Shown here one piece after another: positions 1 through 64,000 of a DNA stretch of 64,000 bases; position 1 is the first letter of the stretch, and each line of letters begins with the position of its first letter. The notes below the pieces were generated by a model that saw only the letters and a program-made list of their open reading frames with translations, did not search any database and was not told where the DNA came from. The position numbers were made by a program, and so were the translations under genes. This DNA comes from an uncultured Candidatus Peribacteria bacterium (GTDB lineage Bacteria > Patescibacteriota > Gracilibacteria > Peribacterales > Peribacteraceae). The stretch covers positions 57,266 through 121,265 of the forward strand of contig CAYSWB010000003.1 of NCBI GenBank assembly GCA_964434575.1, in the 5' to 3' direction.

Positions 1-4
1 AACT

Positions 5-874
5 ATGAAAGAGATCTTCCACGCGGCCCACCACGAGACCATCCGCACCGTGCCCTTCAATTCGATCGGCAAGATCATCATGGTGGAGGGTGGAACCTAC
101 CCCGAAGCCTTCGGTGGCAACTGTGTCATGCAGGCCCGCGAACTGACGCGTCTCGCGGTCGCCGGAGGGCTGTCCGCGGACCGCATCAAGTACGCCTCCG
201 GCCAGCAGCGTCCGCACTGGGTGGCGTTCGCCGAGGACGACGGCATCCACAAAGGAAAGCTCCTGATGTCCGATCCGTATTTCATGCACACCGAACCCAT
301 CGACATTTCCGAAGTGATGGGCCGCGGCCGCGTTCTGCAACGCGCGTATCCCCTGCGCGGAGAGGCGAGCTCGATGATGGAAGTCGTCGCCACCGGACCG
401 CGTTCGTTCGACGCCCACTTGTGGGCGATGCGGCAAAACGCCACGGGTGGCAGCGAGATCGACCCGACGTCCGGACTGAAGAAGGTGCACACCTACACCT
501 ACGACTTGGACACGCTCACCGACGAACTGCCGCCGAACCGCTACCAGCTCTTGGCCGGACTGAAGCAGAAAAACCTGGAAATGGGCGTGCTGCGTGCCGA
601 TCAGGGCGTGACGCGCGTCTACCTGGAACCCGAGCAGGGACGCTTCAACATGCTGAAAGTCGGCGAGCAGAAACTGGACCGCCAGAAGAACGGACAGGTC
701 GAACGGTTCGACGACGAAATGGCGCGCATCGCCGCGGAACTCGGCGCCACCGCGGAGCAGCTGTACACGTTCTTCAACGAGGGTCGGGCCGCCTACCTGC
801 GCCGGAAGCCCACCGACCATGAGGTCGGCGTGACCGGAAGCTGGGAAGGTCAGTCGGACCTGCTCAACAAGTAG
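5..874 (+). CDS. hypothetical protein with transglutaminase/NAT-like Cys-His-Asp signature
   Basis: 289-aa ORF of ordinary composition. GGNC(40)VMQARELTRL ... RPH(71)WVAF ... SD(90)PYF gives the order and spacing of a thiol-enzyme triad. The ATG is 4 nt from the window edge, so the true start may lie upstream. Confidence 0.55.
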   Translation: MKEIFHAAHHETIRTVPFNSIGKIIMVEGGTYPEAFGGNCVMQARELTRLAVAGGLSADRIKYASGQQRPHWVAFAEDDGIHKGKLLMSDPYFMHTEPIDISEVMGRGRVLQRAYPLRGEASSMMEVVATGPRSFDAHLWAMRQNATGGSEIDPTSGLKKVHTYTYDLDTLTDELPPNRYQLLAGLKQKNLEMGVLRADQGVTRVYLEPEQGRFNMLKVGEQKLDRQKNGQVERFDDEMARIAAELGATAEQLYTFFNEGRAAYLRRKPTDHEVGVTGSWEGQSDLLNK

Positions 875-895
875 CAAGCCGGGTAGAATGGCGTC

Positions 896-1321
896 ATGAA
901 ACCCGCCGTCTCCCTCATCACGCTCGGCGTGCGCGACTTCGGCCGCGCGCTGAAGTTTTACCGCGACGGCCTGGGGTGGAAAACATCGGCGAAGGAAGGC
1001 GACCCGGTCGCGTTCTTCCAGTTGAACAACCTGATCCTGGGATTATGGTCGCGCGAGGAGCTGGCCAAGGACGCGCACGTGCCCGACACGGCCGGTTTTT
1101 CGGGCATCACCATCGCGCACAACGTCCGCAGCGAGAAGGAAGTCGACGAGGTGCTGGATGTCGCCAAGCACGCCGGAGCGACCGTCACCAAGCCGGCAGC
1201 GAAAACGTTCTGGGGCGGATACAGCGGCTACTTCGCGGACCCCGAAGGACATCTGTGGGAAGTGGCGCACAACCCGTTCTGGGACGTGGCCGAGGACGGC
1301 GTGACGACGCTGAAAGACTGA
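896..1321 (+). CDS. VOC (glyoxalase/bleomycin-resistance fold) family protein
   Basis: 141 aa. ITLGVRDFGRALKFYRDGLGW and GYSGYFADPEGHLWEV are typical VOC blocks. TAGAAT at 884-889 lies 6 nt before the ATG. Confidence 0.85.
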   Translation: MKPAVSLITLGVRDFGRALKFYRDGLGWKTSAKEGDPVAFFQLNNLILGLWSREELAKDAHVPDTAGFSGITIAHNVRSEKEVDEVLDVAKHAGATVTKPAAKTFWGGYSGYFADPEGHLWEVAHNPFWDVAEDGVTTLKD

Positions 1322-1467
1322 CGGAAAACCCCGGAAGCACCGTACGCGGCGGGCAAACGGGCCTGCTTTGGCAAAGCCAATTTCGTAAGGAACCCCCGCC
1401 GCCCGCGTCACCACACCCGGAAACGGCGACAGATGGCGTTTCTCTTGTTTCTTTTCCCTCATCTCTT

Positions 1468-3396
1468 ATGCAGTTCCACCTTTCCTCCCCCGGGAAGCTG
1501 ACACGTTCCGTGTCGCTTCTGATGGGTGCAGTCTTGCTGGCCGGCGCCACGGCGCCCGCGTCGGCGCAGACGTTCCGTTACACGGACGTGCCTTCCGGCG
1601 CGTACTACGAAGGCGCAGCCGAAGCGCTCGTCGAACTGGGCGCGCTCGACTCGGCAGAGACCCGGCTCCGCCCGTCCGATTTGGCAACGCGCGCCGAGTT
1701 GGCCAAATTGATGGTCAACCTGCGCGGCGAGGCGCTGCTCCGCCCGTCGGTCCGCAGCTTCGACGACGTGTCCACCACCGCCTGGTACTACCCGTACATC
1801 GAAACCTCGGCCAGCGCCGGCTGGATCCGCGGCGACAAAGACTGTTACGTGAACAAAGCCAAGCCCTGCACCGCGCGTCCGGGTGACGGCGTGAACCGCG
1901 CCGAGGCGGCCGCCCTGCTCGTGCGCATGTTCGCGCTCGGAGCCACAGATGACGCCCCCGCATTCATGGATAATCCGGCTTACGAGTGGTACTACGACGA
2001 GATCCAGACCGCCGCCGACCACTGCGTGCTGCAGGGCGACGGCGACACCGGCCTCGTGCGCCCGGCTTCGTTCATGAACCGCGCAGAAATGATCACCATG
2101 TTCCACCGCGCTTACCTCCACCAGTCGTACGGCACGGATTGCGGACAGTCGGCCGCCGAGATTTCCGCGGTCGAGACCATGGCCGCCAACAAGCTTCGCG
2201 TGCGCTTCACCGACTCCATCGATCAGGTCCGCGCCGAGAACATCGTGCACTACAACCTGGCCCGCGCTTCCGACCGCGTGATCGTCGGCATCCGCACCGC
2301 AACCATGGTCGACACCCGCACCGTGGATTTGGAGCTCCGCGCCGACTTGGCCATGAGCGTCCCGTACCTGCTGACCGTGCGTAACCTGGAAACCCGCGAC
2401 GGCGCGCTGTTCAACGACACCGCCGACGTCGTCTTCTCCGGCATCGTCGGCCGCGTGACGAGCGCATCCGCCCTGTCCGCCCAGAAAGTCCGCCTGACCT
2501 TCGACGTGGATATCGACCGCACCCGCGGCGACGACGCCTGGCGCTACGCCGTGACCCGCATGGGCACCGCGAGCGGCAACGTGACCGTGGCCACCGCCTC
2601 GATCATCGACAACCGCAGCGTCGAGCTGGGATTGGTAGGCAATCTGCAGGCCGGAGGGCAATACCGCGTGATGGCAAACGACATGTCCAGCTCCGCCGGC
2701 GTGCTCTTCACCGGCGAGGGCACCTTCACGTTCTCCGCGCCCGTCGGACAACTCAGCACCGTCCAGGTGTTGTCCGCCAACCGCATCCGCGTGAACTTCA
2801 GCACCACCCTCGACCGCACCCGCGCGGAAGAAGTGTCCCGCTACCGTTTGTCCGACGGCAGCCGCGTGATCCCCGTGACAGCAGCCTCCCTGCTCTCCGG
2901 CGACAACGCCGTGGAGCTGACGCTTGGCGAGTCGCTGCGAGCGCAGCGCATGTACACGCTGGGCGTCACCGGCCTGAGCTCGCAGCTCGGCGTGTCGTTC
3001 AACGGCACCGGATCCACCGTGTATAACGGCGGCAGCGGCAGCGGCGGCTCCGTGGCCTTCTCCACGACCGTCCTGAACGGCGCCAGCGAAGTGCCGTCCG
3101 TCGTCACGGTCGCCACCGGAACCGGCGTCTTCACGCTCACGACCACCGGACTGCACTACGACATCACGGTCCGCAACCTCACCGGCGGCATCACCGGCGC
3201 CCACTTCCACCAGGGAGCCATGGGCGTCAACGGCCCCGTCATCCAAGGCATCGCGTTCACCGGCAACCGCGCCGTGGGAACGTGGGCCAACCTGACGGCC
3301 GAACAGCGTAACTGGCTGCTGGACGGACAGATCTACGTGAACGTCCATACGAACACCTACCCGAACGGAGAAGTCCGCGGTCAGGTGAAACAGTAA
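1468..3396 (+). CDS. secreted surface (S-layer-type) protein: 3 SLH domains, 3 Ig-like repeats, C-terminal CHRD domain
   Basis: I start at MQFHLSS...APASA|Q (signal peptide), because the track ORF from 976 overlaps the VOC gene with Arg-rich junk. There are three F-x-D-[VN]...TRAE/NRAE SLH-like units at about 1573-2120. The CHRD block is LNGASEVPSV...GAHFHQGAMGVNGPV...IYVNVHTNTYPNGEVRGQV. Confidence 0.85.
   Translation: MQFHLSSPGKLTRSVSLLMGAVLLAGATAPASAQTFRYTDVPSGAYYEGAAEALVELGALDSAETRLRPSDLATRAELAKLMVNLRGEALLRPSVRSFDDVSTTAWYYPYIETSASAGWIRGDKDCYVNKAKPCTARPGDGVNRAEAAALLVRMFALGATDDAPAFMDNPAYEWYYDEIQTAADHCVLQGDGDTGLVRPASFMNRAEMITMFHRAYLHQSYGTDCGQSAAEISAVETMAANKLRVRFTDSIDQVRAENIVHYNLARASDRVIVGIRTATMVDTRTVDLELRADLAMSVPYLLTVRNLETRDGALFNDTADVVFSGIVGRVTSASALSAQKVRLTFDVDIDRTRGDDAWRYAVTRMGTASGNVTVATASIIDNRSVELGLVGNLQAGGQYRVMANDMSSSAGVLFTGEGTFTFSAPVGQLSTVQVLSANRIRVNFSTTLDRTRAEEVSRYRLSDGSRVIPVTAASLLSGDNAVELTLGESLRAQRMYTLGVTGLSSQLGVSFNGTGSTVYNGGSGSGGSVAFSTTVLNGASEVPSVVTVATGTGVFTLTTTGLHYDITVRNLTGGITGAHFHQGAMGVNGPVIQGIAFTGNRAVGTWANLTAEQRNWLLDGQIYVNVHTNTYPNGEVRGQVKQ
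2161..3030 (+). repeat. three tandem ~95-aa coding repeats inside the SLH-CHRD protein
   Basis: Units begin ISAVETMAANKLRVRFTDSID, VTSASALSAQKVRLTFDVDID and LSTVQVLSANRIRVNFSTTLD, and share the pattern L-x-V-x-F-...-D-x-x-R-x-E-...-Y. Boundaries are approximate. Confidence 0.7.
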
Positions 3397-3413
3397 ACGG
3401 CAATGAACGGATC

Positions 3414-3446
3414 ACCCGCGGAGCTTCGGCTCCGCGGGTTTTTTTG
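3414..3446. terminator. intrinsic terminator between convergent genes
   Basis: acccgcggagc-ttcg-gctccgcgggt is a perfect 11-bp stem followed by a run of T residues. Confidence 0.8.
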
Positions 3447-3477
3447 TGGCGCTACATGGCGATTTCGGCGACTCGAT

Positions 3478-3729
3478 TCAGCGCGGCTGCCAGCCCGGGC
3501 GGAATCCCCTGCCGCAGGTTTCCTCGAACGTCTTTCCTTCGGGGATCAGGTCGCACATCACGAACGAGCAGGCGGACGCGCCGGTGGATTTTTTACACTC
3601 GTCCTCGGAGGCATACGACGGCGGGGCGTCGACGATGACGGGGGCGCCGCCTCGCGACAACAGGACGAACGCGGCGGCGGCGATCAGACATCCGGCCACG
3701 AGCAGGCCGATGATCAGTTGCTTGTGCAT
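3478..3729 (-). CDS. small membrane-anchored Cys-containing protein
   Basis: 83 aa. It has an N-terminal hydrophobic anchor MHKQLIIGLLVAGCLIAAAAFVLL and 5 Cys. No family recognised. Confidence 0.5.
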   Translation of the reverse strand: MHKQLIIGLLVAGCLIAAAAFVLLSRGGAPVIVDAPPSYASEDECKKSTGASACSFVMCDLIPEGKTFEETCGRGFRPGWQPR

Positions 3730-3835
3730 TGGACGGATGAAGAATGGGGCGTTTCTGATTCTACCAAACCCCGGGGACCCTGTGCCTTGCCTCGGACGGC
3801 TGCCTTGTGTAGCATTGCCAGGCTCTTTTGAATCT

Positions 3836-3909
3836 GCGGGTATCGTACAATGGTAGTACGGCGCCTTGCCATGGCGCAGACGCGGGTTCGATTCCCGCTA
3901 CCCGCTCCA
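3836..3909 (+). tRNA. tRNA-Gly (anticodon GCC)
   Basis: 74-nt cloverleaf read by hand. Acceptor is gcgggta/tacccgc, anticodon stem-loop gcgcc-ttGCCat-ggcgc, T-loop ggttcgattcc, with an encoded CCA. Confidence 0.9.
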
Positions 3910-3977
3910 AACATACACACCATCCTCCTGCAGCCGGCAACACAGATTCGCGGCTTTTTGACCATGCTGTGGGCGAT

Positions 3978-4304
3978 TCACGCACCTTGAGCCCGATGGA
4001 TTTCCAAATACCGGTCGCGCAGGAACGTAATGAACGCGACGAGGAACAAGTGCTTCCACGGTGCCCGATCCACGCACGACGCGATCTCGAGTTCGACCGT
4101 TTCACCCGACCGCACCACGATGCGACTAGGTGCGCTTCCGCACCAGTCGATCTTCGCCACGATGACGTGCATTCCGGGCTCGACGGCGAAATCCTTCGTT
4201 TCGCGCCGTCGCAACTCACCTAGCAAGCGGCCGTCGCAGTACACGCGGTATGCGCGCAGCATATCCACGTAGTATCCGTGCCGGGAACAGCGCAGCGTGG
4301 CCAT
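3978..4304 (-). CDS. hypothetical protein
   Basis: 108-aa ORF. TATACT (plus-strand coordinates 4311-4316) lies 6 nt upstream of its ATG, matching the window-wide leaderless pattern. Confidence 0.55.
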   Translation of the reverse strand: MATLRCSRHGYYVDMLRAYRVYCDGRLLGELRRRETKDFAVEPGMHVIVAKIDWCGSAPSRIVVRSGETVELEIASCVDRAPWKHLFLVAFITFLRDRYLEIHRAQGA

Positions 4305-4392
4305 GCCGACAGTATAGCGACGACACGGCCAACGGTAAGCGCTTGCCCACCTGTGCGTCTGCTATGATGCACATCTCATTCCCCCGCCTCGC

Positions 4393-4809
4393 ATGGCCGC
4401 ACAAGTCACCGTCGAAACCACCGTCAACGTCCCCGTGGCCAAGGCCTGGGACATGTGGAACAAGCCCGAGCACGTCACGAAGTGGAACGCCGCCTCGCCG
4501 GACTGGCATTGCCCGAAAGCCGAATCCGACCTGCGCGAAGGGGGTAAATTTTCAGCGCGCATGGAGGCCAAGGACGGCAGCTTCGGCTTCGATTTCGGCG
4601 GCACGTATACCAAGGTGGTGACGGGAAAGATCCTGGGCTACGTCATGAGCGACGGCCGCAAGGTGGAAGTGATGTTCGCCGACAAGGGCGGCAAAACGCA
4701 CATCCTGGAGACGTTCGACGCCGAGTCCGAAAACCCGGTCGAGATGCAGAGGGCCGGCTGGCAGTCGATCATGGACAACTTCAAGAAATACGCCGAGGCG
4801 CAGTCGTAG
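4393..4809 (+). CDS. SRPBCC / Aha1-like (AHSA1) domain protein
   Basis: 138 aa. VNVPVAKAWDMWNKPEHVTKWN and GWQSIMDNFKKY resemble the Aha1/START-like family. It is a paralog of the 7215-9209 genes. Confidence 0.8.
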   Translation: MAAQVTVETTVNVPVAKAWDMWNKPEHVTKWNAASPDWHCPKAESDLREGGKFSARMEAKDGSFGFDFGGTYTKVVTGKILGYVMSDGRKVEVMFADKGGKTHILETFDAESENPVEMQRAGWQSIMDNFKKYAEAQS

Positions 4810-4848
4810 GACATCCGCCAGTCCTGATTCGGCCGGGCCACCGGCGCA

Positions 4849-5244
4849 TCAGTCCGAGAGAACCGCGACGTCCGTCACGACGGAATCCTCGTTGAACCGC
4901 AGGACCAGCCATTCGCTGTCGACGCTGACGGCGCTGCGCTCCGGGCCCAGCCAGTACACCAGATCCCAGTCCGAGAAATACTCCGTTTCGGGCGGCTCGC
5001 CGAGCAACTCGATGATCTGGTTCCTTGTCATACCGCGCAGCGGCGTGCCGGACAGAAGATCATCGATCATTTGCACGCGGCTCGGCGTGGCATCCGTTCG
5101 GTCCGCCGCCATCCAGGCGGCGCGGTCGAACGCCGTGCGTCCGGCGCGGCCGCCGAACGTGCTTTGCACCAAGGGAAACGCCACGAAGACGAGCAGCAAT
5201 GAAAGAACTGCCAGTACGAAGAATGAAACGTTGCGGGAAGACAT
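4849..5244 (-). CDS. membrane-anchored protein with SmpA/OmlA(BamE)-like motif
   Basis: Start chosen at MSSRNVSFFVLAVLSLLLV because TACACT (5251-5256) lies 6 nt upstream. GMTRNQIIELLGEP resembles the BamE-type motif. Confidence 0.55.
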   Translation of the reverse strand: MSSRNVSFFVLAVLSLLLVFVAFPLVQSTFGGRAGRTAFDRAAWMAADRTDATPSRVQMIDDLLSGTPLRGMTRNQIIELLGEPPETEYFSDWDLVYWLGPERSAVSVDSEWLVLRFNEDSVVTDVAVLSD

Positions 5245-5310
5245 GCGTGAAGTGTAGCGAAAACCGCGCATGCTTCCCAAGGCAAGGTGCCGTTTGTGTA
5301 TACTGCGCGC

Positions 5311-5712
5311 ATGCCTTCATCCAACCCCGTCGTCCACTTCGAGATGCCCGCGCGTGACCGCGAACGCATGAAGAAATTCTACGAAGGGGCTTTCGGCTGG
5401 AAGATGAACCAATTAGGCGCGGAAATGGGCAACTACGTCGTGGCGCACACCGGCGAAACGGACGCGAAAACGGGCATGATCAACAAGCCGGGCATGATCA
5501 ACGGCGGCTTCTACGAGCGCACCGACGATACGCAGGCCCCTTCTCTGGTGATCGCGGTGGATGACATCAGGAAGCACATCGAGATCGTCAAGCAAGCCGG
5601 CGGCAAAGTGGAAGGCGAGCCCATGGATATCCCGGGCGTCGGCTGGCACGCGGCGTTCATCGATCCGGAGGGCAACCGCGTCAGCATGCTGCAGCCGTCG
5701 CGGCCGATGTAG
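5311..5712 (+). CDS. VOC (glyoxalase) family protein
   Basis: MPSSNPVVHFEMPARDRERMKKFYEGAFGW ... AAFIDPEGNRVSM. TATACT at 5299-5304 lies 6 nt before the ATG at 5311, so the track's GTG at 5287 is rejected. Confidence 0.85.
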   Translation: MPSSNPVVHFEMPARDRERMKKFYEGAFGWKMNQLGAEMGNYVVAHTGETDAKTGMINKPGMINGGFYERTDDTQAPSLVIAVDDIRKHIEIVKQAGGKVEGEPMDIPGVGWHAAFIDPEGNRVSMLQPSRPM

Positions 5713-7143
5713 CTACATCGCGTGTGCCGCATGAGCGGAGGCGTCGTGCTTGCCGCCTTTTTTGTCGCGGATGAGGAGCAAGCCGATGGCCGTGGCGGCG
5801 ACCACGAAGATCACGCCGGCCAGGAATGCCGCCTTGTAGCCGTCCACCACGGCTTCCGGGCTGGCCGGAACGCCCGCTGCGGCAATGACGGATGCCGCGA
5901 CGCTGGAGAGGATCGCAAGTCCGATGGCACCGCCCATTTGCTGCGAAGTGTTGATGAGCCCGGACGCCAGGCCGGTCTGGTCGTCCTTCACGCCCGAGGT
6001 CGCCGCGACCATGAGCGGCATGAACGTCATCGACATGCCCACGGGCATGAGGATCACGGTGGGCAACACGTCGGTCCAGTAGTTGCCGGCGACGGGCAAC
6101 CGCGTCAGCCACAGCATGCCGGCGGCCACCAACAGCGGACCGGCGATGAGGAACGGGCGGTAGCCGAACCTCGACACTCCCCTGGCGATGCGTTGCGACA
6201 ATATGGCCATGATGATCGGGAACGGCAGGAACGCCATGCCCGTCAGCACCGGCGAGTATTTGAGGACGTTTTGGATGTAGAGTGAGATGAGGAAGAACAT
6301 GCCGAACATGCCCGCCGAGATGGGCGCGGACATCAGGTTGGCGCCGGTCACGTTGCGGACCGCGAAGATGGAGAGCGGCATGAGCGGGTGCTTGGCGCGC
6401 TTCTCGTTCCAGACGAACGCCGCCAGCAACGCGACGGATGCCGCGCCGAACAGCAACGTGTTTTGCGAGAGCCATCCCCACGCCGGCGCTTCTCCGACCG
6501 TGTATACCAGCAACACCAGGCCCGCGGTCACCAGCGCGGCGCCGGGCAGGTCCAAGTCGCGGTGCGGCTGATCTTCCTGTTTTTCATGCGGCAACATGCG
6601 GGCGATGGCGACGGTGATCGCGATGCCGATGGGAACGTTGATGAAGAAATTCCAGCGCCAGTTCAGCAGCTGCGTCAGCACGCCGCCGAGCAGCAGGCCG
6701 ACCGCGGCTCCGCCGTTGGCCACCGTGATCCAGTGTCCAAGCGCGCGGTTGCGCTCCTTGCCTTCGGCGAACGTGATGAGCACCACGGACAGCGCTGCGG
6801 GCGACATCAGCGCGGCCGTCACGCCCTGGATCGCGCGCAGCACGACGAGGATTTCAGGCGACTGGGCGATGCCGATCAGGAATGACACGAGGGTGAAGCC
6901 GCCGATGCCGAGCAGCAGCACGCGGCGGTGACCGAAGATGTCCGATGCGCGTCCGCCGAGCAGCAGGAAGCCGCCGAACGTCAGGGCATAAGCGGTCACG
7001 ACCCACTGCAGCGACGCATCGGTGAACCCCAGCGACTCCTGGATGGCGGGCAGCGCGACGTTGGTAATGCAGACGTCCAGCACCACCATGAACTGCGCGA
7101 CGGCAACCAAACAAAAAATCAACCAGGGGGATTTTGTTCGCAT
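5713..7143 (-). CDS. MFS transporter, DHA2 (EmrB/QacA-like, 14-TMS) type
   Basis: 476 aa. FMVVLDVCITNVALPAIQESLGF, WVVTAYALTFGGFLLLGGRASDIFGHRR and multiple hydrophobic spans. Confidence 0.9.
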   Translation of the reverse strand: MRTKSPWLIFCLVAVAQFMVVLDVCITNVALPAIQESLGFTDASLQWVVTAYALTFGGFLLLGGRASDIFGHRRVLLLGIGGFTLVSFLIGIAQSPEILVVLRAIQGVTAALMSPAALSVVLITFAEGKERNRALGHWITVANGGAAVGLLLGGVLTQLLNWRWNFFINVPIGIAITVAIARMLPHEKQEDQPHRDLDLPGAALVTAGLVLLVYTVGEAPAWGWLSQNTLLFGAASVALLAAFVWNEKRAKHPLMPLSIFAVRNVTGANLMSAPISAGMFGMFFLISLYIQNVLKYSPVLTGMAFLPFPIIMAILSQRIARGVSRFGYRPFLIAGPLLVAAGMLWLTRLPVAGNYWTDVLPTVILMPVGMSMTFMPLMVAATSGVKDDQTGLASGLINTSQQMGGAIGLAILSSVAASVIAAAGVPASPEAVVDGYKAAFLAGVIFVVAATAIGLLLIRDKKGGKHDASAHAAHAM

Positions 7144-7214
7144 GGAAAAGAAAAGTACTTAAGAACTAAAAGATGCTACGCAGCATGCGTCTCCGTGTCA
7201 ACGCGGCGCCGGAC

Positions 7215-7676
7215 TCACATCGTCTTCAGGTGTTCGGCCAGGCGTCCCAGCGTCTGCCTGCCGCCTTCCACCGCGAAGCCCTTTACCGCGTCGTAGTCGG
7301 CGCGCGTGTTGAACACCGCGCGCATGGTCAGTTTCGTTTTGCCGCCCCGGTCCTCGAACGTGACGATCGAACGGAATGAATTTGGATCGTCCTTCGATGC
7401 GCCGTGCGTAAAGCGGATGAGTTCGGGCTTTTTGATCTCTTCGAAGACGATGACGTTCGGGTAATCCGTGCCGTCCGGTCCGTGCATCATGAAGTCCCAG
7501 GTGCCGCCTTCACGGAACTCGAAGGAGTGGATGGTGTTGGTAAAGCCGTTCGGGCCCCACCAGATTTTCAGATGGTCGGGCTCGCTCCAAGCGCGCCATA
7601 CCAGCTCGCGCGGGGCGTCGAGCAGGCGCTCCTGTACGATTTCACGGTCGGCGGTGCCGGGTTCGTTGTTCGACAT
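7215..7676 (-). CDS. SRPBCC / Aha1-like domain protein
   Basis: 153 aa. RLLDAPRELVWRAWSEPDHLKIWWGPNGF. Confidence 0.8.
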   Translation of the reverse strand: MSNNEPGTADREIVQERLLDAPRELVWRAWSEPDHLKIWWGPNGFTNTIHSFEFREGGTWDFMMHGPDGTDYPNVIVFEEIKKPELIRFTHGASKDDPNSFRSIVTFEDRGGKTKLTMRAVFNTRADYDAVKGFAVEGGRQTLGRLAEHLKTM

Positions 7677-7691
7677 GGGAAGAAAGAGGGA

Positions 7692-8231
7692 TTACTTGCC
7701 GGCTTCGGCCAGTTTCTTGATGTCATTCAGGCCTTTCTCGAACTGGCTGCCGATCATCTTGTCCATGTTCATCACCAAGCCGAACGCCTTGGCCATGAAG
7801 CTGTTGCAGCCGAACATCGACTGCGTCAGCACGGTGCTGGCGCCAGCCTGCTTGAACGTGAAATCCGTGGTGTTCACGGCCGGAAACGGCTTCATGAATT
7901 CCAGCCGGATGCGAATGAGTTCGTTGGGCTTCACTTCGGTGATTTCCATGCGTCCCTCGCCGACGTTCTTGTTGCCGAGCCAGTGGTACGTGGCGCCGAC
8001 GCCAGACGGCGAACCGCCGTAGGTTTTCTTGGTATTCGGATCCACCTTCTCCCACGGCGACCAGGCTTCCCACTTGTGGAAATCGTTCACGTGCGGGAAC
8101 ACGGCGGAGGCCGGCGCGGCGATGGTGACCGAACGCTCGTAACGGAAGGTGTTCGGGCGCATGGCGACGACGATCGCCAGGATGGCGAGCACCGCGGCCA
8201 GGCCGATGAGAATGGTCAGGAAGACGGACAT
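7692..8231 (-). CDS. SRPBCC-fold (polyketide cyclase/dehydrase-like) protein with N-terminal TM helix
   Basis: 179 aa. TM anchor MSVFLTILIGLAAVLAILAIVVA, then VFPHVNDFHKWEAWSPW. Confidence 0.7.
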   Translation of the reverse strand: MSVFLTILIGLAAVLAILAIVVAMRPNTFRYERSVTIAAPASAVFPHVNDFHKWEAWSPWEKVDPNTKKTYGGSPSGVGATYHWLGNKNVGEGRMEITEVKPNELIRIRLEFMKPFPAVNTTDFTFKQAGASTVLTQSMFGCNSFMAKAFGLVMNMDKMIGSQFEKGLNDIKKLAEAGK

Positions 8232-8260
8232 GGATGAGGGTGGAAGGAAACGGCGTCAGC

Positions 8261-8743
8261 TTAGCGCAAGACGGCTTCGAACTTGTCGAGCGACTGGTTC
8301 CAGCCGGTCGTGGCGTCGTTGGCCATCTCGGCCGGGTGGCCTTCGTGCTTCAGCGTCAGTTTGGTCTTGCCGGGGCCGGCCTCCTCGAAGGTGACGGTCA
8401 CGCGCATCTTCTCGGGCCACTCGCCGGGCATGCCGAAGTCCTTGGGCGACACCCAGTTGCCGTCCTTATCGGAGAAATAGTCCGTGGCGACGATCTTCTT
8501 CAGCGGAATGACCTCTTCGTATTCACCGGCGCTCCACATGTCCTGATCGAACGGCGAACCGGCGGGGCCGCGCATGCAGTACACGTACTTGCCGCCCTTC
8601 TTCAGCTCGATCTTGCCGACCCTGCCGGTGAAGTCCTTGGGGCCCCACCACTTGGCGACGTGTTCGGGATTCGTCCAAGCGTCCCAAACTTTCTGGACGG
8701 GCGCGTTCAGCACGCGCGTGATGTTGATGTCGATGGTCTCCAT
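8261..8743 (-). CDS. SRPBCC / Aha1-like domain protein
   Basis: 160 aa. RVLNAPVQKVWDAWTNPEHVAKWWGPKDF ... GWNQSLDKFEAVL. Confidence 0.8.
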   Translation of the reverse strand: METIDINITRVLNAPVQKVWDAWTNPEHVAKWWGPKDFTGRVGKIELKKGGKYVYCMRGPAGSPFDQDMWSAGEYEEVIPLKKIVATDYFSDKDGNWVSPKDFGMPGEWPEKMRVTVTFEEAGPGKTKLTLKHEGHPAEMANDATTGWNQSLDKFEAVLR

Positions 8744-8765
8744 GGTGGAAGGGGGAAGAAATGAA

Positions 8766-9209
8766 TCAGCGGGAAGATGCGAGCATGCGCTCGAGCTTGT
8801 CGAAGTTTTGTTCGTTGGCCGGCGCGACGAACGCCGAGACCTTGTCGTATTCGTCCTGGCGGGCGAACGTCATGCGCCAGGTCAGCCGCGTCTCCGCCCC
8901 GCTGGCTTCAAACGTCATTTCCATGCGGAATTCGTGCTGGGGATCGACATAGGTGTACACGATGCTCTCGGGAGCTTTCACTTCATCGAACACCATCGCG
9001 TTTTCGAACGTGGCGCCGTCCGGACCGGCCATGGTCATGTTCCAGCGGCCGCCCGGCTTGAACTCGAATATCTTGAACGCGCTGGTGAACCCGTCGGGGC
9101 CCCACCAGCCCTCCAGTGTCTTGGCGTCGGAGAATGCGCCCCACACGCGCTCGCGCGGATGCTTGAGCAGCCGGGTGGTAACGACGGTGCGGGAAGTCGG
9201 ATCAGTCAT
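8766..9209 (-). CDS. SRPBCC / Aha1-like domain protein
   Basis: 147 aa. RLLKHPRERVWGAFSDAKTLEGWWGPDGF. Its start overlaps the arsR-like stop by 8 nt. Confidence 0.8.
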   Translation of the reverse strand: MTDPTSRTVVTTRLLKHPRERVWGAFSDAKTLEGWWGPDGFTSAFKIFEFKPGGRWNMTMAGPDGATFENAMVFDEVKAPESIVYTYVDPQHEFRMEMTFEASGAETRLTWRMTFARQDEYDKVSAFVAPANEQNFDKLERMLASSR

Positions 9210-9534
9210 TGGGCATGGAGGCTACGTACTGCTCAAGGTTATCGAGACGGTCGCTCCAGAGCCGCTCGTAGTGCTTCAGGTAATCGGCGGCGGACTTGAA
9301 CGCGACCGGCGACAGCTGCACGCGCTGCTCTTTGCCCAATCGCCTCTTCACGACCAGGTGCGCGCGCTCCAGGATCTTCAGGTGCTTGGAAATCCCCGCC
9401 AGCGTCAGCTTATACGGCGCGGCGATCTCGCCGACCGACATCTCTTCCTTGGCCACCCGCTGCAGGATGTCGCGACGGATGGGGTCGGCGAGGCAGGAGA
9501 AGATGCTGTCGAGGGACAAAGAACATTCAACCAT
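9202..9534 (-). CDS. ArsR/SmtB-family HTH transcriptional regulator
   Basis: 110 aa. CLADPIRRDILQRVAKEEMSVGEIAAPYKLTLAGISKHLKILERAHLV is a typical ArsR winged-helix region. Confidence 0.9.
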   Translation of the reverse strand: MVECSLSLDSIFSCLADPIRRDILQRVAKEEMSVGEIAAPYKLTLAGISKHLKILERAHLVVKRRLGKEQRVQLSPVAFKSAADYLKHYERLWSDRLDNLEQYVASMPND

Positions 9535-9542
9535 TTGGTTGA

Positions 9543-9571
9543 ATGATAATGCCTAGGGTGGAAGACGTCAA
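9543..9571 (-). promoter_or_regulatory. sigma70-like promoter of the arsR-SRPBCC operon
   Basis: On the minus strand it reads TTGACG-17 nt-TATCAT, with 8 nt from the -10 to the ATG at 9534. Confidence 0.5.
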
Positions 9572-9658
9572 CGCAAAAGAGATGACGTCGTACCATGCGC
9601 GTTTCTTACATCGTCGACTTGCCCGGCGCGGCCACCTGTCCCCTGCTACCATGGGCAC

Positions 9659-10057
9659 ATGCGCACCTTCCCGATGCTGTTTCTGCGACGTGTGTTCTCG
9701 GGAGTGATCGTCTCGTTGCCCGCCACCGGCTGGGCCACCGCCCAGAGCGTCGACGGACCCGGTCCGTTCGCCGTGTCCGCGCTCATCGCCTGCGCGCTGG
9801 CGACGGGGCCTTTCATCGGGTTGTTCACGAGCTGGTACCACGCGCACAAAGCCACCCGCAACGTGTATGCGGTCGTCGGCAGCGCCATCCTCGCGTTCAT
9901 CGCCGGGGCGCTGCTGCTGAAGATCGACTTGGACACGCGCGAAGGCATGGCGGGACTCTTCACGATTTTGTTCCTCATGCCCTACTTCATCGTGTCCATG
10001 TGCGCGATCGTGGTCTACGGGATCGTGGACGTGGTCCGTTTCGAGAAAAGGCGCTAG
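9659..10057 (+). CDS. polytopic membrane protein, unknown function
   Basis: 132 aa with about 4 hydrophobic spans. TGCTACCAT (hexamer 9647-9652) lies 6 nt before the ATG. Confidence 0.55.
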   Translation: MRTFPMLFLRRVFSGVIVSLPATGWATAQSVDGPGPFAVSALIACALATGPFIGLFTSWYHAHKATRNVYAVVGSAILAFIAGALLLKIDLDTREGMAGLFTILFLMPYFIVSMCAIVVYGIVDVVRFEKRR

Positions 10058-10413
10058 AACGGATCGACGATCACCTTGAATCCGCCGTGCGTCATGCGGT
10101 TCATCTTGAAGGGCATGTCCTTGAACATGGACGGATCCATGGCGGGGTCCTTCATCACTTTTGCGTTCACCGCGTCGCGGTGCTTGCGGGATTTGTACAG
10201 GATGTACGAGAACACCACGACCTCGCCTTTCTTCAGCTTGGCCAGCTTGGGAAAGGACACCACGCCCTGGTGCACCTCCATGTCATCGGCGACGCACTCC
10301 TTGTAATCCAACGCGCCGTGCTTCTTCCACGTCTTGCCGCCCAAAACGGCCATTTTTTTGTACGCCTTCAGGTTTTTCTTCGGGAGGGCGATGACGAATC
10401 CGTCTACGTACAT
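10054..10413 (-). CDS. DUF1428-family protein
   Basis: 119 aa from MYVDGFVIALPKKNLKAYKKMA ... VVFSYILYKSRKHRDAVNAKVMKDP ... MPFKMNRMTHGGF. The Arg-rich upstream part of track ORF 10054-10755 is rejected. Confidence 0.8.
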   Translation of the reverse strand: MYVDGFVIALPKKNLKAYKKMAVLGGKTWKKHGALDYKECVADDMEVHQGVVSFPKLAKLKKGEVVVFSYILYKSRKHRDAVNAKVMKDPAMDPSMFKDMPFKMNRMTHGGFKVIVDPF

Positions 10414-10511
10414 GGGGGAAGGGGGAAGATGATTGGATGAGTGTAAGGCTCGGATGCAGGCCGCGCAAACGGGTCCGCCTTGCTGACGGATGAAGCCGGA
10501 CAACATGACCG

Positions 10512-11909
10512 TTATGCCGCCGCGATTGTGAACGTGACGGTGGTACCCATCCCCTTCTCGCTCTTCACGGAGATGCGCCCGCCCGCCGCCTCGATGACGT
10601 TGCGGGTGACGAACAGACCCAAACCGTTGCCGACCGCCTTGTACTTGGTGGCGTCTTTGCCGCGGTGGAATTCGGCGAATACGTACGGCAGTTCGTCTGC
10701 GGGGATGCCGCAGCCGCTGTCGGACACGGACACGGTGACCTGACCCTTGTCGCACGCAGCACGCACCAGGATGGCGGTGTTGTTAGGCGAGTACGTCACG
10801 GCATTATCCAACAGTTCGTGCAGCACTCCCTTCAGCGCCTCCGGCTGCATGCGAACCTGGCCGCAGCCGCCAAAGTCCACGGTCATATCCAGCTTCTTGC
10901 CGGTCAGTATGGGCTGCAATTCGGCGCGGACCTCCTGGAATACATCCGGCAGCGAAGCGGATCCGGCGACCGCCGTCGCGCCGGCGGAATCATCGGCGCG
11001 CTGGAGCGTGTTCACCAGGTCCTGAGCCCGGCCGAGCGAAGCGGACAGGTTTTTGTACGCCTCGGCTTTCTGCTCGGACGGAGCGGCGTCCTGCTCCTTC
11101 AGCGCGTCCAACCACCAGCGCATGCCGGTAAGCGGCGCTCCCAACTGGTGCATCGTCAGACGGACGACGTTGGTGCGGATGGCGGCGACGCGCTTCTCTT
11201 CGGCGATCTTGCGGCGCCAGATGTAGAAGCCGACGTACGCGGCCACGAGCACGCCCACGAACGCGATGAGCATGAGCGCGGCGAGCGAGAACGCGCCCTG
11301 CGAGAGGCGCAGGTATTCGCCTGCATCCAAATCGATGCCGATGGCGTACATGCCGTCGCCGACCGGAGCCAGCGCGGTGATCACGGGACCCCACTTGTCG
11401 TCGTAGACCGGCGTGACCACGACGCGTTCGAACGCCGGACCCTGCAGTTCGGGCTGATCGCTGACGTCGTACTTCTCGCCGGGCAACGCGGCGGCCTCAT
11501 CTTCGTCCACGGCACCGTTCTTGTTCTCGTCGAGCTCCGCGTCGGACAGCACGGCATCGGCATCCACCACAAACTCCACGACCTTCGGATCATCCGTCTT
11601 GCGGAAGATGTACACGAAACGGGCGTTCGGTACGGCATCCCGCACGGCGTTCAGCGAACCCGCGATGTCGCGGAAGACGGCGCGCGACGCGTCGGCGGGC
11701 TCATCGATGGTCCACAAGTCCCCCGTCGGGACCTGCATGGCCGCCAACGTGGCGGCGGTGCTCATCTCTTGGCGGATCTTCTCCCCCATCACGCGGTTGG
11801 TGTGCAGGTACAACCCGGCGCCGATGGCGACGGTGACGGCGAATACCAAGATCGCCGGCACGAACATGCTCAGCGATTTCGAGTTCCGGACGCGACCGCT
11901 ATCGGCCAT
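10512..11909 (-). CDS. sensor histidine kinase (two TM helices, extracytoplasmic domain, HisKA + HATPase_c)
   Basis: 465 aa. H-box LTMHQLGAPLTGMRWW, N-box ELLDNAVTYSP, G-boxes DSGCGIP and GNGLGLFV. No response regulator is present in the window. Confidence 0.9.
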   Translation of the reverse strand: MADSGRVRNSKSLSMFVPAILVFAVTVAIGAGLYLHTNRVMGEKIRQEMSTAATLAAMQVPTGDLWTIDEPADASRAVFRDIAGSLNAVRDAVPNARFVYIFRKTDDPKVVEFVVDADAVLSDAELDENKNGAVDEDEAAALPGEKYDVSDQPELQGPAFERVVVTPVYDDKWGPVITALAPVGDGMYAIGIDLDAGEYLRLSQGAFSLAALMLIAFVGVLVAAYVGFYIWRRKIAEEKRVAAIRTNVVRLTMHQLGAPLTGMRWWLDALKEQDAAPSEQKAEAYKNLSASLGRAQDLVNTLQRADDSAGATAVAGSASLPDVFQEVRAELQPILTGKKLDMTVDFGGCGQVRMQPEALKGVLHELLDNAVTYSPNNTAILVRAACDKGQVTVSVSDSGCGIPADELPYVFAEFHRGKDATKYKAVGNGLGLFVTRNVIEAAGGRISVKSEKGMGTTVTFTIAAA

Positions 11910-11934
11910 GGGATTGGGGTTGTATGTTATCTAT

Positions 11935-11963
11935 ATTATACAATATTTATGTATTTATGACAA
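11935..11963 (-). promoter_or_regulatory. sigma70-like promoter of the histidine kinase gene
   Basis: On the minus strand it reads TTGTCA-17 nt-TATAAT, inside an AT-rich block, about 25 nt upstream of the ATG at 11909. Confidence 0.55.
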
Positions 11964-12053
11964 TATAACGAATGCGGGAAGGCAAAGCATGGGTCCTTGA
12001 CGGCCTCGATTCGCCCGCGGTACGAAAAATCACCCCGCTACCAGGCGACTTTT

Positions 12054-12081
12054 TTGACTGTGCTGCAAAAATCAGTAGCGT
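12054..12081 (+). promoter_or_regulatory. promoter, leaderless type
   Basis: TTGACT-16 nt-TAGCGT, then 6 nt, then the ATG at 12088. Confidence 0.45.
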
Positions 12082-12087
12082 TACGTC

Positions 12088-12798
12088 ATGGTAGAGAAGA
12101 CGCCGTTCCTCAAGGCGGCACAAGAGATCGCCGGCCACCCGTTCTTGCAGGAACTCAGCCAAGGCAGGCTCCCCCTCCCGAAACTGGAGCGTTACTTATC
12201 GGCGCGGTTGCAGACCGGCCCGGGCTTCGTGGATTTCCTGTCCAGGCTGGCCGCACAAGCGCGTGAGCAAGGGCTGTTGGATGCCGCCGCGGCGGCGCAA
12301 AAAAACTACGACGAAGAAATGGGCATCGTGAACGGCGCGGTGATACTTCCGAAAGCACACCATGAATGGCGCCGTTGGTTCCGTGAAGGCATGGTCCGCG
12401 TGATGGCCGAACGCGGCATCGTGCAGCGCGCCGATCCTCCGGCGGATTTCCCGGAAGTGAACGGTTATCCGCAGGCGTTCGCCGAACTCAACGCGCGCGC
12501 CGACGTGCCGGAATCCATGGGCGCGCTGGCGGTGTTCGAGCAGGGACTGGGCGACGAGTACGCGCGGGTGCTGGAGGGTCTGGAGTTGCTGTTCCCCGGC
12601 CGGCTGACCAGGAAGGAAATGGTCTACATCCGCGGCCACGTGAACCATGAAGGCAGGCATTTCGACGAGGCCTACGGACCGCTGAAGGTACTGTGCACGA
12701 CCCGCGCCCACGTGGATGCCGCGCTGCGGGGCGCGGAAATAGCCAAAAGCGTGAAACTGCGGTTCTTGGACGGTGCGTACCGCGGAGACGCTGCATAA
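12088..12798 (+). CDS. heme-oxygenase-like fold / iron-containing redox enzyme family protein (TenA/PqqC/HDO-like)
   Basis: 236 aa. HPFLQELSQGRLPLPKLERYL, NYDEEMG...HHEW, EQGLGDEYARV and GHVNHEGRHFDEA give Glu/His-rich helical motifs as in di-iron heme-oxygenase-like proteins. Confidence 0.6.
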   Translation: MVEKTPFLKAAQEIAGHPFLQELSQGRLPLPKLERYLSARLQTGPGFVDFLSRLAAQAREQGLLDAAAAAQKNYDEEMGIVNGAVILPKAHHEWRRWFREGMVRVMAERGIVQRADPPADFPEVNGYPQAFAELNARADVPESMGALAVFEQGLGDEYARVLEGLELLFPGRLTRKEMVYIRGHVNHEGRHFDEAYGPLKVLCTTRAHVDAALRGAEIAKSVKLRFLDGAYRGDAA

Positions 12799-12814
12799 AA
12801 AGAAGGGTTTTCGG

Positions 12815-12842
12815 TTGAACAGTGCGATGGAACGACTAGAAT
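12815..12842 (+). promoter_or_regulatory. sigma70-like promoter
   Basis: TTGAAC-16 nt-TAGAAT, with 12 nt from the -10 to the ATG at 12855. Confidence 0.5.
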
Positions 12843-12854
12843 GTTCCCTCCCCC

Positions 12855-13913
12855 ATGGGACTCCATTCTTTCGCCGGCCCCGACACGCCGACCACGGCGC
12901 AGCTGGTTGAAAGACTGCATGCCGATTTGAAGGTGCCGCACGTGAACGTCTTCAAAATGAAAGAGGTGCCGGCGGGCGCGCACCCCAAAGTGGAACGCGC
13001 GTTCCGCATGTTCAAAACGCTGCCGGATTTGTGGCGGACGCAGTTCGCGCCCCTCCTTGCGAGCGAGACGCTGGGGCTGCGCGGCTCGCGCGGCATGTCC
13101 TTCGACGCCGAGGGATTCGATGCGTACATGGCCTCGCTGGAGCACCCGGATGCGCTGACCCTGGTGTTGCGCGAAACCACCAACGTCACCATCGACAACG
13201 CGTTGCGTGAATTCGGCATGCGCTGCAAAGCTGCGATCGGCACCGGCGACGAAGCGGGCAGCATGGCAGAACGCTATGGCGAAGCGGACACGCTGATGTC
13301 CGGCGTGATCACCAATCCGCATACGCTGTCCGCCATGCGTGAACCGCGCTGGGGAACCGAAGCCGCTTCCCGCCAGGGATTCCGTGCCGCGCGCGACGCC
13401 GAGTGGCGGCTGCAGGGCGTCTTCCCCCGCGTGGCGACCGTGAACTACGAACACGATTTGAACGAAGCGGAAGCGCGTGCGCTGTCCGGCGACGGCATCG
13501 CCGGAACGCTCGGCGCGCTGGCCGACTGCCACGAGGACGTGTTCCTTGCCATCCGCCGCGTGCTGCGCGGGACCCCCGACCATGCGCTGGACGTGCCCTA
13601 TCAGCCGGAGAACTTCGTCATCGCAGATCGCGGCGAAGGAAAGCTGACGCTGGATATTTCCCAGAGGGTATTCGACATCGTGCGTGGAAGCGAACTGGAC
13701 ATCGACGGGCCGTGGACCGGCTGCCCGGCCATCCCGTTCATCCGCCAATATCACCTGTGGAGTTCGATGGTCGCGGGCAAACACTACCTGCCGCACATCC
13801 CGCGGCTGCAAGCGAAATTACGCGCGCGCTCCGCGGTACCCAAGACGACGCCGGTCGACGAAGCGAGCCGGCCGGGCACCGCGCCGCATCCGCTGGGAAA
13901 CATCAAACTCTGA
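12855..13913 (+). CDS. hypothetical protein (352 aa), no family recognised
   Basis: Long ORF with ordinary composition and its own promoter, immediately downstream of the HDO-like gene. Confidence 0.6.
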   Translation: MGLHSFAGPDTPTTAQLVERLHADLKVPHVNVFKMKEVPAGAHPKVERAFRMFKTLPDLWRTQFAPLLASETLGLRGSRGMSFDAEGFDAYMASLEHPDALTLVLRETTNVTIDNALREFGMRCKAAIGTGDEAGSMAERYGEADTLMSGVITNPHTLSAMREPRWGTEAASRQGFRAARDAEWRLQGVFPRVATVNYEHDLNEAEARALSGDGIAGTLGALADCHEDVFLAIRRVLRGTPDHALDVPYQPENFVIADRGEGKLTLDISQRVFDIVRGSELDIDGPWTGCPAIPFIRQYHLWSSMVAGKHYLPHIPRLQAKLRARSAVPKTTPVDEASRPGTAPHPLGNIKL

Positions 13914-13918
13914 CGTGG

Positions 13919-13994
13919 TGGTGCGCTCGGTGGGGGTCGAACCCACAACCTTCGCCTTCGGAGGGCGACGCTCTATCCATTGAGCTACGAGCGC
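13919..13994 (-). tRNA. tRNA-Arg (anticodon CCG)
   Basis: 76-nt cloverleaf on the minus strand: GCGCTCG..GCTC-AATGGAT-A-GAGC..TCGCC-CTCCGAA-GGCGA..GTGGG-TTCGACC-CCCAC-CGAGCGC-A-CCA. Confidence 0.9.
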
Positions 13995-14110
13995 ATGTGC
14001 GCGGTTCCGCTGCGGGCTGCAAAGATCGGGGCGTCGCGTGTAGGCATGGACACGGCCGATTCGCGACGGGCGCAGTGTACCATCCCGCCAAACCCCGTGG
14101 ATTACTTTGA

Positions 14111-14878
14111 TCAGCCCTGCTTCAATCCGAAGAACTCCGCAGTATTGGCGTCCAAAATCCGCTCGGCTTCGGTCGTATCGATGCCCCTGGTCTTCGCGAC
14201 GGTGGCCAGCACCTCGGTCACGAACATCGGCTCGTTGCGCTTGCCGCGGTGCGGAATGGGCGCCAGGTACGGCGCGTCGGTTTCGATCATCATCCGCTCC
14301 AGCGGACAACGCCGGATGCAGTCGCGGATGACATCCGACTTGGGATACGTGGCAATGCCCGTGAACGACAGGAAATATCCGGCGTCCACGAAACGCTTCA
14401 CGTCGTCCCACTTCTCCGTGCAACAGTGGATGACGAGCTTCTGCGGCTTCACGTGGTTCACGATCGCCCACACGTCCTCGACGGCGTCGCGGCAGTGCAC
14501 CACCGCCGGCACATGCAATTCCTTCGCGATCGACAGCTGCACCTCGAACGCTTTTTGCTGCACCTCCTTGGGGCTGTTCATATAGTGGTAATCCAGCCCG
14601 ATCTCCCCCACCGCCTTGCATTTGGGATGCTTGAGCGCCGCACGGATGGCGTCCGGGTCGCGCGCGAAATCGAATCCCGACGCCACGTGCGGATGCACGC
14701 CCATCGTCCACGTCACGCAGTCGAACCGCTCGGAGATGTCGCGGCACTTCCCGCCCTCCTTCATGCTGTCGGCGATGCAGATCATGCGCGACACGCCGGC
14801 GGCGTTCGCGCGCGCCACCACATCGACGATGTCGGCGTCGAACTTGGCGTCGGCGAGGTGGCAATGTGAATCGATCAC
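14111..14878 (-). CDS. tatD: TatD-family metal-dependent hydrolase/DNase
   Basis: 255 aa. (GTG)IDSHCHL, GEIGLDYHY, VVHCRD and ETDAPYLAP motifs. TACCAT (14885-14890) lies 6 nt upstream of the GTG. Confidence 0.9.
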   Translation of the reverse strand: MIDSHCHLADAKFDADIVDVVARANAAGVSRMICIADSMKEGGKCRDISERFDCVTWTMGVHPHVASGFDFARDPDAIRAALKHPKCKAVGEIGLDYHYMNSPKEVQQKAFEVQLSIAKELHVPAVVHCRDAVEDVWAIVNHVKPQKLVIHCCTEKWDDVKRFVDAGYFLSFTGIATYPKSDVIRDCIRRCPLERMMIETDAPYLAPIPHRGKRNEPMFVTEVLATVAKTRGIDTTEAERILDANTAEFFGLKQG

Positions 14879-14884
14879 GCGGCC

Positions 14885-14894
14885 ATGGTACAGT
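14885..14894. promoter_or_regulatory. overlapping divergent -10 elements
   Basis: The minus strand reads TACCAT, 6 nt from the tatD GTG at 14878. The plus strand reads TGgTACAGT, 7 nt from the ATG at 14902. The two start codons are only 24 nt apart. Confidence 0.45.
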
Positions 14895-14901
14895 CTCCTG
14901 C

Positions 14902-15399
14902 ATGAAACACTCCATCACCCTCGCGGCCGGCGCTTGCGTCTTGCTGCTCTGTTCGGCGTGCGCACCGGAAAAGCCGTCGCTGCCGCCGGGCATGGAATCC
15001 ATCGAGATGCGGCTGCAGGCCATCGCGGACGGCAAGGCCGACGCGGCGGACATGACCATGATCTACGACGACGTGCACGGACTCTGGGGTGGTGTTCGCA
15101 TGACGATGCACGGCGACGGCCGCGTGGAGCAGGAAGTGCACGCGCCGGTGGAAGCGCATCCCGAAGGGCATGACATCACCAAGGAACACGTGCGCGTCAT
15201 CGCGCAGTTGCTGGTGGACCTGCAGGCCTGGGAACAGCTGACGCCCGAACGCGAAGCCAACGAAGACGAAAGCCGGACGATGCTCACCATCCGCATCGGC
15301 GCGCTGGAAAGCAGCATCTGGGAATGGCACAACGAGCAAGTCTCCAACGACCGCATCTACAAGGTCTACATGCGGTTGGCCGAGTTCGCCCGCGGCTAA
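14902..15399 (+). CDS. putative lipoprotein / secreted protein
   Basis: MKHSITLAAGACVLLLCSAC is a signal-like N-terminus. No family recognised. Confidence 0.6.
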   Translation: MKHSITLAAGACVLLLCSACAPEKPSLPPGMESIEMRLQAIADGKADAADMTMIYDDVHGLWGGVRMTMHGDGRVEQEVHAPVEAHPEGHDITKEHVRVIAQLLVDLQAWEQLTPEREANEDESRTMLTIRIGALESSIWEWHNEQVSNDRIYKVYMRLAEFARG

Positions 15400-16100
15400 A
15401 GCGCGCAGGACGGCTGCGACTGGTCCAACGTCGCGGCATGCACGGTGCCGCCGCAGTATTGGACGATGGACTGCCGGAGTTGCTCCAGAACCACTTCCAG
15501 TTCGCCTCGCTGGGTGGGCGGCAGCGCCTCGATGACGATGACGGCGTTGCGGGTTGTTTCCGTCAGGCACGTGCGGCCGGCCTCGCGCCAGTTGAATTTT
15601 CGGCACAGCGCGCCCTCGTCGTCCTTGTAGACCACCTCCCCCACTTCCGGCGGCTCATTCGCCATGCTGCCGATGGTCGAGAACGGCTCGGTGCCGTCGG
15701 CGAACGTCAGCCAGATATCGCCGCGGCAGGCGTCCAGATCTTCGCCGCCGACCGGCATCATGTTCTGGAGCGACGCGGCGTTGTACAAATCCACCAGCAG
15801 ATTGATGGCCGGAAGCTCGCCGCCTTTCACCACCCTCTTGGCCAGTGCGAACACCGACGGCGGGAACTTGTTGGGGTTGCTGCCGAACGCGGCGTGCGCC
15901 TCCTGCCATGCAGCGATGGACGCGTGGGTCTTCAGCGCTTCGGGGTCCTTGAAACGCTGCCGCACGTCGTTCTCGGCTTTGCGCAAAGACTCGGTGACGG
16001 CCGCCGGCGACGCGCCGTTGTTCACGCCGCGACAGACCAGCAGACCCACCAGCAGCCTGGGGTATTTGTCGAACACGGCCTTGGCGACATGGAATTGCAT
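15396..16100 (-). CDS. B3/B4 tRNA-binding-domain protein
   Basis: 234 aa. INLLVDLYNAASLQNMMPVGGEDLD ... VVYKDDEGALCRKFNWREAGRTCLTETT resembles B3_4 domain proteins. TAGTAT (16107-16112) lies 6 nt upstream of the ATG. Confidence 0.75.
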   Translation of the reverse strand: MQFHVAKAVFDKYPRLLVGLLVCRGVNNGASPAAVTESLRKAENDVRQRFKDPEALKTHASIAAWQEAHAAFGSNPNKFPPSVFALAKRVVKGGELPAINLLVDLYNAASLQNMMPVGGEDLDACRGDIWLTFADGTEPFSTIGSMANEPPEVGEVVYKDDEGALCRKFNWREAGRTCLTETTRNAVIVIEALPPTQRGELEVVLEQLRQSIVQYCGGTVHAATLDQSQPSCAL

Positions 16101-16158
16101 GCGGAGATACTACCTATTATGACGCGCCGGATAGGTGAAAATGACGGATTTCCGTTTA

Positions 16159-16186
16159 TTGACTAAATTACTATTTATCGTACAAT
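16159..16186 (+). promoter_or_regulatory. sigma70-like promoter, leaderless type
   Basis: TTGACT-16 nt-TACAAT, then 6 nt, then the ATG at 16193. Confidence 0.55.
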
Positions 16187-16192
16187 AGAATA

Positions 16193-16942
16193 ATGAGCAC
16201 ACCCAACACGCCAGTTCCTCCCGACGGCCAAGAGCGACAAGATGTGGTTCCTGATCCGGTCGTTCAACCGACCGCGGAAACCATTATGGCCGGCGCAGAT
16301 GCCACCACCGGCAGAGTGGGTGAACTGCTCTCCTTCGAATCCATCGACGACCCAACCGACCGCCGGACCGTGGAAGCCGCATGGGCCTTTTTGCAACAGC
16401 CGTGGACCGGCGACTACGCGGCCCTGTCGGACCACGCCGGCAACGTCGATATGATTCTGGTGATGGGCGGTGCGGATGCACCCGTCATCGAGGATGTCTC
16501 CCGCCGCCTGAACGCCTTCCAGGTGCAGTGCGCCATCGCCGACGCCCGCGCCGAACTCGCGACCGATGCGCCGGATCTCCTGCGTTTGAAATTGCTGGTG
16601 AAAACCGCATCGAGCGTCACGCCGCGGCCCATGGGCGCGACGGAGCAGATCGCCGCCCTGACCGGAGACATCGATGCGCGCGGATTGCACAACGAGGCCT
16701 ATGACCGCATGGTCGCGACCGCGGCCATCATCGACGAAGTTGCCCCGCATCTGGCCGCCGCGAAAGACATCACCACCATGACGACGGCCGCGGCCGGTCT
16801 GCGCGAAGGAGACGTGCGCTGCGTCAAAGTGGCACGCGACGTGGCGGCGAAACTGCGGGCCAACGCATATCCGGTGAAGGACGCCGAATCGAACGCCGTC
16901 CTGCATCTCATCGCCGCGCGCATCGAGCAGTCCGCCACGTAA
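16193..16942 (+). CDS. hypothetical protein (249 aa)
   Basis: It has ordinary composition, whereas the overlapping minus-strand ORF 16175-16906 is Arg/Gly-rich. A strong promoter abuts the ATG. Confidence 0.6.
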   Translation: MSTPNTPVPPDGQERQDVVPDPVVQPTAETIMAGADATTGRVGELLSFESIDDPTDRRTVEAAWAFLQQPWTGDYAALSDHAGNVDMILVMGGADAPVIEDVSRRLNAFQVQCAIADARAELATDAPDLLRLKLLVKTASSVTPRPMGATEQIAALTGDIDARGLHNEAYDRMVATAAIIDEVAPHLAAAKDITTMTTAAAGLREGDVRCVKVARDVAAKLRANAYPVKDAESNAVLHLIAARIEQSAT

Positions 16943-16946
16943 AAAA

Positions 16947-16975
16947 CAGGCCGCCGCCCCGAGGGCAACGGCCTG
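16947..16975. terminator. GC-rich hairpin between convergent genes
   Basis: caggccg...cggcctg outer stem with inner gccc/gggc pairing. It is flanked by an A-run upstream and gttttg downstream. Confidence 0.5.
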
Positions 16976-16991
16976 CGATCGTTTTGCGATG

Positions 16992-17852
16992 CTACAGCGC
17001 CGACAACAGTTCTTTCATGCGCTCCCACGAGGCATTGCGCGCTTCCACGTTGGGCCCTTCTCCGCCCGGATCCTCGCCGCTGCGCATGTACGCGTGGCCG
17101 GCTCCGTCGTAGATCTCGTAGTTGAATTCCTTGCCGGCGTCGGTCATGGCTTTCTCGGACGCCTCGATGGTGGCGTTCACGCGTTCATCGGCGCCGCCGT
17201 AGAAAGCCTCCACCGGTGCCTTGATGGTCTTGTAGGCCGCGGCATCCGCGGGGCCTGTACCGTAGAACACCATCGCCAGATCGAGGTCGTCGTACTTGGT
17301 CGCGAACGTGAAGGACTGCGATCCGCCCCAGCAGAAACCCGCGGATGCCAGCTTGCCGTTGGAAGCCGGGATCGTCTTGGCCCAGTCGGCCACGGCGGCC
17401 AAATCGGCCTGCACGTCCTCGGGCTTCAGCTGTCCGAGCGCCGTGCGGGCGGCGTCCTCGTTCTCGAAGTCGCTGGTGCGCTTGTCGGTCTCGCTGAAGT
17501 CGGAGAGCAGGTCCGGGGCAACCGCGATGTAACCGGCTTCTGCCACCTGGTCGGCCATGCCGCGGGCCCAGTCGTTCAGGCCCCGGTTCTCATGGATGAG
17601 CACGACCACGGGAACTTTCTCGGCGGTCTGCGGATACACCACCCACGCGTGGATGGTCTTGTCGCCTCGCTTCACCTCCACCCATTCCTGGTGGCGCGGG
17701 GAATTGTTCAGTCGCTGCACGGCGGTGTTCGTGGTGCTGCTGCTGGCCTCCATGCTGTGGCTGGAATGGTCCATGCCTTGTGGCGAAGACGGCGTGCCGG
17801 AAGCGCACGCGACGAACAACAGGGCCGATGATGCGATGAGGAATTTGTTCAT
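16992..17852 (-). CDS. dienelactone hydrolase family protein (lipoprotein signal)
   Basis: 286 aa. MNKFLIASSALLFVAC lipobox-like signal, and GFCWGG nucleophile-elbow motif. TACACT (17859-17864) lies 6 nt upstream of the ATG. Confidence 0.85.
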   Translation of the reverse strand: MNKFLIASSALLFVACASGTPSSPQGMDHSSHSMEASSSTTNTAVQRLNNSPRHQEWVEVKRGDKTIHAWVVYPQTAEKVPVVVLIHENRGLNDWARGMADQVAEAGYIAVAPDLLSDFSETDKRTSDFENEDAARTALGQLKPEDVQADLAAVADWAKTIPASNGKLASAGFCWGGSQSFTFATKYDDLDLAMVFYGTGPADAAAYKTIKAPVEAFYGGADERVNATIEASEKAMTDAGKEFNYEIYDGAGHAYMRSGEDPGGEGPNVEARNASWERMKELLSAL

Positions 17853-17958
17853 GGAACGAGTGTAACGAATAGGATGGCACTGGCACTAGATGACGTGCCG
17901 AAGAGGGCTTTCTTTCGAGAAAGAAATCATGTTTGCGCACATGCCAAGCGTCATGCGG

Positions 17959-18525
17959 TTACTCCCGGTGGCGAATCGACAGTACCAGGTCCAGCAGCAG
18001 CGGGAATTCCGCAAACCCCGCTCGCGTGTCCAGCCGCCGGCCGCCGCGAACCAGCTTGATTTTCACGCCAAGATGACTGGCCAACTTCTGAGCGCCGGTG
18101 AGCCAGATCTGCGGGTCGTTGTCGGCGTGGAGGACATGGATTTCGCCGGCGTTGCGCTGGATATCCGGCCACCGGAATGCCGGTTGCGTAAGCGGGTCCG
18201 TCAGCGGATCGAGGTGTTTGTTCTTGATGCGTTCCCATACCGACGCCACCAGAATGGTCGCCGCGACCGGAGCCGTGCGTCGCTCAATCAGACGCAATGC
18301 CAGCGCGCTGCCAAGGTCGTAGCCGATGACGATGGAATCTTCGGCCAGCCGTGAAACATGCTGATCCGCCGCCGCCAGCCATGCGCCCGCGTCGGGAGCG
18401 CCGGGATTGGGCAGCTGCGGCGCGACCACGGTGTATTTCTTGGCCAACAAATTGGCCTTGAGCCACGGGAACCAGTGGTCCCGCGGGCTTCCCGACAGGC
18501 CGTGCAACAACAAAACGGTGGGCAT
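17959..18525 (-). CDS. alpha/beta-fold protein, YdeN/Ser_hydrolase-like, with substituted catalytic positions
   Basis: 188 aa. VLLLHGLSGSPRDHWFPW matches the family N-terminus. The nucleophile elbow reads GYDLG (Asp codon 18316-18318) instead of G-H-S-L-G. The expected C-terminal G-H reads GGRR. Confidence 0.65.
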   Translation of the reverse strand: MPTVLLLHGLSGSPRDHWFPWLKANLLAKKYTVVAPQLPNPGAPDAGAWLAAADQHVSRLAEDSIVIGYDLGSALALRLIERRTAPVAATILVASVWERIKNKHLDPLTDPLTQPAFRWPDIQRNAGEIHVLHADNDPQIWLTGAQKLASHLGVKIKLVRGGRRLDTRAGFAEFPLLLDLVLSIRHRE

Positions 18526-18532
18526 TGAACGT

Positions 18533-18608
18533 TGGTGGGTCGGCTGGGGATCGAACCCAGGACCAATGCCTTAAAAGGGCACTGCTCTACCAGCTGAGCT
18601 ACCGACCC
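18533..18608 (-). tRNA. tRNA-Lys (anticodon UUU)
   Basis: 76-nt cloverleaf on the minus strand: GGGTCGG..GCTC-AGCTGGTA-GAGC..GTGCC-CTTTTAA-GGCAT..CTGGG-TTCGATC-CCCAG-CCGACCC-A-CCA. Confidence 0.9.
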
Positions 18609-18646
18609 ATAATCGGCACGCGCGATTATACTGAACATTCAGCGGT

Positions 18647-18955
18647 TTAGAAGCTCAAGTCCTGTCCGGCATCTTCTTGCCCGCCCCCTTCCGCATACGC
18701 GAACTGGCTGGGCCTGGGAAACGCACAGTGGGGTTTCAGCGCGGCAAACAACGCTTGGCGCGTGACGCTCGCCTTGCTGCCGACATGGACCACGATGTCG
18801 TCATGGTCATCCAATTCCAGGAACGTGGTCATCCCGTTGTATTCGAGAACGGTGCCGATGCCCTGCAAGCTCGTACCGAACTGTCCGGCCACGGCTTCGT
18901 AGACATCCACGTGATCGACGTCGGCGGGGATGTGCATCGAGAGCTTCTTGGACAT
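18647..18955 (-). CDS. hypothetical protein (102 aa)
   Basis: Only the 3' third of track ORF 18647-19330 has natural composition (MSKKLSMHIPADVDHVDVYEAV...). The upstream part is Arg-rich and overlaps the next gene. Confidence 0.5.
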   Translation of the reverse strand: MSKKLSMHIPADVDHVDVYEAVAGQFGTSLQGIGTVLEYNGMTTFLELDDHDDIVVHVGSKASVTRQALFAALKPHCAFPRPSQFAYAEGGGQEDAGQDLSF

Positions 18956-18972
18956 GCTGATGAGGAGAAGCC

Positions 18973-19455
18973 TCAGGAGTTGTTGGCCATCATGTCCTCG
19001 GTGTCGCCGACCAGCGCGAACAGGCGGCTGGTGTCGCCGAGCAGGTGCATTTTGGTGCCCAGGCGCTGGCGTGTCTGCGCGAGCGCGATGCTGACGGCGC
19101 GGCGCGGTTCGGTGCGCGGAACATTCGTTTCGAAGCGGCGCGCGGCTGCGTTCTCGGCCGACGCGGCTTCCATGTTCAGCGTGTCCATCCACGACTCGGA
19201 TGCGCCGCCCTGCGGCCTGTCCTTCGCCAGGGCGCTGTGTGCGCCGGGCATCATGATGCGGGCGCCGTTGGTTTTGCCGAGCTCCAGGATGTTCGCCGTC
19301 TTGCGAAGGTTTCCGGCGAAACGCATCCACCAGTACTGCACCTGCTCCAGGGTCGCATGCGGGTGCTGCTCATGCAGGGCGAGCACCTCGGGATGCAGTC
19401 CGGGTACGTCGACCTCCGTCGTTGCCGTTGCCGAAAATTCGTCGAGGTGCTTCAT
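18973..19455 (-). CDS. hypothetical protein (160 aa)
   Basis: Start placed at MKHLDEFSATATTE. It lies 17 nt upstream of the 102-aa ORF on the same strand. Confidence 0.5.
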   Translation of the reverse strand: MKHLDEFSATATTEVDVPGLHPEVLALHEQHPHATLEQVQYWWMRFAGNLRKTANILELGKTNGARIMMPGAHSALAKDRPQGGASESWMDTLNMEAASAENAAARRFETNVPRTEPRRAVSIALAQTRQRLGTKMHLLGDTSRLFALVGDTEDMMANNS

Positions 19456-19618
19456 GGGGCTGATTTTTCGTGGCCACAGTATCCGGATTTCAGGCCTTGA
19501 CGTAATCCTCTGAGTCGGTCGAAGTAGGCTTTGAACTGTTTCTTTGCAAAGAAAAGCCAAAAAAGTCACCCGTGCGATGTCGGTCGGCGGGGCGTATTGT
19601 GGCCATGTCCGTCCGACT

Positions 19619-20419
19619 ATGCAGAGAAAAGCCACCGCCCTCATCACCGGCGCATCCAGGGGTATCGGCGAAGAATTTTGCGGCTTGTTCGCGGCGGACG
19701 GCTATGACTTGGTGCTGGTGAGCCGGGATGAAGAACGCCTGAAGCACATCAAGGCCGAACTCGAAAAAAAACACCCCGCCATGCGCGTGCACATCCTGCT
19801 GCAGGACCTATCCGCGCCCGGCGCCGCCGACCAGGTTGCCGGCTGGCTGACGACGGAGAAGATCGAGCTGCAGGCGCTGGTGAACAACGCCGGCTTCGGC
19901 GACCTGGGACCGTTTTCGGACATGGACCCGAAGCGCATCCGGCAGATGACGCAACTGAACGTACAGGCGCTCACCGAACTCACGCGCGCCGTGTTGCCGG
20001 GCATGCTCGCGCGAAAAGAGGGGCGCGTCCTGAACGTGGCTTCTGTGGCCGCGTTCCAGCCCGGTCCGCTGATGGCCGTGTACTACGCGACAAAGGCGTA
20101 CGTGCTGTCGCTCAGCGCCGCGCTGCGCGAAGAAACGCGCGGCACCGGCGTGACCGTCACGTGCCTGTGTCCGGGACCCACGCGAACCGACTTCGCCAAG
20201 AATGCCCACATGGAGAAATCGATGCTGTTCGGTGCGCGCCCGATGGGTCTGGCAACGGCGGCAGGCGTCGCGCTCGCCGGGTACCGCGGCATGCAAGCCG
20301 GCAAAACGGTGGTGATCCCGGGGTTCCGCTCTGCGCTCGGCGCGTACGCCGCACGGGTGGTGCCGATCAGGCTGTCTTCGCGCATCGCGATGCGCGTGCA
20401 TCGGAGCATGGGCGCGTAA
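19619..20419 (+). CDS. short-chain dehydrogenase/reductase (SDR)
   Basis: Start at MQRKATALITGASRGIGEEF (TGxxxGIG). NNAG and YYATKAY (YxxxK) are present. Confidence 0.9.
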   Translation: MQRKATALITGASRGIGEEFCGLFAADGYDLVLVSRDEERLKHIKAELEKKHPAMRVHILLQDLSAPGAADQVAGWLTTEKIELQALVNNAGFGDLGPFSDMDPKRIRQMTQLNVQALTELTRAVLPGMLARKEGRVLNVASVAAFQPGPLMAVYYATKAYVLSLSAALREETRGTGVTVTCLCPGPTRTDFAKNAHMEKSMLFGARPMGLATAAGVALAGYRGMQAGKTVVIPGFRSALGAYAARVVPIRLSSRIAMRVHRSMGA

Positions 20420-20468
20420 GAAAAACGGAGGACGCTCGTCACAACATGCGTCCCTTCCCCCATATCCC

Positions 20469-20549
20469 ATGCAGAAACTGCTTCTCGCGCTGATCATCGC
20501 CGCCGTCTTCGGCGGTGGATGGGGCCTGCTGTATTACATCCTCGGCTAG
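20469..20549 (+). CDS. possible 26-aa hydrophobic mini-protein
   Basis: ATG...TAG encodes MQKLLLALIIAAVFGGGWGLLYYILG, one TM-length segment, followed directly by a terminator. It is too short for the ORF track, and no SD or -10 element was seen. Confidence 0.25.
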   Translation: MQKLLLALIIAAVFGGGWGLLYYILG

Positions 20550-20562
20550 GCAGCGCGATACG

Positions 20563-20591
20563 GCCGCCTCCGAACACGGGGCGGCTTTTTT
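20563..20591. terminator. intrinsic terminator (plus-strand T-run overlaps the PLD stop codon)
   Basis: gccgcctc-cgaacac-ggggcggc is an 8-bp stem followed by tttttt. Confidence 0.65.
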
Positions 20592-22035
20592 ATGCCGCGA
20601 CGCGCGATTCCAGCCAAGCGCGGATCGGCTTCATCTTCAATTGATGCGGCGACACCACGCGCTTGCTGTCGCGCATGTCCTTCAGCAGCTGTTCGCGCAG
20701 ACGGGCGGTGAACGGCGACTGCGGAGAGCCCGATGAACCGTCCCCGTCATTCACGTACAGGTTCGCCTCGCCCAGCTTCACCGTGCCGGTGGTGTTCATG
20801 TTGGCCGAACCGAGGAACGTGCGTGCGCGGTCCACGTGCAACACCTTGGCGTGCGTCGCGCGGGACAAGTAAATGCGCACGCTGTGCGCCGGCGAGCGCT
20901 GCAGGATATCGCGCAAAATCTTGTAGTTCAGGTCGTTCTGCACGTCGGCGTATTCGGATGTGAGGATGGCGACCTGCACGCCGCGCTGCGCCGCCGCGAC
21001 GATGGCGTTGGTCAGGCGCTTGTCGCCGAAGTACGCCATCTGGATGATGATCTCCCGCTGCGCGCTGTCGAGCAGATGCTGCATGACCGCCCCCACCTCG
21101 CGCTTGCGTCCGCGGATCTTGCGCACGACGTTGAAGAAGAAATCCACCGACGCGCCGAGCGGGACATCGGACTGTTCGCGGCCTTCCAACCGGCTTAAGA
21201 ACCTGCCTACCAGGAGCTTGCTGCGCACCTCCGCCATGTAGTCGTGGAAGTCATGGCGCGACGTATCCGAGATGTTCACGCCGCCCAGGATGATGGTCTC
21301 ACCGTCGAAGATGTACACCTTGGAATGGTCGTAACGCGCGCGGCTTTCGATCTTGACGTTGGGGTGCGCCGCAAGACGGTCGGCGAGCGAGTTCGGTTGC
21401 TGCTTCACGCGTTTCGCGGGGGCCCCTTCCGGGTACGCCCAGCGCATGAGCGTGGCTCCGACCATGTCGCGGATGCGCACCAACCCCTTGTGGAACATGC
21501 TCTGCCCGGAGCCTGAGCCGCGCTCGAACATCACCGCGCACTGATCCTTGTGGATGATGATTTTCACTCCCCTTTCGGCTGCATCCAGCAACGCCGACGC
21601 GACCTCGTTGCCCGTCGGATCGTCGCTCCACATGAACATCCAGATGCGGATGGAAAACTGCGCCTCGCGGATCCGCGCAAGCACCGCCTTGATGGCGTCG
21701 CCGCCACCCACGTGCAGCTCGATCTCATCGATCAGGCGCTTCGGCTGACGGCCGCCCGATACGAACGGGTTTGGGGTGCATAGCGTGCGGTATTCGTTCC
21801 ACGTGCGGTTGTCGAACAACGACGGACACGCGCCGTCCATGCCGCGCACGGTGCTTGCGACCACCTCGGACAGGTGTTTCAAGCGCCTGCGCACGCTGCC
21901 CTGCGGCAAATCCGGCGAGCGGACCAGCTGGGCGATTTCGGCCAGCGACGAGTACGTCAGCGTGGCCGCCACCTGTTCCGGCGTGGGTGTTTTGCGCCGA
22001 TGAAGATGACGGGAAAGCCGTCCGGACATGGCCAT
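20590..22035 (-). CDS. phospholipase D / cardiolipin-synthase-like protein with two HKD motifs
   Basis: 481 aa. HSKVYIFDGETIILGGVNISD and HAKVLHVDRARTFLGSANMN. No TM helix, and about 120 aa of N-terminal extension. TATACT (22044-22049) lies 8 nt upstream of the ATG. Confidence 0.8.
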   Translation of the reverse strand: MAMSGRLSRHLHRRKTPTPEQVAATLTYSSLAEIAQLVRSPDLPQGSVRRRLKHLSEVVASTVRGMDGACPSLFDNRTWNEYRTLCTPNPFVSGGRQPKRLIDEIELHVGGGDAIKAVLARIREAQFSIRIWMFMWSDDPTGNEVASALLDAAERGVKIIIHKDQCAVMFERGSGSGQSMFHKGLVRIRDMVGATLMRWAYPEGAPAKRVKQQPNSLADRLAAHPNVKIESRARYDHSKVYIFDGETIILGGVNISDTSRHDFHDYMAEVRSKLLVGRFLSRLEGREQSDVPLGASVDFFFNVVRKIRGRKREVGAVMQHLLDSAQREIIIQMAYFGDKRLTNAIVAAAQRGVQVAILTSEYADVQNDLNYKILRDILQRSPAHSVRIYLSRATHAKVLHVDRARTFLGSANMNTTGTVKLGEANLYVNDGDGSSGSPQSPFTARLREQLLKDMRDSKRVVSPHQLKMKPIRAWLESRVAA

Positions 22036-22134
22036 ACCGACCGAGTATACAGATTACAGGGCCAATCGGCCGCATCCGGGCCGTATATAGCCAAAAACAC
22101 TAATTTATGGTATAATCAAAGAAAATAGACAACC

Positions 22135-23652
22135 ATGCCCCCGACCCCCGAACAACCGCCGGAAGGTCAAGACTTGCAGGTTTCGCCCGCCGCGGCGAGA
22201 CTGCGGTTGATGGCGCAAACACGCAGCCGGCTGGAGCGATTGCCTGAACGTCCGGGACCGGACGCCGAGCAAACCCGCAGGCGCCTTGCCGACGTGCGCC
22301 GGAACGTGGAGGTGGCGGACCCCGCCGCGGCGGTCCGGCAGATCAACCACCGCGACACCCAGATCCCGTGGGAGGAAGTGGAAGAAACCAGCGGACCGCA
22401 GATCAGCTTCAACACCGTTCAGAACGCGGCGCTGTTCAAGAAGCTTGGTTTGTACGTACGCCTGATGCGCGGCAGCAACAATTCGCACGGCGCGCACTTC
22501 CATGCCGAGCAGCTCGGGCGCTTGAGCGACTACCAGAAAGCCGACGTGATCGAGCAGTTGGAACGGCTGGACCAACGCAACATGACGTGGCGCACCAAGC
22601 TCGTGGCCTCGCTGCTGAAATCCCACGCCGAGTTCGAGCTATTCAAGAAAGGCTACGTGCGCAAGGAGGGCGCAGGACCGGCGACCGAATCCCACCAGGT
22701 GACGGCCGGCCAGACGCTGGAAACGATCATGGCGTCACGCAATGCCGGAGAACGCTGGCGCGAGATCAAAGACGGCAAGGTCGTCGGCCCGCTGGACACA
22801 GACGGTCCGTTGCCCGAAGGCAGCCACGTCTACTTCAACGCCGACGGCTACCCCGTCTTTCTGTCGATGCAGGCCGGCGAGCGCCCGGCGGTGCCGATCT
22901 TCGAGAAGAAGGACGACGTCGCAAACGTGCGCGCTCCCGCCGGATGGAAGTGGGGCGCCGAAGCGTACAAGCGTTACGAGTTCATGCAGCGCCGTCTGAA
23001 GTTGGGCGACGTGATGTTCAGCAACGCGCGACGCGACCTGCGCAGCGGCCCGATGCGCCTGTTCTACGCCCGCGGCCGCATGCTGCAAGGCCAGACCGAG
23101 ACGGACGAATCGTTCCCGTACATCCACGCCATGGTGATGGTCGGCCGCGACCCCAAGGGCCAGCCGATCATGGCCCACTTGGACGGCAAGAAAAAATCCA
23201 TCCGCCCGTTGTACGAGCTGGTGAACGCCGATTCGCTCGACTCGTTCTCGGTCGGTCGCGCGCGCGACCAGGCCACCGTCCAGAACTTCGTGAAGCGCGC
23301 GACCGAGATCGCATCGTCCACGCCGTACGCATCCACCAAGGAAGTGCTGGAGTACGACCGGCTGCTGGCAAAACGCCGCTCTGGCGCGACGCTCACACAG
23401 CAGGATGAAAAGCGCCTGAACGAAATCTGCGTATGCACCAACGCCGTCACCCGTGCCGGCCGAGATGCCGGCGTGGACGAACTGAAGACGGCGCTCACCG
23501 CGCTCGACATGTTCAACAACTTCGAAATCACCGACTCCGTGAACATCCAGACGCTCGGCCGGCGCGGCGGACGCCGCAAGCGCGTGCGCCTGCAGCAGCC
23601 GGCGGCGAGACGCGAAGCGGAAGCGCGACCCGAGACGCAGCAGGCGGCATAA
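22135..23652 (+). CDS. hypothetical 505-aa protein; C-terminal half has permuted papain-like (YiiX/C92-like) motif order
   Basis: LGDVMFSN ... YIHAMVMVG ... MAHLDG ... SVGRARD ... ICVCTNAV places His before Cys, as in permuted NlpC/P60-type amidases. It has a basic tail. TGgTATAAT lies at 22108-22116. Confidence 0.6.
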   Translation: MPPTPEQPPEGQDLQVSPAAARLRLMAQTRSRLERLPERPGPDAEQTRRRLADVRRNVEVADPAAAVRQINHRDTQIPWEEVEETSGPQISFNTVQNAALFKKLGLYVRLMRGSNNSHGAHFHAEQLGRLSDYQKADVIEQLERLDQRNMTWRTKLVASLLKSHAEFELFKKGYVRKEGAGPATESHQVTAGQTLETIMASRNAGERWREIKDGKVVGPLDTDGPLPEGSHVYFNADGYPVFLSMQAGERPAVPIFEKKDDVANVRAPAGWKWGAEAYKRYEFMQRRLKLGDVMFSNARRDLRSGPMRLFYARGRMLQGQTETDESFPYIHAMVMVGRDPKGQPIMAHLDGKKKSIRPLYELVNADSLDSFSVGRARDQATVQNFVKRATEIASSTPYASTKEVLEYDRLLAKRRSGATLTQQDEKRLNEICVCTNAVTRAGRDAGVDELKTALTALDMFNNFEITDSVNIQTLGRRGGRRKRVRLQQPAARREAEARPETQQAA

Positions 23653-23691
23653 GGCATCGCTGGCCGGGGCGGCGGCGGGTAGAATGCCGCC

Positions 23692-24804
23692 ATGAAGATC
23701 GCCCTCGTCCACGAACTCCTGACCATGCGCGGCGGCGCCGAGCGGGTCTTGAAAATCGCGGCCGACCTGTTCCCCGAAGCGCCGATCCACACGTTCCTTT
23801 ACGACGAGAAAAAGCTCGGTGACTGGTTCCCGGCATCGCGCGTGATCCCGAGCATTCTGCAGCCATGGACGGCGCTTTCCACGAACCATCACTTCTACCT
23901 GAAGCATTTCCCCCGCGCCGCCGAAGCGTGGGATTTCTCGGGCTACGACGTGGTGCTGTCGTTCTCGTCTGCGTTCGCGCACGGCATCCTGACCAACGGC
24001 AAACCCAAGCACGTCTGCTACGTCCACTCCCCCGCCCGCTACCTGTGGGATCGCACCCACGACGTGATGGACGACGCGGGTCGCGGGCCGCTCGGGCCGC
24101 TCAAGCGCTGGCATCTGTCACGCACGTTCCATGGCTTGCGCATTTGGGACACCGAAGCCGCCGACAGGCCCGACATGCTCCTGGCGGCGTCGAAGGAAGT
24201 GCAGCGCCGTATCCGGCTGTACTGGCGCCGAGAATCGGACGTGCTCTACCCGCCCATCGGCGACGAATGGCTGATGCCGCGCACGGTGTCCGCGGGGGCC
24301 ATGCAGCACCCCGAGTATTTCCTGGTCGTCTCGACGCTCGCGCGCTACAAACGCATCGAGCTGGCCATCGAGGCCGCCAAGCTCAGCCGCAAGCGCCTGA
24401 AGATCGTGGGCGAAGGACCCGACATGGCACGATTGAAAGCGCTGGCCGGACCGACGGTGGAATTCTACGGCTGGCGGAGCAACGACGAACTGCGCGATCT
24501 CTATGCACGCGCCGAGGCGGTGATTTTCCCGGGACACGAGGACTTCGGACTGGTGCCGCTGGAAGCCATGGCGTCCGGCACCCCGGTGATCGCGTTCGGC
24601 GAAGGCGGCGCGAGGGAGACCGTGATCGACGGCAAAACAGGTGCCTTCTTTTCGGAGCCGACGGCGGAGTCCTTGGCGAAAGCGATGGTGTCGTTCAAGC
24701 GCTCGGCGTTCGATGCCGCCGCATGCGAAACCCAAGCGAAACACTTCGGCCGCGCGGCGTTCGAGCAGGGACTGAAAGCCGCGGTCGACAAGGTCCTACG
24801 CTAG
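23692..24804 (+). CDS. glycosyltransferase family 4 (GT-B)
   Basis: 370 aa. FPGHEDFGLVPLEAMASGTPVIA (E-x7-E region). TAGAAT at 23680-23685 lies 6 nt before the ATG. Confidence 0.9.
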   Translation: MKIALVHELLTMRGGAERVLKIAADLFPEAPIHTFLYDEKKLGDWFPASRVIPSILQPWTALSTNHHFYLKHFPRAAEAWDFSGYDVVLSFSSAFAHGILTNGKPKHVCYVHSPARYLWDRTHDVMDDAGRGPLGPLKRWHLSRTFHGLRIWDTEAADRPDMLLAASKEVQRRIRLYWRRESDVLYPPIGDEWLMPRTVSAGAMQHPEYFLVVSTLARYKRIELAIEAAKLSRKRLKIVGEGPDMARLKALAGPTVEFYGWRSNDELRDLYARAEAVIFPGHEDFGLVPLEAMASGTPVIAFGEGGARETVIDGKTGAFFSEPTAESLAKAMVSFKRSAFDAAACETQAKHFGRAAFEQGLKAAVDKVLR

Positions 24805-25239
24805 GGCAACCAACGTCCCGCCCAGGATCACGAGGATCGCGCCGACCAGCAGCTTCAGCGCGTTCACCTTCTCCCATTCGGCGAAGATCCACAGCGCGAT
24901 GACCACGGCCACCAGCGTGTTCATGTTGTACAGCGGCACCAGCTTGGACAGCGGCGCTCCAAAGCGCACCAATCCGATGCCGACCAGCCCGACGCCCAAC
25001 CCCCACGTGATGCCCATGGCCAACGTGTACCAGCCGGCCTTGGCGGAGAGCGCGCGGCTGGGATCGACGAACAAAAAGAGTACGCCGGTCAGCGCCACGC
25101 CGGCGGCGATGATGAGCAGGTAGATGCCCAGCCCGATTCCGGCCTGCGTGCCGGCTTTCGCCAGCACGCCGTTCACGCCAAAAAGGATCGCGGGAACCAG
25201 TCCGCCGATGACGAGTCCGATCAGCGCCGGATTGTTCAT
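24796..25239 (-). CDS. small DMT/EamA-like membrane transporter
   Basis: 147 aa with 4-5 hydrophobic spans. It lies directly downstream of ruvB on the same strand. Confidence 0.6.
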   Translation of the reverse strand: MNNPALIGLVIGGLVPAILFGVNGVLAKAGTQAGIGLGIYLLIIAAGVALTGVLFLFVDPSRALSAKAGWYTLAMGITWGLGVGLVGIGLVRFGAPLSKLVPLYNMNTLVAVVIALWIFAEWEKVNALKLLVGAILVILGGTLVALA

Positions 25240-25240
25240 G

Positions 25241-26290
25241 TTAAAAGAGGGCGGAATTCGTCTCGGGCATGGCGATGCCGAGCAGATCGTAGGCGTGCTT
25301 GGTCGCCATGCGCCCCTTGGGCGTGCGCTGCAGGTATCCGCACTGCATCAGGTACGGCTCGTACACGTCTTCCAGCGTCTCCTCTTCCTCGGCCGTTGCG
25401 GCCGCCAGCGTGGAGAGGCCGACCGGTCCGCCGCCGAAACGCTCGATGAGCGCGGTGAGGATGACGCGGTCGTTGTTATCCAGGCCTTTCTCGTCGATGC
25501 CGAGCGCCTTGAGCGTGTGCTCAACGCGGCCGATGGCGATGCTTGTTTCGTCGTTCACCTGGGCGAAGTCGCGCACCGAGCGCACCAGGCGGTTGGCGAT
25601 GCGCGGCGTGGCACGGCTGGCCACCGCGATGCGGTTGGCGGCATCGGGAGCCATGGAGACGTCCAGCATCCGGGCGGCGCGCTCGACGATAAGCTGCATT
25701 TCCGGAATCTGGTAGAACTTGAGTTTGAAGTTGTGGATGAAACGATCCCGCAGCGGCATGCTCACCGCGCCGACCTTGGTGGTGGCGCCGACCAGCGTGA
25801 ACGGCTGGATGTCGATGCGCATGGACCTGGCCGACGGACCCTTGCCGATCATCAGGTCCAACACGTAGTCCTCCATCGCGCTGTACAGCACCTCTTCGAT
25901 GGCCGGACGCATGCGGTGAATTTCGTCGATGAACAACACGTCGCCGGCCTGGAGGTTGGTCAGCAGCGATGCCAGGTCGCCCGGCTTCTCGATGGCGGGG
26001 CCGGACGTCACGCGCATCTGCGCGCCCATTTCGCGCGCCATGATGTGCGCGAGCGTGGTTTTGCCGAGTCCCGGAGGGCCGTGCAAAATCACGTGTCCGA
26101 GCGGCTCCTTGCGCTTGCGCGCCGCCTCGATGTGCACGAGCAAATGACTTTTGATCTCGGACTGGCCGACGTACTCCTCCAGTGTGCGCGGACGCAGCGA
26201 CGAGTCGATCTGCAATTCGGCGTCCACGGGCAATTCGGTCGGTTCGGATACGCTGGGCCGGCGTTTGCGCGCTTGGCGCTGGATGGCCAT
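25241..26290 (-). CDS. ruvB: Holliday junction branch migration helicase RuvB
   Basis: 349 aa. RPRTLEEYVGQ, LHGPPGLGKTTLA, DEIHR and TRxxxLxxPLRDRF-type blocks. TATACT (26298-26303) lies 7 nt upstream of the ATG. Confidence 0.95.
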   Translation of the reverse strand: MAIQRQARKRRPSVSEPTELPVDAELQIDSSLRPRTLEEYVGQSEIKSHLLVHIEAARKRKEPLGHVILHGPPGLGKTTLAHIMAREMGAQMRVTSGPAIEKPGDLASLLTNLQAGDVLFIDEIHRMRPAIEEVLYSAMEDYVLDLMIGKGPSARSMRIDIQPFTLVGATTKVGAVSMPLRDRFIHNFKLKFYQIPEMQLIVERAARMLDVSMAPDAANRIAVASRATPRIANRLVRSVRDFAQVNDETSIAIGRVEHTLKALGIDEKGLDNNDRVILTALIERFGGGPVGLSTLAAATAEEEETLEDVYEPYLMQCGYLQRTPKGRMATKHAYDLLGIAMPETNSALF

Positions 26291-26423
26291 GGCCGGCAGT
26301 ATACCAAGGAGGACGTTCGTCCACCATTCTTTCCCAAAACTTGCCGGGAAAGCATTTTGAATGCCTCTGGCAGTTGCTTTCGGTTAGCCCAAAACCGACG
26401 TTTCTGCTATAATAAGGTACGAC

Positions 26424-28511
26424 ATGTACGCTCTCGAACCCACATCAATCGCCGTCATCGGAGCCAGCGCGGAGGAGAAGAAGCTCGGTCACTACATTTT
26501 GAAGAACCTCCTGACGCAGGGCTACAAAGGAATCGTCTACCCCGTGAACCCCAAGCACCCCGAGCTGATGGGTGTGAAGGCGTACCCGAGCATCGAGGCC
26601 ATCCCCGGCGACGTGGACATGGCCGTGGTCGTCACGCCCGCCGCCACCGTCCCCGACGTGGCCGAAGCATGCGGCAAGAAGAAGGTGAAGACCCTCGTGG
26701 TCATCTCGGCCGGCTTCGGCGAGCTGGGCACGGAGGAAGGACATGCCCGCGAACAGCAGCTCCTCGACATCGCCAAGAAGTACAACATGAGCATGGTCGG
26801 TCCGAACTGCCTGGGCGTGCTGCGCCCGAGCATCGGCCTGAACGCATCGTTCGCGGTCAGCGCCGGCGCGGCAGGCAACGTCGCGCTGGTCAGCCAGTCC
26901 GGCGCCATGGCCGTCGCGCTGATGGACAAATCCGCCGAGCTTTCCATGGGCTTTTCGTTCGTTGCCAGCATCGGCAACAAGGCCGACATGGACGAGTGCG
27001 ACTTCCTGGAAATCTGCGAAACCGACCCCAAGACCGGCGTCATCGGCCTGTACCTGGAGAGCATCAAGGACGGCGCCCGTTTCATGGAAGTCGCCAACCG
27101 CGTCGGCCGCACCAAGCCCATCGTGCTGATCAAATCCGGCGTGTCGAAGCGCGGCGGATTGGCCGTGTCGTCGCACACCGGCGCGTTGGCCGGTTCCAGC
27201 GCCGCCATCGACGCGCTGTGCCGCCAGACCGGCATCCACCGCGCCAAGTCCACCGATGAATTCCTGGATCTGCTTCGCACGCTCGGCGCGCAGCCGGCGC
27301 TCCTCTCGCCCAAGATCGCGGTGATCACCAACGCCGGCGGACCCGGCGTGCTGGCCACCGATGCCGCGGAGCGCGAGGACCTCGTGCTCGTGAACTTGAG
27401 CGAGGAAACGAAAGCCAAACTGAAGCCCGCCTTGCCGCCCGCCGCCAGTGTCGCCAACCCGGTCGACGTGCTGGGTGACGCGCTGGCCGACCGCTACGTC
27501 GCGGCCATCACCGCCTGCGCGCACGACCCGGAAGTGGACGGCATCGCCATCATGCTCACCCCGCAGGTCATGACCCCCTGCGCCGAGATCGCGACGGCCA
27601 TCGTCGCCGCCGCCAAGAGCCACCCGCTGGTTCCCATCGTGGCAGGCTTCATGGGCGCCGACAGCGTGAAGGAGGCACGCAAGATCCTGGGCAAGGGCGG
27701 CATCCCCAACTTCGAAACGCCCGAGGCGACCATCCACGCACTCAAAACCCTGGCCGGCAAAAAGCGTCCGGCCGAGAACGTGCGGCCCGAGCATCCCGAT
27801 GCCGGCAAGCGCCGCTCGGCCGCCGCCGGATTGCTGAAGGGCAAAGTCGGACTGCTGTCCGAGGAAACCGTGGAAGAGCTGCTGGAGATGTACGAGCTGC
27901 CGATCCCCGACCAGGCCGTCGCCCGCAGCGCACAGGAAGCCGTCGAGCACGCGGAAGAAATCGGCTACCCGGTCATCGCCAAGGTCAGCTCGCCCGACAT
28001 CCTGCACAAGACCGACGTGGGCGGCATCCGCGCGAATCTGAAAACGCCCGAGGAAACGAAACAGGCCTATGCGGACATCATGAAGAACTGCTCCGAGAAG
28101 ATGCCGTCCGCCGGCATCAACGGCGTTCTGATCCAGAAATTCCTGCCGATCGGCAACGAGTTCATCGTCGGCGCCCTGCGCGACCCGGCCTTCGGACCGC
28201 TGATCATGGTGGGCCTGGGAGGCATCTACACGGAGCTCTTCCGCGACACCGCGTTCCGCATCGCCCCCGTCACCGAGGAGCAGGCCTACGCCATGCTGCA
28301 GGAACTCAAGTCCTGGAAACTCCTGCTGGGCATGCGCGGCAAAGGCCAGGCCGACATCGCCGAACTGGCCCGCGTCATCACCGCCATCTCCAACCTCGTT
28401 GCCGACAACAAGCACATCCGCGAACTGGACCTGAATCCGGTACTCGTCCACGAGAAGGGCGTGATCATCGCCGACGTGAAGATCGTGGTCGAGGAACCCG
28501 ACCATCTGTAA
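26424..28511 (+). CDS. ADP-forming acetyl-CoA synthetase (fused alpha/beta, NDP-forming acyl-CoA synthetase family)
   Basis: 695 aa. N-terminal CoA-binding IAVIGAS...KLGHYILKNL, SQSGAM, a succinyl-CoA-synthetase-like flavodoxin part, and a C-terminal ATP-grasp (GYPVIAKVSSPDILHKTDVGG). Confidence 0.9.
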   Translation: MYALEPTSIAVIGASAEEKKLGHYILKNLLTQGYKGIVYPVNPKHPELMGVKAYPSIEAIPGDVDMAVVVTPAATVPDVAEACGKKKVKTLVVISAGFGELGTEEGHAREQQLLDIAKKYNMSMVGPNCLGVLRPSIGLNASFAVSAGAAGNVALVSQSGAMAVALMDKSAELSMGFSFVASIGNKADMDECDFLEICETDPKTGVIGLYLESIKDGARFMEVANRVGRTKPIVLIKSGVSKRGGLAVSSHTGALAGSSAAIDALCRQTGIHRAKSTDEFLDLLRTLGAQPALLSPKIAVITNAGGPGVLATDAAEREDLVLVNLSEETKAKLKPALPPAASVANPVDVLGDALADRYVAAITACAHDPEVDGIAIMLTPQVMTPCAEIATAIVAAAKSHPLVPIVAGFMGADSVKEARKILGKGGIPNFETPEATIHALKTLAGKKRPAENVRPEHPDAGKRRSAAAGLLKGKVGLLSEETVEELLEMYELPIPDQAVARSAQEAVEHAEEIGYPVIAKVSSPDILHKTDVGGIRANLKTPEETKQAYADIMKNCSEKMPSAGINGVLIQKFLPIGNEFIVGALRDPAFGPLIMVGLGGIYTELFRDTAFRIAPVTEEQAYAMLQELKSWKLLLGMRGKGQADIAELARVITAISNLVADNKHIRELDLNPVLVHEKGVIIADVKIVVEEPDHL

Positions 28512-28611
28512 CTCCCTTATAAGGAGGAACACAGGGGGCTGTATTTGATGATTGTCTTATTAATGTCTTAATGTTATAATGTAAAGAACAAATAACATAC
28601 CAACACCCCAC

Positions 28612-29217
28612 ATGAAGACCCTGCCCCTTCGCGTTGTCGCCCTCGGCGTCGCCGCATTCGCCCTCGGATTTGGTTCCGTGGCCATGGCCGTGGAAGCTCC
28701 GGACGTTTCGGATTCCGCCTGGCGCACGCTGGAACAGCTGTTCCAGGATGCCCAGACCGCCGCCTCCGAGCGCACGCTCGAGCAGATGTACCAGGATGCC
28801 CAGGCCGCCGTGGACGTCGTCCGCGAGCCGGTCATGCATGCCGCCGCCTCGAAGAAGAAGGTCGTCATGCAGACCAGCAAGAAGAAGTCCGTCGATATCC
28901 GCAAGCAGCCGTTGAGCAAGCGCAACCGCGACGCCGACATGTGGGCCCGCGCCGTCATCCGCGGCAAGGAGAAGGACGCCGAGCGCGTGGCGGCCATCAT
29001 CGCCCAGGAGCAGAAAGTGGAAATCGTGATCGTGCAGGCCGAGAAAATCCCGAGCCGTGAGCGCCTGGTTCGCGCCCATGAGGCCGGACTGCCCGACCAG
29101 TGCTCCAAGCTCCACACGCACGAGCGTTCCCGCTGCCTCTACCAGCTGTCGCTGGTCGAGCGCGAGGTGCCGGCCATCGTGGCCGCCGCACGCTCCACGC
29201 ACGGCGCGGCCCGCTAA
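28612..29217 (+). CDS. secreted hypothetical protein
   Basis: 201 aa. Signal peptide MKTLPLRVVALGVAAFALGFGSVAMA. TGtTATAAT lies at 28572-28580. Confidence 0.6.
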   Translation: MKTLPLRVVALGVAAFALGFGSVAMAVEAPDVSDSAWRTLEQLFQDAQTAASERTLEQMYQDAQAAVDVVREPVMHAAASKKKVVMQTSKKKSVDIRKQPLSKRNRDADMWARAVIRGKEKDAERVAAIIAQEQKVEIVIVQAEKIPSRERLVRAHEAGLPDQCSKLHTHERSRCLYQLSLVEREVPAIVAAARSTHGAAR

Positions 29218-29262
29218 GACCCCGGTGGACGACCACTCGGCGGACTCTGCTACACTTCGCGT

Positions 29263-29922
29263 GTGCAGTACCGCCTTCCCATCGTCGTGCTCCTGTCCGC
29301 CGCCGTCGTCGGCGTGGGCGGCGCCGATTTCTGGGTGAAGGAACGTCCGCGCCTGCTGGAACAGATGCAGGCCGAGGGAGACGCGCTGCCGGACGACGCG
29401 ACCACCGAGACGCCGACCGTGGAACCGGGGCCCGATTCGCTGCCCCAGGGTTCGAGCAGCTCGCGTCGCGCGGTGAAAAAAGGACAATCCACCAAAAAGC
29501 GTCAAGCCGGCAACGTGGATGACGCCTTCGGCGCGCTGGGGCTGGAACGCGGCGAGACGCGCGAAGTCAGCCTGCTGCAACTCACCAGTCCGTCCACCGT
29601 CAGCGTAACCACCACCGTGCTCCTGAAGGACGGCGACCGCGCCATGCTCTTCGCCTGGCTGGACAGCAACGACGCCAAGACGATCTTCGCCACCCTGAAG
29701 GACAGCCTGCAGCAGACGTTCTCGTCCGACGTGCGCGACTTGGTGGACCAAACCCTCACGCCGGAAGACGGCGCGGTGACCGACGTGCTGTCCTTCACGG
29801 ATCCCGCTCTGAGCACCGAACAGATCATTTTCGCACGTACCCGCACGCGCATGTACGAAATCCACGTCGCACGCGGCAAGGAGGAATTGGCGACCAAGCT
29901 GATCGCCGAGCTTGCGAAATAG
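29263..29922 (+). CDS. membrane-anchored hypothetical protein
   Basis: 219 aa. GTG start with TGCTACACT (hexamer 29251-29256) 6 nt upstream. N-terminal anchor LPIVVLLSAAVVGVGGA. Confidence 0.6.
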   Translation: MQYRLPIVVLLSAAVVGVGGADFWVKERPRLLEQMQAEGDALPDDATTETPTVEPGPDSLPQGSSSSRRAVKKGQSTKKRQAGNVDDAFGALGLERGETREVSLLQLTSPSTVSVTTTVLLKDGDRAMLFAWLDSNDAKTIFATLKDSLQQTFSSDVRDLVDQTLTPEDGAVTDVLSFTDPALSTEQIIFARTRTRMYEIHVARGKEELATKLIAELAK

Positions 29923-29925
29923 GAT

Positions 29926-29954
29926 TTGACAGGCTTTTTCCTCGCCACTACAGT
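29926..29954 (+). promoter_or_regulatory. sigma70-like promoter of rplK
   Basis: TTGACA-17 nt-TACAGT, with 9 nt from the -10 to the ATG at 29964. Confidence 0.55.
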
Positions 29955-29963
29955 ATCGCGGCT

Positions 29964-30449
29964 ATGGCCAAGAAGGTTCTCAAAATCATCAAGACGCAAG
30001 CCAAGGGCGGACAGGCCAACCCTGCTCCCCCGCTGGGCCCCGTGCTCGGTCAGGCTGGCATCAACATTCAGGAATTCTGCACGAAGTTCAACGACCGCAC
30101 GAAGACCCGCATGGGCCAGCTGATCCCGGTCGAGATCACGTTGTTCGAAGACCGCTCGTTCACGTTCATCCTCAAGCAGCCGCCCGCCTCCTTCCTGATC
30201 CTCCAGAAGCTGGGCAAGGAGAAGGGTTCCGGCGTCCCGAACAAGGAGAAGATCGGTTCCATCAAGTGGGCCGACATCGTGGAGATCGCCAAGCAGAAGA
30301 TGCCGGACATGAACACCACGAACGTGGAGTCCGCCGCCCGCACCGTCGCCGGCACCGCCAAGAACATGGGCCTGCTCGTCGAGGGCATGCCGGAAATGGT
30401 CTTGAGCAAGCGCCGCCGCGAGGCGAAGGCCAAGGCCAAGAAGAAGTAG
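29964..30449 (+). CDS. rplK: 50S ribosomal protein L11
   Basis: MAKKVLKIIKTQAKGGQANPAPPLGPVLGQAGINIQEFCTKFN is the canonical L11 N-terminus. There is about 20 aa of Lys/Ala-rich C-terminal extension. Confidence 0.95.
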   Translation: MAKKVLKIIKTQAKGGQANPAPPLGPVLGQAGINIQEFCTKFNDRTKTRMGQLIPVEITLFEDRSFTFILKQPPASFLILQKLGKEKGSGVPNKEKIGSIKWADIVEIAKQKMPDMNTTNVESAARTVAGTAKNMGLLVEGMPEMVLSKRRREAKAKAKKK

Positions 30450-30478
30450 GCGTTCCTGGACACCGAATGACCGCATAA

Positions 30479-30506
30479 CCTTTGCCCCCGGCGGGCAAGG
30501 CGTTTT
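30479..30506 (+). terminator. weak intrinsic terminator after rplK
   Basis: ttgccc-ccggc-gggcaa stem-loop followed by cgtttt. Confidence 0.4.
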
Positions 30507-30569
30507 GACTATACGGCGCCGGAAACGCGGTACGCTGTTGTCCGTTCGTTTACGTTCCCAACACACTCC

Positions 30570-31121
30570 ATGACCCCCACGTTTACGTTCGGTTTGTTCC
30601 AGCCGTCGTACATCCTGACCATCCCGGTGGTGGTCTTCGCCGCGTTCGCGCTGCTCTACATCCCGAGCATGATGGTCACCGGCGCCAAGCCGGATGCCGT
30701 CGGCAAGGCAATCGCCTGCTACCTCATGAAGACCTTCGGCGTCCTGCTGATGGTCGTGAGCATGCTCCCGCTCCTGTACGACATCATCTCCAGCACCGTC
30801 CCGCCCATGCCCACGGTGTCGGGCCTGCTGCTGGTCTTCCTGTTCGGCGTCGGCATCGTCATCCACTACAACAACGTGGTGCACACGGTGGATGAGGCCT
30901 CCTCCATGGTCGTCCGCACGGTGTTCGCACACGGCTTCGAGGTTCTCGGCGCCGTCATCGCCCTGCTCTCCGCCCTCTCGCTGCTCCTGACCTTCATGCT
31001 CACCCAGACGGTCGAGGGCTGGCAGATGCCCGCCACGTCGCTGACGTTCGGCCTGCTTATCACCCTGATGTTCTCGGTGCACATCAGCGAGCGCACCCGC
31101 CGCAGCAAGAAGAAGAAATAG
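30570..31121 (+). CDS. polytopic membrane protein inserted between rplK and rplA
   Basis: 183 aa with about 5 hydrophobic spans and a basic tail RRSKKKK. No family recognised. Confidence 0.6.
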   Translation: MTPTFTFGLFQPSYILTIPVVVFAAFALLYIPSMMVTGAKPDAVGKAIACYLMKTFGVLLMVVSMLPLLYDIISSTVPPMPTVSGLLLVFLFGVGIVIHYNNVVHTVDEASSMVVRTVFAHGFEVLGAVIALLSALSLLLTFMLTQTVEGWQMPATSLTFGLLITLMFSVHISERTRRSKKKK

Positions 31122-31139
31122 CCTTTCCTCCCGATCACG

Positions 31140-31174
31140 GAAGGCGCCGGGGCGACCCTGCGCCTTCTTTTTTT
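31140..31174 (+). terminator. intrinsic terminator
   Basis: gaaggcgc-12 nt-gcgccttc is a perfect 8-bp stem followed by 7 T. Confidence 0.7.
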
Positions 31175-31187
31175 GCCTCTTGAGGAC

Positions 31188-31216
31188 TTGCGCGGCGGGC
31201 CCGGATGGCCCAGAAT
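31188..31216 (+). promoter_or_regulatory. candidate promoter of rplA
   Basis: TTGCGC-17 nt-CAGAAT. The same TTGCGC -35 box recurs at 32041 and 51177. Confidence 0.3.
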
Positions 31217-31277
31217 GTCCCGGCTTTCGTGGGAGTCCGCCTTCGCGGACGTAACAACCACGTTCCCCCCTATCAGT

Positions 31278-31973
31278 ATGGCCAAAGTCGATAACGTCGT
31301 TCGCGGCGGCAAGAAGTACGCCGAGAAAAAGAAACTGCTGACCAAGCCCTCCTACACGCTGGAGGAAGCGGTCGCCCTGTTGGTGCAGGTCAAAACCGTC
31401 ACCTTCGACGCCACCGCCGAGGCGCACTTCCGCATCGGCGCCGACATGTCGCAGGCCGACCAGCTCGTGCGCGGCACTGTCGCCCTGCCCCACGGCACCG
31501 GCAAGAAGGTCCGCGTCGCGGCCTTCGTCACGGCCGATTTCGAAGAGGAAGCCAAGAAAGCAGGAGCCGAGCACGTCGGCGGCGCGGAGCTGATCAAGCA
31601 GATCGACGGCGGCATGATGGACTTCGACGTCGCGGTCGCCATGCCCCAGCTGATGAAGGACATCGGTAAGCTGGCCAAGGTCCTCGGTCCGAAGGGCCTC
31701 ATGCCGAGCCCCAAGGCCGGCACGGTCTCGGACAAGCCGGGCAAGGTCATCGAGGAACTGAAGAAGGGCCGCATCCAGTTCAAGATGGACAAGCAGGGCA
31801 TCCTGCACTGCGTCTTCGGCAAGACGTCGTTCGGCGAAAAGAAGCTGACTGAGAACCTCACCGCCCTGGTGCAGGCCATCAAGGAAGCCCAGCCGGCCGC
31901 CATCAAGACCAACTACATCGCCTCCCTGACCATCAACCCGACCATGGGCCCGGGCATCAAGATCGCCCTGTAG
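31278..31973 (+). CDS. rplA: 50S ribosomal protein L1
   Basis: Start at MAKVDNVVRGGKKY. DQLVRGTVALPHGTGK, LGPKGLMPSPKAGTV and GRIQFKMDK are canonical L1 blocks. Confidence 0.95.
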   Translation: MAKVDNVVRGGKKYAEKKKLLTKPSYTLEEAVALLVQVKTVTFDATAEAHFRIGADMSQADQLVRGTVALPHGTGKKVRVAAFVTADFEEEAKKAGAEHVGGAELIKQIDGGMMDFDVAVAMPQLMKDIGKLAKVLGPKGLMPSPKAGTVSDKPGKVIEELKKGRIQFKMDKQGILHCVFGKTSFGEKKLTENLTALVQAIKEAQPAAIKTNYIASLTINPTMGPGIKIAL

Positions 31974-31992
31974 TCCCCCATTCACGACATCG

Positions 31993-32020
31993 AAAAGCCC
32001 GGTCCCAGACCGGGCTTTTT
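31993..32020 (+). terminator. intrinsic terminator after rplA
   Basis: aaaagcccggtc-cca-gaccgggctttt followed by a T-run. Confidence 0.8.
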
Positions 32021-32040
32021 CGTATCCGCGATGAAAAAAA

Positions 32041-32068
32041 TTGCGCTGCCGCGGGCGAGGAAGAAAAT
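32041..32068 (+). promoter_or_regulatory. promoter, leaderless type
   Basis: TTGCGC-16 nt-GAAAAT, then 6 nt, then the ATG at 32075. Confidence 0.4.
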
Positions 32069-32074
32069 GACCGC

Positions 32075-32734
32075 ATGCCGAAAGAAACCTTCGAACGAAA
32101 GCTCGTCTTGCCGCCCGCGAAGGCATCCGCCCTCATCAAACGCCTGCGTGGGGAGCAGCCGGGCGGCGCCGACTTGTCCGCCGATGAGATCCTGAAGTAC
32201 TGGGAGGAGCATGGAGCGAGCTTGCTGCCGTTCACCGGCGATCTGGAGGGTGCAGAGGAAATGGAATTTCCCACCGATGAAACCGCCAAGGCCAAGAAGC
32301 TCGAAGCCGGCAGGGCCGGGCACGTCTTCGTGCAGCGCGGCATCGCACTGGCATCCGGCATGACCGCCGAACGGATGCGCGTCGCGCTGTACCACCGCAG
32401 TCCGGAGCATCACAAGGTGACGACCGGCGGTTCGATCATGGTATCGGGCGATATCCGCAAGACGCCGGCGGCTGCGCTGAAGAAAGTGAAGGTCGAGCCG
32501 GCGCTGCAAGACTGGCAGATGGAGCGCCTGGGCCTGGGGCTCTCGGACATGGAACAAACCGGGGGAATCCCCTACCTGTTCGACGTCACGCGCGGTCATC
32601 TGACCGACGCGATGACCGTGACCTCGCTCGGCGCAGACAAGGTCGTGATGGCCACTCCGAAGGAAGCCGAAGCGGCGATTGCCAAAAAGAAACTCGAGCT
32701 GAACGTGCTCGAACGGATGAAGATGGGTTCGTGA
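32075..32734 (+). CDS. hypothetical protein (219 aa)
   Basis: ORF with ordinary composition and a promoter abutting the ATG. No family recognised. Confidence 0.55.
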   Translation: MPKETFERKLVLPPAKASALIKRLRGEQPGGADLSADEILKYWEEHGASLLPFTGDLEGAEEMEFPTDETAKAKKLEAGRAGHVFVQRGIALASGMTAERMRVALYHRSPEHHKVTTGGSIMVSGDIRKTPAAALKKVKVEPALQDWQMERLGLGLSDMEQTGGIPYLFDVTRGHLTDAMTVTSLGADKVVMATPKEAEAAIAKKKLELNVLERMKMGS

Positions 32735-33130
32735 TCACGCCGCCTCTTCCCAAAGCCGGGGGAAGCCCGCCGCCTTCACGTCTTCGGGCGTGAGCGTGCT
32801 CTGAAACTGCTCACGGACGTCCGCGTGTACTTTTCCCGTTTTCTCCTCGGCGCGCAGGCTGCCCGGATGGCGGTCCCATGTGCGCTGGAGCCGCAAGACC
32901 TCGTCATCGGAAAGCATCCGCAGATGCCAGGCCAGCGCCCACCTGGACGCGAACACGGGCGGAAAGTTCGCCGGTCGTTCGGCATCCACGCGCATGTCGG
33001 CCTCCTTCCAGTCCACCCAGTCCTGTTCGAAACGCTTGTATGCGGCATACAGCGCATCGGCGCTCCGGAACGGCAGCGTTTCGGGGGCGTCCTCGGCCGA
33101 CGATGAGACTTCCGGTGCCATGGACGGCAC
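32735..33130 (-). CDS. hypothetical protein (131 aa)
   Basis: Trp/acidic-rich ORF 18 nt downstream of dus on the same strand. No family recognised. Confidence 0.5.
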   Translation of the reverse strand: MPSMAPEVSSSAEDAPETLPFRSADALYAAYKRFEQDWVDWKEADMRVDAERPANFPPVFASRWALAWHLRMLSDDEVLRLQRTWDRHPGSLRAEEKTGKVHADVREQFQSTLTPEDVKAAGFPRLWEEAA

Positions 33131-33148
33131 ATGCTACCGCACCCTGCT

Positions 33149-34144
<996 letters not shown>

Positions 34145-34287
34145 TGTTCGTACACCGCATACTACTACGGAACTTGTGTCACGTCATGGCCGTTTCGGGC
34201 GTCAAGCGGTGTAAAACCGCGAGCTTCGTCACATTCCGGGCTTCCGGACAAGTCCAGATAGGGGTTTTGGGCTGCGAAAAGCGCCGA

Positions 34288-34668
34288 ATGGAATGTACGG
34301 GGCCCGGACTTTTGGCGATAATGACGTCCGTGCCGAACTTTGTGTACGAACTGCTCTGGATCCCCCAGGCGCTGGCCCAGCCGGCCGGTATTTTCCAGCC
34401 CGCGAGCTGCAACTTCCAGACCGGCATCACGGGGTTCGACTGCATCCGCGACTACATCAGCGTGCTCACCGGCGTGGTGATCGGCTTCTGCGCGTCCATC
34501 TGTCTGGTCCGTCTGATGGTCTCGGGCTTCCAGTACATGATGGGCCCGGCCACCGGCGGCAGCTCGGACGAAGCCAAGAAGAACATCATCAACGCGCTGC
34601 TCGGTCTCGCGGTGTGCTTGCTGACCTACATCATCATCGAGACCGTCGTCGTCTACGTCACCGGTTGA
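34288..34668 (+). CDS. T4SS-pilin-like (TrbC/VirB2-type) small membrane protein; start uncertain
   Basis: C-terminal LTGVVIGFCASICLVRLMVSGFQYMMGPATGGSSDEAKKNIINALLGLAVCLLTYIIIETVV has the two-helix pilin layout with a G-G-x-x-x-x-x-A-K motif. Candidate starts are 34186, 34288 and 34321. Confidence 0.55.
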   Translation: MECTGPGLLAIMTSVPNFVYELLWIPQALAQPAGIFQPASCNFQTGITGFDCIRDYISVLTGVVIGFCASICLVRLMVSGFQYMMGPATGGSSDEAKKNIINALLGLAVCLLTYIIIETVVVYVTG

Positions 34669-34674
34669 TCCCCC

Positions 34675-35940
34675 ATGGCCAAACAACCAAAACACCGGGA
34701 TTCGTTCAAGTCCTTCCAGATCCTCAGTGAGAAGGCCCAGAAGCTGTGGACCACGGCGCGCATCCGCGTGAACGAGAACAAGAACGCCAAACGCCGCCAG
34801 GCCACCGACGGACCCGCGCCGTCCAGGCCGAAGGAAACCGTGGTCATCGAGGTCTCGGCGCAAACCGTTGCGATCTCCACCATGACCATCCTGTTGGTGG
34901 TGCTTGGGGCGTGGGCGCTGTGGTCGCTGCACGACGTGCTGCTCATCCTCGTGCTGTCGTTCTTCCTCTCCATCGTCATCGACTCCAGCGTCCGGTTTTT
35001 CGAAAGCTGGCGCATTCCTCGCGCCGTCGCGGTGCTGCTGGTGTACGTGATCTTCCTGTCGCTCGCGGTCTTCCTCATCATCTCGCTCATTCCGATCGTC
35101 GCCAACGAAGTGCAGAACTTCGCGCGCTTCTTAAACAACCGCGTCGACTTGTTCCTCGCCAACCAGGAAATCACGCTGCCGTTCCTGTCCGAGGCGCTGA
35201 ACCTCAAGCTCACCGCGCTGCTGCAGGACGCCCTCAAGAACCTGGAAATCAAAGATCAGGCCACCACGCTGTTCAACTTCGGCCAGAACTTGTCCACCGC
35301 CGCGCAGAGCTGGCTCAGCTACGCCATCGGCATCGCCGGATCGGTGTTTAACTTCATCGCCAGCTTCACCCTCATCCTTATCCTCACGTTCTTCATCCAG
35401 ATGGAACGCGAGAACATCGTGGACTACTTCCGCGTCCTGCTCCCGCACGGCTACCGCAAGTACTACGACAATAAGTCCGAGGCGATCTACCACAAGATGT
35501 CGCAGTGGTTCCAGGGCCAGATCATCCTGTGCGTGAGCATCGGCGTGCTGGTCTTCATCGCGCTCACCATCCTGGGCATGCCGTATGCGCTGACCCTGGC
35601 GCTCTTGGCCGGCTTCACAGAATTCATCCCGGTGGCGGGCCCGCTCATCGCCGCCATTCCGGCCGTGTTCATCGCGCTCACCCAGGCCGGCTTCGTCTGG
35701 GCGCTGGTGATCGCGCTGGTCTACTACGTGATCCAGACCTGCGAGAACAACCTGCTGGTACCGCTCATCATGAAACACGCCGTCGGCCTCTCGCCCATCG
35801 TCATCATGATCGGCATGCTTGTCGGCATCAGCTTCCCTGCCGTCGTTCACCCCATCCTCGGCATCTTGCTGGCAGTCCCCCTCACCACCGTGATCAGCAT
35901 TTTCCTCGCCGATCTACGAGAATTCCGCCGCCATCAGTAG
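34675..35940 (+). CDS. AI-2E family transporter (PerM/UPF0118)
   Basis: 421 aa. LLAGFTEFIPVAGPLIAAIPAVFIAL and about 8 TM spans. Confidence 0.9.
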   Translation: MAKQPKHRDSFKSFQILSEKAQKLWTTARIRVNENKNAKRRQATDGPAPSRPKETVVIEVSAQTVAISTMTILLVVLGAWALWSLHDVLLILVLSFFLSIVIDSSVRFFESWRIPRAVAVLLVYVIFLSLAVFLIISLIPIVANEVQNFARFLNNRVDLFLANQEITLPFLSEALNLKLTALLQDALKNLEIKDQATTLFNFGQNLSTAAQSWLSYAIGIAGSVFNFIASFTLILILTFFIQMERENIVDYFRVLLPHGYRKYYDNKSEAIYHKMSQWFQGQIILCVSIGVLVFIALTILGMPYALTLALLAGFTEFIPVAGPLIAAIPAVFIALTQAGFVWALVIALVYYVIQTCENNLLVPLIMKHAVGLSPIVIMIGMLVGISFPAVVHPILGILLAVPLTTVISIFLADLREFRRHQ

Positions 35941-36035
35941 CGCAGGCCGAAAGGTTAAGAAATCCATACAATCTCCCACACGGAGACAAACACCCTTTTC
36001 TGCAATTCTACTTGCTTCCCCTAGCCTCTATGGGG

Positions 36036-36044
36036 TGATAAAGT
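36036..36044 (+). promoter_or_regulatory. candidate extended -10 (TGaTAAAGT) for clpC
   Basis: TG-n-TAAAGT lies about 20 nt upstream of the CIRCE element. No good -35 box. Confidence 0.3.
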
Positions 36045-36064
36045 ACCCCGATGCCATAGGACAT

Positions 36065-36091
36065 CTGGCACTCTGTCTGCTAGAGTGCTAA
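36065..36091 (+). promoter_or_regulatory. CIRCE-type inverted repeat (HrcA operator)
   Basis: CTGGCACTC-N9-GAGTGCTAA compared with consensus TTAGCACTC-N9-GAGTGCTAA. The right arm matches 9/9, the left 7/9, with exact 9-nt spacing. It ends 15 nt before the clpC ATG. Confidence 0.75.
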
Positions 36092-36106
36092 TTCTCCCCC
36101 ATCTCT

Positions 36107-38716
36107 ATGCACCCGTTCGACCGCTTCACACCGAATGCCAAGCTCGCCCTCCAACTGGCCGAGCAAGAGGCGAAAAACCTCAAGTCGATGTACATCGGCA
36201 CCGAACACCTGCTCTTGGGATTGCTCAGCATCCCGAAGTCGCTGGGATTCTCGATCCTCACCGGAGCGGGAGTCACGCAGGAGAACATCCGCATCCTGCT
36301 GAAGGCCAACAAGGTGGCCGACAGCGAGGGCCAGAACGTGAAGCACGGCCTGTCGCTCGCTTTGAACACCGTCATCGAGCAGAGCGTGATGGTGGCCCAC
36401 AAGTTCCGCCACGCCAACATCGGCACCGAGCACCTCTTGTACGCGCTCATCAGCAGCGGCAAGAACTCCGCCACGGTCCTGCTGGAGCACATGCAGATCA
36501 ACCCGCATGACCTCCAGACGCACATCGAGGAGATGTTCGGGCAGATCAGCCAGTTCCGTTCGCAGAACAAGAACCTCGAGTCCTCGCTGGAGTCGTTCTT
36601 CCAGGGTCTGCAGGGCGCCCTCGTGGGCATGCAGAACCAGACCGACCCGGAGGGCCTGAAGAAGAAGCGCACCGAGGGCAAGAGCAAGACGCCCGTACTC
36701 GACTACTTCACCGACGACATGACCAAGAAGGCCGGCGAGAAGAAGCTGGAGCCGGTGGTCGGCCGCGACACGGAGATCGAGCGCCTGGTGCACATCCTGA
36801 ACCGCAAGACGAAGAACAACCCGGTGCTCATCGGCGAGTCCGGCGTCGGCAAGACCGCCATCGTGGAAGGCCTGGCCCAGCGCATCGCCGACGGCAAGGT
36901 GCCCGACACGCTGAAGGGCAAGAAGGTCCTGCAGCTGAACATGGGCTCGCTCGTCGCCGGCACCAAGTACCGCGGCGAATTCGAACAGCGCTTCGACGAC
37001 ATCATCAAGGAAGCCACCGAGAGCAAGCGCGAGATCATCTTGTTCATCGACGAGCTGCACACCGTCGTCGGCTCCGGCTCGGCCGAAGGCTCGCTGGACG
37101 CCGCCAACATCCTCAAGCCCGCCCTGTCCCGCGGCGCGCTGCAGGTCATCGGCGCCACGACCACCGACGAGTACCGCAAGAGCATCGAAAAGGACCGCGC
37201 GCTCGAGCGCCGCTTCCAGTCGATCATGGTCGAGGAGCCCAGCATCGAGGACGCCATCGGCATCCTGATGGGCGTGAAGCAGAGCTTCGAGAACTTCCAC
37301 CGCCTGACCATCGCCGACGCCGCCATCGAGGCCGCCGTGAAGCTCAGCAAGCGCTACCTCACCGAGCGTTTCCTGCCGGACAAGGCCATCGACGTGCTCG
37401 ACGAAGCCGCGGCCGGCAAGAGCATCCAGCAGAAGCCGGACGTCTCGCCGCGCCTGAAGGAAATCGACAAGGCGCTGAAGGACATCGAACTCAAGAAGCA
37501 GGCCGCCGTGAAGGACCAGAAGTACCAACACGCCCTCAAGCTCCGCAAGGAGGAGGAAGAGCTGGTGGCCGAGCGCAAGTCGCTCGAGGCGCGCGCCGAC
37601 GGCGACCGCCGCTCCCCCGTCGAAATCAACGAGGACGACATCCATGCCGTCATCGCCCGCATGACCGGCATTCCCATCACGCGTCTGATGAAGTCCGAAA
37701 CCAAGCGCCTGAACTCGCTGGAGAACGTGCTGCGCAAGCACGTCGTCGGCCAGGACGAGGCCATCCAGAAGATCGCCCGCGCCATCCGCCGCAGCCGCGT
37801 GGGCATCTCCGACTCGCGCCGCCCGATCGGTTCGTTCCTGTTCATGGGACCGACCGGCGTGGGTAAGACCGAGCTGGTGAAGACGCTGGCCCGCGAGATC
37901 TTCCAGCGCGAGGACGCCCTGGTGAAGATCGACATGTCCGAGTTCATGGAACGCCACAACGTGTCCCGCCTTACCGGCACCACCGCCGGCTACGTGGGCT
38001 ACGAGGAAGGCGGCCAGCTGACCGAAACGGTCCGCCGCAAGCCGTACTCCGTCGTGCTGTTCGATGAAATCGAGAAGGCCCACCCCGAGTTCTTCAACAT
38101 CCTCCTGCAGATCATGGAGGACGGAACGCTGACGGACGGCCAGGGCAAGACCGTGGACTTCCGCAACACGATTATCGTCATGACCAGCAACATCGGAGCA
38201 GACAAGCTCACCAAGCAGGCCGGCAAGATCGGCTTCAAGCTGGAGGACGACGCCAAGCGCGAGGAGCAGGCCTACGAAGAGAAGCGCCAGGAAGTCCTGC
38301 GCGAGCTGAAGGACCACTTCCGCCCCGAGTTCTTAAACCGCATCGACCAGACCATCGTCTTCAACGCCCTGGCGCAGGACGCCATCCGCAAGATCGTCAC
38401 GCTGCACGTCACGCAGCTCGAGAAGCGCCTGAAGGAGCAGGGCTACGGCCTGGAGCTGGACGCCAAGGCCATCGGCGTGCTCGGCACGCTCGGGTTCGAC
38501 CCCGAGTACGGCGCCCGCCCGGTCCGCCGCACCATCCAGGAGAAACTGGAGGATCCGATCGCCGAGAACATCCTGAAGGGCATCTACGACAAGGGCGACG
38601 TCATCCACGTCATCGGAAAGGACAAGGACGTGCTGGAGTTCGTCCACGGCGAGGTCCGCGGCACCAAGCCCCAGAAAGCCGCCACCGACAAAGCCGACAA
38701 GGCCATGGCTGCCTGA
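36107..38716 (+). CDS. clpC: ClpC-type class I AAA+ chaperone (Clp protease ATP-binding subunit)
   Basis: 869 aa. Double Clp_N repeats ([12 protein letters not shown] / [12 protein letters not shown]), Walker A GESGVGKT and GPTGVGKT, a short UVR-like M-domain, and a KIGFKLED loop (IGF-type ClpP docking motif). Confidence 0.9.
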
Positions 38717-38743
38717 AGCCAAAAAATAGGCTTTCAAAGATGT

Positions 38744-38783
38744 CAAAGAAGACAAGGACGACCATGAATCCTTGTCTTCTTTG
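38744..38783 (+). terminator. long perfect hairpin after clpC
   Basis: caaagaagacaagg-12 nt-ccttgtcttctttg is a 14-bp perfect stem. The downstream tcgtcctt (38784-38791) can alternatively pair with aaggacga (38755-38762). The T-tract is weak. Confidence 0.5.
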
Positions 38784-38811
38784 TCGTCCTTGATTTCCCT
38801 GGCTTCCTGAA

Positions 38812-38840
38812 TTGAAAAATTGGCTTGTTTCTGCTAGAAT
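38812..38840 (+). promoter_or_regulatory. sigma70-like promoter of the PrgI-like/VirB4-N pair
   Basis: TTGAAA-17 nt-TAGAAT, 26 nt before the ATG at 38867. Confidence 0.55.
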
Positions 38841-38866
38841 AGAGAGATTCCCTCAACAAAAGACCC

Positions 38867-39727
38867 ATGCCGATCGAGCCCGTCAAAATTCCGCAGAACG
38901 TGTACGTCGAGGACCGCATCATCGGTCCGGTCACGCTGAAGCAGCTCGCCATCGTCGGAGTCGGCGCCGGCATCAGCTACGCCATGTTCTCCACCGCCAG
39001 CCGCGGAGGTTCCATCAGCATCCCGTACGGCGTGCTGCTCTGGACCCCGGCCATGATCGCGGCCGCGTTCGCCTTCCTGAAGATCAACGACCTGAGCCTG
39101 TTCAACATCATCCTGCTCGGCATCGAACACTCCAACAAGCCGGATCTCCGCTTCTGGAGTTCGCACCCCGGCATCTCGATCAACTTCGTGAGCAAGGCCG
39201 CCAAGCAGGCGGTCATCGACGCCAACACGAAAATCACCGAGAACGCCGGAAAGCTCGCCGAGCTGACCAGGCAGCTGGAACGGCGCGAGGAAGAACTTTC
39301 CAAACTTGCCAACCATACGCTCACCACGACGACGCCATCGGAAACCGCGCCGCCCCCGACCTCGGGCAACAGGCGCCTCGACGGCATCAACGCCATGCAC
39401 GAGGCCGCCGGCGCTCCCGCCAAGGCAGCCCAATCCCCCGCCGCACCTGCCGCGCCGGTCACCATCGCTTCCATCTCCGCCCCCATTCCGGCCGCCCCCG
39501 TGCAGCAAAACCGCGTGCAGGCCCAGGGCTTGAACCCGGCCGCGTCCATCGACGGCATCGCCGCCAAGCCGGCCGCATCCACCGAAGCCGCCGCCGCGGC
39601 CGCCGAAGACGCCCAGACGGAAGCCGAATTCCAGGCCGAGATCGACGCCGCGGACAAAGGACCCAGCAACGGCGGCGGCAAGAAAGCGCTGGACGCCTTC
39701 AAACACATCTTCCCTTCGCAGAACTAA
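38867..39727 (+). CDS. PrgI-family-like membrane protein with Ala/Pro-rich tail
   Basis: VKIPQNVYVEDRIIGPVTLKQLAIVGVGAGISYAMF plus a second TM match the PrgI-type N-terminus seen next to Gram-positive/CPR VirB4 genes. The C-terminal ~140 aa are low-complexity. Confidence 0.65.
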   Translation: MPIEPVKIPQNVYVEDRIIGPVTLKQLAIVGVGAGISYAMFSTASRGGSISIPYGVLLWTPAMIAAAFAFLKINDLSLFNIILLGIEHSNKPDLRFWSSHPGISINFVSKAAKQAVIDANTKITENAGKLAELTRQLERREEELSKLANHTLTTTTPSETAPPPTSGNRRLDGINAMHEAAGAPAKAAQSPAAPAAPVTIASISAPIPAAPVQQNRVQAQGLNPAASIDGIAAKPAASTEAAAAAAEDAQTEAEFQAEIDAADKGPSNGGGKKALDAFKHIFPSQN

Positions 39728-39737
39728 CCCCGCACCC

Positions 39738-40487
39738 ATGCCCGCAAACGCCGACAACGGCCTTCTCTCCACCACCGGCGGCGCTCCGGACACCGTCCGC
39801 AGCAAAAAGAAGGGCACCGTGTCCTCCACCCAGCGCTACCTCCCGATCGCCGAGATCAAAGAGGACACGCTCGTGCTGAAGAACGGCGGACTGCGCGCGG
39901 TGCTCCGCGTGAACTCGCTGAACTTCAACCTCAAGTCCGAGGTGGAGCAGCAGGGTATCATCGCCGGTTACCAGGCATTCGTGAACACGCTCATCTTTCC
40001 GATCCAGATTCTCATCCGCTCCACGCGCCTGAACATCGACCCGTACATCAAGGGTCTGCAGGAGAAGGCCGTCACGCAGGAGAACCCGCTGCTCAAGGAC
40101 CAGACGCTCGACTACGCCGACTTCATGGAGAAGCTCGTCGACATCGCCGACATCATGCAGAAGAGCTTCTACATCATCGTTCCGCTGGACGCCCTCACCG
40201 ACACCAAACGCAGCCTCATGCAGCGCTTCATGCAGTGGCTGGCCGCCGAGGACACCAAGAGCAAGGCGCTCGAGCGCAGCCGCGTCTTCCGCGGGTACAG
40301 CAAAATCCTCCGCGACCGCATCACGCTGGTGCAGTCCGGCCTGGAGAACATCGGCATCACCATGCGCCGCCTGAAGACCGACGAGCTGGTGCAGCTGTTC
40401 TACTCGATTTACAACCCGCTGACCTGCCAGAAGCAGAAGTTCAGCGGCATCGACGACCTGAACGTGGATAAGTCGCTGGTGATTTAG
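39738..40487 (+). CDS. VirB4/TrsE-like N-terminal domain only (ATPase domain absent)
   Basis: 249 aa. STQRYLPIAEIKEDTLVLKNGGLRAVLRVNSLNFNLKSEVEQQGIIAGYQAFVNTLIFPIQILIRS matches the N-terminal region of VirB4-type proteins. No Walker A follows. The stop codon abuts an inverted repeat. Confidence 0.6.
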   Translation: MPANADNGLLSTTGGAPDTVRSKKKGTVSSTQRYLPIAEIKEDTLVLKNGGLRAVLRVNSLNFNLKSEVEQQGIIAGYQAFVNTLIFPIQILIRSTRLNIDPYIKGLQEKAVTQENPLLKDQTLDYADFMEKLVDIADIMQKSFYIIVPLDALTDTKRSLMQRFMQWLAAEDTKSKALERSRVFRGYSKILRDRITLVQSGLENIGITMRRLKTDELVQLFYSIYNPLTCQKQKFSGIDDLNVDKSLVI

Positions 40488-40578
40488 AGGGATTCAGGGG
40501 AAGCAAGAGAATCAGGAGATGCAGTGATTTCGTGAGTTCCCCTGACTCCCCTGTTTCATCTGACTCCCCTGAATCCTC
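40487..40578. repeat. ~92-bp element bounded by 12/14-bp inverted repeats, with an internal 12-bp direct repeat
   Basis: ggattcagggga (40490-40501) is the perfect reverse complement of tcccctgaatcc (40565-40576). ctgactcccctg occurs at 40542-40553 and 40560-40571. Confidence 0.6.
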
Positions 40579-40591
40579 ACGTCCAGGACAA

Positions 40592-40621
40592 TTGACAATC
40601 TGCGCCCCGCGCCGCTAGAGT
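40592..40621 (+). promoter_or_regulatory. sigma70-like promoter of rpsA
   Basis: TTGACA-18 nt-TAGAGT. The ~65-nt leader contains an 8-bp hairpin gtgcaagg/ccttgcac (40642-40679). Confidence 0.5.
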
Positions 40622-40692
40622 AGCCGCGCGTTCCGTCGCTCGTGCAAGGACGGTCCGCATCCTTATTCTTCCCTTGCACCCACACTTTTTCT

Positions 40693-42000
40693 ATGGCTAC
40701 CGCCACGAAAACCAAGACCCCGTCCATCATGTACGAGTTGTTGAAGGAATCCCCGCCCGCTTTCAGCGCGCGTCCGGGTGAACTCGTCGAAGGCATGGTC
40801 ATCTTCAAGGGCAAGAACAAGCTCTTGGTGGACCTGAACGGCGTCGCGACCGGCATCATCTCGGGCCGCGAGTTGCGCGACTCCATGAACACGTTCCGCG
40901 AGCTGAACGTCGGCGATCCGATCGCCGCGCTGGTGCTTGAGGACGAGAACGACGAAGGCATGGTCGTGCTGTCGCTCCGCATGGCGAGCCAGCAGAAGGC
41001 CTGGGACCGCTTCCACAAGATGATCGAGGACGACAAGACCATGACGTTCACCGCGCAGGAAGCCAACAAGGGCGGACTGCTCGCGAACATCGACGGCATC
41101 CGCACCTTCCTGCCCGTGTCGCAGCTCGCTCCGTCGAACTACCCGCGCGTCAACAACGGCGACAGCGCCGAGATCCTGAACCGCCTGCAGAAGTTCGTCG
41201 GCCACACCTTCACCGTGAAGATCATCACGCTCGACGAGGACGCCGGCAAGATCGTCGTCTCCGAGCGCGAGGCCATGGCCGAGGAGCGTTCCAAGATGCT
41301 CGAGACCCTGACCATCGGCTCCGTGAAGGACGGCCACGTCAGCGGCATCGTGAAGTTCGGTCTGTTCGTGGCCTTCGAAGGCCTGGAAGGACTGGTGCAC
41401 ATCTCCGAGATCGCATGGGGCCACGTCAAGAACCCGGCCGAGTTCGCCCAAGTCGGCGACCGCGTGCAGGTGAAGGTCATCGGCATCGACGGCGAGAAGT
41501 TGTCGCTGTCCATCAAGCAGCTGGCCAAGGACCCGTGGGAAGAGATCGCCGAGCGGTACCCGGTCGGCAAGAAGGTGGAAGGTACCGTCGTGCGCTTCGC
41601 AGACTACGGCGCGTTCCTGAACCTCGAGAAGGACATCACCGGTCTGGTGCACATCACCGAGATCGACCACCAGAAGGTGGCCGACCCGGCCCAAGCCCTG
41701 AAGATCGGCCAGAAGGTCGAGGCCCAGGTCATCAACATCGACATCGACGAGCGCCGCATCGGCCTGTCGATCAAGGCTCTCAAGCCCATCGACGCCGCCA
41801 CCCTGGAGCGCATCAAGAAGGAAAAGGAGGCCGAGGCCTCCGGCGCTTCCGCTCCGGCCGCCGAAGGCGGATACGTCGCATCGAAGACCGGCAAGAAGTT
41901 CTATGCCGAGGGCAGCGCCGCCGCCAAGAAGATCGCCGCCGAGAACCTGGTGAGCTTCAAGACCAAGGCCGAGGCCGAGGCAGCCGGTTACGCAGAGTAA
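40693..42000 (+). CDS. rpsA: 30S ribosomal protein S1 (four S1 domains) with extra C-terminal tail
   Basis: Start at MATATKTK. There are repeated S1 OB-fold units (GELVEGMV.., GGLLANIDGIRTFLPVSQ, GHVSGIVKFGLFVAF, GTVVRFADYGAFLNL). The tail is GKKFYAEGSAAAKKIAAENLVSFKTKAEAEAAGYAE. Confidence 0.9.
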   Translation: MATATKTKTPSIMYELLKESPPAFSARPGELVEGMVIFKGKNKLLVDLNGVATGIISGRELRDSMNTFRELNVGDPIAALVLEDENDEGMVVLSLRMASQQKAWDRFHKMIEDDKTMTFTAQEANKGGLLANIDGIRTFLPVSQLAPSNYPRVNNGDSAEILNRLQKFVGHTFTVKIITLDEDAGKIVVSEREAMAEERSKMLETLTIGSVKDGHVSGIVKFGLFVAFEGLEGLVHISEIAWGHVKNPAEFAQVGDRVQVKVIGIDGEKLSLSIKQLAKDPWEEIAERYPVGKKVEGTVVRFADYGAFLNLEKDITGLVHITEIDHQKVADPAQALKIGQKVEAQVINIDIDERRIGLSIKALKPIDAATLERIKKEKEAEASGASAPAAEGGYVASKTGKKFYAEGSAAAKKIAAENLVSFKTKAEAEAAGYAE

Positions 42001-42023
42001 TCGACCCGATCACCGAGATTCCG

Positions 42024-42053
42024 AAACTCCGGGCGCACACCCGGAGTTTTTTT
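42024..42053 (+). terminator. intrinsic terminator after rpsA
   Basis: aaactccggg-cgcaca-cccggagttt followed by a T-run. Confidence 0.8.
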
Positions 42054-42087
42054 GTCGCGCGGGTACCGCCTCCTGTATGGTTGCCGC

Positions 42088-42498
42088 ATGCCTGCACAGC
42101 AGAACCACATGCTCGCTGCCGTCCGGGATTTCTATGTCGCGCTGAACGCGAACGATATCGCCGCCGCGTTGCGGCTGTTTGACGCACAGCCCGTGCGCAT
42201 CGAGTTCGAAGGCCTGCCGTTTGCCGGCGCTTTCCATGGTCTTGCCGAACTGGAAACGCACTTGTCCACGGCGCGCTCGACATGGGCCGAGGGCAGCTGC
42301 GAACCCCGGCGCCTGGTCGCCGGCGAAGACAAGGTCGTCGCGCTGGTGCACGTGCGCGTGCGGAAGAAGGACGCCGCGGAGTGGAACGAGGGTGACACGG
42401 GAGACGTATTCACCTTCAAGGACGGCAAGATCGCGGAAATGCGCACCTTCCTGAAAGGCGATGAGGCACTTGCGTGGGCAGGTGTCCAGATGGCCTAA
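42088..42498 (+). CDS. SnoaL/NTF2-like (ketosteroid isomerase-fold) protein
   Basis: 136 aa. AAVRDFYVALNANDIAAALRLF ... FTFKDGKIAEMRTF. TATGGT at 42076-42081 lies 6 nt before the ATG. Confidence 0.7.
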   Translation: MPAQQNHMLAAVRDFYVALNANDIAAALRLFDAQPVRIEFEGLPFAGAFHGLAELETHLSTARSTWAEGSCEPRRLVAGEDKVVALVHVRVRKKDAAEWNEGDTGDVFTFKDGKIAEMRTFLKGDEALAWAGVQMA

Positions 42499-42524
42499 GT
42501 CTCTTTTTGAATCCCAGACTCCAG

Positions 42525-42552
42525 GAACTCCGGCTGACACCCGAGTTTTTTT
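42525..42552 (+). terminator. intrinsic terminator, near-copy of the 42024 terminator
   Basis: aactccgg-ctgaca-cccgagtt has one mismatch and is followed by 8 T. Confidence 0.7.
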
Positions 42553-42707
42553 TGACAGAAGGAAATTGCATTGTATGGTCATAACAGTCTCAGTTCCTTT
42601 ACATCAGCGTGGAAACGACTGGTGCGAAGCGTACTGGGGAAACCCGTGCCCTTGAAGCGACGTCGTGACGTTCGCGGGGCCGGGAAGGCGACACAGGGAG
42701 ATGAATC

Positions 42708-43241
42708 GTGTCGCGCAAAGCAATGTTTGAAGTGTCGGTGGTGCTCGGTGTCATCGCAGCGATCTTCGGCTACTCACTGCTGATGAGCCGTCTGGAAGAC
42801 AATCGCAAAGCAAGCGCCAAAGCCGCCGCCGACCAGAAGGCCGCAACCGCAAAAGACGAGCTCCCGAAAGCCATCGAGATCGTGAAAGAGGCCGCCGCCA
42901 AAGCCAAGGCGGCTCGCCTCAAGGCCACCGAAGCCGACGAGGCCGCGACGAAGGCGGCACAGCAGGCGAAGCTCATCGAAAACGCGGCGAAGGACGCACG
43001 CCAACGTGCGGAGCTCGCCGAAGACGTCGAACTGGAAGCCTTCCAGAAAGCCGAAACCCTCCGCCTGACCGCACGCTTGAAAGACGAAGATGTGACCGAG
43101 TACGCCACGCTGCGCGACGAACGTGACTTCACCGAACGCCTGAAGCGCTACAACCAGGTCCGCGCCCAGTGCTGCGTCCTGGTGTTCGCCGTCATCGTGA
43201 TCATCGCCGTCTTCGCCTGGTGTCGCCGCAACCGCTGGTGA
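42708..43241 (+). CDS. coiled-coil protein with TM helices at both ends
   Basis: 177 aa. N-terminal VSVVLGVIAAIFGYSLL and C-terminal CCVLVFAVIVIIAVFAW flank an Ala/Lys/Glu-rich helix. It has a GTG start 8 nt after GGGAGA. Confidence 0.6.
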   Translation: MSRKAMFEVSVVLGVIAAIFGYSLLMSRLEDNRKASAKAAADQKAATAKDELPKAIEIVKEAAAKAKAARLKATEADEAATKAAQQAKLIENAAKDARQRAELAEDVELEAFQKAETLRLTARLKDEDVTEYATLRDERDFTERLKRYNQVRAQCCVLVFAVIVIIAVFAWCRRNRW

Positions 43242-43289
43242 GAAACGTAAACCGGCCTTCGCCCATCCGCGCTTGAATTGAGACACACA

Positions 43290-43312
43290 GGCCCCTCCGC
43301 GCAGGAGGGGCC
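43290..43312. terminator. GC hairpin between convergent genes
   Basis: ggcccctcc-gcgca-ggaggggcc is a perfect 9-bp stem with no clear U-tract. Confidence 0.4.
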
Positions 43313-43323
43313 GCCTTACGATA

Positions 43324-43656
43324 TTAGGATTTGAGCTTCTGCTCGCTCATGAAATGCAGATGGATGTACGGAACCTCCTGCCCGCCGCCCTTGCCCACGT
43401 TGAATTGAAGCTTGTAACCATCGATCCCCTGCTCTTTGGCGAACTTGTGGGCCTTCAGGATCAGCATGCCCGGAATGTGCGCCGTGTCGGGCGTCACGGT
43501 GGCGACGGATTCGACAAAATGCTTGGGAACGAACAGCAGGTGCGTGGCCGCCTTGGGGTGGATGTCATGGAAAACAAAAACCTCGTCGTCCTGGTACGCG
43601 ACGGTGGACGGAACGGTGCCGGCCAGGATCTTATGAAAGATGGTTTCGGTGGGCAT
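43324..43656 (-). CDS. HIT-family (histidine triad) nucleotide-binding protein
   Basis: 110 aa. IFHKILAG, FHDIHPKA and YIHLHFM triad region. TAGGAT (43663-43668) lies 6 nt upstream of the ATG. Confidence 0.9.
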   Translation of the reverse strand: MPTETIFHKILAGTVPSTVAYQDDEVFVFHDIHPKAATHLLFVPKHFVESVATVTPDTAHIPGMLILKAHKFAKEQGIDGYKLQFNVGKGGGQEVPYIHLHFMSEQKLKS

Positions 43657-43723
43657 AGTGCGATCCTACACGCCCGGACCGGGAGCCGAAAACCCCGTTG
43701 AATGGCTTAGGGCTGCCATAAAA

Positions 43724-43752
43724 TTGACTTTTGACCGGGAATAAGCGATAAT
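43724..43752 (+). promoter_or_regulatory. sigma70-like promoter, leaderless type
   Basis: TTGACT-17 nt-GATAAT. The ATGs at 43755 and 43761 lie 2 and 8 nt after the -10. Confidence 0.55.
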
Positions 43753-43754
43753 AG

Positions 43755-44288
43755 ATGCAGATGCCGACTTTGAAGAACAGTCCCGAGCAATCGAACGTCC
43801 AGTCGTCTTCGGTGGAACAAGCCGAGGGACCGGCCGTCGTGTTCCAGCCGCAGAAGCTCACCGAGATCGTCGAGATGATCGACCTCATGGGCCGCATCAG
43901 CGAGCGCGTCCGCGAGGACAACTCGCAGGATGCGGGTGGTGGCGGTTCTTCCGGCGCGGCGGCGAAGAAAGGCCAGGCCGGTTCGGGCGTCAGTCCGCGC
44001 GACCAGGCCATCGCCAACCTGCCGGCCCCGCTGGTCATGCAGCAGCGTCTGGTGAAGCACATCCAGAAGGAAATCGACACGCTCGCATCGCAGGCTTCGG
44101 GCCTTTCCAACTCCACCAAGCGCGGAGCCGCCTTCGCGCTCAACGAGCTGTACAAGAAAATCCGCCGCCTCCACAACCTGATGGAGGAAATCATCAACGC
44201 GTCGCTGGAGCTCATCCAGCGGTTCTACATCGCGGTGTTCATCGACAAGCAGCCGATCCTGGTAAGCGGCAACACGTTCGCCGCTTAG
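43755..44288 (+). CDS. hypothetical protein (start probably the second ATG at 43761)
   Basis: 177-aa ORF, Gly/Ser-rich linker, then a helical C-terminal half. No family recognised. Confidence 0.55.
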   Translation: MQMPTLKNSPEQSNVQSSSVEQAEGPAVVFQPQKLTEIVEMIDLMGRISERVREDNSQDAGGGGSSGAAAKKGQAGSGVSPRDQAIANLPAPLVMQQRLVKHIQKEIDTLASQASGLSNSTKRGAAFALNELYKKIRRLHNLMEEIINASLELIQRFYIAVFIDKQPILVSGNTFAA

Positions 44289-44626
44289 CGCGACGAAGAG
44301 GAGGAAGAGGACGACGAAACTGACGACGAGGCCGCCGAGGACGGGCGGTGTTGTTGCTGGTTTTGCTCGACGCGCTGGATCACCGGTTCGATGATGGTGT
44401 CCAGCAACGGCGGCCAGTGGACGCCGCGCAGCATCCAAACGAGCATCGGCACGACCACCGCCACGGCCGCCATGGCGCCCAGCGCCGTAAAGATGCCGGT
44501 GAAGAACGCGCGCATCAGCGTGGGCCGCCAACGGGTCTGCGTCGACAGCCGGCGTTCGAGCTGCTCCAGCGTGTGCTGCAGGCGCGCCGCGTCCGTTGCC
44601 GGCTGTTTCGTCTCTCGCTTGATCAT
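44285..44626 (-). CDS. small membrane protein with poly-Ser tail
   Basis: Start at MIKRETKQ, 7 nt after the tkt stop. TM FFTGIFTALGAMAAVAVVVPMLVWML, with a C-terminal SSSSSSSSS run. Confidence 0.5.
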   Translation of the reverse strand: MIKRETKQPATDAARLQHTLEQLERRLSTQTRWRPTLMRAFFTGIFTALGAMAAVAVVVPMLVWMLRGVHWPPLLDTIIEPVIQRVEQNQQQHRPSSAASSSVSSSSSSSSSR

Positions 44627-44633
44627 GGAGTGC

Positions 44634-47030
44634 TTAGAGAATGCCGATGTCGTGCTGTTCCTCGCGGTCCGCTCCCGTGATCGGGTTGGCGGCGGCATGA
44701 ATGCCGGGCAACGGCAGCATGGCCTTCAGTTGTTCGGGCTTGGGCAGCTGCTTGGCGTCGATTCCCCGCTCTTTCCAGAGCGCGCGCAGCACGGCCATGT
44801 ATGTGGCGTCTTCGCGCAGGCGCTCGATGTACGGCTCTGCCTGAACGGCGAAGCGCGTGCTGGGCAGACGCTCGGCCAGGGCGTAGACGGCGGAGACGAA
44901 TGCCTCTTCGCCGCCGGCCAGCCGGTAGGCGAACACGTCCTCCACGCTGTCGGCGATGCTCTCGGCGTCCATGCCGGCAAGGACCATCAGTTCTTCCGAC
45001 GGACCGGAGGGGAAATAGTGACGAACGCCGATGCGCTTAAGCGTGCACGGCAGGTTCAGGTCGGCGACCAGATCGGCCACCTGGCTCGCCAGTCCGCCTT
45101 CGGTGTTGTGGTCCTCGACCACGATGAGGTGCTGGGTCTCCAGCGCGGCGGCGATCACCGCGGCGCTGTCGAGCGGACGGATGCAGGCGACGTTCAGCAC
45201 GCGCACGACGCGGTCGTTGCCGGCCAGCATGTCGGCGGCCTTCACCACCTCGTGCAATGCGGCGCCGTACGACAGGATGGTGGCCTGGTCGCGCTGGTCG
45301 CCGTGCCCGCGGACCACGGTGGCGCGGCCGTCGAACACGTAGTCGGGGCCGTACAGCGGGTTCTTGCCCGCGGCGTCCATCAGCTGAGGATGGTTGGCGC
45401 GTCCGGCGAACACATACACGCTGTCTTTGCCCTCGGCGATGATCTCCATGGAACGCTCCGCCATGGCGGCGGCCTGGTTGCTGTCACCCATCACCCACAC
45501 CTGCGTGTGGTCGAACGGGATGTTCACGTAGTTGCGGTCCTGGTGGGTCTCACCGTCCTCGCCCACGCTCAAGCCGGCATGCGTACAATCGTGCACGACG
45601 CCCAGCGGCACGTGGCCGGAGTTGATATCGATGAGACGGGCGTTGGCACGCGCCTCGTTGGTGCCGAACGCGGCGAAGGTGTACGTCACCGGCAGCATGC
45701 CGGCCTGGCGCATGCCCGCGGCCATCATGTACATGTTGGCTTCGGCCACGCCGACGTTGATCACGCGGTCCGGGAACGCCTTCTCCACCGCGCCGAACCC
45801 GCCGGAGTCGGCCAGGTCGGCGTGGAGCACGACGATGCGCGGATCGCCGGCCATGAGCGCCTTGATGTGCACGGCGCCGAAGTCCTTGCGCGCGCCGCCG
45901 GCTTTGTCCGTGATGACGCGCTTGTAGTCCTTGGGCGTCTTGAACTCCAGGCGGGCACTGGCGCGCTTCTTTCGTGCCGCATCGAACGCCTTCTTGTGCT
46001 TGCTGCGGAACGGCTCGAACGACTTGGCCAGCTCCTCCATGCTCGGCAGGCTCAACGAATCCAGCGCTTGCTTGGCTTCGGCTTCGGAAAGCGGCGAACC
46101 ATGGTAGTTCTTCTTGCCGGTGTTGGAACCCTCTTCCATCAACGGCACGCCGTCACCCATGGTCGTGTAGTAGCAGACGAAAATCGGGTGGCCTTTGCCG
46201 AGCAGTTTCTCCACGGTCTCGTTGGCCGCCACGACCTGCGCATAGTCGTTGCCGTTCTGCACCTCAACCACCGCCCAGCCCATGGCGTGCGCGATGGCCG
46301 GCATGTCGGTGGCGAACGTCTTGGACGGGATGCCCGACAGCTGGATGTCGTTCCAGTCGCCGTGCACCACCAGGTTGTCCAAGTGCAGGTGCGATGCCAA
46401 GCGCATGGCCTCCATGACCTGGCCCTCCTGGCTGTCGCCGTCGGCCAGCAGCACGTCCACAACGCCCTTTTTCTTCAACATCTTCAGTCCGAACGCCACG
46501 CCCATCGCGTTCGACACGCCCTTGCCCAGCGGGCCGGCGCCGAACGGAATGTCACCCACGCCCGCCTCGGCGTGGCCGGGCAGACCGCCCACGGTGCGGA
46601 ACGTGTCCATGATCGCCATCGGGGTCGCCAAACGCTTGTCGGAGCCATCGCGGCCGAAGATCCACTGCAAGTTGTATGCGAGCAAAGACAAATGCCCGGG
46701 GCTCATGCGCAACGCCTGGTCCACGGCGGGATCACGGCGGCGGTAGACTTCGTAGCAGGCGGTGAAGGCCGACAGCGGTCCGCCCGGGTGGCCGGATTTG
46801 TGCTTCAGCGGCGCCTCGATGGACAGGCGCATCATCACCTTGTGGGCGATGTCGTACGCTTTGGCGTCGTCCGCGGAAACCTTGGCGGCGTGCTCGGGAC
46901 CGACCCACTCCCACGGAGCGGTCTCGGCGGCTCCGGCAATGCGCTGGAGCGACATGGGGATCTTCTTGGTGTCGGCGCTTTTCAGCGTCGAAAAATCAGG
47001 GCGTTTGGTCATATGCCCGGAGTGTACCAT
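44634..47030 (-). CDS. tkt: transketolase-family enzyme, unusually long (798 aa)
   Basis: SGHPGGPLS, LADGDSQEGQVMEAMRLASHLHLDNLVV (ThDP motif variant), a pyrimidine-binding domain, and a C-terminal domain. About 100 aa of extra C-terminal sequence and a Lys-rich inter-domain insert are present. The start may be 47030 or 47012. Confidence 0.85.
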   Translation of the reverse strand: MVHSGHMTKRPDFSTLKSADTKKIPMSLQRIAGAAETAPWEWVGPEHAAKVSADDAKAYDIAHKVMMRLSIEAPLKHKSGHPGGPLSAFTACYEVYRRRDPAVDQALRMSPGHLSLLAYNLQWIFGRDGSDKRLATPMAIMDTFRTVGGLPGHAEAGVGDIPFGAGPLGKGVSNAMGVAFGLKMLKKKGVVDVLLADGDSQEGQVMEAMRLASHLHLDNLVVHGDWNDIQLSGIPSKTFATDMPAIAHAMGWAVVEVQNGNDYAQVVAANETVEKLLGKGHPIFVCYYTTMGDGVPLMEEGSNTGKKNYHGSPLSEAEAKQALDSLSLPSMEELAKSFEPFRSKHKKAFDAARKKRASARLEFKTPKDYKRVITDKAGGARKDFGAVHIKALMAGDPRIVVLHADLADSGGFGAVEKAFPDRVINVGVAEANMYMMAAGMRQAGMLPVTYTFAAFGTNEARANARLIDINSGHVPLGVVHDCTHAGLSVGEDGETHQDRNYVNIPFDHTQVWVMGDSNQAAAMAERSMEIIAEGKDSVYVFAGRANHPQLMDAAGKNPLYGPDYVFDGRATVVRGHGDQRDQATILSYGAALHEVVKAADMLAGNDRVVRVLNVACIRPLDSAAVIAAALETQHLIVVEDHNTEGGLASQVADLVADLNLPCTLKRIGVRHYFPSGPSEELMVLAGMDAESIADSVEDVFAYRLAGGEEAFVSAVYALAERLPSTRFAVQAEPYIERLREDATYMAVLRALWKERGIDAKQLPKPEQLKAMLPLPGIHAAANPITGADREEQHDIGIL

Positions 47031-47043
47031 GACCGCCGCCGCC

Positions 47044-47334
47044 TTACTCCTTGGTCTCCACCACGTCCTTCTTATGACCGTGCTTCTTGTGCTTTTTGGC
47101 CTTCTCGCCCTCCTTCATACCGTCCACGAAGCCCGACAGCCACTCCACGCCGTAGTCGATCATGCCCAGGGGCTTGAGGATGATGGTCTCCACTTCCTTG
47201 CTCAGGTAATCCAGGCGCTCGGTCAGCTTGCGGATGTACACCGACACGAAAATCATGTTGTAGAGCACGATGATCAGCAAGGCCACGGCCAAGATGAGCA
47301 TGAGCGTCAGGACGTCGTTGTAGGTGAGCTGCAT
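47044..47334 (-). CDS. small membrane-anchored protein with basic His/Lys tail
   Basis: Start at MQLTYNDVLTLMLILAVALLIIVLY. TACACT (47341-47346) lies 6 nt upstream of the ATG. Confidence 0.55.
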   Translation of the reverse strand: MQLTYNDVLTLMLILAVALLIIVLYNMIFVSVYIRKLTERLDYLSKEVETIILKPLGMIDYGVEWLSGFVDGMKEGEKAKKHKKHGHKKDVVETKE

Positions 47335-47362
47335 GGAACGAGTGTAAACTGACCGCATCTGC

Positions 47363-47647
47363 ATGCGCAATCCACTGCCCGTCCTTCTCCGGCTGCCCGC
47401 AAGCTTGTTGGTGCTGACAATTAAGGTATACCAGCGCACGTTGTCGCCGGACCACGGTCCGCTGCGTGTCTTGTGGCCGCACGGCTACTGCCGACACTCC
47501 CCCACCTGCTCGCAGTACGGCATCGATGTCCTGAAAACACGCGCGCTCCCTGTCGCCCTGTGGCTGACGATCAAGCGTATTTTGTCCTGTAACCCCTGGA
47601 ATAAGCCCTCGGATGCCCGTTTGAAGGAAATCATCGCGAGGGGATGA
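47363..47647 (+). CDS. yidD: membrane protein insertion efficiency factor YidD
   Basis: LVLTIKVYQRTLSP....CRHSPTCSQYGIDVLK...LWLTIKRILSCNPW is the canonical YidD signature. Confidence 0.9.
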   Translation: MRNPLPVLLRLPASLLVLTIKVYQRTLSPDHGPLRVLWPHGYCRHSPTCSQYGIDVLKTRALPVALWLTIKRILSCNPWNKPSDARLKEIIARG

Positions 47648-47681
47648 ACCGCGAAAATTGTTCTGGTATCATGCGCGACGC

Positions 47682-47756
47682 GCGGGTGTCGTATAATGGC
47701 TATTACCTCAGGTTTCCAACCTGATGACGCGGGTTCGATTCCCGCCACCCGCTCCA
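47682..47756 (+). tRNA. tRNA-Gly (anticodon UCC)
   Basis: 75-nt cloverleaf: GCGGGTG..GTAT-AATGGCT-A-TTAC..TCAGG-TTTCCAA-CCTGA..GCGGG-TTCGATT-CCCGC-CACCCGC-T-CCA. Confidence 0.9.
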
Positions 47757-47826
47757 GCCTGATGGCTGGAGCACGCTCGCCTGACACCGTCGCGATGAAG
47801 ATGGCACAATGTTAAGACGCCATTCG

Positions 47827-47853
47827 AAAACAGGGCTCGCGAGGCCTTTTTTT
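47827..47853 (+). terminator. possible terminator after tRNA-Gly
   Basis: Short GC stem (ggctcgcgaggcc) flanked by aaaa and 7 T. The stem is weak. Confidence 0.35.
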
Positions 47854-47928
47854 CTTACGCCCCATCCCCAACCCTTCTCAGAGGAAGGGAGCTCTGATCA
47901 GGGAAATGCGCGAGTGTATACTTGCCCC

Positions 47929-48840
47929 ATGCGCACGCCGTCCGTTTCGATCTTCATCGGCCTGCTGATCGCCGCTTCGCCCACGCTCGCCGCGCGCGAC
48001 CGAAGCATCGTCCGTCCCCCGTCGTCGAACCAGGCCGTGCAGGAACACATGAAAGGCATCGTGGTGAAGAACCCCGTGGACGGCGAGGCGCTGGAGCCCG
48101 GCACCGCGCTGACCATCGTCTTCACGACATCGGGTTTGGACACAACGCTGGAAGGCAAGGTGCTGATGATGGCAGAACTACTGAAGGACGGCACATCGCT
48201 CGGCCCGGCGCATAACCTCAGCGTTCCCCTCTTCCAGAGGGCCAACGTGCAGACGCAGAGCATCGGCGTGTCGGCGGGCAAGCATCTGTCCGGATCGTCG
48301 CTCGTATCCGCCGCAAGCGGCGGCGGCTACCGCTACCGCGTGTCCCTGTACACCGGCGACTGGAAGGCGACTCCGACCATCATCATGTCGGGCCTCAGCG
48401 GGACGTTTTCCCTGGGGGTCAAACCCGAACGGGTGGGCATCCCCGTCGTGACCGTCACGCGCCCGGTCGTCGGCGCATCGTACAAGCTCGGCGCCGGGGA
48501 GAATGTGACCTTCCAAGTGAAGAACTCGGACCCAAGCATGCACGGCCGCCTGAAGTACGCCGTGGAGCTTGTCCACAACGCCTCGAACCTGGGAACGACC
48601 CACGACCCGCGCGCGTCGTTGCTGCCCAGGCTCGGCGGAGCGAACAACCGCCTGGACGTGACGGTCGGGTCGTACGTGGACGCCAAGGCCTCGCTGAAGC
48701 GCACCGCCCCTCCGGGCTCCACCTATCAGTACCGCGTGACGGTCTACACCGGCGAATGGACCAAGTCACCCACGGTCGTTGCATCGGGTCTCAGTGCGCC
48801 GTTTACCTTAAAGCGCTACCGTCCGCGCATACAACCCTAA
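47929..48840 (+). CDS. secreted protein built from two ~125-aa tandem domains
   Basis: Start at MRTPSVSIFIGLLIAASPTLAA, with TATACT at 47917-47922 lying 6 nt upstream. The halves end ...YRYRVSLYTGDWKATPTIIMSGLSGTFSL and ...YQYRVTVYTGEWTKSPTVVASGLSAPFTL. Confidence 0.7.
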   Translation: MRTPSVSIFIGLLIAASPTLAARDRSIVRPPSSNQAVQEHMKGIVVKNPVDGEALEPGTALTIVFTTSGLDTTLEGKVLMMAELLKDGTSLGPAHNLSVPLFQRANVQTQSIGVSAGKHLSGSSLVSAASGGGYRYRVSLYTGDWKATPTIIMSGLSGTFSLGVKPERVGIPVVTVTRPVVGASYKLGAGENVTFQVKNSDPSMHGRLKYAVELVHNASNLGTTHDPRASLLPRLGGANNRLDVTVGSYVDAKASLKRTAPPGSTYQYRVTVYTGEWTKSPTVVASGLSAPFTLKRYRPRIQP

Positions 48841-48864
48841 CTTCATGCGCATCTACTGACCCTA

Positions 48865-49275
48865 GTGCGCAAGGGCCTAATCTCGGTCACACTGATACTG
48901 CTGGCGTACGGCTTGTTTGCTGGAGTTCGCATGTTCCTGCTCATTCGCAACAGTGCTGACCTGTTAGAAAAGAGTAGCCGCTACGAACGACACACCAGCA
49001 GCGGCCTGCCACGCATTCTTATCCTCGGCGACAGTACGGGTGCTGGAGCAGGTGTTGAAGATCCGAAATCCTTGATTGCGGGAAGGTTCGGCACCGACTT
49101 CTCGCAGGCGTACATTCAGAACGAAAGCGTAAATGACTGAAAAGTGGCTGACGCCTTGGAAGACTTGCCTGAAGCACAAGAAAAGAAGTTTGAGATCATC
49201 CTGCTGCAGATCGGCGCCAATGACATCATGCAGGGAGCGCATACAGATATCTCTCAACATGCAAATCATCCCTAG
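48865..49275 (+). pseudogene. SGNH/GDSL-hydrolase remnant: in-frame TGA and missing C-terminus
   Basis: Block I is ILILGDSTGAGAG, and block III is LLQIGANDI after an in-frame TGA at 49138-49140. The reading frame ends at 49275 before any block V (DxxH). GC is visibly lower than the flanks. Confidence 0.65.
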
Positions 49276-49374
49276 CTTCGCACAACGTGCATGACAAGTT
49301 TTAGCTTCGAAATTTGCAATCGAAGAAGGGCTTGAATTTTTACTCTGCCGTGGATGACATGTAGTATCGAAGCA

Positions 49375-50340
49375 ATGAAATCATTAAAGCTGCAGCCTCG
49401 CATGCGTGCCGGAATTCTGTTTCTATTATGCATCGCCATGTTGTCGGCTATCGTTTTCCTTCAGCAAAAAAATATTTTGAAAATACATGAAGGCGAATTC
49501 ACCGGAAATCTGATGGAGGAAAAAGATTGTAAGCTAGAAGTTATCGATGGATTGATTCAGCAATGCTGCAAGATCAAATACAGTCCTTATTATACTTGCC
49601 AATACTATGCCAATACCTTTGTTGAACTATGCAAGGATCAACAATTGCAGTGTCAGGTGCTGAGCATCGGCTGCATGGAAAAAGAATATGCACATTCTCT
49701 CAACACCATAGTCATAGATGGAACACTTTGTATCGTAGAGCCTCAGGGACGCGTAATCAGTTGTGATGTTGGCACACCAGAAAAATTCCAGGCAGCAGTC
49801 TGTACTGCCATGGGCTTACCAAGTCCCTGCAATTGCAAATACACACTGTCTTCTTCTCAGGAAGTCGGCGATTACTCCAGTTGCAGCATGAGCATGCCAT
49901 ATGGAAAGATTTCTTGGTCAGAGAAGCTTGCAATCTGCAATGATTGCTGCGACAAACAAGCAGATGGAGAATACTGCAAAATATTTCCACAGTGTTCGGC
50001 CTGGCAGCAGGACTGCTATGCAAGTTGTCATTCAATGTTAAATACATATGTATGCCCAAAGAAAAACGATGACGCTGTAACGCCAACTTGCGTGAAAGGA
50101 TATGTACCTAGAACGTGTGACCCTAAAACATGTAAACAAGAATACAATACCGGTTTTTGCATGAATCCTTCGGGCGGACCTTGCAAGACTATCGAGCTAA
50201 CTTGTGAAAATCCTGCAAAGAACTGTGAAAATCCTTCTGGGCCAATACTTTTGCCCAATCTAAAAACCTGTCAACAACGATGTGGTAATGACATCGAGTG
50301 TCTTAAGGGCTGTCCAAAGATTACTCCCATTACAGAGTAG
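49375..50340 (+). CDS. secreted Cys-rich protein with N-terminal transglutaminase/papain-like Cys-His-Glu core
   Basis: 321 aa from MKSLKLQPRMRAGILFLLCIAMLSAIVFL. I count 33 Cys. YTC(75)QYYANTFVELC...YAH(107)SLNTIVIDGTLCIVE(122)PQ follows the TGase-core pattern. GC is about 40% on sampled lines. TAGTAT at 49362-49367 lies 7 nt before the ATG. Confidence 0.7.
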   Translation: MKSLKLQPRMRAGILFLLCIAMLSAIVFLQQKNILKIHEGEFTGNLMEEKDCKLEVIDGLIQQCCKIKYSPYYTCQYYANTFVELCKDQQLQCQVLSIGCMEKEYAHSLNTIVIDGTLCIVEPQGRVISCDVGTPEKFQAAVCTAMGLPSPCNCKYTLSSSQEVGDYSSCSMSMPYGKISWSEKLAICNDCCDKQADGEYCKIFPQCSAWQQDCYASCHSMLNTYVCPKKNDDAVTPTCVKGYVPRTCDPKTCKQEYNTGFCMNPSGGPCKTIELTCENPAKNCENPSGPILLPNLKTCQQRCGNDIECLKGCPKITPITE

Positions 50341-50350
50341 AAAATGAGTA

Positions 50351-51109
50351 TCATGGCAGCACTTTCTCCAGCTTGGTGTCGTCGGTCATCATGATGCGCG
50401 GCAGTTTCATCAGGTCGTCTTTGGACGTCGCCCAGCGCGGGTCCATGATCGTGCCGGTCACGTAACCGGCCGTAGCGGCGTGCTCGCGCACGGTCTTGTT
50501 ATGCGCGGTGCCCGGGTATGCGATGTGCCGCACCGGCTTGCCGGTCAACTCTTCCAGCACGCGCTTGCTTTCGGTGAGCTCGGCGTCCAATCGCTTCATG
50601 TTCACGGCGGTCAGCACCGGATGCGCGATGGTATGCGACTGGATGCTCATGCCCTTGGCAACCAGATCTTTGACGCGCTCGCGGTCGATGGTCGTTTTGG
50701 TATCGAGCTTGTTGGTGATGATGTAGTACGTGGCGGTCTGTTTGCGCGCCAGCATGACCGGGAGCGCCACGTCGTACGCGGTGAGGTTGTTGTCATCGAA
50801 CGTGATGACGACCGGTTTGGCCGGGCCGGCCTGCTTGCCCTGCAGAATGGCGGCGGCCGTATCCAGGTCCACGGTCGTGTAGCCCTTGTCCACCAGCCAC
50901 TGCATCTGTTTTTCGAACGTCGCTGGCGTCACCGACATCTTCCAGCTCCAGGTGCTCTTGGCATAACCCTTGGTCGGCCGCACGTGGTGGTACACCAGGA
51001 TGGGCACCTTCACGGCCGGCACGGCGGGCACAGAGGAAGAAGCCGCGCCCTCGGCGGACGGCACGGCAAAAAGAAGGATGAACGCGAGCAGCAGGCTGAG
51101 ACGGCGCAT
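50351..51109 (-). CDS. polysaccharide deacetylase (CE4/NodB) with signal peptide
   Basis: VVITFDDNNLTAY and SHTIAHP NodB motifs. Start set at MRRLSLLLAFILLF because TACACT (51117-51122) lies 7 nt upstream. The track's GTG at 51136 is rejected. Confidence 0.85.
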   Translation of the reverse strand: MRRLSLLLAFILLFAVPSAEGAASSSVPAVPAVKVPILVYHHVRPTKGYAKSTWSWKMSVTPATFEKQMQWLVDKGYTTVDLDTAAAILQGKQAGPAKPVVITFDDNNLTAYDVALPVMLARKQTATYYIITNKLDTKTTIDRERVKDLVAKGMSIQSHTIAHPVLTAVNMKRLDAELTESKRVLEELTGKPVRHIAYPGTAHNKTVREHAATAGYVTGTIMDPRWATSKDDLMKLPRIMMTDDTKLEKVLP

Positions 51110-51176
51110 GGACGACAGTGTAGCCAAAGGCCGCACGGATTCGATTGCGCGCGGACACGACAGGTTGTTTGGAATC

Positions 51177-51204
51177 TTGCGCCGCAGAACGGATGACGCA
51201 AAAT
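51177..51204 (+). promoter_or_regulatory. promoter, leaderless type
   Basis: TTGCGC-16 nt-CAAAAT, then 6 nt, then the ATG at 51211. Confidence 0.4.
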
Positions 51205-51210
51205 ACGCCC

Positions 51211-51390
51211 ATGCGTATTCTCCTTCTGTTGTTGGTCGCGCTCGCCGTTGGCGGCGGCGTCTTTTACGTCATGAGCGGCCAGCAACAAGCAACGCTGGTG
51301 AAGGTGCAGGACAGCCAGAACTCGGCGCAGGACAAAGCCGACGCCTACAAGAAAAACCAAGAAGACATGATGAAGCAGCTGGGGCAGTAA
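51211..51390 (+). CDS. small membrane-anchored protein (59 aa)
   Basis: MRILLLLLVALAVGGGVFYVM followed by a Gln/Lys/Asp-rich tail. Confidence 0.5.
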   Translation: MRILLLLLVALAVGGGVFYVMSGQQQATLVKVQDSQNSAQDKADAYKKNQEDMMKQLGQ

Positions 51391-51494
51391 GCTTGGCCCA
51401 ACGAGTCCGCCGGACGCCGTGATCCCGCTCGCGCATTGGGCGTTTCTTGTAAGGCGGCCCAACGCCAATGGATGGCCGTGACATGAGACGATTA

Positions 51495-51523
51495 TTGACA
51501 ATAATTTGCTATTATTTTATATT
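51495..51523 (+). promoter_or_regulatory. sigma70-like promoter in an AT-rich block
   Basis: TTGACA-17 nt-TATATT. Its ~28-nt leader carries AGGTGA 5 nt before the ATG at 51557, one of the few clear SD sites in the window. Confidence 0.55.
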
Positions 51524-51556
51524 TTCTTTATCGCCCATTTGATCCACAGGTGATGT

Positions 51557-51895
51557 ATGTCGGTAGACAACGCGGAAGCCATCCGGCTGATCGAAGCGCT
51601 CGAAAAAGTCGGAGTGCTCGATGCGAACGGGGGAATCACGGTGGCAAACGGCCGTTGGGGAAAGGATATGGAGTGTTTCCAGATAGGAGACATCACCATC
51701 CGCCTGACCCATGGTCGATTGTCGCTGAGCGGCAGCCTGCACACCGTCTGGCACGGCATTGCCACGTCGAATGCAGGAAGCTATGACCCCGATCGTGGCC
51801 CGGCAGGCTTCGCCGAGTTGATCGCCAAAGCATCCAAGGACGCTGCCAGTCGGCAGTGTGACCACGATACCCGCGTCTACGGAAACGAATGGTAG
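51557..51895 (+). CDS. hypothetical protein (112 aa)
   Basis: ORF with a classical promoter plus SD. No family recognised. Confidence 0.55.
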   Translation: MSVDNAEAIRLIEALEKVGVLDANGGITVANGRWGKDMECFQIGDITIRLTHGRLSLSGSLHTVWHGIATSNAGSYDPDRGPAGFAELIAKASKDAASRQCDHDTRVYGNEW

Positions 51896-51962
51896 ACAGA
51901 CGCGCGGACAGTGCAACGCAATGGGACGCGCCGAGTTCGCAAGAGCTCGGCATTTCTCCGTG

Positions 51963-53417
51963 CTATAACGCCCCGAGATCGAGCTGGTCGGTGACGTGCA
52001 CCTGATTCACGAACTCCTGGTCGTGGCTGATGAGGATCATGCCGCCTTGGTATTCGTTCAGCGCCTCGGCGATCACCGGGATGTGGCGGAAGTTGATGTG
52101 GTTGGTCGGCTCGTCGAGGATCAGGAGGCTGGGCTTCTGCAGCACGAAGCGCGCAAAACACAGCAGGCCCTTCTGGCCTTCGGATAACGCGCCGGCCTTG
52201 GTCTGCACCTTGTCACCCGGCAGCAGGAACTTCGCGGCGGTGGCGAAGATCTCCTGATGGTTGGGCTTCTCCATGGCGGACTCCAGAATCTGGTAGGCGG
52301 TCTTGTCCAGGTCCAGTCCGGAGAAATCCTGGCGGTAGTAACCCACGTTCACGCCGGGGCCCAGCAGCGCTCCCTTTTCCTTACCCGACGCGATGGACTC
52401 CAAGAGCGTGGTCTTGCCGATGCCGTTGGGGCCGATGACGCGCACGCGCGTGCGGCGCCGGATCACCAGCTCGCGCTTCTTCTTCACCGGCTTGTGGTCC
52501 TTCATCACCGTGACGGAGCTGATTTGCACCAGCGGCTGCGAGTACTCCTGCGCCGCGATGGTGAACGACGGGATGGTCTTGTCCTCCTTGCGCACGTCGA
52601 CCATGTTCTCCTCCGCCTCTTCCACGGTGTCGCGCATCTTGCTGGCCAGTTTGCGCATCTTTCCGCCCTTGTGGGAGAAGAAGTTGATCTTGTCCTTCTG
52701 ATCCTGGATTTTGCGTTCCATCTGGGCGTTCTGGCGGTTCTCGCGCTCGATCTGCGCCTTGATCTGTTCGACCACGTCGTAGTAGTCGCCCACGAACTGC
52801 TCCACCTTCTGGATGAACGCGTCGAGGTACAACACGCCCTGGGTGAAGCTGTTTAAGAAGCCGGCGTCGTGGGAGATCACCACGCACGTCTTTTCGTACA
52901 TGATGAGGAACGACGTCAGGTGTCCGATGCCCTCGTCGTCCAAGTTGTTGGTCGGCTCGTCCAGCAGCAGGATGTCGGGCTCCTGGATGAGCGCGAATGC
53001 CAGCAGCAGGCGGGCCTTCTGGCCACCGGAGAACGCGGCGATTTTCTTGTCCAGCGGCGCCTTCAGGTTCACGGCGTCCAGCACCTTGGCGATGTGCTTG
53101 TCGATGTCGTACTTCTTTTCATCGAACGCGCCCTCGAAGAACTCGCGCACCGTCTTTTCCAGGTCGGCGGCCGGCACCACCTGGCGCGCGATGCCGATGG
53201 TCGTCCCCTTCTTGATGTGGATCTCGCCCTTCACCGGCTTCAGTTCGCCGGTCATCAGCTTGAAGATGGTGCTCTTCCCGGCGCCGTTCTGTCCCATGAT
53301 CGTGATCTTGGCGTTCTCGCGCACGGAAAAGCTCGTATCCTTCAGGATCGGCTTTTGCACGTCGTAATAGTACGACACGTCCTGGAACCGGAGAATAACG
53401 TCGCCTTGGTCTTCCAT
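51963..53417 (-). CDS. ABC-F family ATPase (two ABC domains, no TM domain)
   Basis: Start at MEDQGDVILRFQDVSYYY. Walker A GQNGAGKST and GPNGIGKTT, with signatures FSGGQKARL and LSEGQKGLL. Confidence 0.9.
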   Translation of the reverse strand: MEDQGDVILRFQDVSYYYDVQKPILKDTSFSVRENAKITIMGQNGAGKSTIFKLMTGELKPVKGEIHIKKGTTIGIARQVVPAADLEKTVREFFEGAFDEKKYDIDKHIAKVLDAVNLKAPLDKKIAAFSGGQKARLLLAFALIQEPDILLLDEPTNNLDDEGIGHLTSFLIMYEKTCVVISHDAGFLNSFTQGVLYLDAFIQKVEQFVGDYYDVVEQIKAQIERENRQNAQMERKIQDQKDKINFFSHKGGKMRKLASKMRDTVEEAEENMVDVRKEDKTIPSFTIAAQEYSQPLVQISSVTVMKDHKPVKKKRELVIRRRTRVRVIGPNGIGKTTLLESIASGKEKGALLGPGVNVGYYRQDFSGLDLDKTAYQILESAMEKPNHQEIFATAAKFLLPGDKVQTKAGALSEGQKGLLCFARFVLQKPSLLILDEPTNHINFRHIPVIAEALNEYQGGMILISHDQEFVNQVHVTDQLDLGAL

Positions 53418-53486
53418 AGTGGTAAAGCGCGGATGGGAAACCCCGCGAGGCGGCATTCTAGGGAAAAAACCCGCTGATGGGTAGGC

Positions 53487-53714
53487 CTAGCCCAATAGAA
53501 GCCTCCACCCCGCCAAACAGAACGGAATGGTGGCCAGGATGCCTGCGCCTCCCAGGACAAGGCAGCGCAAGCCCACGATGCGCTGTCGCTCGATGGGCAG
53601 GCTCCGAAAAACGCCGTAGAGCAGGAAAACTCCCATCAGTCCCAAGATGGAGAAGAATACGTGGACATGGAACATGTAGAGCATGGCGATGTCATGCGAG
53701 GTGGCCTGCATCAC
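53487..53714 (-). CDS. small two-TM membrane protein
   Basis: 75-aa ORF with two hydrophobic spans. Weak support only. Confidence 0.4.
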   Translation of the reverse strand: MMQATSHDIAMLYMFHVHVFFSILGLMGVFLLYGVFRSLPIERQRIVGLRCLVLGGAGILATIPFCLAGWRLLLG

Positions 53715-53768
53715 GGGCGGGGTGGGAAGGACGCATATGATGACGCCGCTGATGCTTTGATCTTACGC

Positions 53769-54440
53769 TTACCAGAACTTCCAGCGCGGCTTCTGCAGCA
53801 TCGCCTTCACGGCGGAGAAAGCCCGGTCGATGTCCTTTTCTGGGCACAGGAACGTGAGTTCCGCGAAGCCGGTGACCAGCTGGGTGAAACCGATCCCCTT
53901 CCACGCCAGCGTTTGAAAGAAGGGATAATAGATACCGGGCTGATCCACGATGGAATGATGGAATCGGATGCTGAGCGACGCCAGGCCGTCGAAGCGCTTG
54001 ATGAGCTTCTCCCCCGCCGTAAGCTGCTTCAGCCTTTCTTCCAGGGATTCGCTGACGATGATGCCGGTGTCGACCGTACCTCGCGCCATAGAGACGATGG
54101 TGTCGTCGTCTCCGCCCGCCAGCTGCAGCAGCTTGCCCTGTATCCTGTGCAATTCGGCCGAGTTCTTGAACGCGTGCTGGACCAAGTTGGAATGCACGGT
54201 GATCCCCCGCACGACCGATGACGCATGCAGCTTGGAGCGGCCCGATGTGCTTCCTTTTTCCAATTTCTTGAGAGCCATGATGATGGCTCCCTCGGTAAAC
54301 GAGCGCGCGTGCATACTCTCCAGATCGGGCTTGAGCTTCCGGGCGACGGCGGAGTAGTTCACGATACCCTCCGACAACGCTTCGGCGAGAAACGGGGATT
54401 GGGCAAGGATGAGCTGGACGGATTCGGTGACGGTGCGCAT
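53769..54440 (-). CDS. uncharacterised protein with C-terminal ACT-like domain
   Basis: 223 aa. The last ~70 aa (LSIRFHHSIVDQPGIYYPFFQTLAWKGIGFTQLVTGFAELTFLCPEKDIDRAFSAV) look like an ACT-type ligand-binding fold. Confidence 0.5.
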   Translation of the reverse strand: MRTVTESVQLILAQSPFLAEALSEGIVNYSAVARKLKPDLESMHARSFTEGAIIMALKKLEKGSTSGRSKLHASSVVRGITVHSNLVQHAFKNSAELHRIQGKLLQLAGGDDDTIVSMARGTVDTGIIVSESLEERLKQLTAGEKLIKRFDGLASLSIRFHHSIVDQPGIYYPFFQTLAWKGIGFTQLVTGFAELTFLCPEKDIDRAFSAVKAMLQKPRWKFW

Positions 54441-54582
54441 AGGTAAAAGAAGATGATTTTAAAATAACGAAATATTCGTAAAATTACAACTTTTACTTAT
54501 AAATTTTTAAATATTTATCATTATTTTGATCTTTCAAGGCCTATGGATAATTTTTTGCCATTATTTTTTTCTCCAAATTTTT

Positions 54583-54873
54583 ATGGGATTCTTTCTTGGA
54601 CAACCTCAGGACGACTGGGATGACGAGCCAGTTCCTCCTAGTGCCGAGCAATTGCGCATCGCCTCGTTGGAGCGTGCTCTTGAAGATGTCCGTCAGACAT
54701 TGCATGCATGCGTGCATTCGCTGGCGTATCCGCACATGCTCGAAACCGTGGCAAGGTTCGGGCCCCAGCAACCCGAAGGCGTGATGCAAGGCCGCGAAAT
54801 CTTCCGGGCTCACATTGAAGCCATGCTCAAGAAGGCGGTGACACAGATCAGCACCATCTTGAATGACCGCTAA
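54583..54873 (+). CDS. hypothetical protein (96 aa)
   Basis: This is the first in-frame ATG of track ORF 54526-54873, whose TTG start lies in AT-rich DNA. Helical and acidic N-terminus. Confidence 0.45.
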   Translation: MGFFLGQPQDDWDDEPVPPSAEQLRIASLERALEDVRQTLHACVHSLAYPHMLETVARFGPQQPEGVMQGREIFRAHIEAMLKKAVTQISTILNDR

Positions 54874-54960
54874 GGCCACTCGGGCAACGTTGCGGAACGT
54901 CACTCGGTCAATACAGTCATTGCTGCTGTTCCGTCACCGCCGACCTGCTATCCTCCATGC

Positions 54961-55512
54961 ATGCTCGAATTCGTCCTGTTGATGGTGCCGATCATCGGCA
55001 TCATGGCGTTCGGCGGCAATCCTGCCGTGCAATGGGTCGCCATTGCCGCCCTGCTCATCTGCTTGCCAGGACTGCTGGTCATGCGAGGCGGTGCTCCGTA
55101 CGTGGCAACGCCGCAGAAAATCATGGACGCCATGCTGCGCCTGGCCAAGATCAAACCCGGTGAAACGGTAGTGGACGCTGGATGCGGCGACGGACGCATG
55201 GTATTCGCTGCGGCGGCATTGGGTGCCAAGGGCATCGGATACGAGATGTCGGTGCCGACGTTCCTGGTCGCGAAAATCCGTTCTCTTTTCCACAAAAACT
55301 CCACAATCGAGTTCAAGAACCTCTGGACGCAGAATTACCGCAACACAGATGTGATCTTCTGCTATTTGCTCACGGACACCATGCGCAAATTCCAGCAGAC
55401 CGTTTGGCCCACGCTCAAACCCGGAACGCGCGTCGTTTCCCATGCGTTCAAGTTCAAAGACCTTCCGCCGGATGCCGAGGACGGCGGCGCGCTCCTCTAC
55501 ATTAAGAAATAA
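54961..55512 (+). CDS. class I SAM-dependent methyltransferase with N-terminal TM segment
   Basis: ETVVDAGCGDGRMVFAAAALGAKGIGYEMS (motif I). TGCTATCCT (hexamer 54949-54954) lies 6 nt before the ATG. Confidence 0.85.
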   Translation: MLEFVLLMVPIIGIMAFGGNPAVQWVAIAALLICLPGLLVMRGGAPYVATPQKIMDAMLRLAKIKPGETVVDAGCGDGRMVFAAAALGAKGIGYEMSVPTFLVAKIRSLFHKNSTIEFKNLWTQNYRNTDVIFCYLLTDTMRKFQQTVWPTLKPGTRVVSHAFKFKDLPPDAEDGGALLYIKK

Positions 55513-55516
55513 TCGC

Positions 55517-55780
55517 ATGCTCAACCGCACCCGCCATTGGCTCGGGCTCTGGAACGAACTGAAGGTCTTTTTTGCGGCCGCCACGCATCCCAAGACTCCC
55601 CTGCCCGCCAAGCTGCTTCTTGGCGCCGCGATCGTCTACGTCATGGTGCCGCTGGACGTGCTGCCGGACGTGCTGCCCATCATCGGCCAAACCGATGATC
55701 TCATCGCGCTGGTCACGGCCGGACTGGCGCTCCTACGCATGACCCAGTCCGTGCGGAACAAGATCCGAAAGCCGGCGTAA
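55517..55780 (+). CDS. DUF1232 (YkvA-like) membrane protein
   Basis: GAAIVYVMVPLDVLPDVLPIIGQTDDLIALV is the family signature. Confidence 0.85.
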   Translation: MLNRTRHWLGLWNELKVFFAAATHPKTPLPAKLLLGAAIVYVMVPLDVLPDVLPIIGQTDDLIALVTAGLALLRMTQSVRNKIRKPA

Positions 55781-55781
55781 A

Positions 55782-56042
55782 TCACTTGCCGCCCCAGCGC
55801 CAACGGGCCGGTTCGCCTTTTTCGTGGCAAATCCACAGCAAGATGCATGTCAGGATGATGGCGTAATTGATGAATAGCCAGGCGAAGGTGGTCTCCCGGA
55901 TGTCGGGCATGTCGAACCAGGAAACGGCGGCCGTGGGCGCGGACAGCAACGCGACGAATCCGAGCGTGACTGCCCATCCCTGGCAGGTGACGGGATACCA
56001 GCCGTAGCCGTACCGCTTCGCGGCGAACCAGACTTTTGGCAT
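55782..56042 (-). CDS. small membrane protein
   Basis: Start at MPKVWFAAKRYGYGWYPVTCQGW, followed by two TM spans. Confidence 0.55.
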   Translation of the reverse strand: MPKVWFAAKRYGYGWYPVTCQGWAVTLGFVALLSAPTAAVSWFDMPDIRETTFAWLFINYAIILTCILLWICHEKGEPARWRWGGK

Positions 56043-56437
56043 ATGCGGGAGAAAGAATGGCAAATTTCGTGTGCCGGCCGGCACGCTTGCACGCGCCGGC
56101 CGGCTGCTTTCCACATCGCCGCCCCGCAGGCCCCACGCACGACGGGACGGAGTGGCATCGAGAATGGATTTCCGGCGCTGTGCATGCCGGACATTCCTTG
56201 TGACGCATGGACGGGCGTTTTCTTACGCATGATGGACATCTCCGAAATCGGACATAAAATAAATGCCTGTAAAGTTGTTATTTTTTACAACACTCAAAAT
56301 ACCAATGATGGAAAAAGCCGTTCAAACGGTGCCCGAAGCACGGTTGGAACGTCGAACAGCCCCCTCGGGACTTCCCGGGTGAGCTTGCCGGTTTACATCC
56401 GGGCGACTATCAAAGGGCATCACTCGTTTTCACGCCC

Positions 56438-57736
56438 ATGTTCCTCGAGAATTTCAAAACCATCATCGGCATCACCGGCGCCATGCTCCGGCTGGACAAC
56501 GAAGACCAAGCCGTCTTTCGCACGCCGCAAGCCGTTCACAGGTCAGAACTGCGCCTGGTGCGCGATGACGGCACGGTGGAAACCTGCGGCGCATACCGTG
56601 CGCAGTTCAACAACGCGCGCGGTCCGTTCAAGGGCGGCATCCGATTCCATGCGGACGTATCGGAAGAGGAAGTGGTTGCGCTGGCGGCACTCATGGCGAT
56701 CAAGACCGCAGTGGTGGACATTCCGTTCGGCGGCGGCAAGGGCGCCGTGCGCTGTTCTCCGCAGTCACTTTCGCCTGGTGAGCGCCAGCGGCTCTCGCGC
56801 GAATACGTCCGCGCGTTCGCGCCGCATCTGGGACCGCTGAAAGATTGTCCGGCGCCCGACGTGAACACGAATCCCGAAATCATGGGCTGGATGCGCGACG
56901 AGTACGAACGCCTGACGGGAACGTTCTCGCCCGCATGCATCACGGGCAAACCCCTGTCGCTCGGCGGGATCGTTGGTCGCGATACGGCCACAGCCCGCGG
57001 CGGATTCTTCATCCTGGAGTCGTTGCTGGCGGCCGAAAAACGTCAGGCGAAAGACATCCGGGTCGCCATCCAGGGTTTCGGCAACGTCGGCGGCAACATG
57101 GCCGCCCAGCTGCACGAGGCCGGGTACACCATCGTCGGCATCGCGGACGTGCATGGCGGCTGGCACTCGGAGAAAGGACTGCATCCCCGAAAGCTTCATG
57201 AGCTGCGGGCCCGCACCGGCAGCATCACCGGGGTGGACATGGACGCACAGTCCTGGGTGACGCGCGCCGAACGCATCGATAACGCCCAGCTGCTCTCGCT
57301 CCCCTGCGACGTGCTCATTCCGGCCGCCATCGAGAACGTGATCACCGAAACGAATGCGGACGATATCCGCGCACGGTACGTGCTGGAACTGGCCAACGGA
57401 CCCGTCACGGCCGGAGCGGACAGGCTGCTGGAAAACCGCGGCATCGGCGTGATCCCGGACATCCTCGCCAATGCCGGCGGCGTGACGGTAAGCTACTTCG
57501 AATGGCTGCAGGGCATGTCGGGGCATCGCTGGGACGAACAAAGCGTCGACGAAGAACTGCGGCGCATCATGTTGCGCGCCTGGGACGGCGTCGTACTGCG
57601 TTCACGCTCTTCCGACATGTCCTACAGGCACAGTGCGTTCGCCACCGGCATGGAACGCATCCTGGCGGCGATGCACGCGCGCGGCAGGACATCTGCGAAG
57701 CCGCACGCCCGGCTGCAGCCGGCGCTTGCCGCCTGA
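56438..57736 (+). CDS. gdh: Glu/Leu/Phe/Val dehydrogenase family, glutamate dehydrogenase-like
   Basis: 432 aa. NNARGPFKGGIRFH, IPFGGGKGAV and a Rossmann GFGNVGG. Confidence 0.9.
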   Translation: MFLENFKTIIGITGAMLRLDNEDQAVFRTPQAVHRSELRLVRDDGTVETCGAYRAQFNNARGPFKGGIRFHADVSEEEVVALAALMAIKTAVVDIPFGGGKGAVRCSPQSLSPGERQRLSREYVRAFAPHLGPLKDCPAPDVNTNPEIMGWMRDEYERLTGTFSPACITGKPLSLGGIVGRDTATARGGFFILESLLAAEKRQAKDIRVAIQGFGNVGGNMAAQLHEAGYTIVGIADVHGGWHSEKGLHPRKLHELRARTGSITGVDMDAQSWVTRAERIDNAQLLSLPCDVLIPAAIENVITETNADDIRARYVLELANGPVTAGADRLLENRGIGVIPDILANAGGVTVSYFEWLQGMSGHRWDEQSVDEELRRIMLRAWDGVVLRSRSSDMSYRHSAFATGMERILAAMHARGRTSAKPHARLQPALAA

Positions 57737-57738
57737 AG

Positions 57739-58401
57739 TCAGAACGAACAGCCGAAGCGGCCCAGGTTTCTGCTCTGGACGGCGAACAGGATGCCGTGCA
57801 GCCATGTCGAAGGATTCTTTGTCGGCAAGACGTACAACGACAGGTCGAACATCTTCAGCTGAGCTCCGCTGGGCGTGTCCACCACGCCCAAATTGGCGAT
57901 GTACGCTTGGTCGCGGAGGATGCGCCTGCTGTCCCATCCCATGAAATCGAACCACAATCCGGTGTCGTCCATGAGCCTGCGGTTCGCCCGGAGGATGTCC
58001 TTCAGTTGCGGTTCAAGCTCCGGATGTTTCTTGTACTCGTCCAGCGTCAGCACGCGCATGCTCAGGCGTTCCTGGATCATGTAGAAGCGCTTGCCTTTGA
58101 TATCTGCGACCAATTCCGTGGTCACGACCCGGTCGCTGAAGTACTTCAGACACAGCGCGACGTGCTCCGACATCTCGGCAGGCGACTGGGTGAAAACAGG
58201 GCTGATCGCCATCGAGAAAAAATCCGACCGCGTCTTGGCGCGGGGGTATTTGATCACCATGCGCGGAGCACCTCCGGGCATTTCGTACGCGCGGACGACG
58301 TTCTGGGCGCCCATGCCGACGAGCCCTCCGACCGACGACAACCGGACCTCCGGAAACCACCGGATGAAGTACTGCCGCTCACCGAACGTGAGATGTTTCA
58401 C
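57739..58401 (-). CDS. small protein-kinase-like-fold candidate, paralog A
   Basis: 220 aa with a GTG start. TAGGAT (58408-58413) lies 6 nt upstream. VGMGAQNVVRAY...RMVIKY, FDFMGWD and LKMFDLSL align with paralog B. Confidence 0.6.
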   Translation of the reverse strand: MKHLTFGERQYFIRWFPEVRLSSVGGLVGMGAQNVVRAYEMPGGAPRMVIKYPRAKTRSDFFSMAISPVFTQSPAEMSEHVALCLKYFSDRVVTTELVADIKGKRFYMIQERLSMRVLTLDEYKKHPELEPQLKDILRANRRLMDDTGLWFDFMGWDSRRILRDQAYIANLGVVDTPSGAQLKMFDLSLYVLPTKNPSTWLHGILFAVQSRNLGRFGCSF

Positions 58402-58436
58402 GCGGGCATCCTAACGGATCGTGCACGGATTATCGA

Positions 58437-59186
58437 CTATGCCGTGAGGTCGAACTCCGCGCGTTGCACCATGCGATGATTGTTGCGCTGGTTCGAATAG
58501 TATCCGCCGGCGTGCGCGATGCCGCTGAGCGAAAACTCCGGCGTGTGCATGAGCGTGAGATCGAAAATCTTCAGCCCAGGCAACGACACGCCGGTTTCAG
58601 ACTGCTCCCAGACCACGGCTACGTTGCCCATCGCGACCTGGTCGCAAAGCACGCGCCAGATGTCCCAACCCTGGAAGTCGAAAAAGCGCCGCTTGTCCAT
58701 CTGCAGCTTCTTGTCCTGCTCGATCATGTGCTTCAGCTCCTGCAGCAGGTGAGGAAAACGAACGCACAGTTCGGGCGTGAGCATCTCCATCTCCAGCTTC
58801 TGCTGCAACATGCAGTACGACGCCTTGTCGCGCGTGCTGCGGATGATCTTGGGCACGACGACGGCGTCACCGAAATACTCCAGGCACGTGTCGGCATCTT
58901 CCCGCGCCTGGTCGTACGTGGCGGTGAAGAGCGGGCTGACGAACATGGACATGGGATCACGCCGGGCGTCTTTGCGCAGCAATTTCAGCACTCCCCTGCG
59001 CGTGCCTTCCATGGCGTTCGCGGCATAAGCGATGACCTGGTCCGTGACGTAGGCCACCTTTTCGATGCCCGTGCCGAGATGCTTTCCGACCTTGTGCGGA
59101 TCGATGGCGGGATAGTGCTGCGTGATGTGCCGATGTTCGTGCTGGGTAAGCATGGAACGTAAAAATGGTGAAGTACGATTATCCAT
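58437..59186 (-). CDS. small protein-kinase-like-fold candidate, paralog B
   Basis: 249 aa. LGTGIEKVAYV...GVLKLL, CLEYFGD, FDFQGWD and LKIFDLTL. Confidence 0.6.
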   Translation of the reverse strand: MDNRTSPFLRSMLTQHEHRHITQHYPAIDPHKVGKHLGTGIEKVAYVTDQVIAYAANAMEGTRRGVLKLLRKDARRDPMSMFVSPLFTATYDQAREDADTCLEYFGDAVVVPKIIRSTRDKASYCMLQQKLEMEMLTPELCVRFPHLLQELKHMIEQDKKLQMDKRRFFDFQGWDIWRVLCDQVAMGNVAVVWEQSETGVSLPGLKIFDLTLMHTPEFSLSGIAHAGGYYSNQRNNHRMVQRAEFDLTA

Positions 59187-59209
59187 ATTCCGTCCAGCAT
59201 GTCAATGCT

Positions 59210-59947
59210 CTACGGGCGGTTTTTCCTGTTGCCCATCGCCAAATACGATGCCCGTTCATCTGGAGTAAATTTCTCGATGGCATAGCGCAGCATGGTCCTG
59301 GGCATGCGGTCGCCGTTGCGTCGGAGGAAGCGTTCCAAGGCTGCCTTGTCGCGCTTTCCCGCCTCGCGGAGCATCCAACCGCAGGCCTTGTGCATCAGGT
59401 CGTGCTTGTGCGTCAGGAACTTCTCGGACAACCGGAAAATATCCCGCAAGTCGCCACGCCGGATGAACGCCAGCGTGGATACCACCGCGACCCGCTCGCG
59501 CCACAGGTGGCCGGATGCGGCCAGCTTGTCGAGGATGCCACGCGGCTTGTCGGCCAGGTATTCGCCCAGGATGCGGTACGCCGACGCGTCGACGATGTCC
59601 CAGTTGTTGACGCGGTCGAGCTGCGAAACGTAGAAATCGACGATGTCCTTGCGGATAGCTTCGCCGGCTTTGGTAAATTGCGCGTCGAGGATGAGCACCG
59701 CCGCCAGACGGCACTCGTGCAATTCGTCGTCCAGGAGCTTCTTTACTTCAGGCAACGGCAGTCCGCGATGTTCCTTCACGATGGCGCGGACTTGCGGCAC
59801 CGTCACTCCCATGAAGACGTCGCCTTCGGCGTACTCCCCTTTTCCCGCCTTGAAGAACTTGGCAAAGAACGCCGCTTTGGCCGGATCCGAAGACCCGGCC
59901 AAAGCTCGGCGCACGGAAACGGCGGTATCAGGCGGATTCTTTGCCAT
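59210..59947 (-). CDS. DNA alkylation repair protein (AlkD/AlkC-like HEAT-repeat family)
   Basis: FFAKFFKAGKGEYAEGDVFMGV, NNWDIVDASA, LWRERVAVVSTLAFI and KACGWMLREAGKRD. Confidence 0.85.
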   Translation of the reverse strand: MAKNPPDTAVSVRRALAGSSDPAKAAFFAKFFKAGKGEYAEGDVFMGVTVPQVRAIVKEHRGLPLPEVKKLLDDELHECRLAAVLILDAQFTKAGEAIRKDIVDFYVSQLDRVNNWDIVDASAYRILGEYLADKPRGILDKLAASGHLWRERVAVVSTLAFIRRGDLRDIFRLSEKFLTHKHDLMHKACGWMLREAGKRDKAALERFLRRNGDRMPRTMLRYAIEKFTPDERASYLAMGNRKNRP

Positions 59948-61241
59948 ACCAATCGACCTTGCGGGTCACGTACATGACCGTCGCCAGGATGACGAACAGG
60001 ATGATGGCGCCGAACAAGAGCGCGTAGTCTTCGATTTGCAGGAGGAGATAGAGGTAGCCGTACAGCACCGCCAGCAGAACGCCGACGCTGGTGCCGAACT
60101 TCTTATGACGCAGCACCGAGACGCTGTAGCCGCTGACGAGCGCCACCGTGGCGACCGCCGACAGCAAGTATGCCGGCAGGAAGCCGACATGCTCGGACAA
60201 TGAGAGGAGCAGGAGGTAGAAGATGGAAAGCGCCGCTCCGACCAGGATGTACTGGAACGGGTGGACGCGTTCGGTATGCAAGACCTCGACGAGGAACAGT
60301 ACCAGGAAGGTCAGGCCGATGAAGAGGATGGCGTACTTGATGGCTCGGTCAACCAGCGTGTAGAAGTCGGTGGTCTCCAGCAGCTTCACGCCGAAGCTCG
60401 GACCGGGAGTCTGGCCGTGCGTCTGGTACCCGTATTCGTCATACGCGGGAACCGCAGGCGCGGTTCCGCTGCCGGCCCACCACGAAGAAACCGTCCAATC
60501 GGACGTGAAACCCTCCGGAGTGATCTCGTACCGGGCGGGCAGCACTCCTCCGATGAAACTCGGCGTAGTCCACGGCGAAGACATGCTGACGTTCATCGTC
60601 TTTCCGGACGGCATGAATTCAAGCGATTCGGTGCCGTGAAGCTTGAGCACGTAGCTGAACGGCGTTCCCGCCGCCGGAACGGCGCCAAGCGGCGCGCTGA
60701 TGGCGGAAGAGCCGTACTGCGAAGCGGCCGGAGCGAACGTGACCTTGCGACCGCCCATATCCAGCTGCGGCTGTTCGACGAGGCCGCGGAGATCCGTGAC
60801 GCCGGTGTCCAGCGTGACGCGCTCGGGCAGAATGCGGCCCTCGACTTGCGCGGCCGCGATCACCCCGCTCATGCGCACTTCGGCGGTGTAGACCGGCACG
60901 CGGAAGATGCCGCGGTACCGGATTTCGGTGTCCACCTTCACGTCCACCGTGACGGATTCGGGCGCGACGGCGTTGTCGACGGTTTGGTCCACGAGCACGC
61001 CCTTCTCGTCGCGCACTTTCACGACCGACGGGACATGCAGCGTGGGCGCGGCGACCAGTTGTGCCGCTCCCCACTTGGACGAAATTTCATTGATGGCTTC
61101 GTATTGGCGATTCTGCCGCTCGGATACCAGGCCGTACACCAGCAAGCTGGGAACGTAGCACAGCAGTACCAGGAAACCGACCAGGAACATCTTGAAACTC
61201 ACGCTCATGGATCGCTGCATGGCAGGGAGGGGAAATGACAT
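59928..61241 (-). CDS. creD: cell-envelope integrity inner membrane protein CreD
   Basis: SERQNRQYEAINEISSKWGAAQ and a C-terminal cluster of TM helices. Start at MSFPLPAM, supported by TGCTATCCT (hexamer 61251-61256) 9 nt upstream. The longer track ORF would overlap trmB. Confidence 0.8.
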   Translation of the reverse strand: MSFPLPAMQRSMSVSFKMFLVGFLVLLCYVPSLLVYGLVSERQNRQYEAINEISSKWGAAQLVAAPTLHVPSVVKVRDEKGVLVDQTVDNAVAPESVTVDVKVDTEIRYRGIFRVPVYTAEVRMSGVIAAAQVEGRILPERVTLDTGVTDLRGLVEQPQLDMGGRKVTFAPAASQYGSSAISAPLGAVPAAGTPFSYVLKLHGTESLEFMPSGKTMNVSMSSPWTTPSFIGGVLPARYEITPEGFTSDWTVSSWWAGSGTAPAVPAYDEYGYQTHGQTPGPSFGVKLLETTDFYTLVDRAIKYAILFIGLTFLVLFLVEVLHTERVHPFQYILVGAALSIFYLLLLSLSEHVGFLPAYLLSAVATVALVSGYSVSVLRHKKFGTSVGVLLAVLYGYLYLLLQIEDYALLFGAIILFVILATVMYVTRKVDWYGKESA

Positions 61242-61306
61242 GGAGAAACCAGGATAGCAGAAAAACGCCGATGCAAAAACGGTGCTATTTCGGCTTCCCG
61301 CTGCGG

Positions 61307-62056
61307 CTACTTGGCACTTGCATTGGACCACAGTTCATTGAACACCGCCTGTTGGGTGGCAGCCAGCGAGTGGCTGACGATGACCGTGGCGCAAACCTGG
61401 TTGTCGCCGCACGCGATCATGTACAGCTGGTCGTCCGCGATGATGGTATCGGAAGGGAAGGACATGCCCTCCGGAAGCAGGCGGATCTGGTGTCGCGCGC
61501 TGGCATACTTCTTCTTGTAGCGCGTCGCTTCTTCGCAGCGCACCAGGAGTTCGCGCACCTTCACGCCGGAACCCGCGACCATCTTCGCCAGGCTCTCGTA
61601 ATGACTCGGCATGACCTCATGCAGCGCTTCGGGGTTCATGAGGGCGCAGAAATCCCGCTGCATGCGCACCAGCCCGTCATACATCTTGGATACGGCCTTC
61701 TTTCCTTCGATGAAGCGCACGGTGGGCGTGATGCTCAGCGCGTTCTCCAGTTTCATCAGCTCCGGCAGCTTGGCCTCAAGCGCCTCCGCGGCAAGCGCGA
61801 TCTGCCGTTGCTGGCCGTACAACATGTCGGGCATGGAATGCACGGGGATGGCTTTGACGTAGCGGATGCCGGCGCGCTCGAACGCCTGCACGAAGCCGGA
61901 CTGCTCCAGGCGCTCCAGGATGAAGTACATGGACGACCGCGGGACCCCCGCGTGGCGCGCGATGACGCTCACCGGCTGAGCACCGAGTTCGATGAGCTTC
62001 AGCAGCACCGACGATTCCTTGTCGGAAAAGCCGAATGGAGCGAATATGTCGCGCAT
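61307..62056 (-). CDS. TrmB-family transcriptional regulator
   Basis: FGFSDKESSVLLKLIELGAQPVSVIARHAGVPRSSMYFILERLEQSGFV (TrmB wHTH) plus a C-terminal effector-like domain. Confidence 0.85.
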   Translation of the reverse strand: MRDIFAPFGFSDKESSVLLKLIELGAQPVSVIARHAGVPRSSMYFILERLEQSGFVQAFERAGIRYVKAIPVHSMPDMLYGQQRQIALAAEALEAKLPELMKLENALSITPTVRFIEGKKAVSKMYDGLVRMQRDFCALMNPEALHEVMPSHYESLAKMVAGSGVKVRELLVRCEEATRYKKKYASARHQIRLLPEGMSFPSDTIIADDQLYMIACGDNQVCATVIVSHSLAATQQAVFNELWSNASAK

Positions 62057-62148
62057 GAAAATTGTTGAGAAAGGCAGACAGAATAACTGTATTTTATCTA
62101 TTAATCAAGTCCTGCTGCCAAAATGTAACTGTCCTTTGCTTTCGTCAG

Positions 62149-63702
62149 CTATCTGACTTTGTAGATCTGCAACAACGGGGTGCCGTACCGTTCGATCTCG
62201 TAGACGGGATTGAGTTTCTCGAACCTTTTTCGGTACTCCTTGGAATACCGGCTGAAATACATGACGTATGTCGCATCATCCGTGCAGCCGAAGCGGATGC
62301 CGTCCGGCCAGCGGTACCACGTCACCAGGTAGTCGGCGATGGGAACGCATACGATGTCGCCCGCCTGGACGTTTTGCACGATCCAATCGTGGGCCTGGCG
62401 GTAGCTTGCTCCCCAAAACTCGATCTCGAACGTGTCGTGGATGTCCTTGGGGATGGCCAGGCGAATGGATTCATTCACGTACGATCCCTGGAACGGATGC
62501 ACCCGTACGACCTCGGCGCCAAGCCAGCCGAACACCGCGACCACAAGAACGATGGGCGCATATTTCCAGGAGAGCTTGCGGCCCGCGATATCCATCAACC
62601 ATTCCAATCCCATTCCCGCAAGGATGGCCAGTGCCGGCACGCAGAAGAGGAGCTGCCGGATGCCGTCGTAACGGACCAGTCCCGGCTTGAGCGTGAGGAC
62701 GAGCGGGACCCAAAACCATGCCAGCACCACGACGTAAAACGCCCAGCGTTCGGACCGAAGGGCCCTGCGGAAAGCCAGGACGCTGCCGAGAAGGAACGCC
62801 GCGAAAGCCGGCAACGGCGTGGCCAGGAAGAATTGGAACGGCATGTAGTGCCACGGCAGATCGGCTCCCGGGTACTCCGTGCCGAAGTACAGAACCTTGC
62901 CGGGCCAGAACGATTCGAGCAGGAACACGTGCAAGGAATCGACGATGAGCAGCGGACGGAACCATAGCGTGGGCCACGTGGCGTACATGCCGAGCACGGC
63001 GCCGAACGCGCACAGCGCCAAAAGCGCTCCGTCCCTGCGCAACACTGCCGCCCTGTCCCCTCCTCCGCGCACATCGCGGATGACGGCGGCGCCCAAGATG
63101 ACCGCCAGGATGGGCAGCATCGCGATGGCGCTCAGCTTGGCCGCCAGACACACGCCGTACAGCAAGCCCGCAGCCAGCGCCCAGCGCTTGGAACGCGTGA
63201 CGAGGGTCCTGTGGACGGCGGCGAACATGGGCAGCGACGCCACCAGCACGGGGATGTCCTTCGGGTTGTACTGCGCATGGGCGATGAGATGCGGATACGT
63301 GACGGCGAACAGCGTGGAAAGCCATGCCAGGCGCGCGCCCGCGGCGGCCCGGACGAACGCGAACAGGAAACCTGCCGCGATGGAGGTGACGATGATGCCG
63401 AGCAAGTGATTGGCCGGCGTGAACGGGAATCCGAGAACATGCGACGCGAACTGGGCCGTGCCGTAATTGGCAAGGAAGTATCCAGGGCCGTAGTACATGC
63501 CTTTGCCCGGCATCTCCTGAAGGTAGGTTCCGTCGCCGGTCTGCCAAAAGAGGACGAACTGCTTGGCCCAATTCCTGTGCAGCGGCTCATCCCACGTCGC
63601 GCCGTACGCGTCGATGACGCACAGCTGCGCAACCAGCACCGCCAGCGCGATCAGCGCGGGCGCTATCCACGATTTCCACCGGTGACGGCTGGCTGCATGC
63701 AT
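62149..63702 (-). CDS. GT-C fold glycosyltransferase (ArnT/PMT, family 39-like)
   Basis: About 12 TM spans, with a YGATWDEPLH loop after TM1. Start at MHAASRHRW, with TACCAT (63711-63716) 8 nt upstream. Confidence 0.8.
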   Translation of the reverse strand: MHAASRHRWKSWIAPALIALAVLVAQLCVIDAYGATWDEPLHRNWAKQFVLFWQTGDGTYLQEMPGKGMYYGPGYFLANYGTAQFASHVLGFPFTPANHLLGIIVTSIAAGFLFAFVRAAAGARLAWLSTLFAVTYPHLIAHAQYNPKDIPVLVASLPMFAAVHRTLVTRSKRWALAAGLLYGVCLAAKLSAIAMLPILAVILGAAVIRDVRGGGDRAAVLRRDGALLALCAFGAVLGMYATWPTLWFRPLLIVDSLHVFLLESFWPGKVLYFGTEYPGADLPWHYMPFQFFLATPLPAFAAFLLGSVLAFRRALRSERWAFYVVVLAWFWVPLVLTLKPGLVRYDGIRQLLFCVPALAILAGMGLEWLMDIAGRKLSWKYAPIVLVVAVFGWLGAEVVRVHPFQGSYVNESIRLAIPKDIHDTFEIEFWGASYRQAHDWIVQNVQAGDIVCVPIADYLVTWYRWPDGIRFGCTDDATYVMYFSRYSKEYRKRFEKLNPVYEIERYGTPLLQIYKVR

Positions 63703-63776
63703 CGCAACGCATGGTACCCGCCATACGAAAAACGACAACGGGGTCGCCGTTGCCGTTTCGATCCGGAAAGACGGAA

Positions 63777-64000
63777 TTAGCGGTTCGTGCCCTTCGGGAA
63801 GTTTTCGTTGAAGCGTTCCTGGTTCGGGTTCAGCAGCGGGGTGAGAACGGCGGCCGGGTGCACGGACTGGCGCTGCTCAAGCATCATCTCGCACAGCTCG
63901 CGGTAGCCCGGAAGAACGTCGTAGGGACAGCCGCCGATGCGCAACTGCTTGCGCAACTCGGCCTTCTCGGTGTCGGTGAGATCATCGTAACGAAGGATGA
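63777..64000 (-). CDS. 3' end of an unidentified gene (partial, runs off the window)
   Basis: Open minus-strand frame to the window edge, with GC-rich third positions. It ends ...GGCPYDVLPGYRELCEMMLEQRQSVHPAAVLTPLLNPNQERFNENFPKGTNR-TAA. It is not in the ORF track because no start codon lies in the window. Confidence 0.5.
   Translation of the reverse strand, partial: ILRYDDLTDTEKAELRKQLRIGGCPYDVLPGYRELCEMMLEQRQSVHPAAVLTPLLNPNQERFNENFPKGTNR

What the first reader, a model, noticed from the sequence alone, without database searches (positions are those of the whole stretch)
48841..50345. Low-GC islet encoding a 33-Cys secreted protein with a transglutaminase/papain-like Cys-His-Glu core
Between a native-looking secreted protein gene and the CE4 deacetylase gene, GC drops sharply. 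Lines I counted around 49500 are about 40% GC, against well above 60% in the flanks. The main ORF (49375-50340) has a signal anchor. It then has a segment YTC(75)QYYANTFVELCKDQQLQCQVLSIGCMEKEYAH(107)SLNTIVIDGTLCIVE(122)PQG. The Cys/His/acid order and spacing (32 and 15 residues) fit the transglutaminase-core / papain-like thiol peptidase pattern. About 200 aa with many paired Cys follow (CxC, CC, CxxxC), resembling a disulfide-knotted module. I do not recognise any described family with this architecture. The composition argues for horizontal acquisition, yet the gene carries the host-style -10 (TAGTAT) 7 nt before its ATG. No integrase or direct repeats are visible.
Basis: partly seen in the sequence, partly recalled or inferred. 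Interest (0 to 1): 0.7.

Follow-up and report, generated by a model that had tools for sequence, protein, structure and literature searches.

The report
Foreign cysteine-rich transglutaminase-like surface enzyme gene
A small stretch of recently imported, low-GC DNA in a Candidatus Peribacteria (CPR) genome carries an intact gene for a membrane-anchored, disulfide-rich surface protein. The protein belongs to a rare, undescribed branch of the transglutaminase-like cysteine-enzyme superfamily.

Summary
GC is 0.42 over 49246-50345 (GC3 0.41), against a window mean of 0.62 and host-gene GC3 of 0.8-0.9. The tetranucleotide z-score is 7. Four other assemblies from four runs or samples reproduce the islet, and two of them span both junctions, so it is not a chimera.

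The host is a Candidatus Peribacteria bacterium. Synteny with its nearest relatives breaks at the 3' end of tRNA-Gly(UCC) and at the CE4 stop codon, so the islet lies in a strain-variable region. The islet is composite:
- a truncated, nonsense-mutated SGNH hydrolase pseudogene (GC 0.53);
- the low-GC gene.

The 321-aa protein has no Pfam hit, but exhaustive HMMER found 25 distant homologs. C75 and H107 are invariant, position 122 is always Glu or Asp, and H107 is the only invariant non-Cys residue. Nine homologs hit Pfam Transglut_core just under threshold. An AlphaFold model (pLDDT 86) puts C75 at a helix N-terminus and H107 and E122 on adjacent strands. Its only high-probability local Foldseek matches have the papain or transglutaminase fold.

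One caveat remains. The conserved Cys count is even, so a free catalytic thiol is unproven. Substrate and donor are unknown. I rate it a new family within a known superfamily, of moderate interest.

The parts
47682..47756 (+). tRNA-Gly(UCC). Its 3' end is the left edge of the strain-variable region.
   Evidence: ARAGORN and Rfam. The blastn alignment with relatives L008 and L009 ends at 47756 and 47763.
47809..48840 (+). Gene for a 343-aa secreted protein with native-like GC. It lies inside the variable region and is absent from the nearest relatives.
   Evidence: ORF with GC3 0.81. No Pfam hit. No tblastn hit in L008 or L009. All 8 SNPs between assemblies fall in this gene.
48865..49245 (+). 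SGNH/GDSL hydrolase pseudogene. Only the 5' ~55% is present, with GC 0.53. There is an in-frame TGA at 49138-49140, and similarity ends near 49245.
   Evidence: Pfam Lipase_GDSL_2 at E 1.2e-5. Homologs of 231-234 aa are 47-57% identical. The TGA replaces the invariant Trp of the NGWK motif, and block V is missing. GC.
49246..50345 (.). Low-GC foreign segment proper, with GC about 0.42.
   Evidence: GC step from 0.533 to 0.419 at about 49246. Tetranucleotide z = 7.0. Synteny with relatives resumes at 50355.
49362..49367 (+). TAGTAT, a -10-like box 7 nt upstream of the ATG. It suggests a leaderless transcript.
   Evidence: Position. Host genes show a sharp peak of TAnnnT ending 6 nt before the start codon, 17 of 58 genes against about 1 expected. 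In 42%-GC DNA a chance match in this range is about 14% likely (my own estimate).
49375..50340 (+). Gene for a 321-aa protein with 33 Cys and a transglutaminase-like core. Alternative starts are 49354 and 49402; public gene callers used 49402 and 49513.
   Evidence: ORF. Homologs with E from 7e-55 to 5e-5. P0034 (312 aa) and P0001 (275 aa) are the same gene called with later starts.
49408..49464 (+). N-terminal hydrophobic anchor or uncleaved signal, residues 12-30.
   Evidence: Maximum Kyte-Doolittle 19-mer of 2.49 at residues 12-30. Most homologs have an equivalent hydrophobic N-terminus.
49516..49764 (+). Transglutaminase-like core, residues 48-130. C75 is at 49597-49599, H107 at 49693-49695 and E122 at 49738-49740.
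   Evidence: Conservation. Pfam hits of relatives. PDB profile hit 9crn. Model secondary structure has a helix starting at C75, H107 in a strand, and E122 directly after the next strand.
49765..50049 (+). Family-specific, mainly helical, disulfide-rich subdomain, residues 131-225. Conserved Cys are 143, 152, 154, 170, 188, 191, 192, 214 and 218.
   Evidence: Alignment. Model helices at model residues 90-100, 136-152 and 162-175.
50050..50244 (+). C-terminal 8-Cys module, residues 226-290. It is present in 12 of the 26 family members and duplicated in P0010.
   Evidence: Cys matrix. Two tblastx hits of L031 to 50056-50244.
50351..51136 (-). Host CE4 polysaccharide deacetylase gene. Its stop codon is the right edge of the variable region.
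   Evidence: Pfam Polysacc_deac_1 at E 5.8e-25. It is 90% identical to the L008 and L009 proteins through the last residue. The blastn alignment ends at 50355.

Best explanation
The interval is a composite piece of horizontally acquired DNA in a strain-variable region of a Candidatus Peribacteria genome. That region is bounded by tRNA-Gly(UCC) and the 3' end of a CE4 deacetylase gene.

An older, mid-GC acquisition, an SGNH hydrolase gene, has been inactivated by a Trp-to-stop mutation. It was then truncated where a very recent, un-ameliorated low-GC segment (about 49246-50345) joined it.

That segment carries one intact gene. The gene is probably transcribed as a leaderless mRNA from a host-type -10 box. 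Its product is tethered to the membrane by an N-terminal hydrophobic anchor and faces outward. It folds into a minimal transglutaminase/papain-type core, followed by a helical subdomain and an 8-Cys module, and up to 16 disulfides could hold it together.

The inferred mechanism is thiol-enzyme chemistry. Cys75 at a helix N-terminus would be activated by His107 and oriented by Glu122. It would attack amide bonds (peptide or Gln side-chain) of extracellular protein or peptide substrates. Candidates are the cell's own envelope or the surface of a partner cell, and the reaction could be hydrolysis or transamidation.

What is shown: the foreign composition, the real junctions, the variable locus, the pseudogene, family membership, conservation of the triad, and the fold layout. 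What is inferred: expression, topology, catalytic activity, substrate and donor.
For: **Foreign origin**
- GC, GC3, tetranucleotide and dinucleotide measures are all outliers.
- Homolog genes in nine other contigs lie within 0.10 GC of the rest of their contigs. Here the gap is 0.20, and 0.44 in GC3.

**Real junctions**
- Logan SRR7369912 matches 48775-50496 at 100%.
- ERZ3430527 matches 47929-50500, SRR7369911 matches 48226-50346 and SRR7369924 matches 49401-50729, at 99.8-100%.

**Host and locus**
- ABC-F is 85% and transketolase 88% identical to Candidatus Peribacteria MAGs.
- Synteny breaks at 47756 and 50355, and the relatives carry a different ~4.6 kb there, including an MFS transporter gene.

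**Pseudogene**.

**Family and triad**.

**Superfamily link**
- Pfam PF01841 hits in 9 of 26 members, best 22.9 bits against a cut-off of 23.
- NCBIfam NF045980 hits in 5 of 26.
- PDB 9crn is the top profile hit.

**Structure**
- AlphaFold model with pLDDT 85.8 and pTM 0.79. C75 is the first residue of a helix, H107 is in a strand, and E122 directly follows the next strand.
- The high-probability local Foldseek hits are 3isr (0.97), 9crn (0.94) and MOA (0.89). Lower-probability hits include an arylamine N-acetyltransferase, vasohibin and SseI.

**Disulfide biology**
- A homolog in the closest relative's genome sits next to a DsbB gene.
- Peribacteria are reported to export many Cys-rich, strain-variable proteins and to have a disulfide-forming protein (PMC4736985).

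**Promoter**.
Against: - The window protein itself has no Pfam hit, even at E = 10.
- No Foldseek match reaches E < 0.01 against PDB, and TM-scores are 0.12-0.24, because only 40-90 residues align.
- The 18 conserved core Cys include C75, and most members have an even total: 14, 18, 20, 26 or 28. The ectodomain here has 32. A free catalytic thiol therefore needs a second unpaired Cys. Otherwise C75 is itself in a disulfide.
- I could not read model coordinates to check predicted pairings.
- No conserved gene neighbourhood points to a substrate.
- The donor is unidentified. The best homolog is only 44% identical, and no fetched locus matches the islet's dinucleotide signature.
- The -10 box could be a chance match in AT-rich DNA.
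Confidence: 0.6

Rival explanations
1. Non-catalytic surface protein. The transglutaminase-like core is a degenerate scaffold in which C75 is one of nine structural disulfide partners. The protein would then act as a rigid, disulfide-knotted adhesin or binding module, like the other Cys-rich exported proteins of Peribacteria.
For: The conserved Cys count is even and includes C75, and totals are even in most members. Cys-rich exported proteins proposed to act in attachment are typical of Peribacteria (PMC4736985). No profile or fold match is significant for this protein.
Against: H107 is the only invariant non-Cys residue, and position 122 is always acidic across members only 21-44% identical. 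That is hard to explain without catalysis. C75, H107 and E122 align with the catalytic residues of 9crn and with the catalytic half of PF01841.
Confidence: 0.2
2. Assembly or binning artefact. The low-GC DNA belongs to another organism and was joined to the Peribacteria contig in error.
For: The composition step is sharp, coverage is low (an ENA contig reports cov 4.2), and read mapping was not available.
Against: Four other assemblies from four runs or samples, made with different assemblers, reproduce the islet, and two span both junctions at 99.8-100% identity. SNPs in the flanking host gene show that these are not copies of one assembly. The left junction lies inside a pseudogene of intermediate GC rather than at a clean contig-like break.
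Confidence: 0.02
3. Native gene whose odd composition reflects its amino-acid content or local mutational bias, not transfer.
For: Family genes tend to be 0.03-0.10 lower in GC than the rest of their contigs. A paralogous family member is resident in the closest relative's genome.
Against: GC3, which is largely independent of amino-acid content, is 0.41 against 0.8-0.9 in host genes. The non-coding 49246-49374 is also 0.42. The nearest relatives lack the gene at this locus. The window protein is only 35% identical to the relative's resident copy and closer (44%) to a protein from an unrelated contig.
Confidence: 0.05
4. Exported toxin or effector, such as a deamidase or protease. It would be released to damage competitor or host cells, rather than modify the envelope while anchored to the membrane.
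For: Weak structural neighbours include effector-type papain-fold enzymes such as SseI, AvrPphB, YopQ and the MOA toxin domain. The gene sits in a horizontally exchanged variable region. One member hits Pfam 'Papain fold toxin 1, glutamine deamidase' at E 0.13.
Against: No immunity-like small gene, secretion-system gene or toxin-delivery domain is adjacent, here or in the seven distinct homolog contexts. The N-terminus looks like an anchor with no clear cleavage site (sequence). The structural matches are all non-significant.
Confidence: 0.12

Closest known systems
Transglutaminase-like superfamily (Pfam PF01841 Transglut_core; papain-like clan). The solved example closest by sequence profile is PDB 9crn, Streptococcus pyogenes TglA.
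   Same: The order Cys ... His ... acid is the same, with spacings of 32 and 15 residues. The Cys is at a helix N-terminus, with the His and the acid on or just after successive strands. The local motif 'C-x-x-F/Y-A ... G-H-A-x-N ... V-E/D-P' parallels 'C-x-x-F-A ... H-A-W ... D-P/V-T'.
   Different: Family scores stay just under the Pfam threshold, and the window protein does not score at all. The third residue is mostly Glu rather than Asp. The core is embedded in about 18 conserved Cys, followed by a helical Cys-rich subdomain and an 8-Cys module not seen in described members.
CPR-C4 / vasohibin-type transglutaminase-like cysteine proteases (PDB 7OB6; PMC9108980)
   Same: A minimal transglutaminase-like cysteine-enzyme core found in CPR bacteria. 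The Cys-His spacing is 32 in both. Vasohibins appear among the weak Foldseek hits.
   Different: According to the paper, CPR-C4 uses a Cys-His-Leu(carbonyl) triad and is a Zn-binding homodimer. The paper's text does not mention a signal peptide or disulfides. The protein here has an acidic third residue, an N-terminal anchor and 32 ectodomain Cys.
Cysteine-rich exported proteins of Peribacteria (Anantharaman et al. 2016, PMC4736985)
   Same: Same host class. Very high Cys content (10.3% here, 7.2% in the reported cluster), predicted export, and strain-to-strain variability.
   Different: The reported proteins are large (1655 +/- 751 aa), and no enzymatic core was assigned to most of them. This one is 321 aa, has a recognisable catalytic-type core, and is compositionally foreign.
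MAG6410 family transglutaminase-related lipoproteins (NCBIfam NF045980)
   Same: Surface-tethered bacterial proteins with a transglutaminase-related core. Five of 26 family members hit this model, best E 8.3e-5.
   Different: The name indicates lipoprotein anchoring, whereas this protein has an N-terminal hydrophobic helix. The window protein itself does not hit the model, and I did not examine that family's Cys content.
tRNA-associated genomic islands
   Same: Strain-specific DNA begins exactly at the 3' end of a tRNA gene. Its composition is atypical and its content layered.
   Different: No integrase-like gene was recognised in the region, and there is no att-like direct repeat of the tRNA 3' end. 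The whole region is only 2.6 kb, and there is no match to phage or plasmid collections.

Membership tests
Transglutaminase-like superfamily (PF01841 / papain-like clan) | Sequence-profile match at or above the curated threshold | tested here: inconclusive
   The window protein has no hit, even at E = 10. Nine of 26 family members hit PF01841 positions 53-108 with 12.7-22.9 bits against a cut-off of 23, best E 5.6e-5. The family profile against PDB gives 9crn as top hit at E 0.09.
Transglutaminase-like superfamily (PF01841 / papain-like clan) | Conserved Cys, His and Asp/Glu in that order | tested here: met
   C75 26/26, H107 26/26, position 122 E 20 and D 6.
Transglutaminase-like superfamily (PF01841 / papain-like clan) | Nucleophile Cys at the N-terminus of a helix, with His and acid on or next to adjacent beta-strands | tested here: met
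   AlphaFold model with pLDDT 85.8. The helix starts at model residue 30 (C75). Strand 61-69 contains H107. Strand 72-76 is followed directly by E122. Side-chain geometry could not be inspected.
Transglutaminase-like superfamily (PF01841 / papain-like clan) | Global or local fold match to solved members | tested here: inconclusive
   Foldseek against PDB gives no hit with E <= 0.001. The high-probability local hits are papain or transglutaminase-fold enzymes: 3isr 0.97, 9crn 0.94, MOA 0.89. TM-scores are 0.12-0.24.
Transglutaminase-like superfamily (PF01841 / papain-like clan) | Free, reactive catalytic thiol and enzymatic activity | not testable with these tools
   The even conserved Cys count (18 including C75) leaves the redox state of C75 open.
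CPR-C4 / vasohibin-type proteases | Cys-His-Leu(backbone carbonyl) triad | tested here: not met
   The third position is always Glu or Asp in this family. The CPR-C4 triad is C61/H93/L115 according to PMC9108980.
Integrase-mediated tRNA genomic island | Integrase gene and direct repeat of the tRNA 3' end at the far boundary | tested here: not met
   No integrase-like gene was recognised in 47757-50354. Three ORFs there were scanned with Pfam and the rest were only read. No repeat of the tRNA 3' end was found.
Integrase-mediated tRNA genomic island | Strain-specific DNA abutting a tRNA gene, with atypical composition | tested here: met
   Synteny with L008 and L009 ends at 47756 and 47763 and resumes at 50355. 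Composition.
SGNH/GDSL hydrolase (the upstream fragment) | Blocks I (GDS), II (G), III (GxND) and V (DxxH) in an uninterrupted frame | tested here: not met
   Blocks I and III are present. The invariant Trp next to block II is replaced by TGA. Everything after residue ~126, including block V, is missing. It is therefore a pseudogene.
Peribacteria Cys-rich exported proteins (PMC4736985) | High Cys content, export signal and strain variability | tested here: met
   10.3% Cys and an N-terminal hydrophobic segment. The gene is absent at this locus in relatives. Its size of 321 aa is far below the reported 1655 +/- 751 aa.

The most novel reading that the evidence does not exclude
The family is a disulfide-locked extracellular transamidase that Peribacteria, and perhaps other CPR episymbionts and predatory myxobacteria, use to cross-link themselves covalently to partner or prey cell surfaces, or to remodel those surfaces. 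On this reading it is a horizontally traded attachment factor that strains swap at a tRNA-linked variable locus.
Probability: 0.1. Interest if true: 0.75.

Novelty: new variant of a known kind. Interest (0 to 1): 0.5.

Why it matters
How CPR bacteria such as Peribacteria attach to and exploit other cells is still largely unknown. Their Cys-rich exported proteins have been flagged as candidates, but most have no assigned biochemistry.

This gene gives one such protein a recognisable catalytic core. It also defines a rare, un-annotated family: 26 clusters among 1.84 billion representative proteins. At least one member is in Peribacteria and at least one in a myxobacterial MAG.

The case also shows that CPR genomes can take up and probably express very recently acquired foreign surface-protein genes at a tRNA-adjacent variable site. 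The protein is small enough (about 290-aa ectodomain) to be made recombinantly, so disulfide mapping and activity tests are feasible.

Tried and rejected
1. Word-seeded homology search with the protein found only itself. Repeating it with the untrimmed alignment was swamped by low-complexity linkers and returned only 2 proteins. The exhaustive phmmer run was what revealed the family.
2. phmmer against PDB gave JNK/MAPK9 hits at E about 1e-3. I rejected these as spurious, because the family profile gives no kinase hit and no kinase appears in Foldseek.
3. The single-sequence AlphaFold model was unusable, with pLDDT 45.
4. Scans of genome and viral contigs with peptides of the query found nothing.
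5. tblastn against phage and plasmid collections found no match. BFVD Foldseek found nothing significant.
6. The search for att-like direct or inverted repeats around the islet gave only short, chance-level matches.
7. Donor search by dinucleotide signature against all fetched loci gave no close match; every distance is >120, against a within-host mean of 79.
8. TGA-as-Gly recoding (code 25, as in Gracilibacteria) was considered for the in-frame TGA in the SGNH fragment. I rejected it because the codon aligns with an invariant Trp, so it is a simple TGG-to-TGA mutation.
9. A sigma-70 consensus scan found no -35/-10 pair in the islet.
10. An HMM search of six-frame translations of the window and of the 35 loci fetched up to that point found no further copy beyond the known ones.
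11. An exact-sequence look-up of the CE4 protein, meant to identify the source record, failed, probably because of a different start call. Literature searches for the run accession and for TglA found nothing.
Full report
**1. The observation**

The composition drop is real and extreme.
- In 300-nt windows, GC falls from 0.60-0.68 to 0.40-0.46 between about 49100 and 50300.
- Over the whole 64-kb window, 1-kb windows average 0.619 with sd 0.035. The minimum, 0.423, starts at 49301.
- ORF 49375-50340 has GC3 = 0.41, whereas the host ORFs have GC3 = 0.75-0.95. The deviation is therefore at the codon level and not a by-product of amino-acid content.
- The tetranucleotide distance of 49251-50250 from the window average is 7.0 sd above the mean. 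Outside windows overlapping the islet the highest z is 2.05.
- The dinucleotide relative-abundance distance to the host is 181. For 200 random 1.1-kb host windows the mean is 79 and the maximum 158.
C75, H107 and E122 are at 49597-49599, 49693-49695 and 49738-49740.

**2. It is not an assembly artefact**

The same gene product is on record in four other assemblies:
- Logan SRR7369912, equal to window 48775-50496 at 100% identity;
- ENA ERZ3430527 NODE_23917, equal to 47929-50500 at 99.8%;
- Logan SRR7369911, equal to 48226-50346 at 99.86%;
- Logan SRR7369924, equal to 49401-50729 at 100%.

Two of them span both junctions. All eight differences from the window lie in the upstream host-like gene (47983-48612). 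None lies in 48841-50345. These are therefore distinct population samples carrying an identical islet.

**3. Host and locus**

The ABC-F protein at 51963-53456(-) is 85% identical to proteins of two 'uncultured Candidatus Peribacteria bacterium' MAGs, CAYWJU01 and CAYUVW01. Their transketolase is 88% identical and their CE4 deacetylase 90%. The host is therefore a Peribacteria (Peregrinibacteria, CPR) bacterium. Complete Peribacteria genomes are reported to be about 1.25 Mb with 58.5% GC (PMC4736985).

Nucleotide alignment with both relatives runs through transketolase, YidD and tRNA-Gly(UCC). It stops at window 47756 and 47763, which is the 3' end of the tRNA. It resumes at 50355, within 5 nt of the CE4 stop codon. 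Between these anchors the relatives carry a different ~4.6 kb, which includes an MFS transporter gene and an Excalibur-domain protein gene.

The window carries three things in that space:
- a 343-aa secreted-protein gene (native-like GC, no Pfam hit, no counterpart in the relatives);
- the SGNH fragment;
- the low-GC gene.

This is a strain-variable region next to a tRNA gene. I recognised no integrase-like gene in it, and there is no att-like repeat. Phage and plasmid collections gave no match.

**4. The islet is composite**

The frame starting at 48865 encodes the first ~126 residues of an SGNH/GDSL hydrolase (Pfam Lipase_GDSL_2, E 1.2e-5). Its homologs are 231-234 aa and 47-57% identical. 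One is annotated as from Candidatus Uhrbacteria.
- The in-frame TGA at 49138-49140 replaces the invariant Trp of the 'NGWK' motif.
- The neighbouring invariant Gly is Asp.
- Similarity stops after the GANDI block, at about 49245. Block V is missing.

This is a dead, truncated gene. Its GC is 0.533, like a homolog gene in its own contig (0.532). GC steps down to 0.419 immediately after the truncation point. The simplest history is two successive acquisitions, the second of which removed the 3' part of the first. That history is an inference.

**5. What the low-GC gene encodes**

Pfam gives nothing, even at E = 10 on sub-segments. A word-seeded search of 5.8 billion clusters found only the gene itself. 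The exhaustive phmmer search of 1.84 billion representatives found 25 homologs, with E from 7e-55 to 5e-5 and 27-44% identity.

In the alignment the invariant residues are ten Cys plus H107.
- C75 is 26/26 and H107 is 26/26.
- Position 122 is Glu in 20 and Asp in 6.
- N110, P123 and F82 are nearly invariant.
- H107 is the only invariant non-Cys residue.

Three independent profile results link the family to the transglutaminase-like superfamily:
- Nine of 26 members hit Pfam PF01841 Transglut_core. In each of the six inspected individually the match was to profile positions 53-108, the Cys-His-Asp half. Scores were 12.7-22.9 bits against a gathering score of 23.
- Five members hit NCBIfam NF045980, 'transglutaminase-related lipoprotein'.
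- The family profile's best PDB hit is the transglutaminase-like protein 9crn (E 0.09). The three positions are aligned as 'vCngyAqaF...faHAwNav...gVDvt'.

With the 26-sequence alignment, AlphaFold2 gives a confident model of residues 46-300, with pLDDT 85.8 and pTM 0.79. A helix begins exactly at C75. H107 lies in the second strand after it, and E122 directly follows the third strand. That is the canonical papain/transglutaminase arrangement.

Foldseek against PDB finds no significant global match. This is expected, because only 40-90 of 255 residues are core.
- The high-probability local matches are papain/transglutaminase-fold enzymes: 3isr at 0.97, 9crn at 0.94 and the MOA protease domain at 0.89.
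- Lower-probability matches are also thiol enzymes of that fold: arylamine N-acetyltransferase, vasohibins, SseI, Josephin and AvrPphB.

I conclude that the protein is a divergent member of that superfamily. Formal thresholds are not met by the window protein itself.

**6. Architecture**

The protein has four parts:
- an N-terminal hydrophobic anchor, residues 12-30, with equivalents in most homologs;
- the core, residues 48-130;
- a mainly helical subdomain, residues 131-225, with conserved Cys at 143, 152, 154, 170, 188, 191, 192, 214 and 218;
- an 8-Cys module, residues 226-290, present in 12 of the 26 members and duplicated in P0010.

Co-loss of Cys columns identifies two disulfides, 52-65 and 119-130.

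The main caveat comes from the Cys count. The core has 18 conserved Cys including C75, and most members have even totals. The ectodomain here has 32. Either C75 and one other Cys are both free, or C75 is itself disulfide-bonded, either permanently or as a redox switch. I could not read model coordinates to decide.

**7. Distribution and context**

P0010 is 35% identical and is encoded on CAYWJU010000007.1. That is the same MAG as the closest relative of the host. It sits beside a DsbB gene (Pfam E 7e-12), an FG-GAP/CLIPPER protein and an SLH protein. Its GC is 0.52 in a 0.57 contig. The family is therefore resident in Peribacteria.

The window's copy is not the ortholog of that resident gene. 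It is closer to P0002, at 44%, which comes from an unrelated contig.

A distant subfamily includes a protein from a Hyalangium sp. (Myxococcota) MAG.

Homolog genes in nine other contigs have GC within 0.10 of the rest of their contigs. Their neighbourhoods differ (thymidylate kinase/FolD/MgtE, S15/PNPase, HD/M23, BlaR1/ankyrin), so no operon partner suggests a substrate.

Every homolog that carries a source name is called 'hypothetical protein', and most have no name at all.

**8. Expression**

Seventeen of 58 host genes have a TAnnnT box ending 5-10 nt before the start codon, with a sharp peak at 6 nt. About 1 is expected from background. That pattern suggests widespread leaderless transcription.

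The foreign gene has TAGTAT ending 7 nt before ATG 49375. In 42%-GC DNA, however, such a match within that range has roughly a 14% chance (my estimate). Public gene callers chose later starts, M10 or M47.

**9. Mechanism**

Shown:
- foreign composition;
- real junctions;
- a tRNA-adjacent variable locus;
- a truncated pseudogene at the left junction;
- an intact gene of a small family with a conserved Cys-His-Glu/Asp set in a transglutaminase-type layout.

Inferred:
- The protein is exported and stays anchored.
- It is oxidised by the host Dsb system.
- It uses C75, H107 and E122 to attack amide bonds of extracellular proteins or peptides, by hydrolysis or transamidation, on its own envelope or on a partner cell.

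I put about 0.6 on an active thiol enzyme and about 0.2 on a non-catalytic adhesin-like scaffold. The rest goes to effector-type roles. I put more than 0.9 on recent horizontal acquisition. The donor is unknown. Low-GC lineages (0.38-0.39) do exist within the Peribacteria/Peregrinibacteria loci I fetched, so a within-phylum donor is plausible but untested.

**10. Comparison with known families, and novelty**

It works like a transglutaminase-like or papain-clan thiol enzyme. At the level of defining residues and layout it is a member of that superfamily, but it belongs to no described family.

It differs from the one characterised CPR transglutaminase-like protease, CPR-C4. That enzyme uses Cys-His-Leu(carbonyl) and is a Zn-binding homodimer, and the paper's text does not mention a signal peptide or disulfides (PMC9108980).

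It fits the reported Peribacteria theme of Cys-rich, strain-variable exported proteins (PMC4736985). Two things are new here: a catalytic-type core, and evidence that such a gene is exchanged horizontally.

It is a new family-level variant of a known superfamily, sitting in a small foreign islet. Interest is moderate.

Noticed in passing
whole window (58 host genes), e.g. 16100 (-), 23692 (+), 43656 (-), 58401 (-): Many host genes have a TAnnnT box ending about 6 nt before the start codon: 17 of 58 within 5-10 nt, where about 1 is expected. This suggests widespread leaderless mRNAs in this Peribacteria genome.
   Followed up: partly
upstream of e.g. 4393 (+), 8231 (-), 8743 (-), 12855 (+), 28612 (+), 36107 (+): Genes that do have a leader often carry pyrimidine or C-rich tracts (CCCC, CCTCC, TTCCC) just before the start codon, 14 of 58 genes. 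Purine-rich Shine-Dalgarno-like motifs appear in only 9 of 58. No background expectation was computed and the pattern is unexplained.
   Followed up: partly
47809-48840 (+): A 343-aa secreted protein, built by eye from two similar halves (each ending in a '...Y-x-Y-R-V-x-x-Y-T-G-x-W ... S-G-L-S-x-x-F-x-L' stretch). It has no Pfam hit and no counterpart in the two nearest Peribacteria relatives. All 8 SNPs between the independent assemblies fall in this gene.
   Followed up: partly
L031 10001-12486 (CAYWJU010000007.1): In the closest relative's genome a family member (P0010, 516 aa) has the C-terminal 8-Cys module twice and extra N-terminal Cys-rich repeats. It lies directly upstream of a DsbB gene and near FG-GAP/CLIPPER and SLH-domain protein genes.
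   Followed up: partly
P0015 cluster (P0037 = HVG58869.1): A distant branch of the family, lacking the C-terminal module, includes a protein from a Hyalangium sp. (Myxococcota) MAG. The family is therefore not confined to CPR bacteria.
   Followed up: no
54441-54583: This is the second GC dip of the window (GC 0.40 in 54350-54649). It is an AT-rich intergenic stretch upstream of the gene at 53769-54440 (-). There was no Rfam hit and it looks ordinary.
   Followed up: partly
51145-51390 (+) versus L008 15372-15496: A small ORF lying between CE4 and the next gene in the window has its only counterpart on the other side of CE4 in relatives L008 and L009, inside their variable region. This points to local rearrangement around the CE4 gene.
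   Followed up: no
49304-49325: A short inverted repeat, CTTCGA-N9-TCGAAG, lies between the SGNH truncation point and the -10 box of the foreign gene. It is not a canonical terminator and its significance is unknown.
   Followed up: no

Follow-up and report, generated by a model that had tools for sequence, protein, structure and literature searches.

A tandem pair of minimal protein-kinase-like proteins from Candidatus Peribacteria belongs to an undescribed branch of the superfamily

Several described groups of the protein-kinase-like (PKL) superfamily invite comparison with two small adjacent genes, here called paralogs A and B, that lie in a 64,000-nucleotide stretch of DNA (the window) from an uncultured Candidatus Peribacteria bacterium. 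Hanks-type Ser/Thr kinases (PF00069, e.g., PknB) have the same bilobal fold and gave the best Foldseek matches, and their Gly-loop, β3 lysine, hinge, catalytic-loop Pro/Asn and DFG aspartate are collinear with the equivalent elements of the A/B family. However, they comprise about 260 or more residues compared with 220–238 in A and B, which lack the activation segment with its APE motif as well as helices αG to αI. The HRD position, moreover, is unconserved in the A/B family, which instead contains the aspartate of an LDFxG motif 18 residues before the asparagine, carries Gln in place of Glu at the hinge and conserves the αC glutamate loosely.

WaaY, WaaP and the Kdo kinases, together with YrbL (PF10707), are single-domain, stand-alone kinase-fold proteins of about 210–265 residues and in this respect resemble A and B. 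The WaaY segment GDPHRGN...IIDLS aligns with PxxxN...IxD of the A/B family, but WaaY has a canonical D-x4-N loop and the LDFxGW segment of the A/B family is gapped out in the alignment. Further differences are that A and B have no HMM match to these proteins (hhalign probabilities of 0.3–3.3% against single sequences), that no LPS genes are found near A and B, and that these come from a CPR bacterium. The domain that serves as kinase in polyvalent proteins from phages and conjugative elements, Kinase-PolyVal (PF18762), is the most frequent Pfam match among distant relatives of A and B (3 of 88), whereas members of the A/B family are stand-alone chromosomal proteins and not domains of giant polyvalent proteins, and none was found in phages or viral contigs. 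RIO and Bud32 proteins share with A and B a comparable size and a truncated C-lobe without activation loop, and a fold match to 6fai_l was obtained (see below). RIO and Bud32 have a canonical HxD-x4-N loop and are present in nearly all archaea and eukaryotes; A and B, in contrast, have no Pfam RIO1 match and their family is distributed patchily within one CPR class.

Gene models and transcription of the pair

The original prediction described two adjacent minus-strand open reading frames of 220 and 249 residues as paralogs, and both frames are indeed present. Paralog A occupies positions 57739..58401 on the minus strand and encodes 220 residues (GTG start, stop codon included). The GTG is kept at the same position in relatives (GTG-AAG/CAG-CAT, 'KHLT'). 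In one of them, L001, A is annotated with a length of 175 residues because the public gene call missed the conserved GTG. The longest open reading frame for B (58437..59186, minus strand, 249 aa) is over-extended: all B-type homologs begin with MLT, which corresponds to M12 of the 249-residue frame (ATG at 59153), and the ATG at 59186 falls within the spacer of a conserved promoter. Judged from these sequence comparisons, the true start of B is therefore almost certainly M12, so that the gene extends over 58437..59153 on the minus strand and encodes 238 residues (stop codon TAG at 58439-58437 included). Neither a transmembrane segment nor a signal peptide was predicted for A or B.

A pairwise alignment of the two proteins (BLASTP, 32% identity over 227 columns, E = 6e-32) identifies them as true paralogs. 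The blocks CL[EK]YF[GS]D, FDF[MQ]GWD and LK[IM]FDL[ST]L that had been quoted for the pair were found in both, as were the Gly-rich turns and the V-x-K motif. The block given as F[VI]SP[LV]FT is also present, but A reads AISPVFT, and the pattern is corrected to [FA][VI]SP[LV]FT. Similarly, the distance of about 15–25 residues proposed between the Gly-rich turn and the lysine is accurate for A (20 residues) but too short for B (28 residues).

Directly 5' of B and just past the stop codon of the neighboring AlkD-like gene, a promoter-like site was detected on the minus strand (TTGACA-16 nt-GATAAT, 59178..59205). This sigma-70-type site agrees with the consensus at 11 of 12 positions and is the sole one of its kind in the region 57500-60100. 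Four relatives (L001, L002, L012 and L014) share both its -35 and its -10 hexamer, with AATAAT in L012, but differ in the spacer between the two, a pattern that we regard as the phylogenetic footprint of a promoter upstream of B. As this conserved element follows immediately upon the AlkD-like stop codon, B and A are predicted to form a transcription unit of their own, to which read-through from upstream may contribute. The 35-nt intergenic spacer between B and A (58402..58436, minus strand) contains a GATAAT hexamer (58434-58429), conserved as CGATAAT in four of five relatives, and the ribosome-binding site AGGA (58412-58409) 7 nt before the GTG of A; an AGGA/AGCA-type motif precedes the GTG. 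No -35 element was found in the spacer and no promoter was called there in the scan of 57500-60100. The hexamer, located 28 nt upstream of the GTG, may be part of a secondary internal promoter for A, and an mRNA starting from it would begin with a leader of some 20 nt that includes a ribosome-binding site, which speaks against the earlier notion that A is leaderless.

Fold, sequence relationships and the catalytic loop

AlphaFold2 produced confident models for both proteins, with a pLDDT of 94.6 and a pTM of 0.89 for A (25-sequence alignment) and values of 89.9 and 0.85 for B (15-sequence alignment). The order of secondary structure elements is identical in the two models. An N-terminal helix is followed by three β-strands with the Gly-loop and the lysine, short helices, a long αC-like helix and β4-β5; the second half opens with a long αE-like helix and continues with a short strand and a short helix, the β7-β8 hairpin and β9, before a long αF-like helix forms the C terminus. 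Both models combine a β-rich N-lobe and a single αC-like helix with a helical C-lobe containing β6-β9, as is typical for the PKL fold, and both are devoid of an activation segment and of αG-αI. When the models were compared with the PDB using Foldseek, all matches listed were kinase-fold proteins, with probabilities of about 1.0. For B, 13 matches were obtained at E ≤ 1e-3, those listed being JAK2, PknB, TYK2, 6fai_l, PsiK, APH(2''), Lpg2603 and CK1. 6fai_l, which ranked among the top matches, is a chain of the pre-40S ribosome that we take to be the RIO-type kinase. For A, there were 80 matches at the same threshold, and DRP-1/DAPK, DCLK1, CASK, phosphorylase kinase, PknB and CaMKII are listed among them. 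Nearly all named matches in a viral structure library likewise had the kinase fold, most of them being protein kinases. TM-scores were modest (0.40-0.51 overall and 0.40-0.48 against solved kinases), which points to a remote branch of the kinase fold. No profile search led to a non-kinase family, and the kinase-like fold that had been proposed for A and B is thus borne out by the models.

Sequence searches with the individual proteins returned noise only from Pfam, NCBIfam, PHROGs and PADLOC, and phmmer found no match for A or B among PDB sequences; that the pair could not be assigned to a named family, as noted originally, is in agreement with these searches. A word-indexed search of 5.8 billion proteins yielded just eight close homologs each for A and B, all of them unannotated, and the sole named one stems from 'Candidatus Peribacteria'. 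When a combined A+B profile was used for an HMM search of 1.84 billion cluster representatives, the family grew to 149 clusters (50% identity) at E ≤ 1e-3, including 48 at E ≤ 1e-10 and 12 at E ≤ 1e-30, with lengths mostly of 210–240 residues. Ten longer relatives (323-629 aa) have extensions of low complexity in which neither Pfam domains nor transmembrane segments were found.

The relationship to kinases also emerged at the sequence level. A profile of 88 diverse family members was aligned over 143 collinear columns with one built from 18 canonical Hanks-type domains, which were collected from genomes of the window's class (hhalign, Prob 80.7%, E = 1.3e-5). In the N-lobe, IGxGaqHxVy of the family was paired with lGxGgxGxVy, VIKIP with vAlK, and an acidic αC column with the αC glutamate; from the hinge onward, YcIvQ was paired with VmE, PxlsNIvV with KPxNilv and LxIiDxGL with vxLxDFGL. 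In HMMER comparisons with the PDB, the segment sNivv...lkIiDtGl of the family profile was aligned with SNILL...IKLADFGL of CDK12, the Asn/Asp segment also with EGFR, and the Gly-loop and lysine with SteC. Scanning the 88 members singly against Pfam gave weak, sub-threshold matches mostly to PKL families (Kinase-PolyVal three times, YrbL, Ins_P5_2-kin, Pkinase and ABC1).

None of the described families accommodates A and B themselves. Neither protein matched PF00069 (Pkinase) at E ≤ 10, and a genome-wide search with this model found two ordinary Hanks-type kinases elsewhere in the genome, the A/B locus not being among them. PF10707 (YrbL-PhoP_reg) did not match A or B, and one of the 88 relatives gave a weak match (E = 0.006). 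Hhalign comparisons with single E. coli sequences resulted in probabilities of 0.3-0.4% for YrbL, 3.3% for WaaY and 0.4% for WaaP; such single-sequence comparisons are insensitive, and a significant result was obtained only with the multi-sequence Hanks profile. No Pfam match to the Kdo/WaaP/WaaY group and no LPS context were found for the pair. PF18762 matched neither A nor B at E ≤ 10, the best E value for the three matching relatives being 1.4e-4. Literature searches did not retrieve any description of the family. A and B belong to an undescribed branch of the well-known PKL superfamily that is enriched in one CPR class.

Column statistics for the 88 members (numbering of B) provide a detailed view of the predicted active site. 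G29, K57 and N177 are invariant (100%, N177 in 88/88), and D198 (99%, 87/88), G162 (99%), D159 (98%), Q117 (98%), N147 (95%), V55 (94%), V34 (93%) and F94 (91%) follow closely. G29 and K57 are aligned with the Gly-loop and the β3 (VAIK) lysine of kinases, while N177 and D198 are aligned with the catalytic-loop asparagine and the DFG-type aspartate, both in the SN...DFG segments of CDK12 and EGFR and in the N...DFG segment of the Hanks-type domains. The complete K/D/N/D set is present in both paralogs, with K57, D159, N177 and D198 of B encoded by codons 58985-58983, 58679-58677, 58625-58623 and 58562-58560, and K51, D152, N170 and D186 of A by codons 58251-58249, 57948-57946, 57894-57892 and 57846-57844. 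The pair of aspartates in FDF and FDL that had been proposed as catalytic and metal-binding residues corresponds to D159 and D198, which are conserved in 98–99% of the 88 relatives. K57 and N177, conserved beside them, complete the set; N177 had not been part of the proposed pair.

The catalytic loop deviates from the HRD or HxD-x4-N pattern. The columns five and six residues before the asparagine are unconserved (mostly K/R/A or gap, n = 88), and in the hhalign comparison with the Hanks-type domains the HRD aspartate falls on such an unconserved family column. The near-invariant D159 is part of the LDFxG motif 18 residues before N177. In the alignments with WaaY and with the Hanks-type domains, the segment G-x-[SW]-L-D-F-x-G appears as an insertion of 11-12 residues and is not aligned with HRD. 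In canonical kinases, the HRD aspartate sits after β6; in the AlphaFold2 models, D159 of B and D152 of A are placed directly after the short strand that follows the αE-like helix. Two readings remain. Based on the models, D159 could be the catalytic aspartate itself, an inserted segment of about 13 residues that contains a helix separating it from the asparagine, or else the HRD aspartate may have been lost and a new aspartate recruited. Either way, the result would be a non-canonical D-x17-N loop. The column equivalent to the αC glutamate (position 86 of B) is acidic (D/E) in 52% of the 88 members and otherwise often N (20%) or Q (8%); B has D there, and A has H. Such loose conservation of this residue is unusual for active kinases.

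Distribution, evolution and genomic context

The genome from which the window derives (1.54 Mb, 96.8% complete) contains exactly two copies of the family. A scan of species-representative genomes uncovered four loci, all in Candidatus Peribacteria MAGs, and in an even sample of the phylum the family was present in 4 of 201 genomes. Within the window's class, it occurs in 41 of 301 genomes (14%) and in 31 of 189 genera. Since it is missing from many genera of the window's own taxonomic family, its distribution is patchy. In some of the carrier lineages in the class, numerous in-frame TGA codons within the matches suggest that the genetic code is recoded. The label Candidatus Paceibacterota is attached to one distant member. 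A distant member of the long form adjoins genes for an RND efflux pump and, on account of this neighbor, may lie outside CPR. No relatives were found in IMG/VR, in GenBank phages or in PHROGs, and an origin from phages or mobile elements was rejected on the absence of relatives from the first two collections.

Most family-bearing genomes have a single copy. In a maximum-likelihood tree, A-type and B-type proteins form sister clades, each with support of 100/100 (89/55 for the joint node), and the stem of B is longer than that of A (1.3 versus 0.68 substitutions per site). Orthologs share 56-80% amino-acid identity. At conserved sites, departures from the family consensus are rare in A but number about seven in B (V34A, P59L, T101P, N147D, G155R and others). 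K57, Q117, D159, G162, N177 and D198 are nevertheless kept in all eight B-type orthologs. These observations are consistent with a tandem duplication that took place within Peribacteria and with unequal divergence of the two copies thereafter, B evolving faster. A longer subtype forms a tandem pair of independent origin at another locus (L044).

Upstream of the pair, Pfam agrees with the string of minus-strand genes that had been read from the window, namely PMT_2/GT-C (62149-63738), TrmB (61307-62056), CreD (59928-61331) and DNA_alkylation/AlkD-like (59210-59947). A gene for glutamate dehydrogenase converges on A from the opposite side. The order PMT_2-CreD-AlkD-B-A is syntenic in close relatives. 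Elsewhere, distant members are found next to genes for YidD/HIT/HAD proteins, DUF1232, an ABC transporter with Lgt, a Tyr/dual-specificity phosphatase with NAD kinase, MurB, QueG, XerC-like integrases, peptidases, GT2, ATP synthase a, a class A PBP and carbamoyltransferase, and further neighborhoods contain tRNA synthetases and ribosomal genes. The functions of 30 annotated neighbors were unrelated to one another, and clustering of flanking ORFs from about 40 loci revealed no neighbor that recurs beyond the synteny of close relatives. Neighborhood searches, which had been recommended, did not reveal a gene partner conserved across the family. The string of upstream genes had been taken as a hint at an envelope or stress context, which is not supported, because B and A have their own conserved promoter and members elsewhere occupy unrelated housekeeping contexts.

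An AlkD-like gene also adjoins a distant member in L018 (24% identity) and, with the order flipped, in G339, and for this reason the link was tested genome-wide. An AlkD-like gene is present in 18 of the genomes that bear the family. The two genes are adjacent in two of these 18 (G000 and G339, both from the window's taxonomic family), and in three further ones the AlkD-like gene is located 19-30 kb from the family gene. A gene for an HhH-GPD glycosylase is adjacent in one genome (G258) and about 1 kb away in another (G104), i.e., close in 2 of 43 genomes. As a general partner, AlkD or HhH-GPD was rejected on these counts; the association is at most a weak lead.

Proposed function and alternative explanations

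The invariant Lys-Asn-Asp triad, the Gly-loop, the confidently predicted fold and purifying conservation over about 150 clusters make phosphotransfer the most likely activity, and we consider it probable, though by no means assured, that A and B are catalytically competent, soluble, cytoplasmic minimal PKL phosphotransferases of an undescribed family that occurs chiefly in the CPR class of the Peribacteria. ATP would be bound between the N-lobe, with its five strands, and the truncated C-lobe, its phosphates being covered by the Gly-loop (GxG; family consensus GxGAQHxV) and its α and β phosphates anchored by the invariant β3 lysine (K57 in B, K51 in A). The invariant asparagine (N177/N170) and the DFG-equivalent aspartate (D198/D186) would hold Mg2+, and the near-invariant glutamine (Q117/Q110) would take the hinge position. 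The LDFxG aspartate (D159/D152) could serve as catalytic base or substrate ligand within an expanded D-x17-N catalytic loop, the HRD aspartate five residues before the asparagine being absent. That the catalytic aspartate has actually moved from HRD to LDFxG, about 13 residues upstream, with the triad retained, and that the proteins are thus active, re-wired minimal kinases for a CPR-specific substrate, is an attractive but tentative proposal to which we give somewhat less than even credence. Neither an activation segment nor the αG-αI substrate platform would be available. From the truncated C-lobe and the stand-alone genes in varied housekeeping contexts we infer that the substrate is a common small molecule, a glycan or a single dedicated protein; broad phosphorylation of proteins would not be expected. 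A and B would be transcribed from the conserved promoter 5' of B, possibly supplemented by the secondary internal promoter for A. A would retain the ancestral sequence pattern, while the roughly twofold faster divergence of B points to a probably altered specificity or a regulatory role of this paralog.

Other explanations have to be weighed against this proposal. RIO and Bud32 proteins use the hydrolysis of ATP to power a conformational change or an assembly step on a partner, and A and B could similarly act as nucleotide-dependent switches or ATPases without forming a stable phospho-product. Their size and truncated C-lobe without activation segment resemble this class, the pre-40S chain 6fai_l is one of the top fold matches, stand-alone family genes occur near those for tRNA synthetases, QueG, MurB and ribosomal components, and the missing canonical HRD aspartate would fit a weak kinase activity. 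We regard a switch as unlikely, given that no Pfam match to RIO1 or Bud32 was found, that presence in 14% of the class genomes is at odds with a core role in ribosome assembly or tRNA modification, and that a near-invariant extra aspartate, D159, suggests real catalysis. One or both proteins might also be dead pseudokinase scaffolds, B in particular being conceivable as a regulatory partner that heterodimerizes with A. The departure of B from the consensus at about seven conserved positions, its stem branch of twice the length and the tandem, co-transcribed arrangement, which is typical of partner proteins, would be compatible with such a role. It appears improbable, however, because D159 and the other five key residues are invariant in all eight B-type orthologs and because the ancestral protein, which is single-copy in most genomes, works alone.

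A kinase fold may also support other chemistry, such as AMPylation/NMPylation of the SelO or NiRAN type or another nucleotidyl or glutamyl transfer. Non-canonical catalytic loops are found in other PKL enzymes with changed chemistry, and segments of nidovirus replicase polyproteins appeared among the viral fold matches (ranks 6, 29 and 41), but the latter are no better than those to ordinary kinases (TM 0.45-0.47), neither SelO nor any other Pfam family was matched, and the K/N/D triad is laid out as in ordinary phosphotransferases, so that we consider this explanation very improbable. The least probable of all is a function together with the AlkD-like glycosylase or base-excision repair, for example, phosphorylation of a repair factor or a damaged nucleoside, an idea that overlaps with phosphotransfer as the main activity. 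It draws on the AlkD-like neighbors in the window's clade, in L018 and, flipped, in G339, and on the HhH-GPD genes in G258 and G104, yet the counts given above (2/18 and 2/43) are low, a conserved promoter separates the AlkD-like gene from B, and about 25 other loci have unrelated neighbors.

The genomes of CPR bacteria are tiny and rich in genes that lack annotation. With a fold and a probable chemistry assigned to some 150 clusters, this dark matter loses two "hypothetical proteins" per genome. The practical impact will be modest until the substrate is identified. For the evolution of kinases, the family adds another minimal core of about 220 residues in which the ligands are invariant and the catalytic loop appears rebuilt around a displaced aspartate. 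Comparable cases, such as the migration of a residue in WNK-type kinases, SelO and POMK, have repeatedly revealed new chemistry or regulation. The lineage-specific tandem duplicates of the Peribacteria, one conservative and the other fast-evolving, constitute a small natural experiment in the neofunctionalization of kinases.

Boundaries and start sites of the paralogous pair

In the window, the two adjacent minus-strand paralogs A (57739-58401) and B (58437-59153) belong to a family of predicted kinase-fold proteins. Directly 3' of the stop codon of the AlkD-like gene that adjoins B upstream, the minus strand carries a near-consensus promoter-like site (TTGACA-16-GATAAT, 59178-59205), and both its -35 and its -10 hexamer are kept in four related Peribacteria loci while the spacer has diverged. 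This pattern of conservation suggests that sigma-70-type promoters are directly readable from sequence in this CPR lineage. At the other end of the pair, the plus-strand gdh gene (ending at 57736) converges on paralog A (ending at 57739); the gap comprises only 2 nt, and there is therefore no space for terminators between the two genes. A terminator-like hairpin (57762-57750) lies within the coding end of A.

The public annotation overlooks the conserved GTG start of the A ortholog in the related locus L001 and so shortens the protein to 175 aa (8880-9407); at full length, the open reading frame extends over 8730-9404 and begins with GTG-AAG-CAT (KHLT).

Genetic neighbourhood of relatives

We also obtained information on the genes surrounding family members elsewhere. 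In locus L021 (4895-5587, plus strand, and 5556-6389, minus strand), a family member converges with a gene for a dual-specificity/Tyr phosphatase that overlaps its 3' end, and a gene for NAD kinase is located on the opposite side. An NAD kinase gene also adjoins the family member in L048, and this neighbourhood could reflect a kinase/phosphatase pairing or simply synteny. A distant family member of 288 aa in L053 (6001-6867) starts 2 nt past the stop codon of a same-strand gene for a class A penicillin-binding protein with Transgly and Transpeptidase domains (3402-5999), an arrangement that suggests translational coupling of the two. In three genomes (G230, G409 and G457) from three other families of the window's class, the AlkD-like gene and the kinase-like gene share a contig, 19-30 kb apart; such proximity is commoner than expected by chance and may represent loose regional synteny.

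Kinase expansion, duplication and genetic code

Genome G214, from the same class (1.9 Mb, one contig), yielded 24 matches to the Pkinase HMM (PF00069, Hanks-type kinases), many of which fall in clustered ORFs of 850-1080 aa (e.g., on C1 at 749-769 kb and 1110-1146 kb). This expansion of Hanks-type kinases is striking given the small genome.

Within the family itself, adjacent tandem copies of a longer subtype (about 290-310 aa) occur in locus L044 (1375-2250 and 2354-3292); this pair, residing in a distant genome, is a duplication independent of A/B. Family members from several genomes of the class (G356, G315, G409, G379, G249 and G396; loci L034, L036, L041-L043 and L046) contain 2-10 in-frame TGA codons, which is consistent with lineages in which TGA encodes an amino acid (code 25-like). 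With such lineages among its carriers, the family would therefore span both standard-code and recoded lineages.
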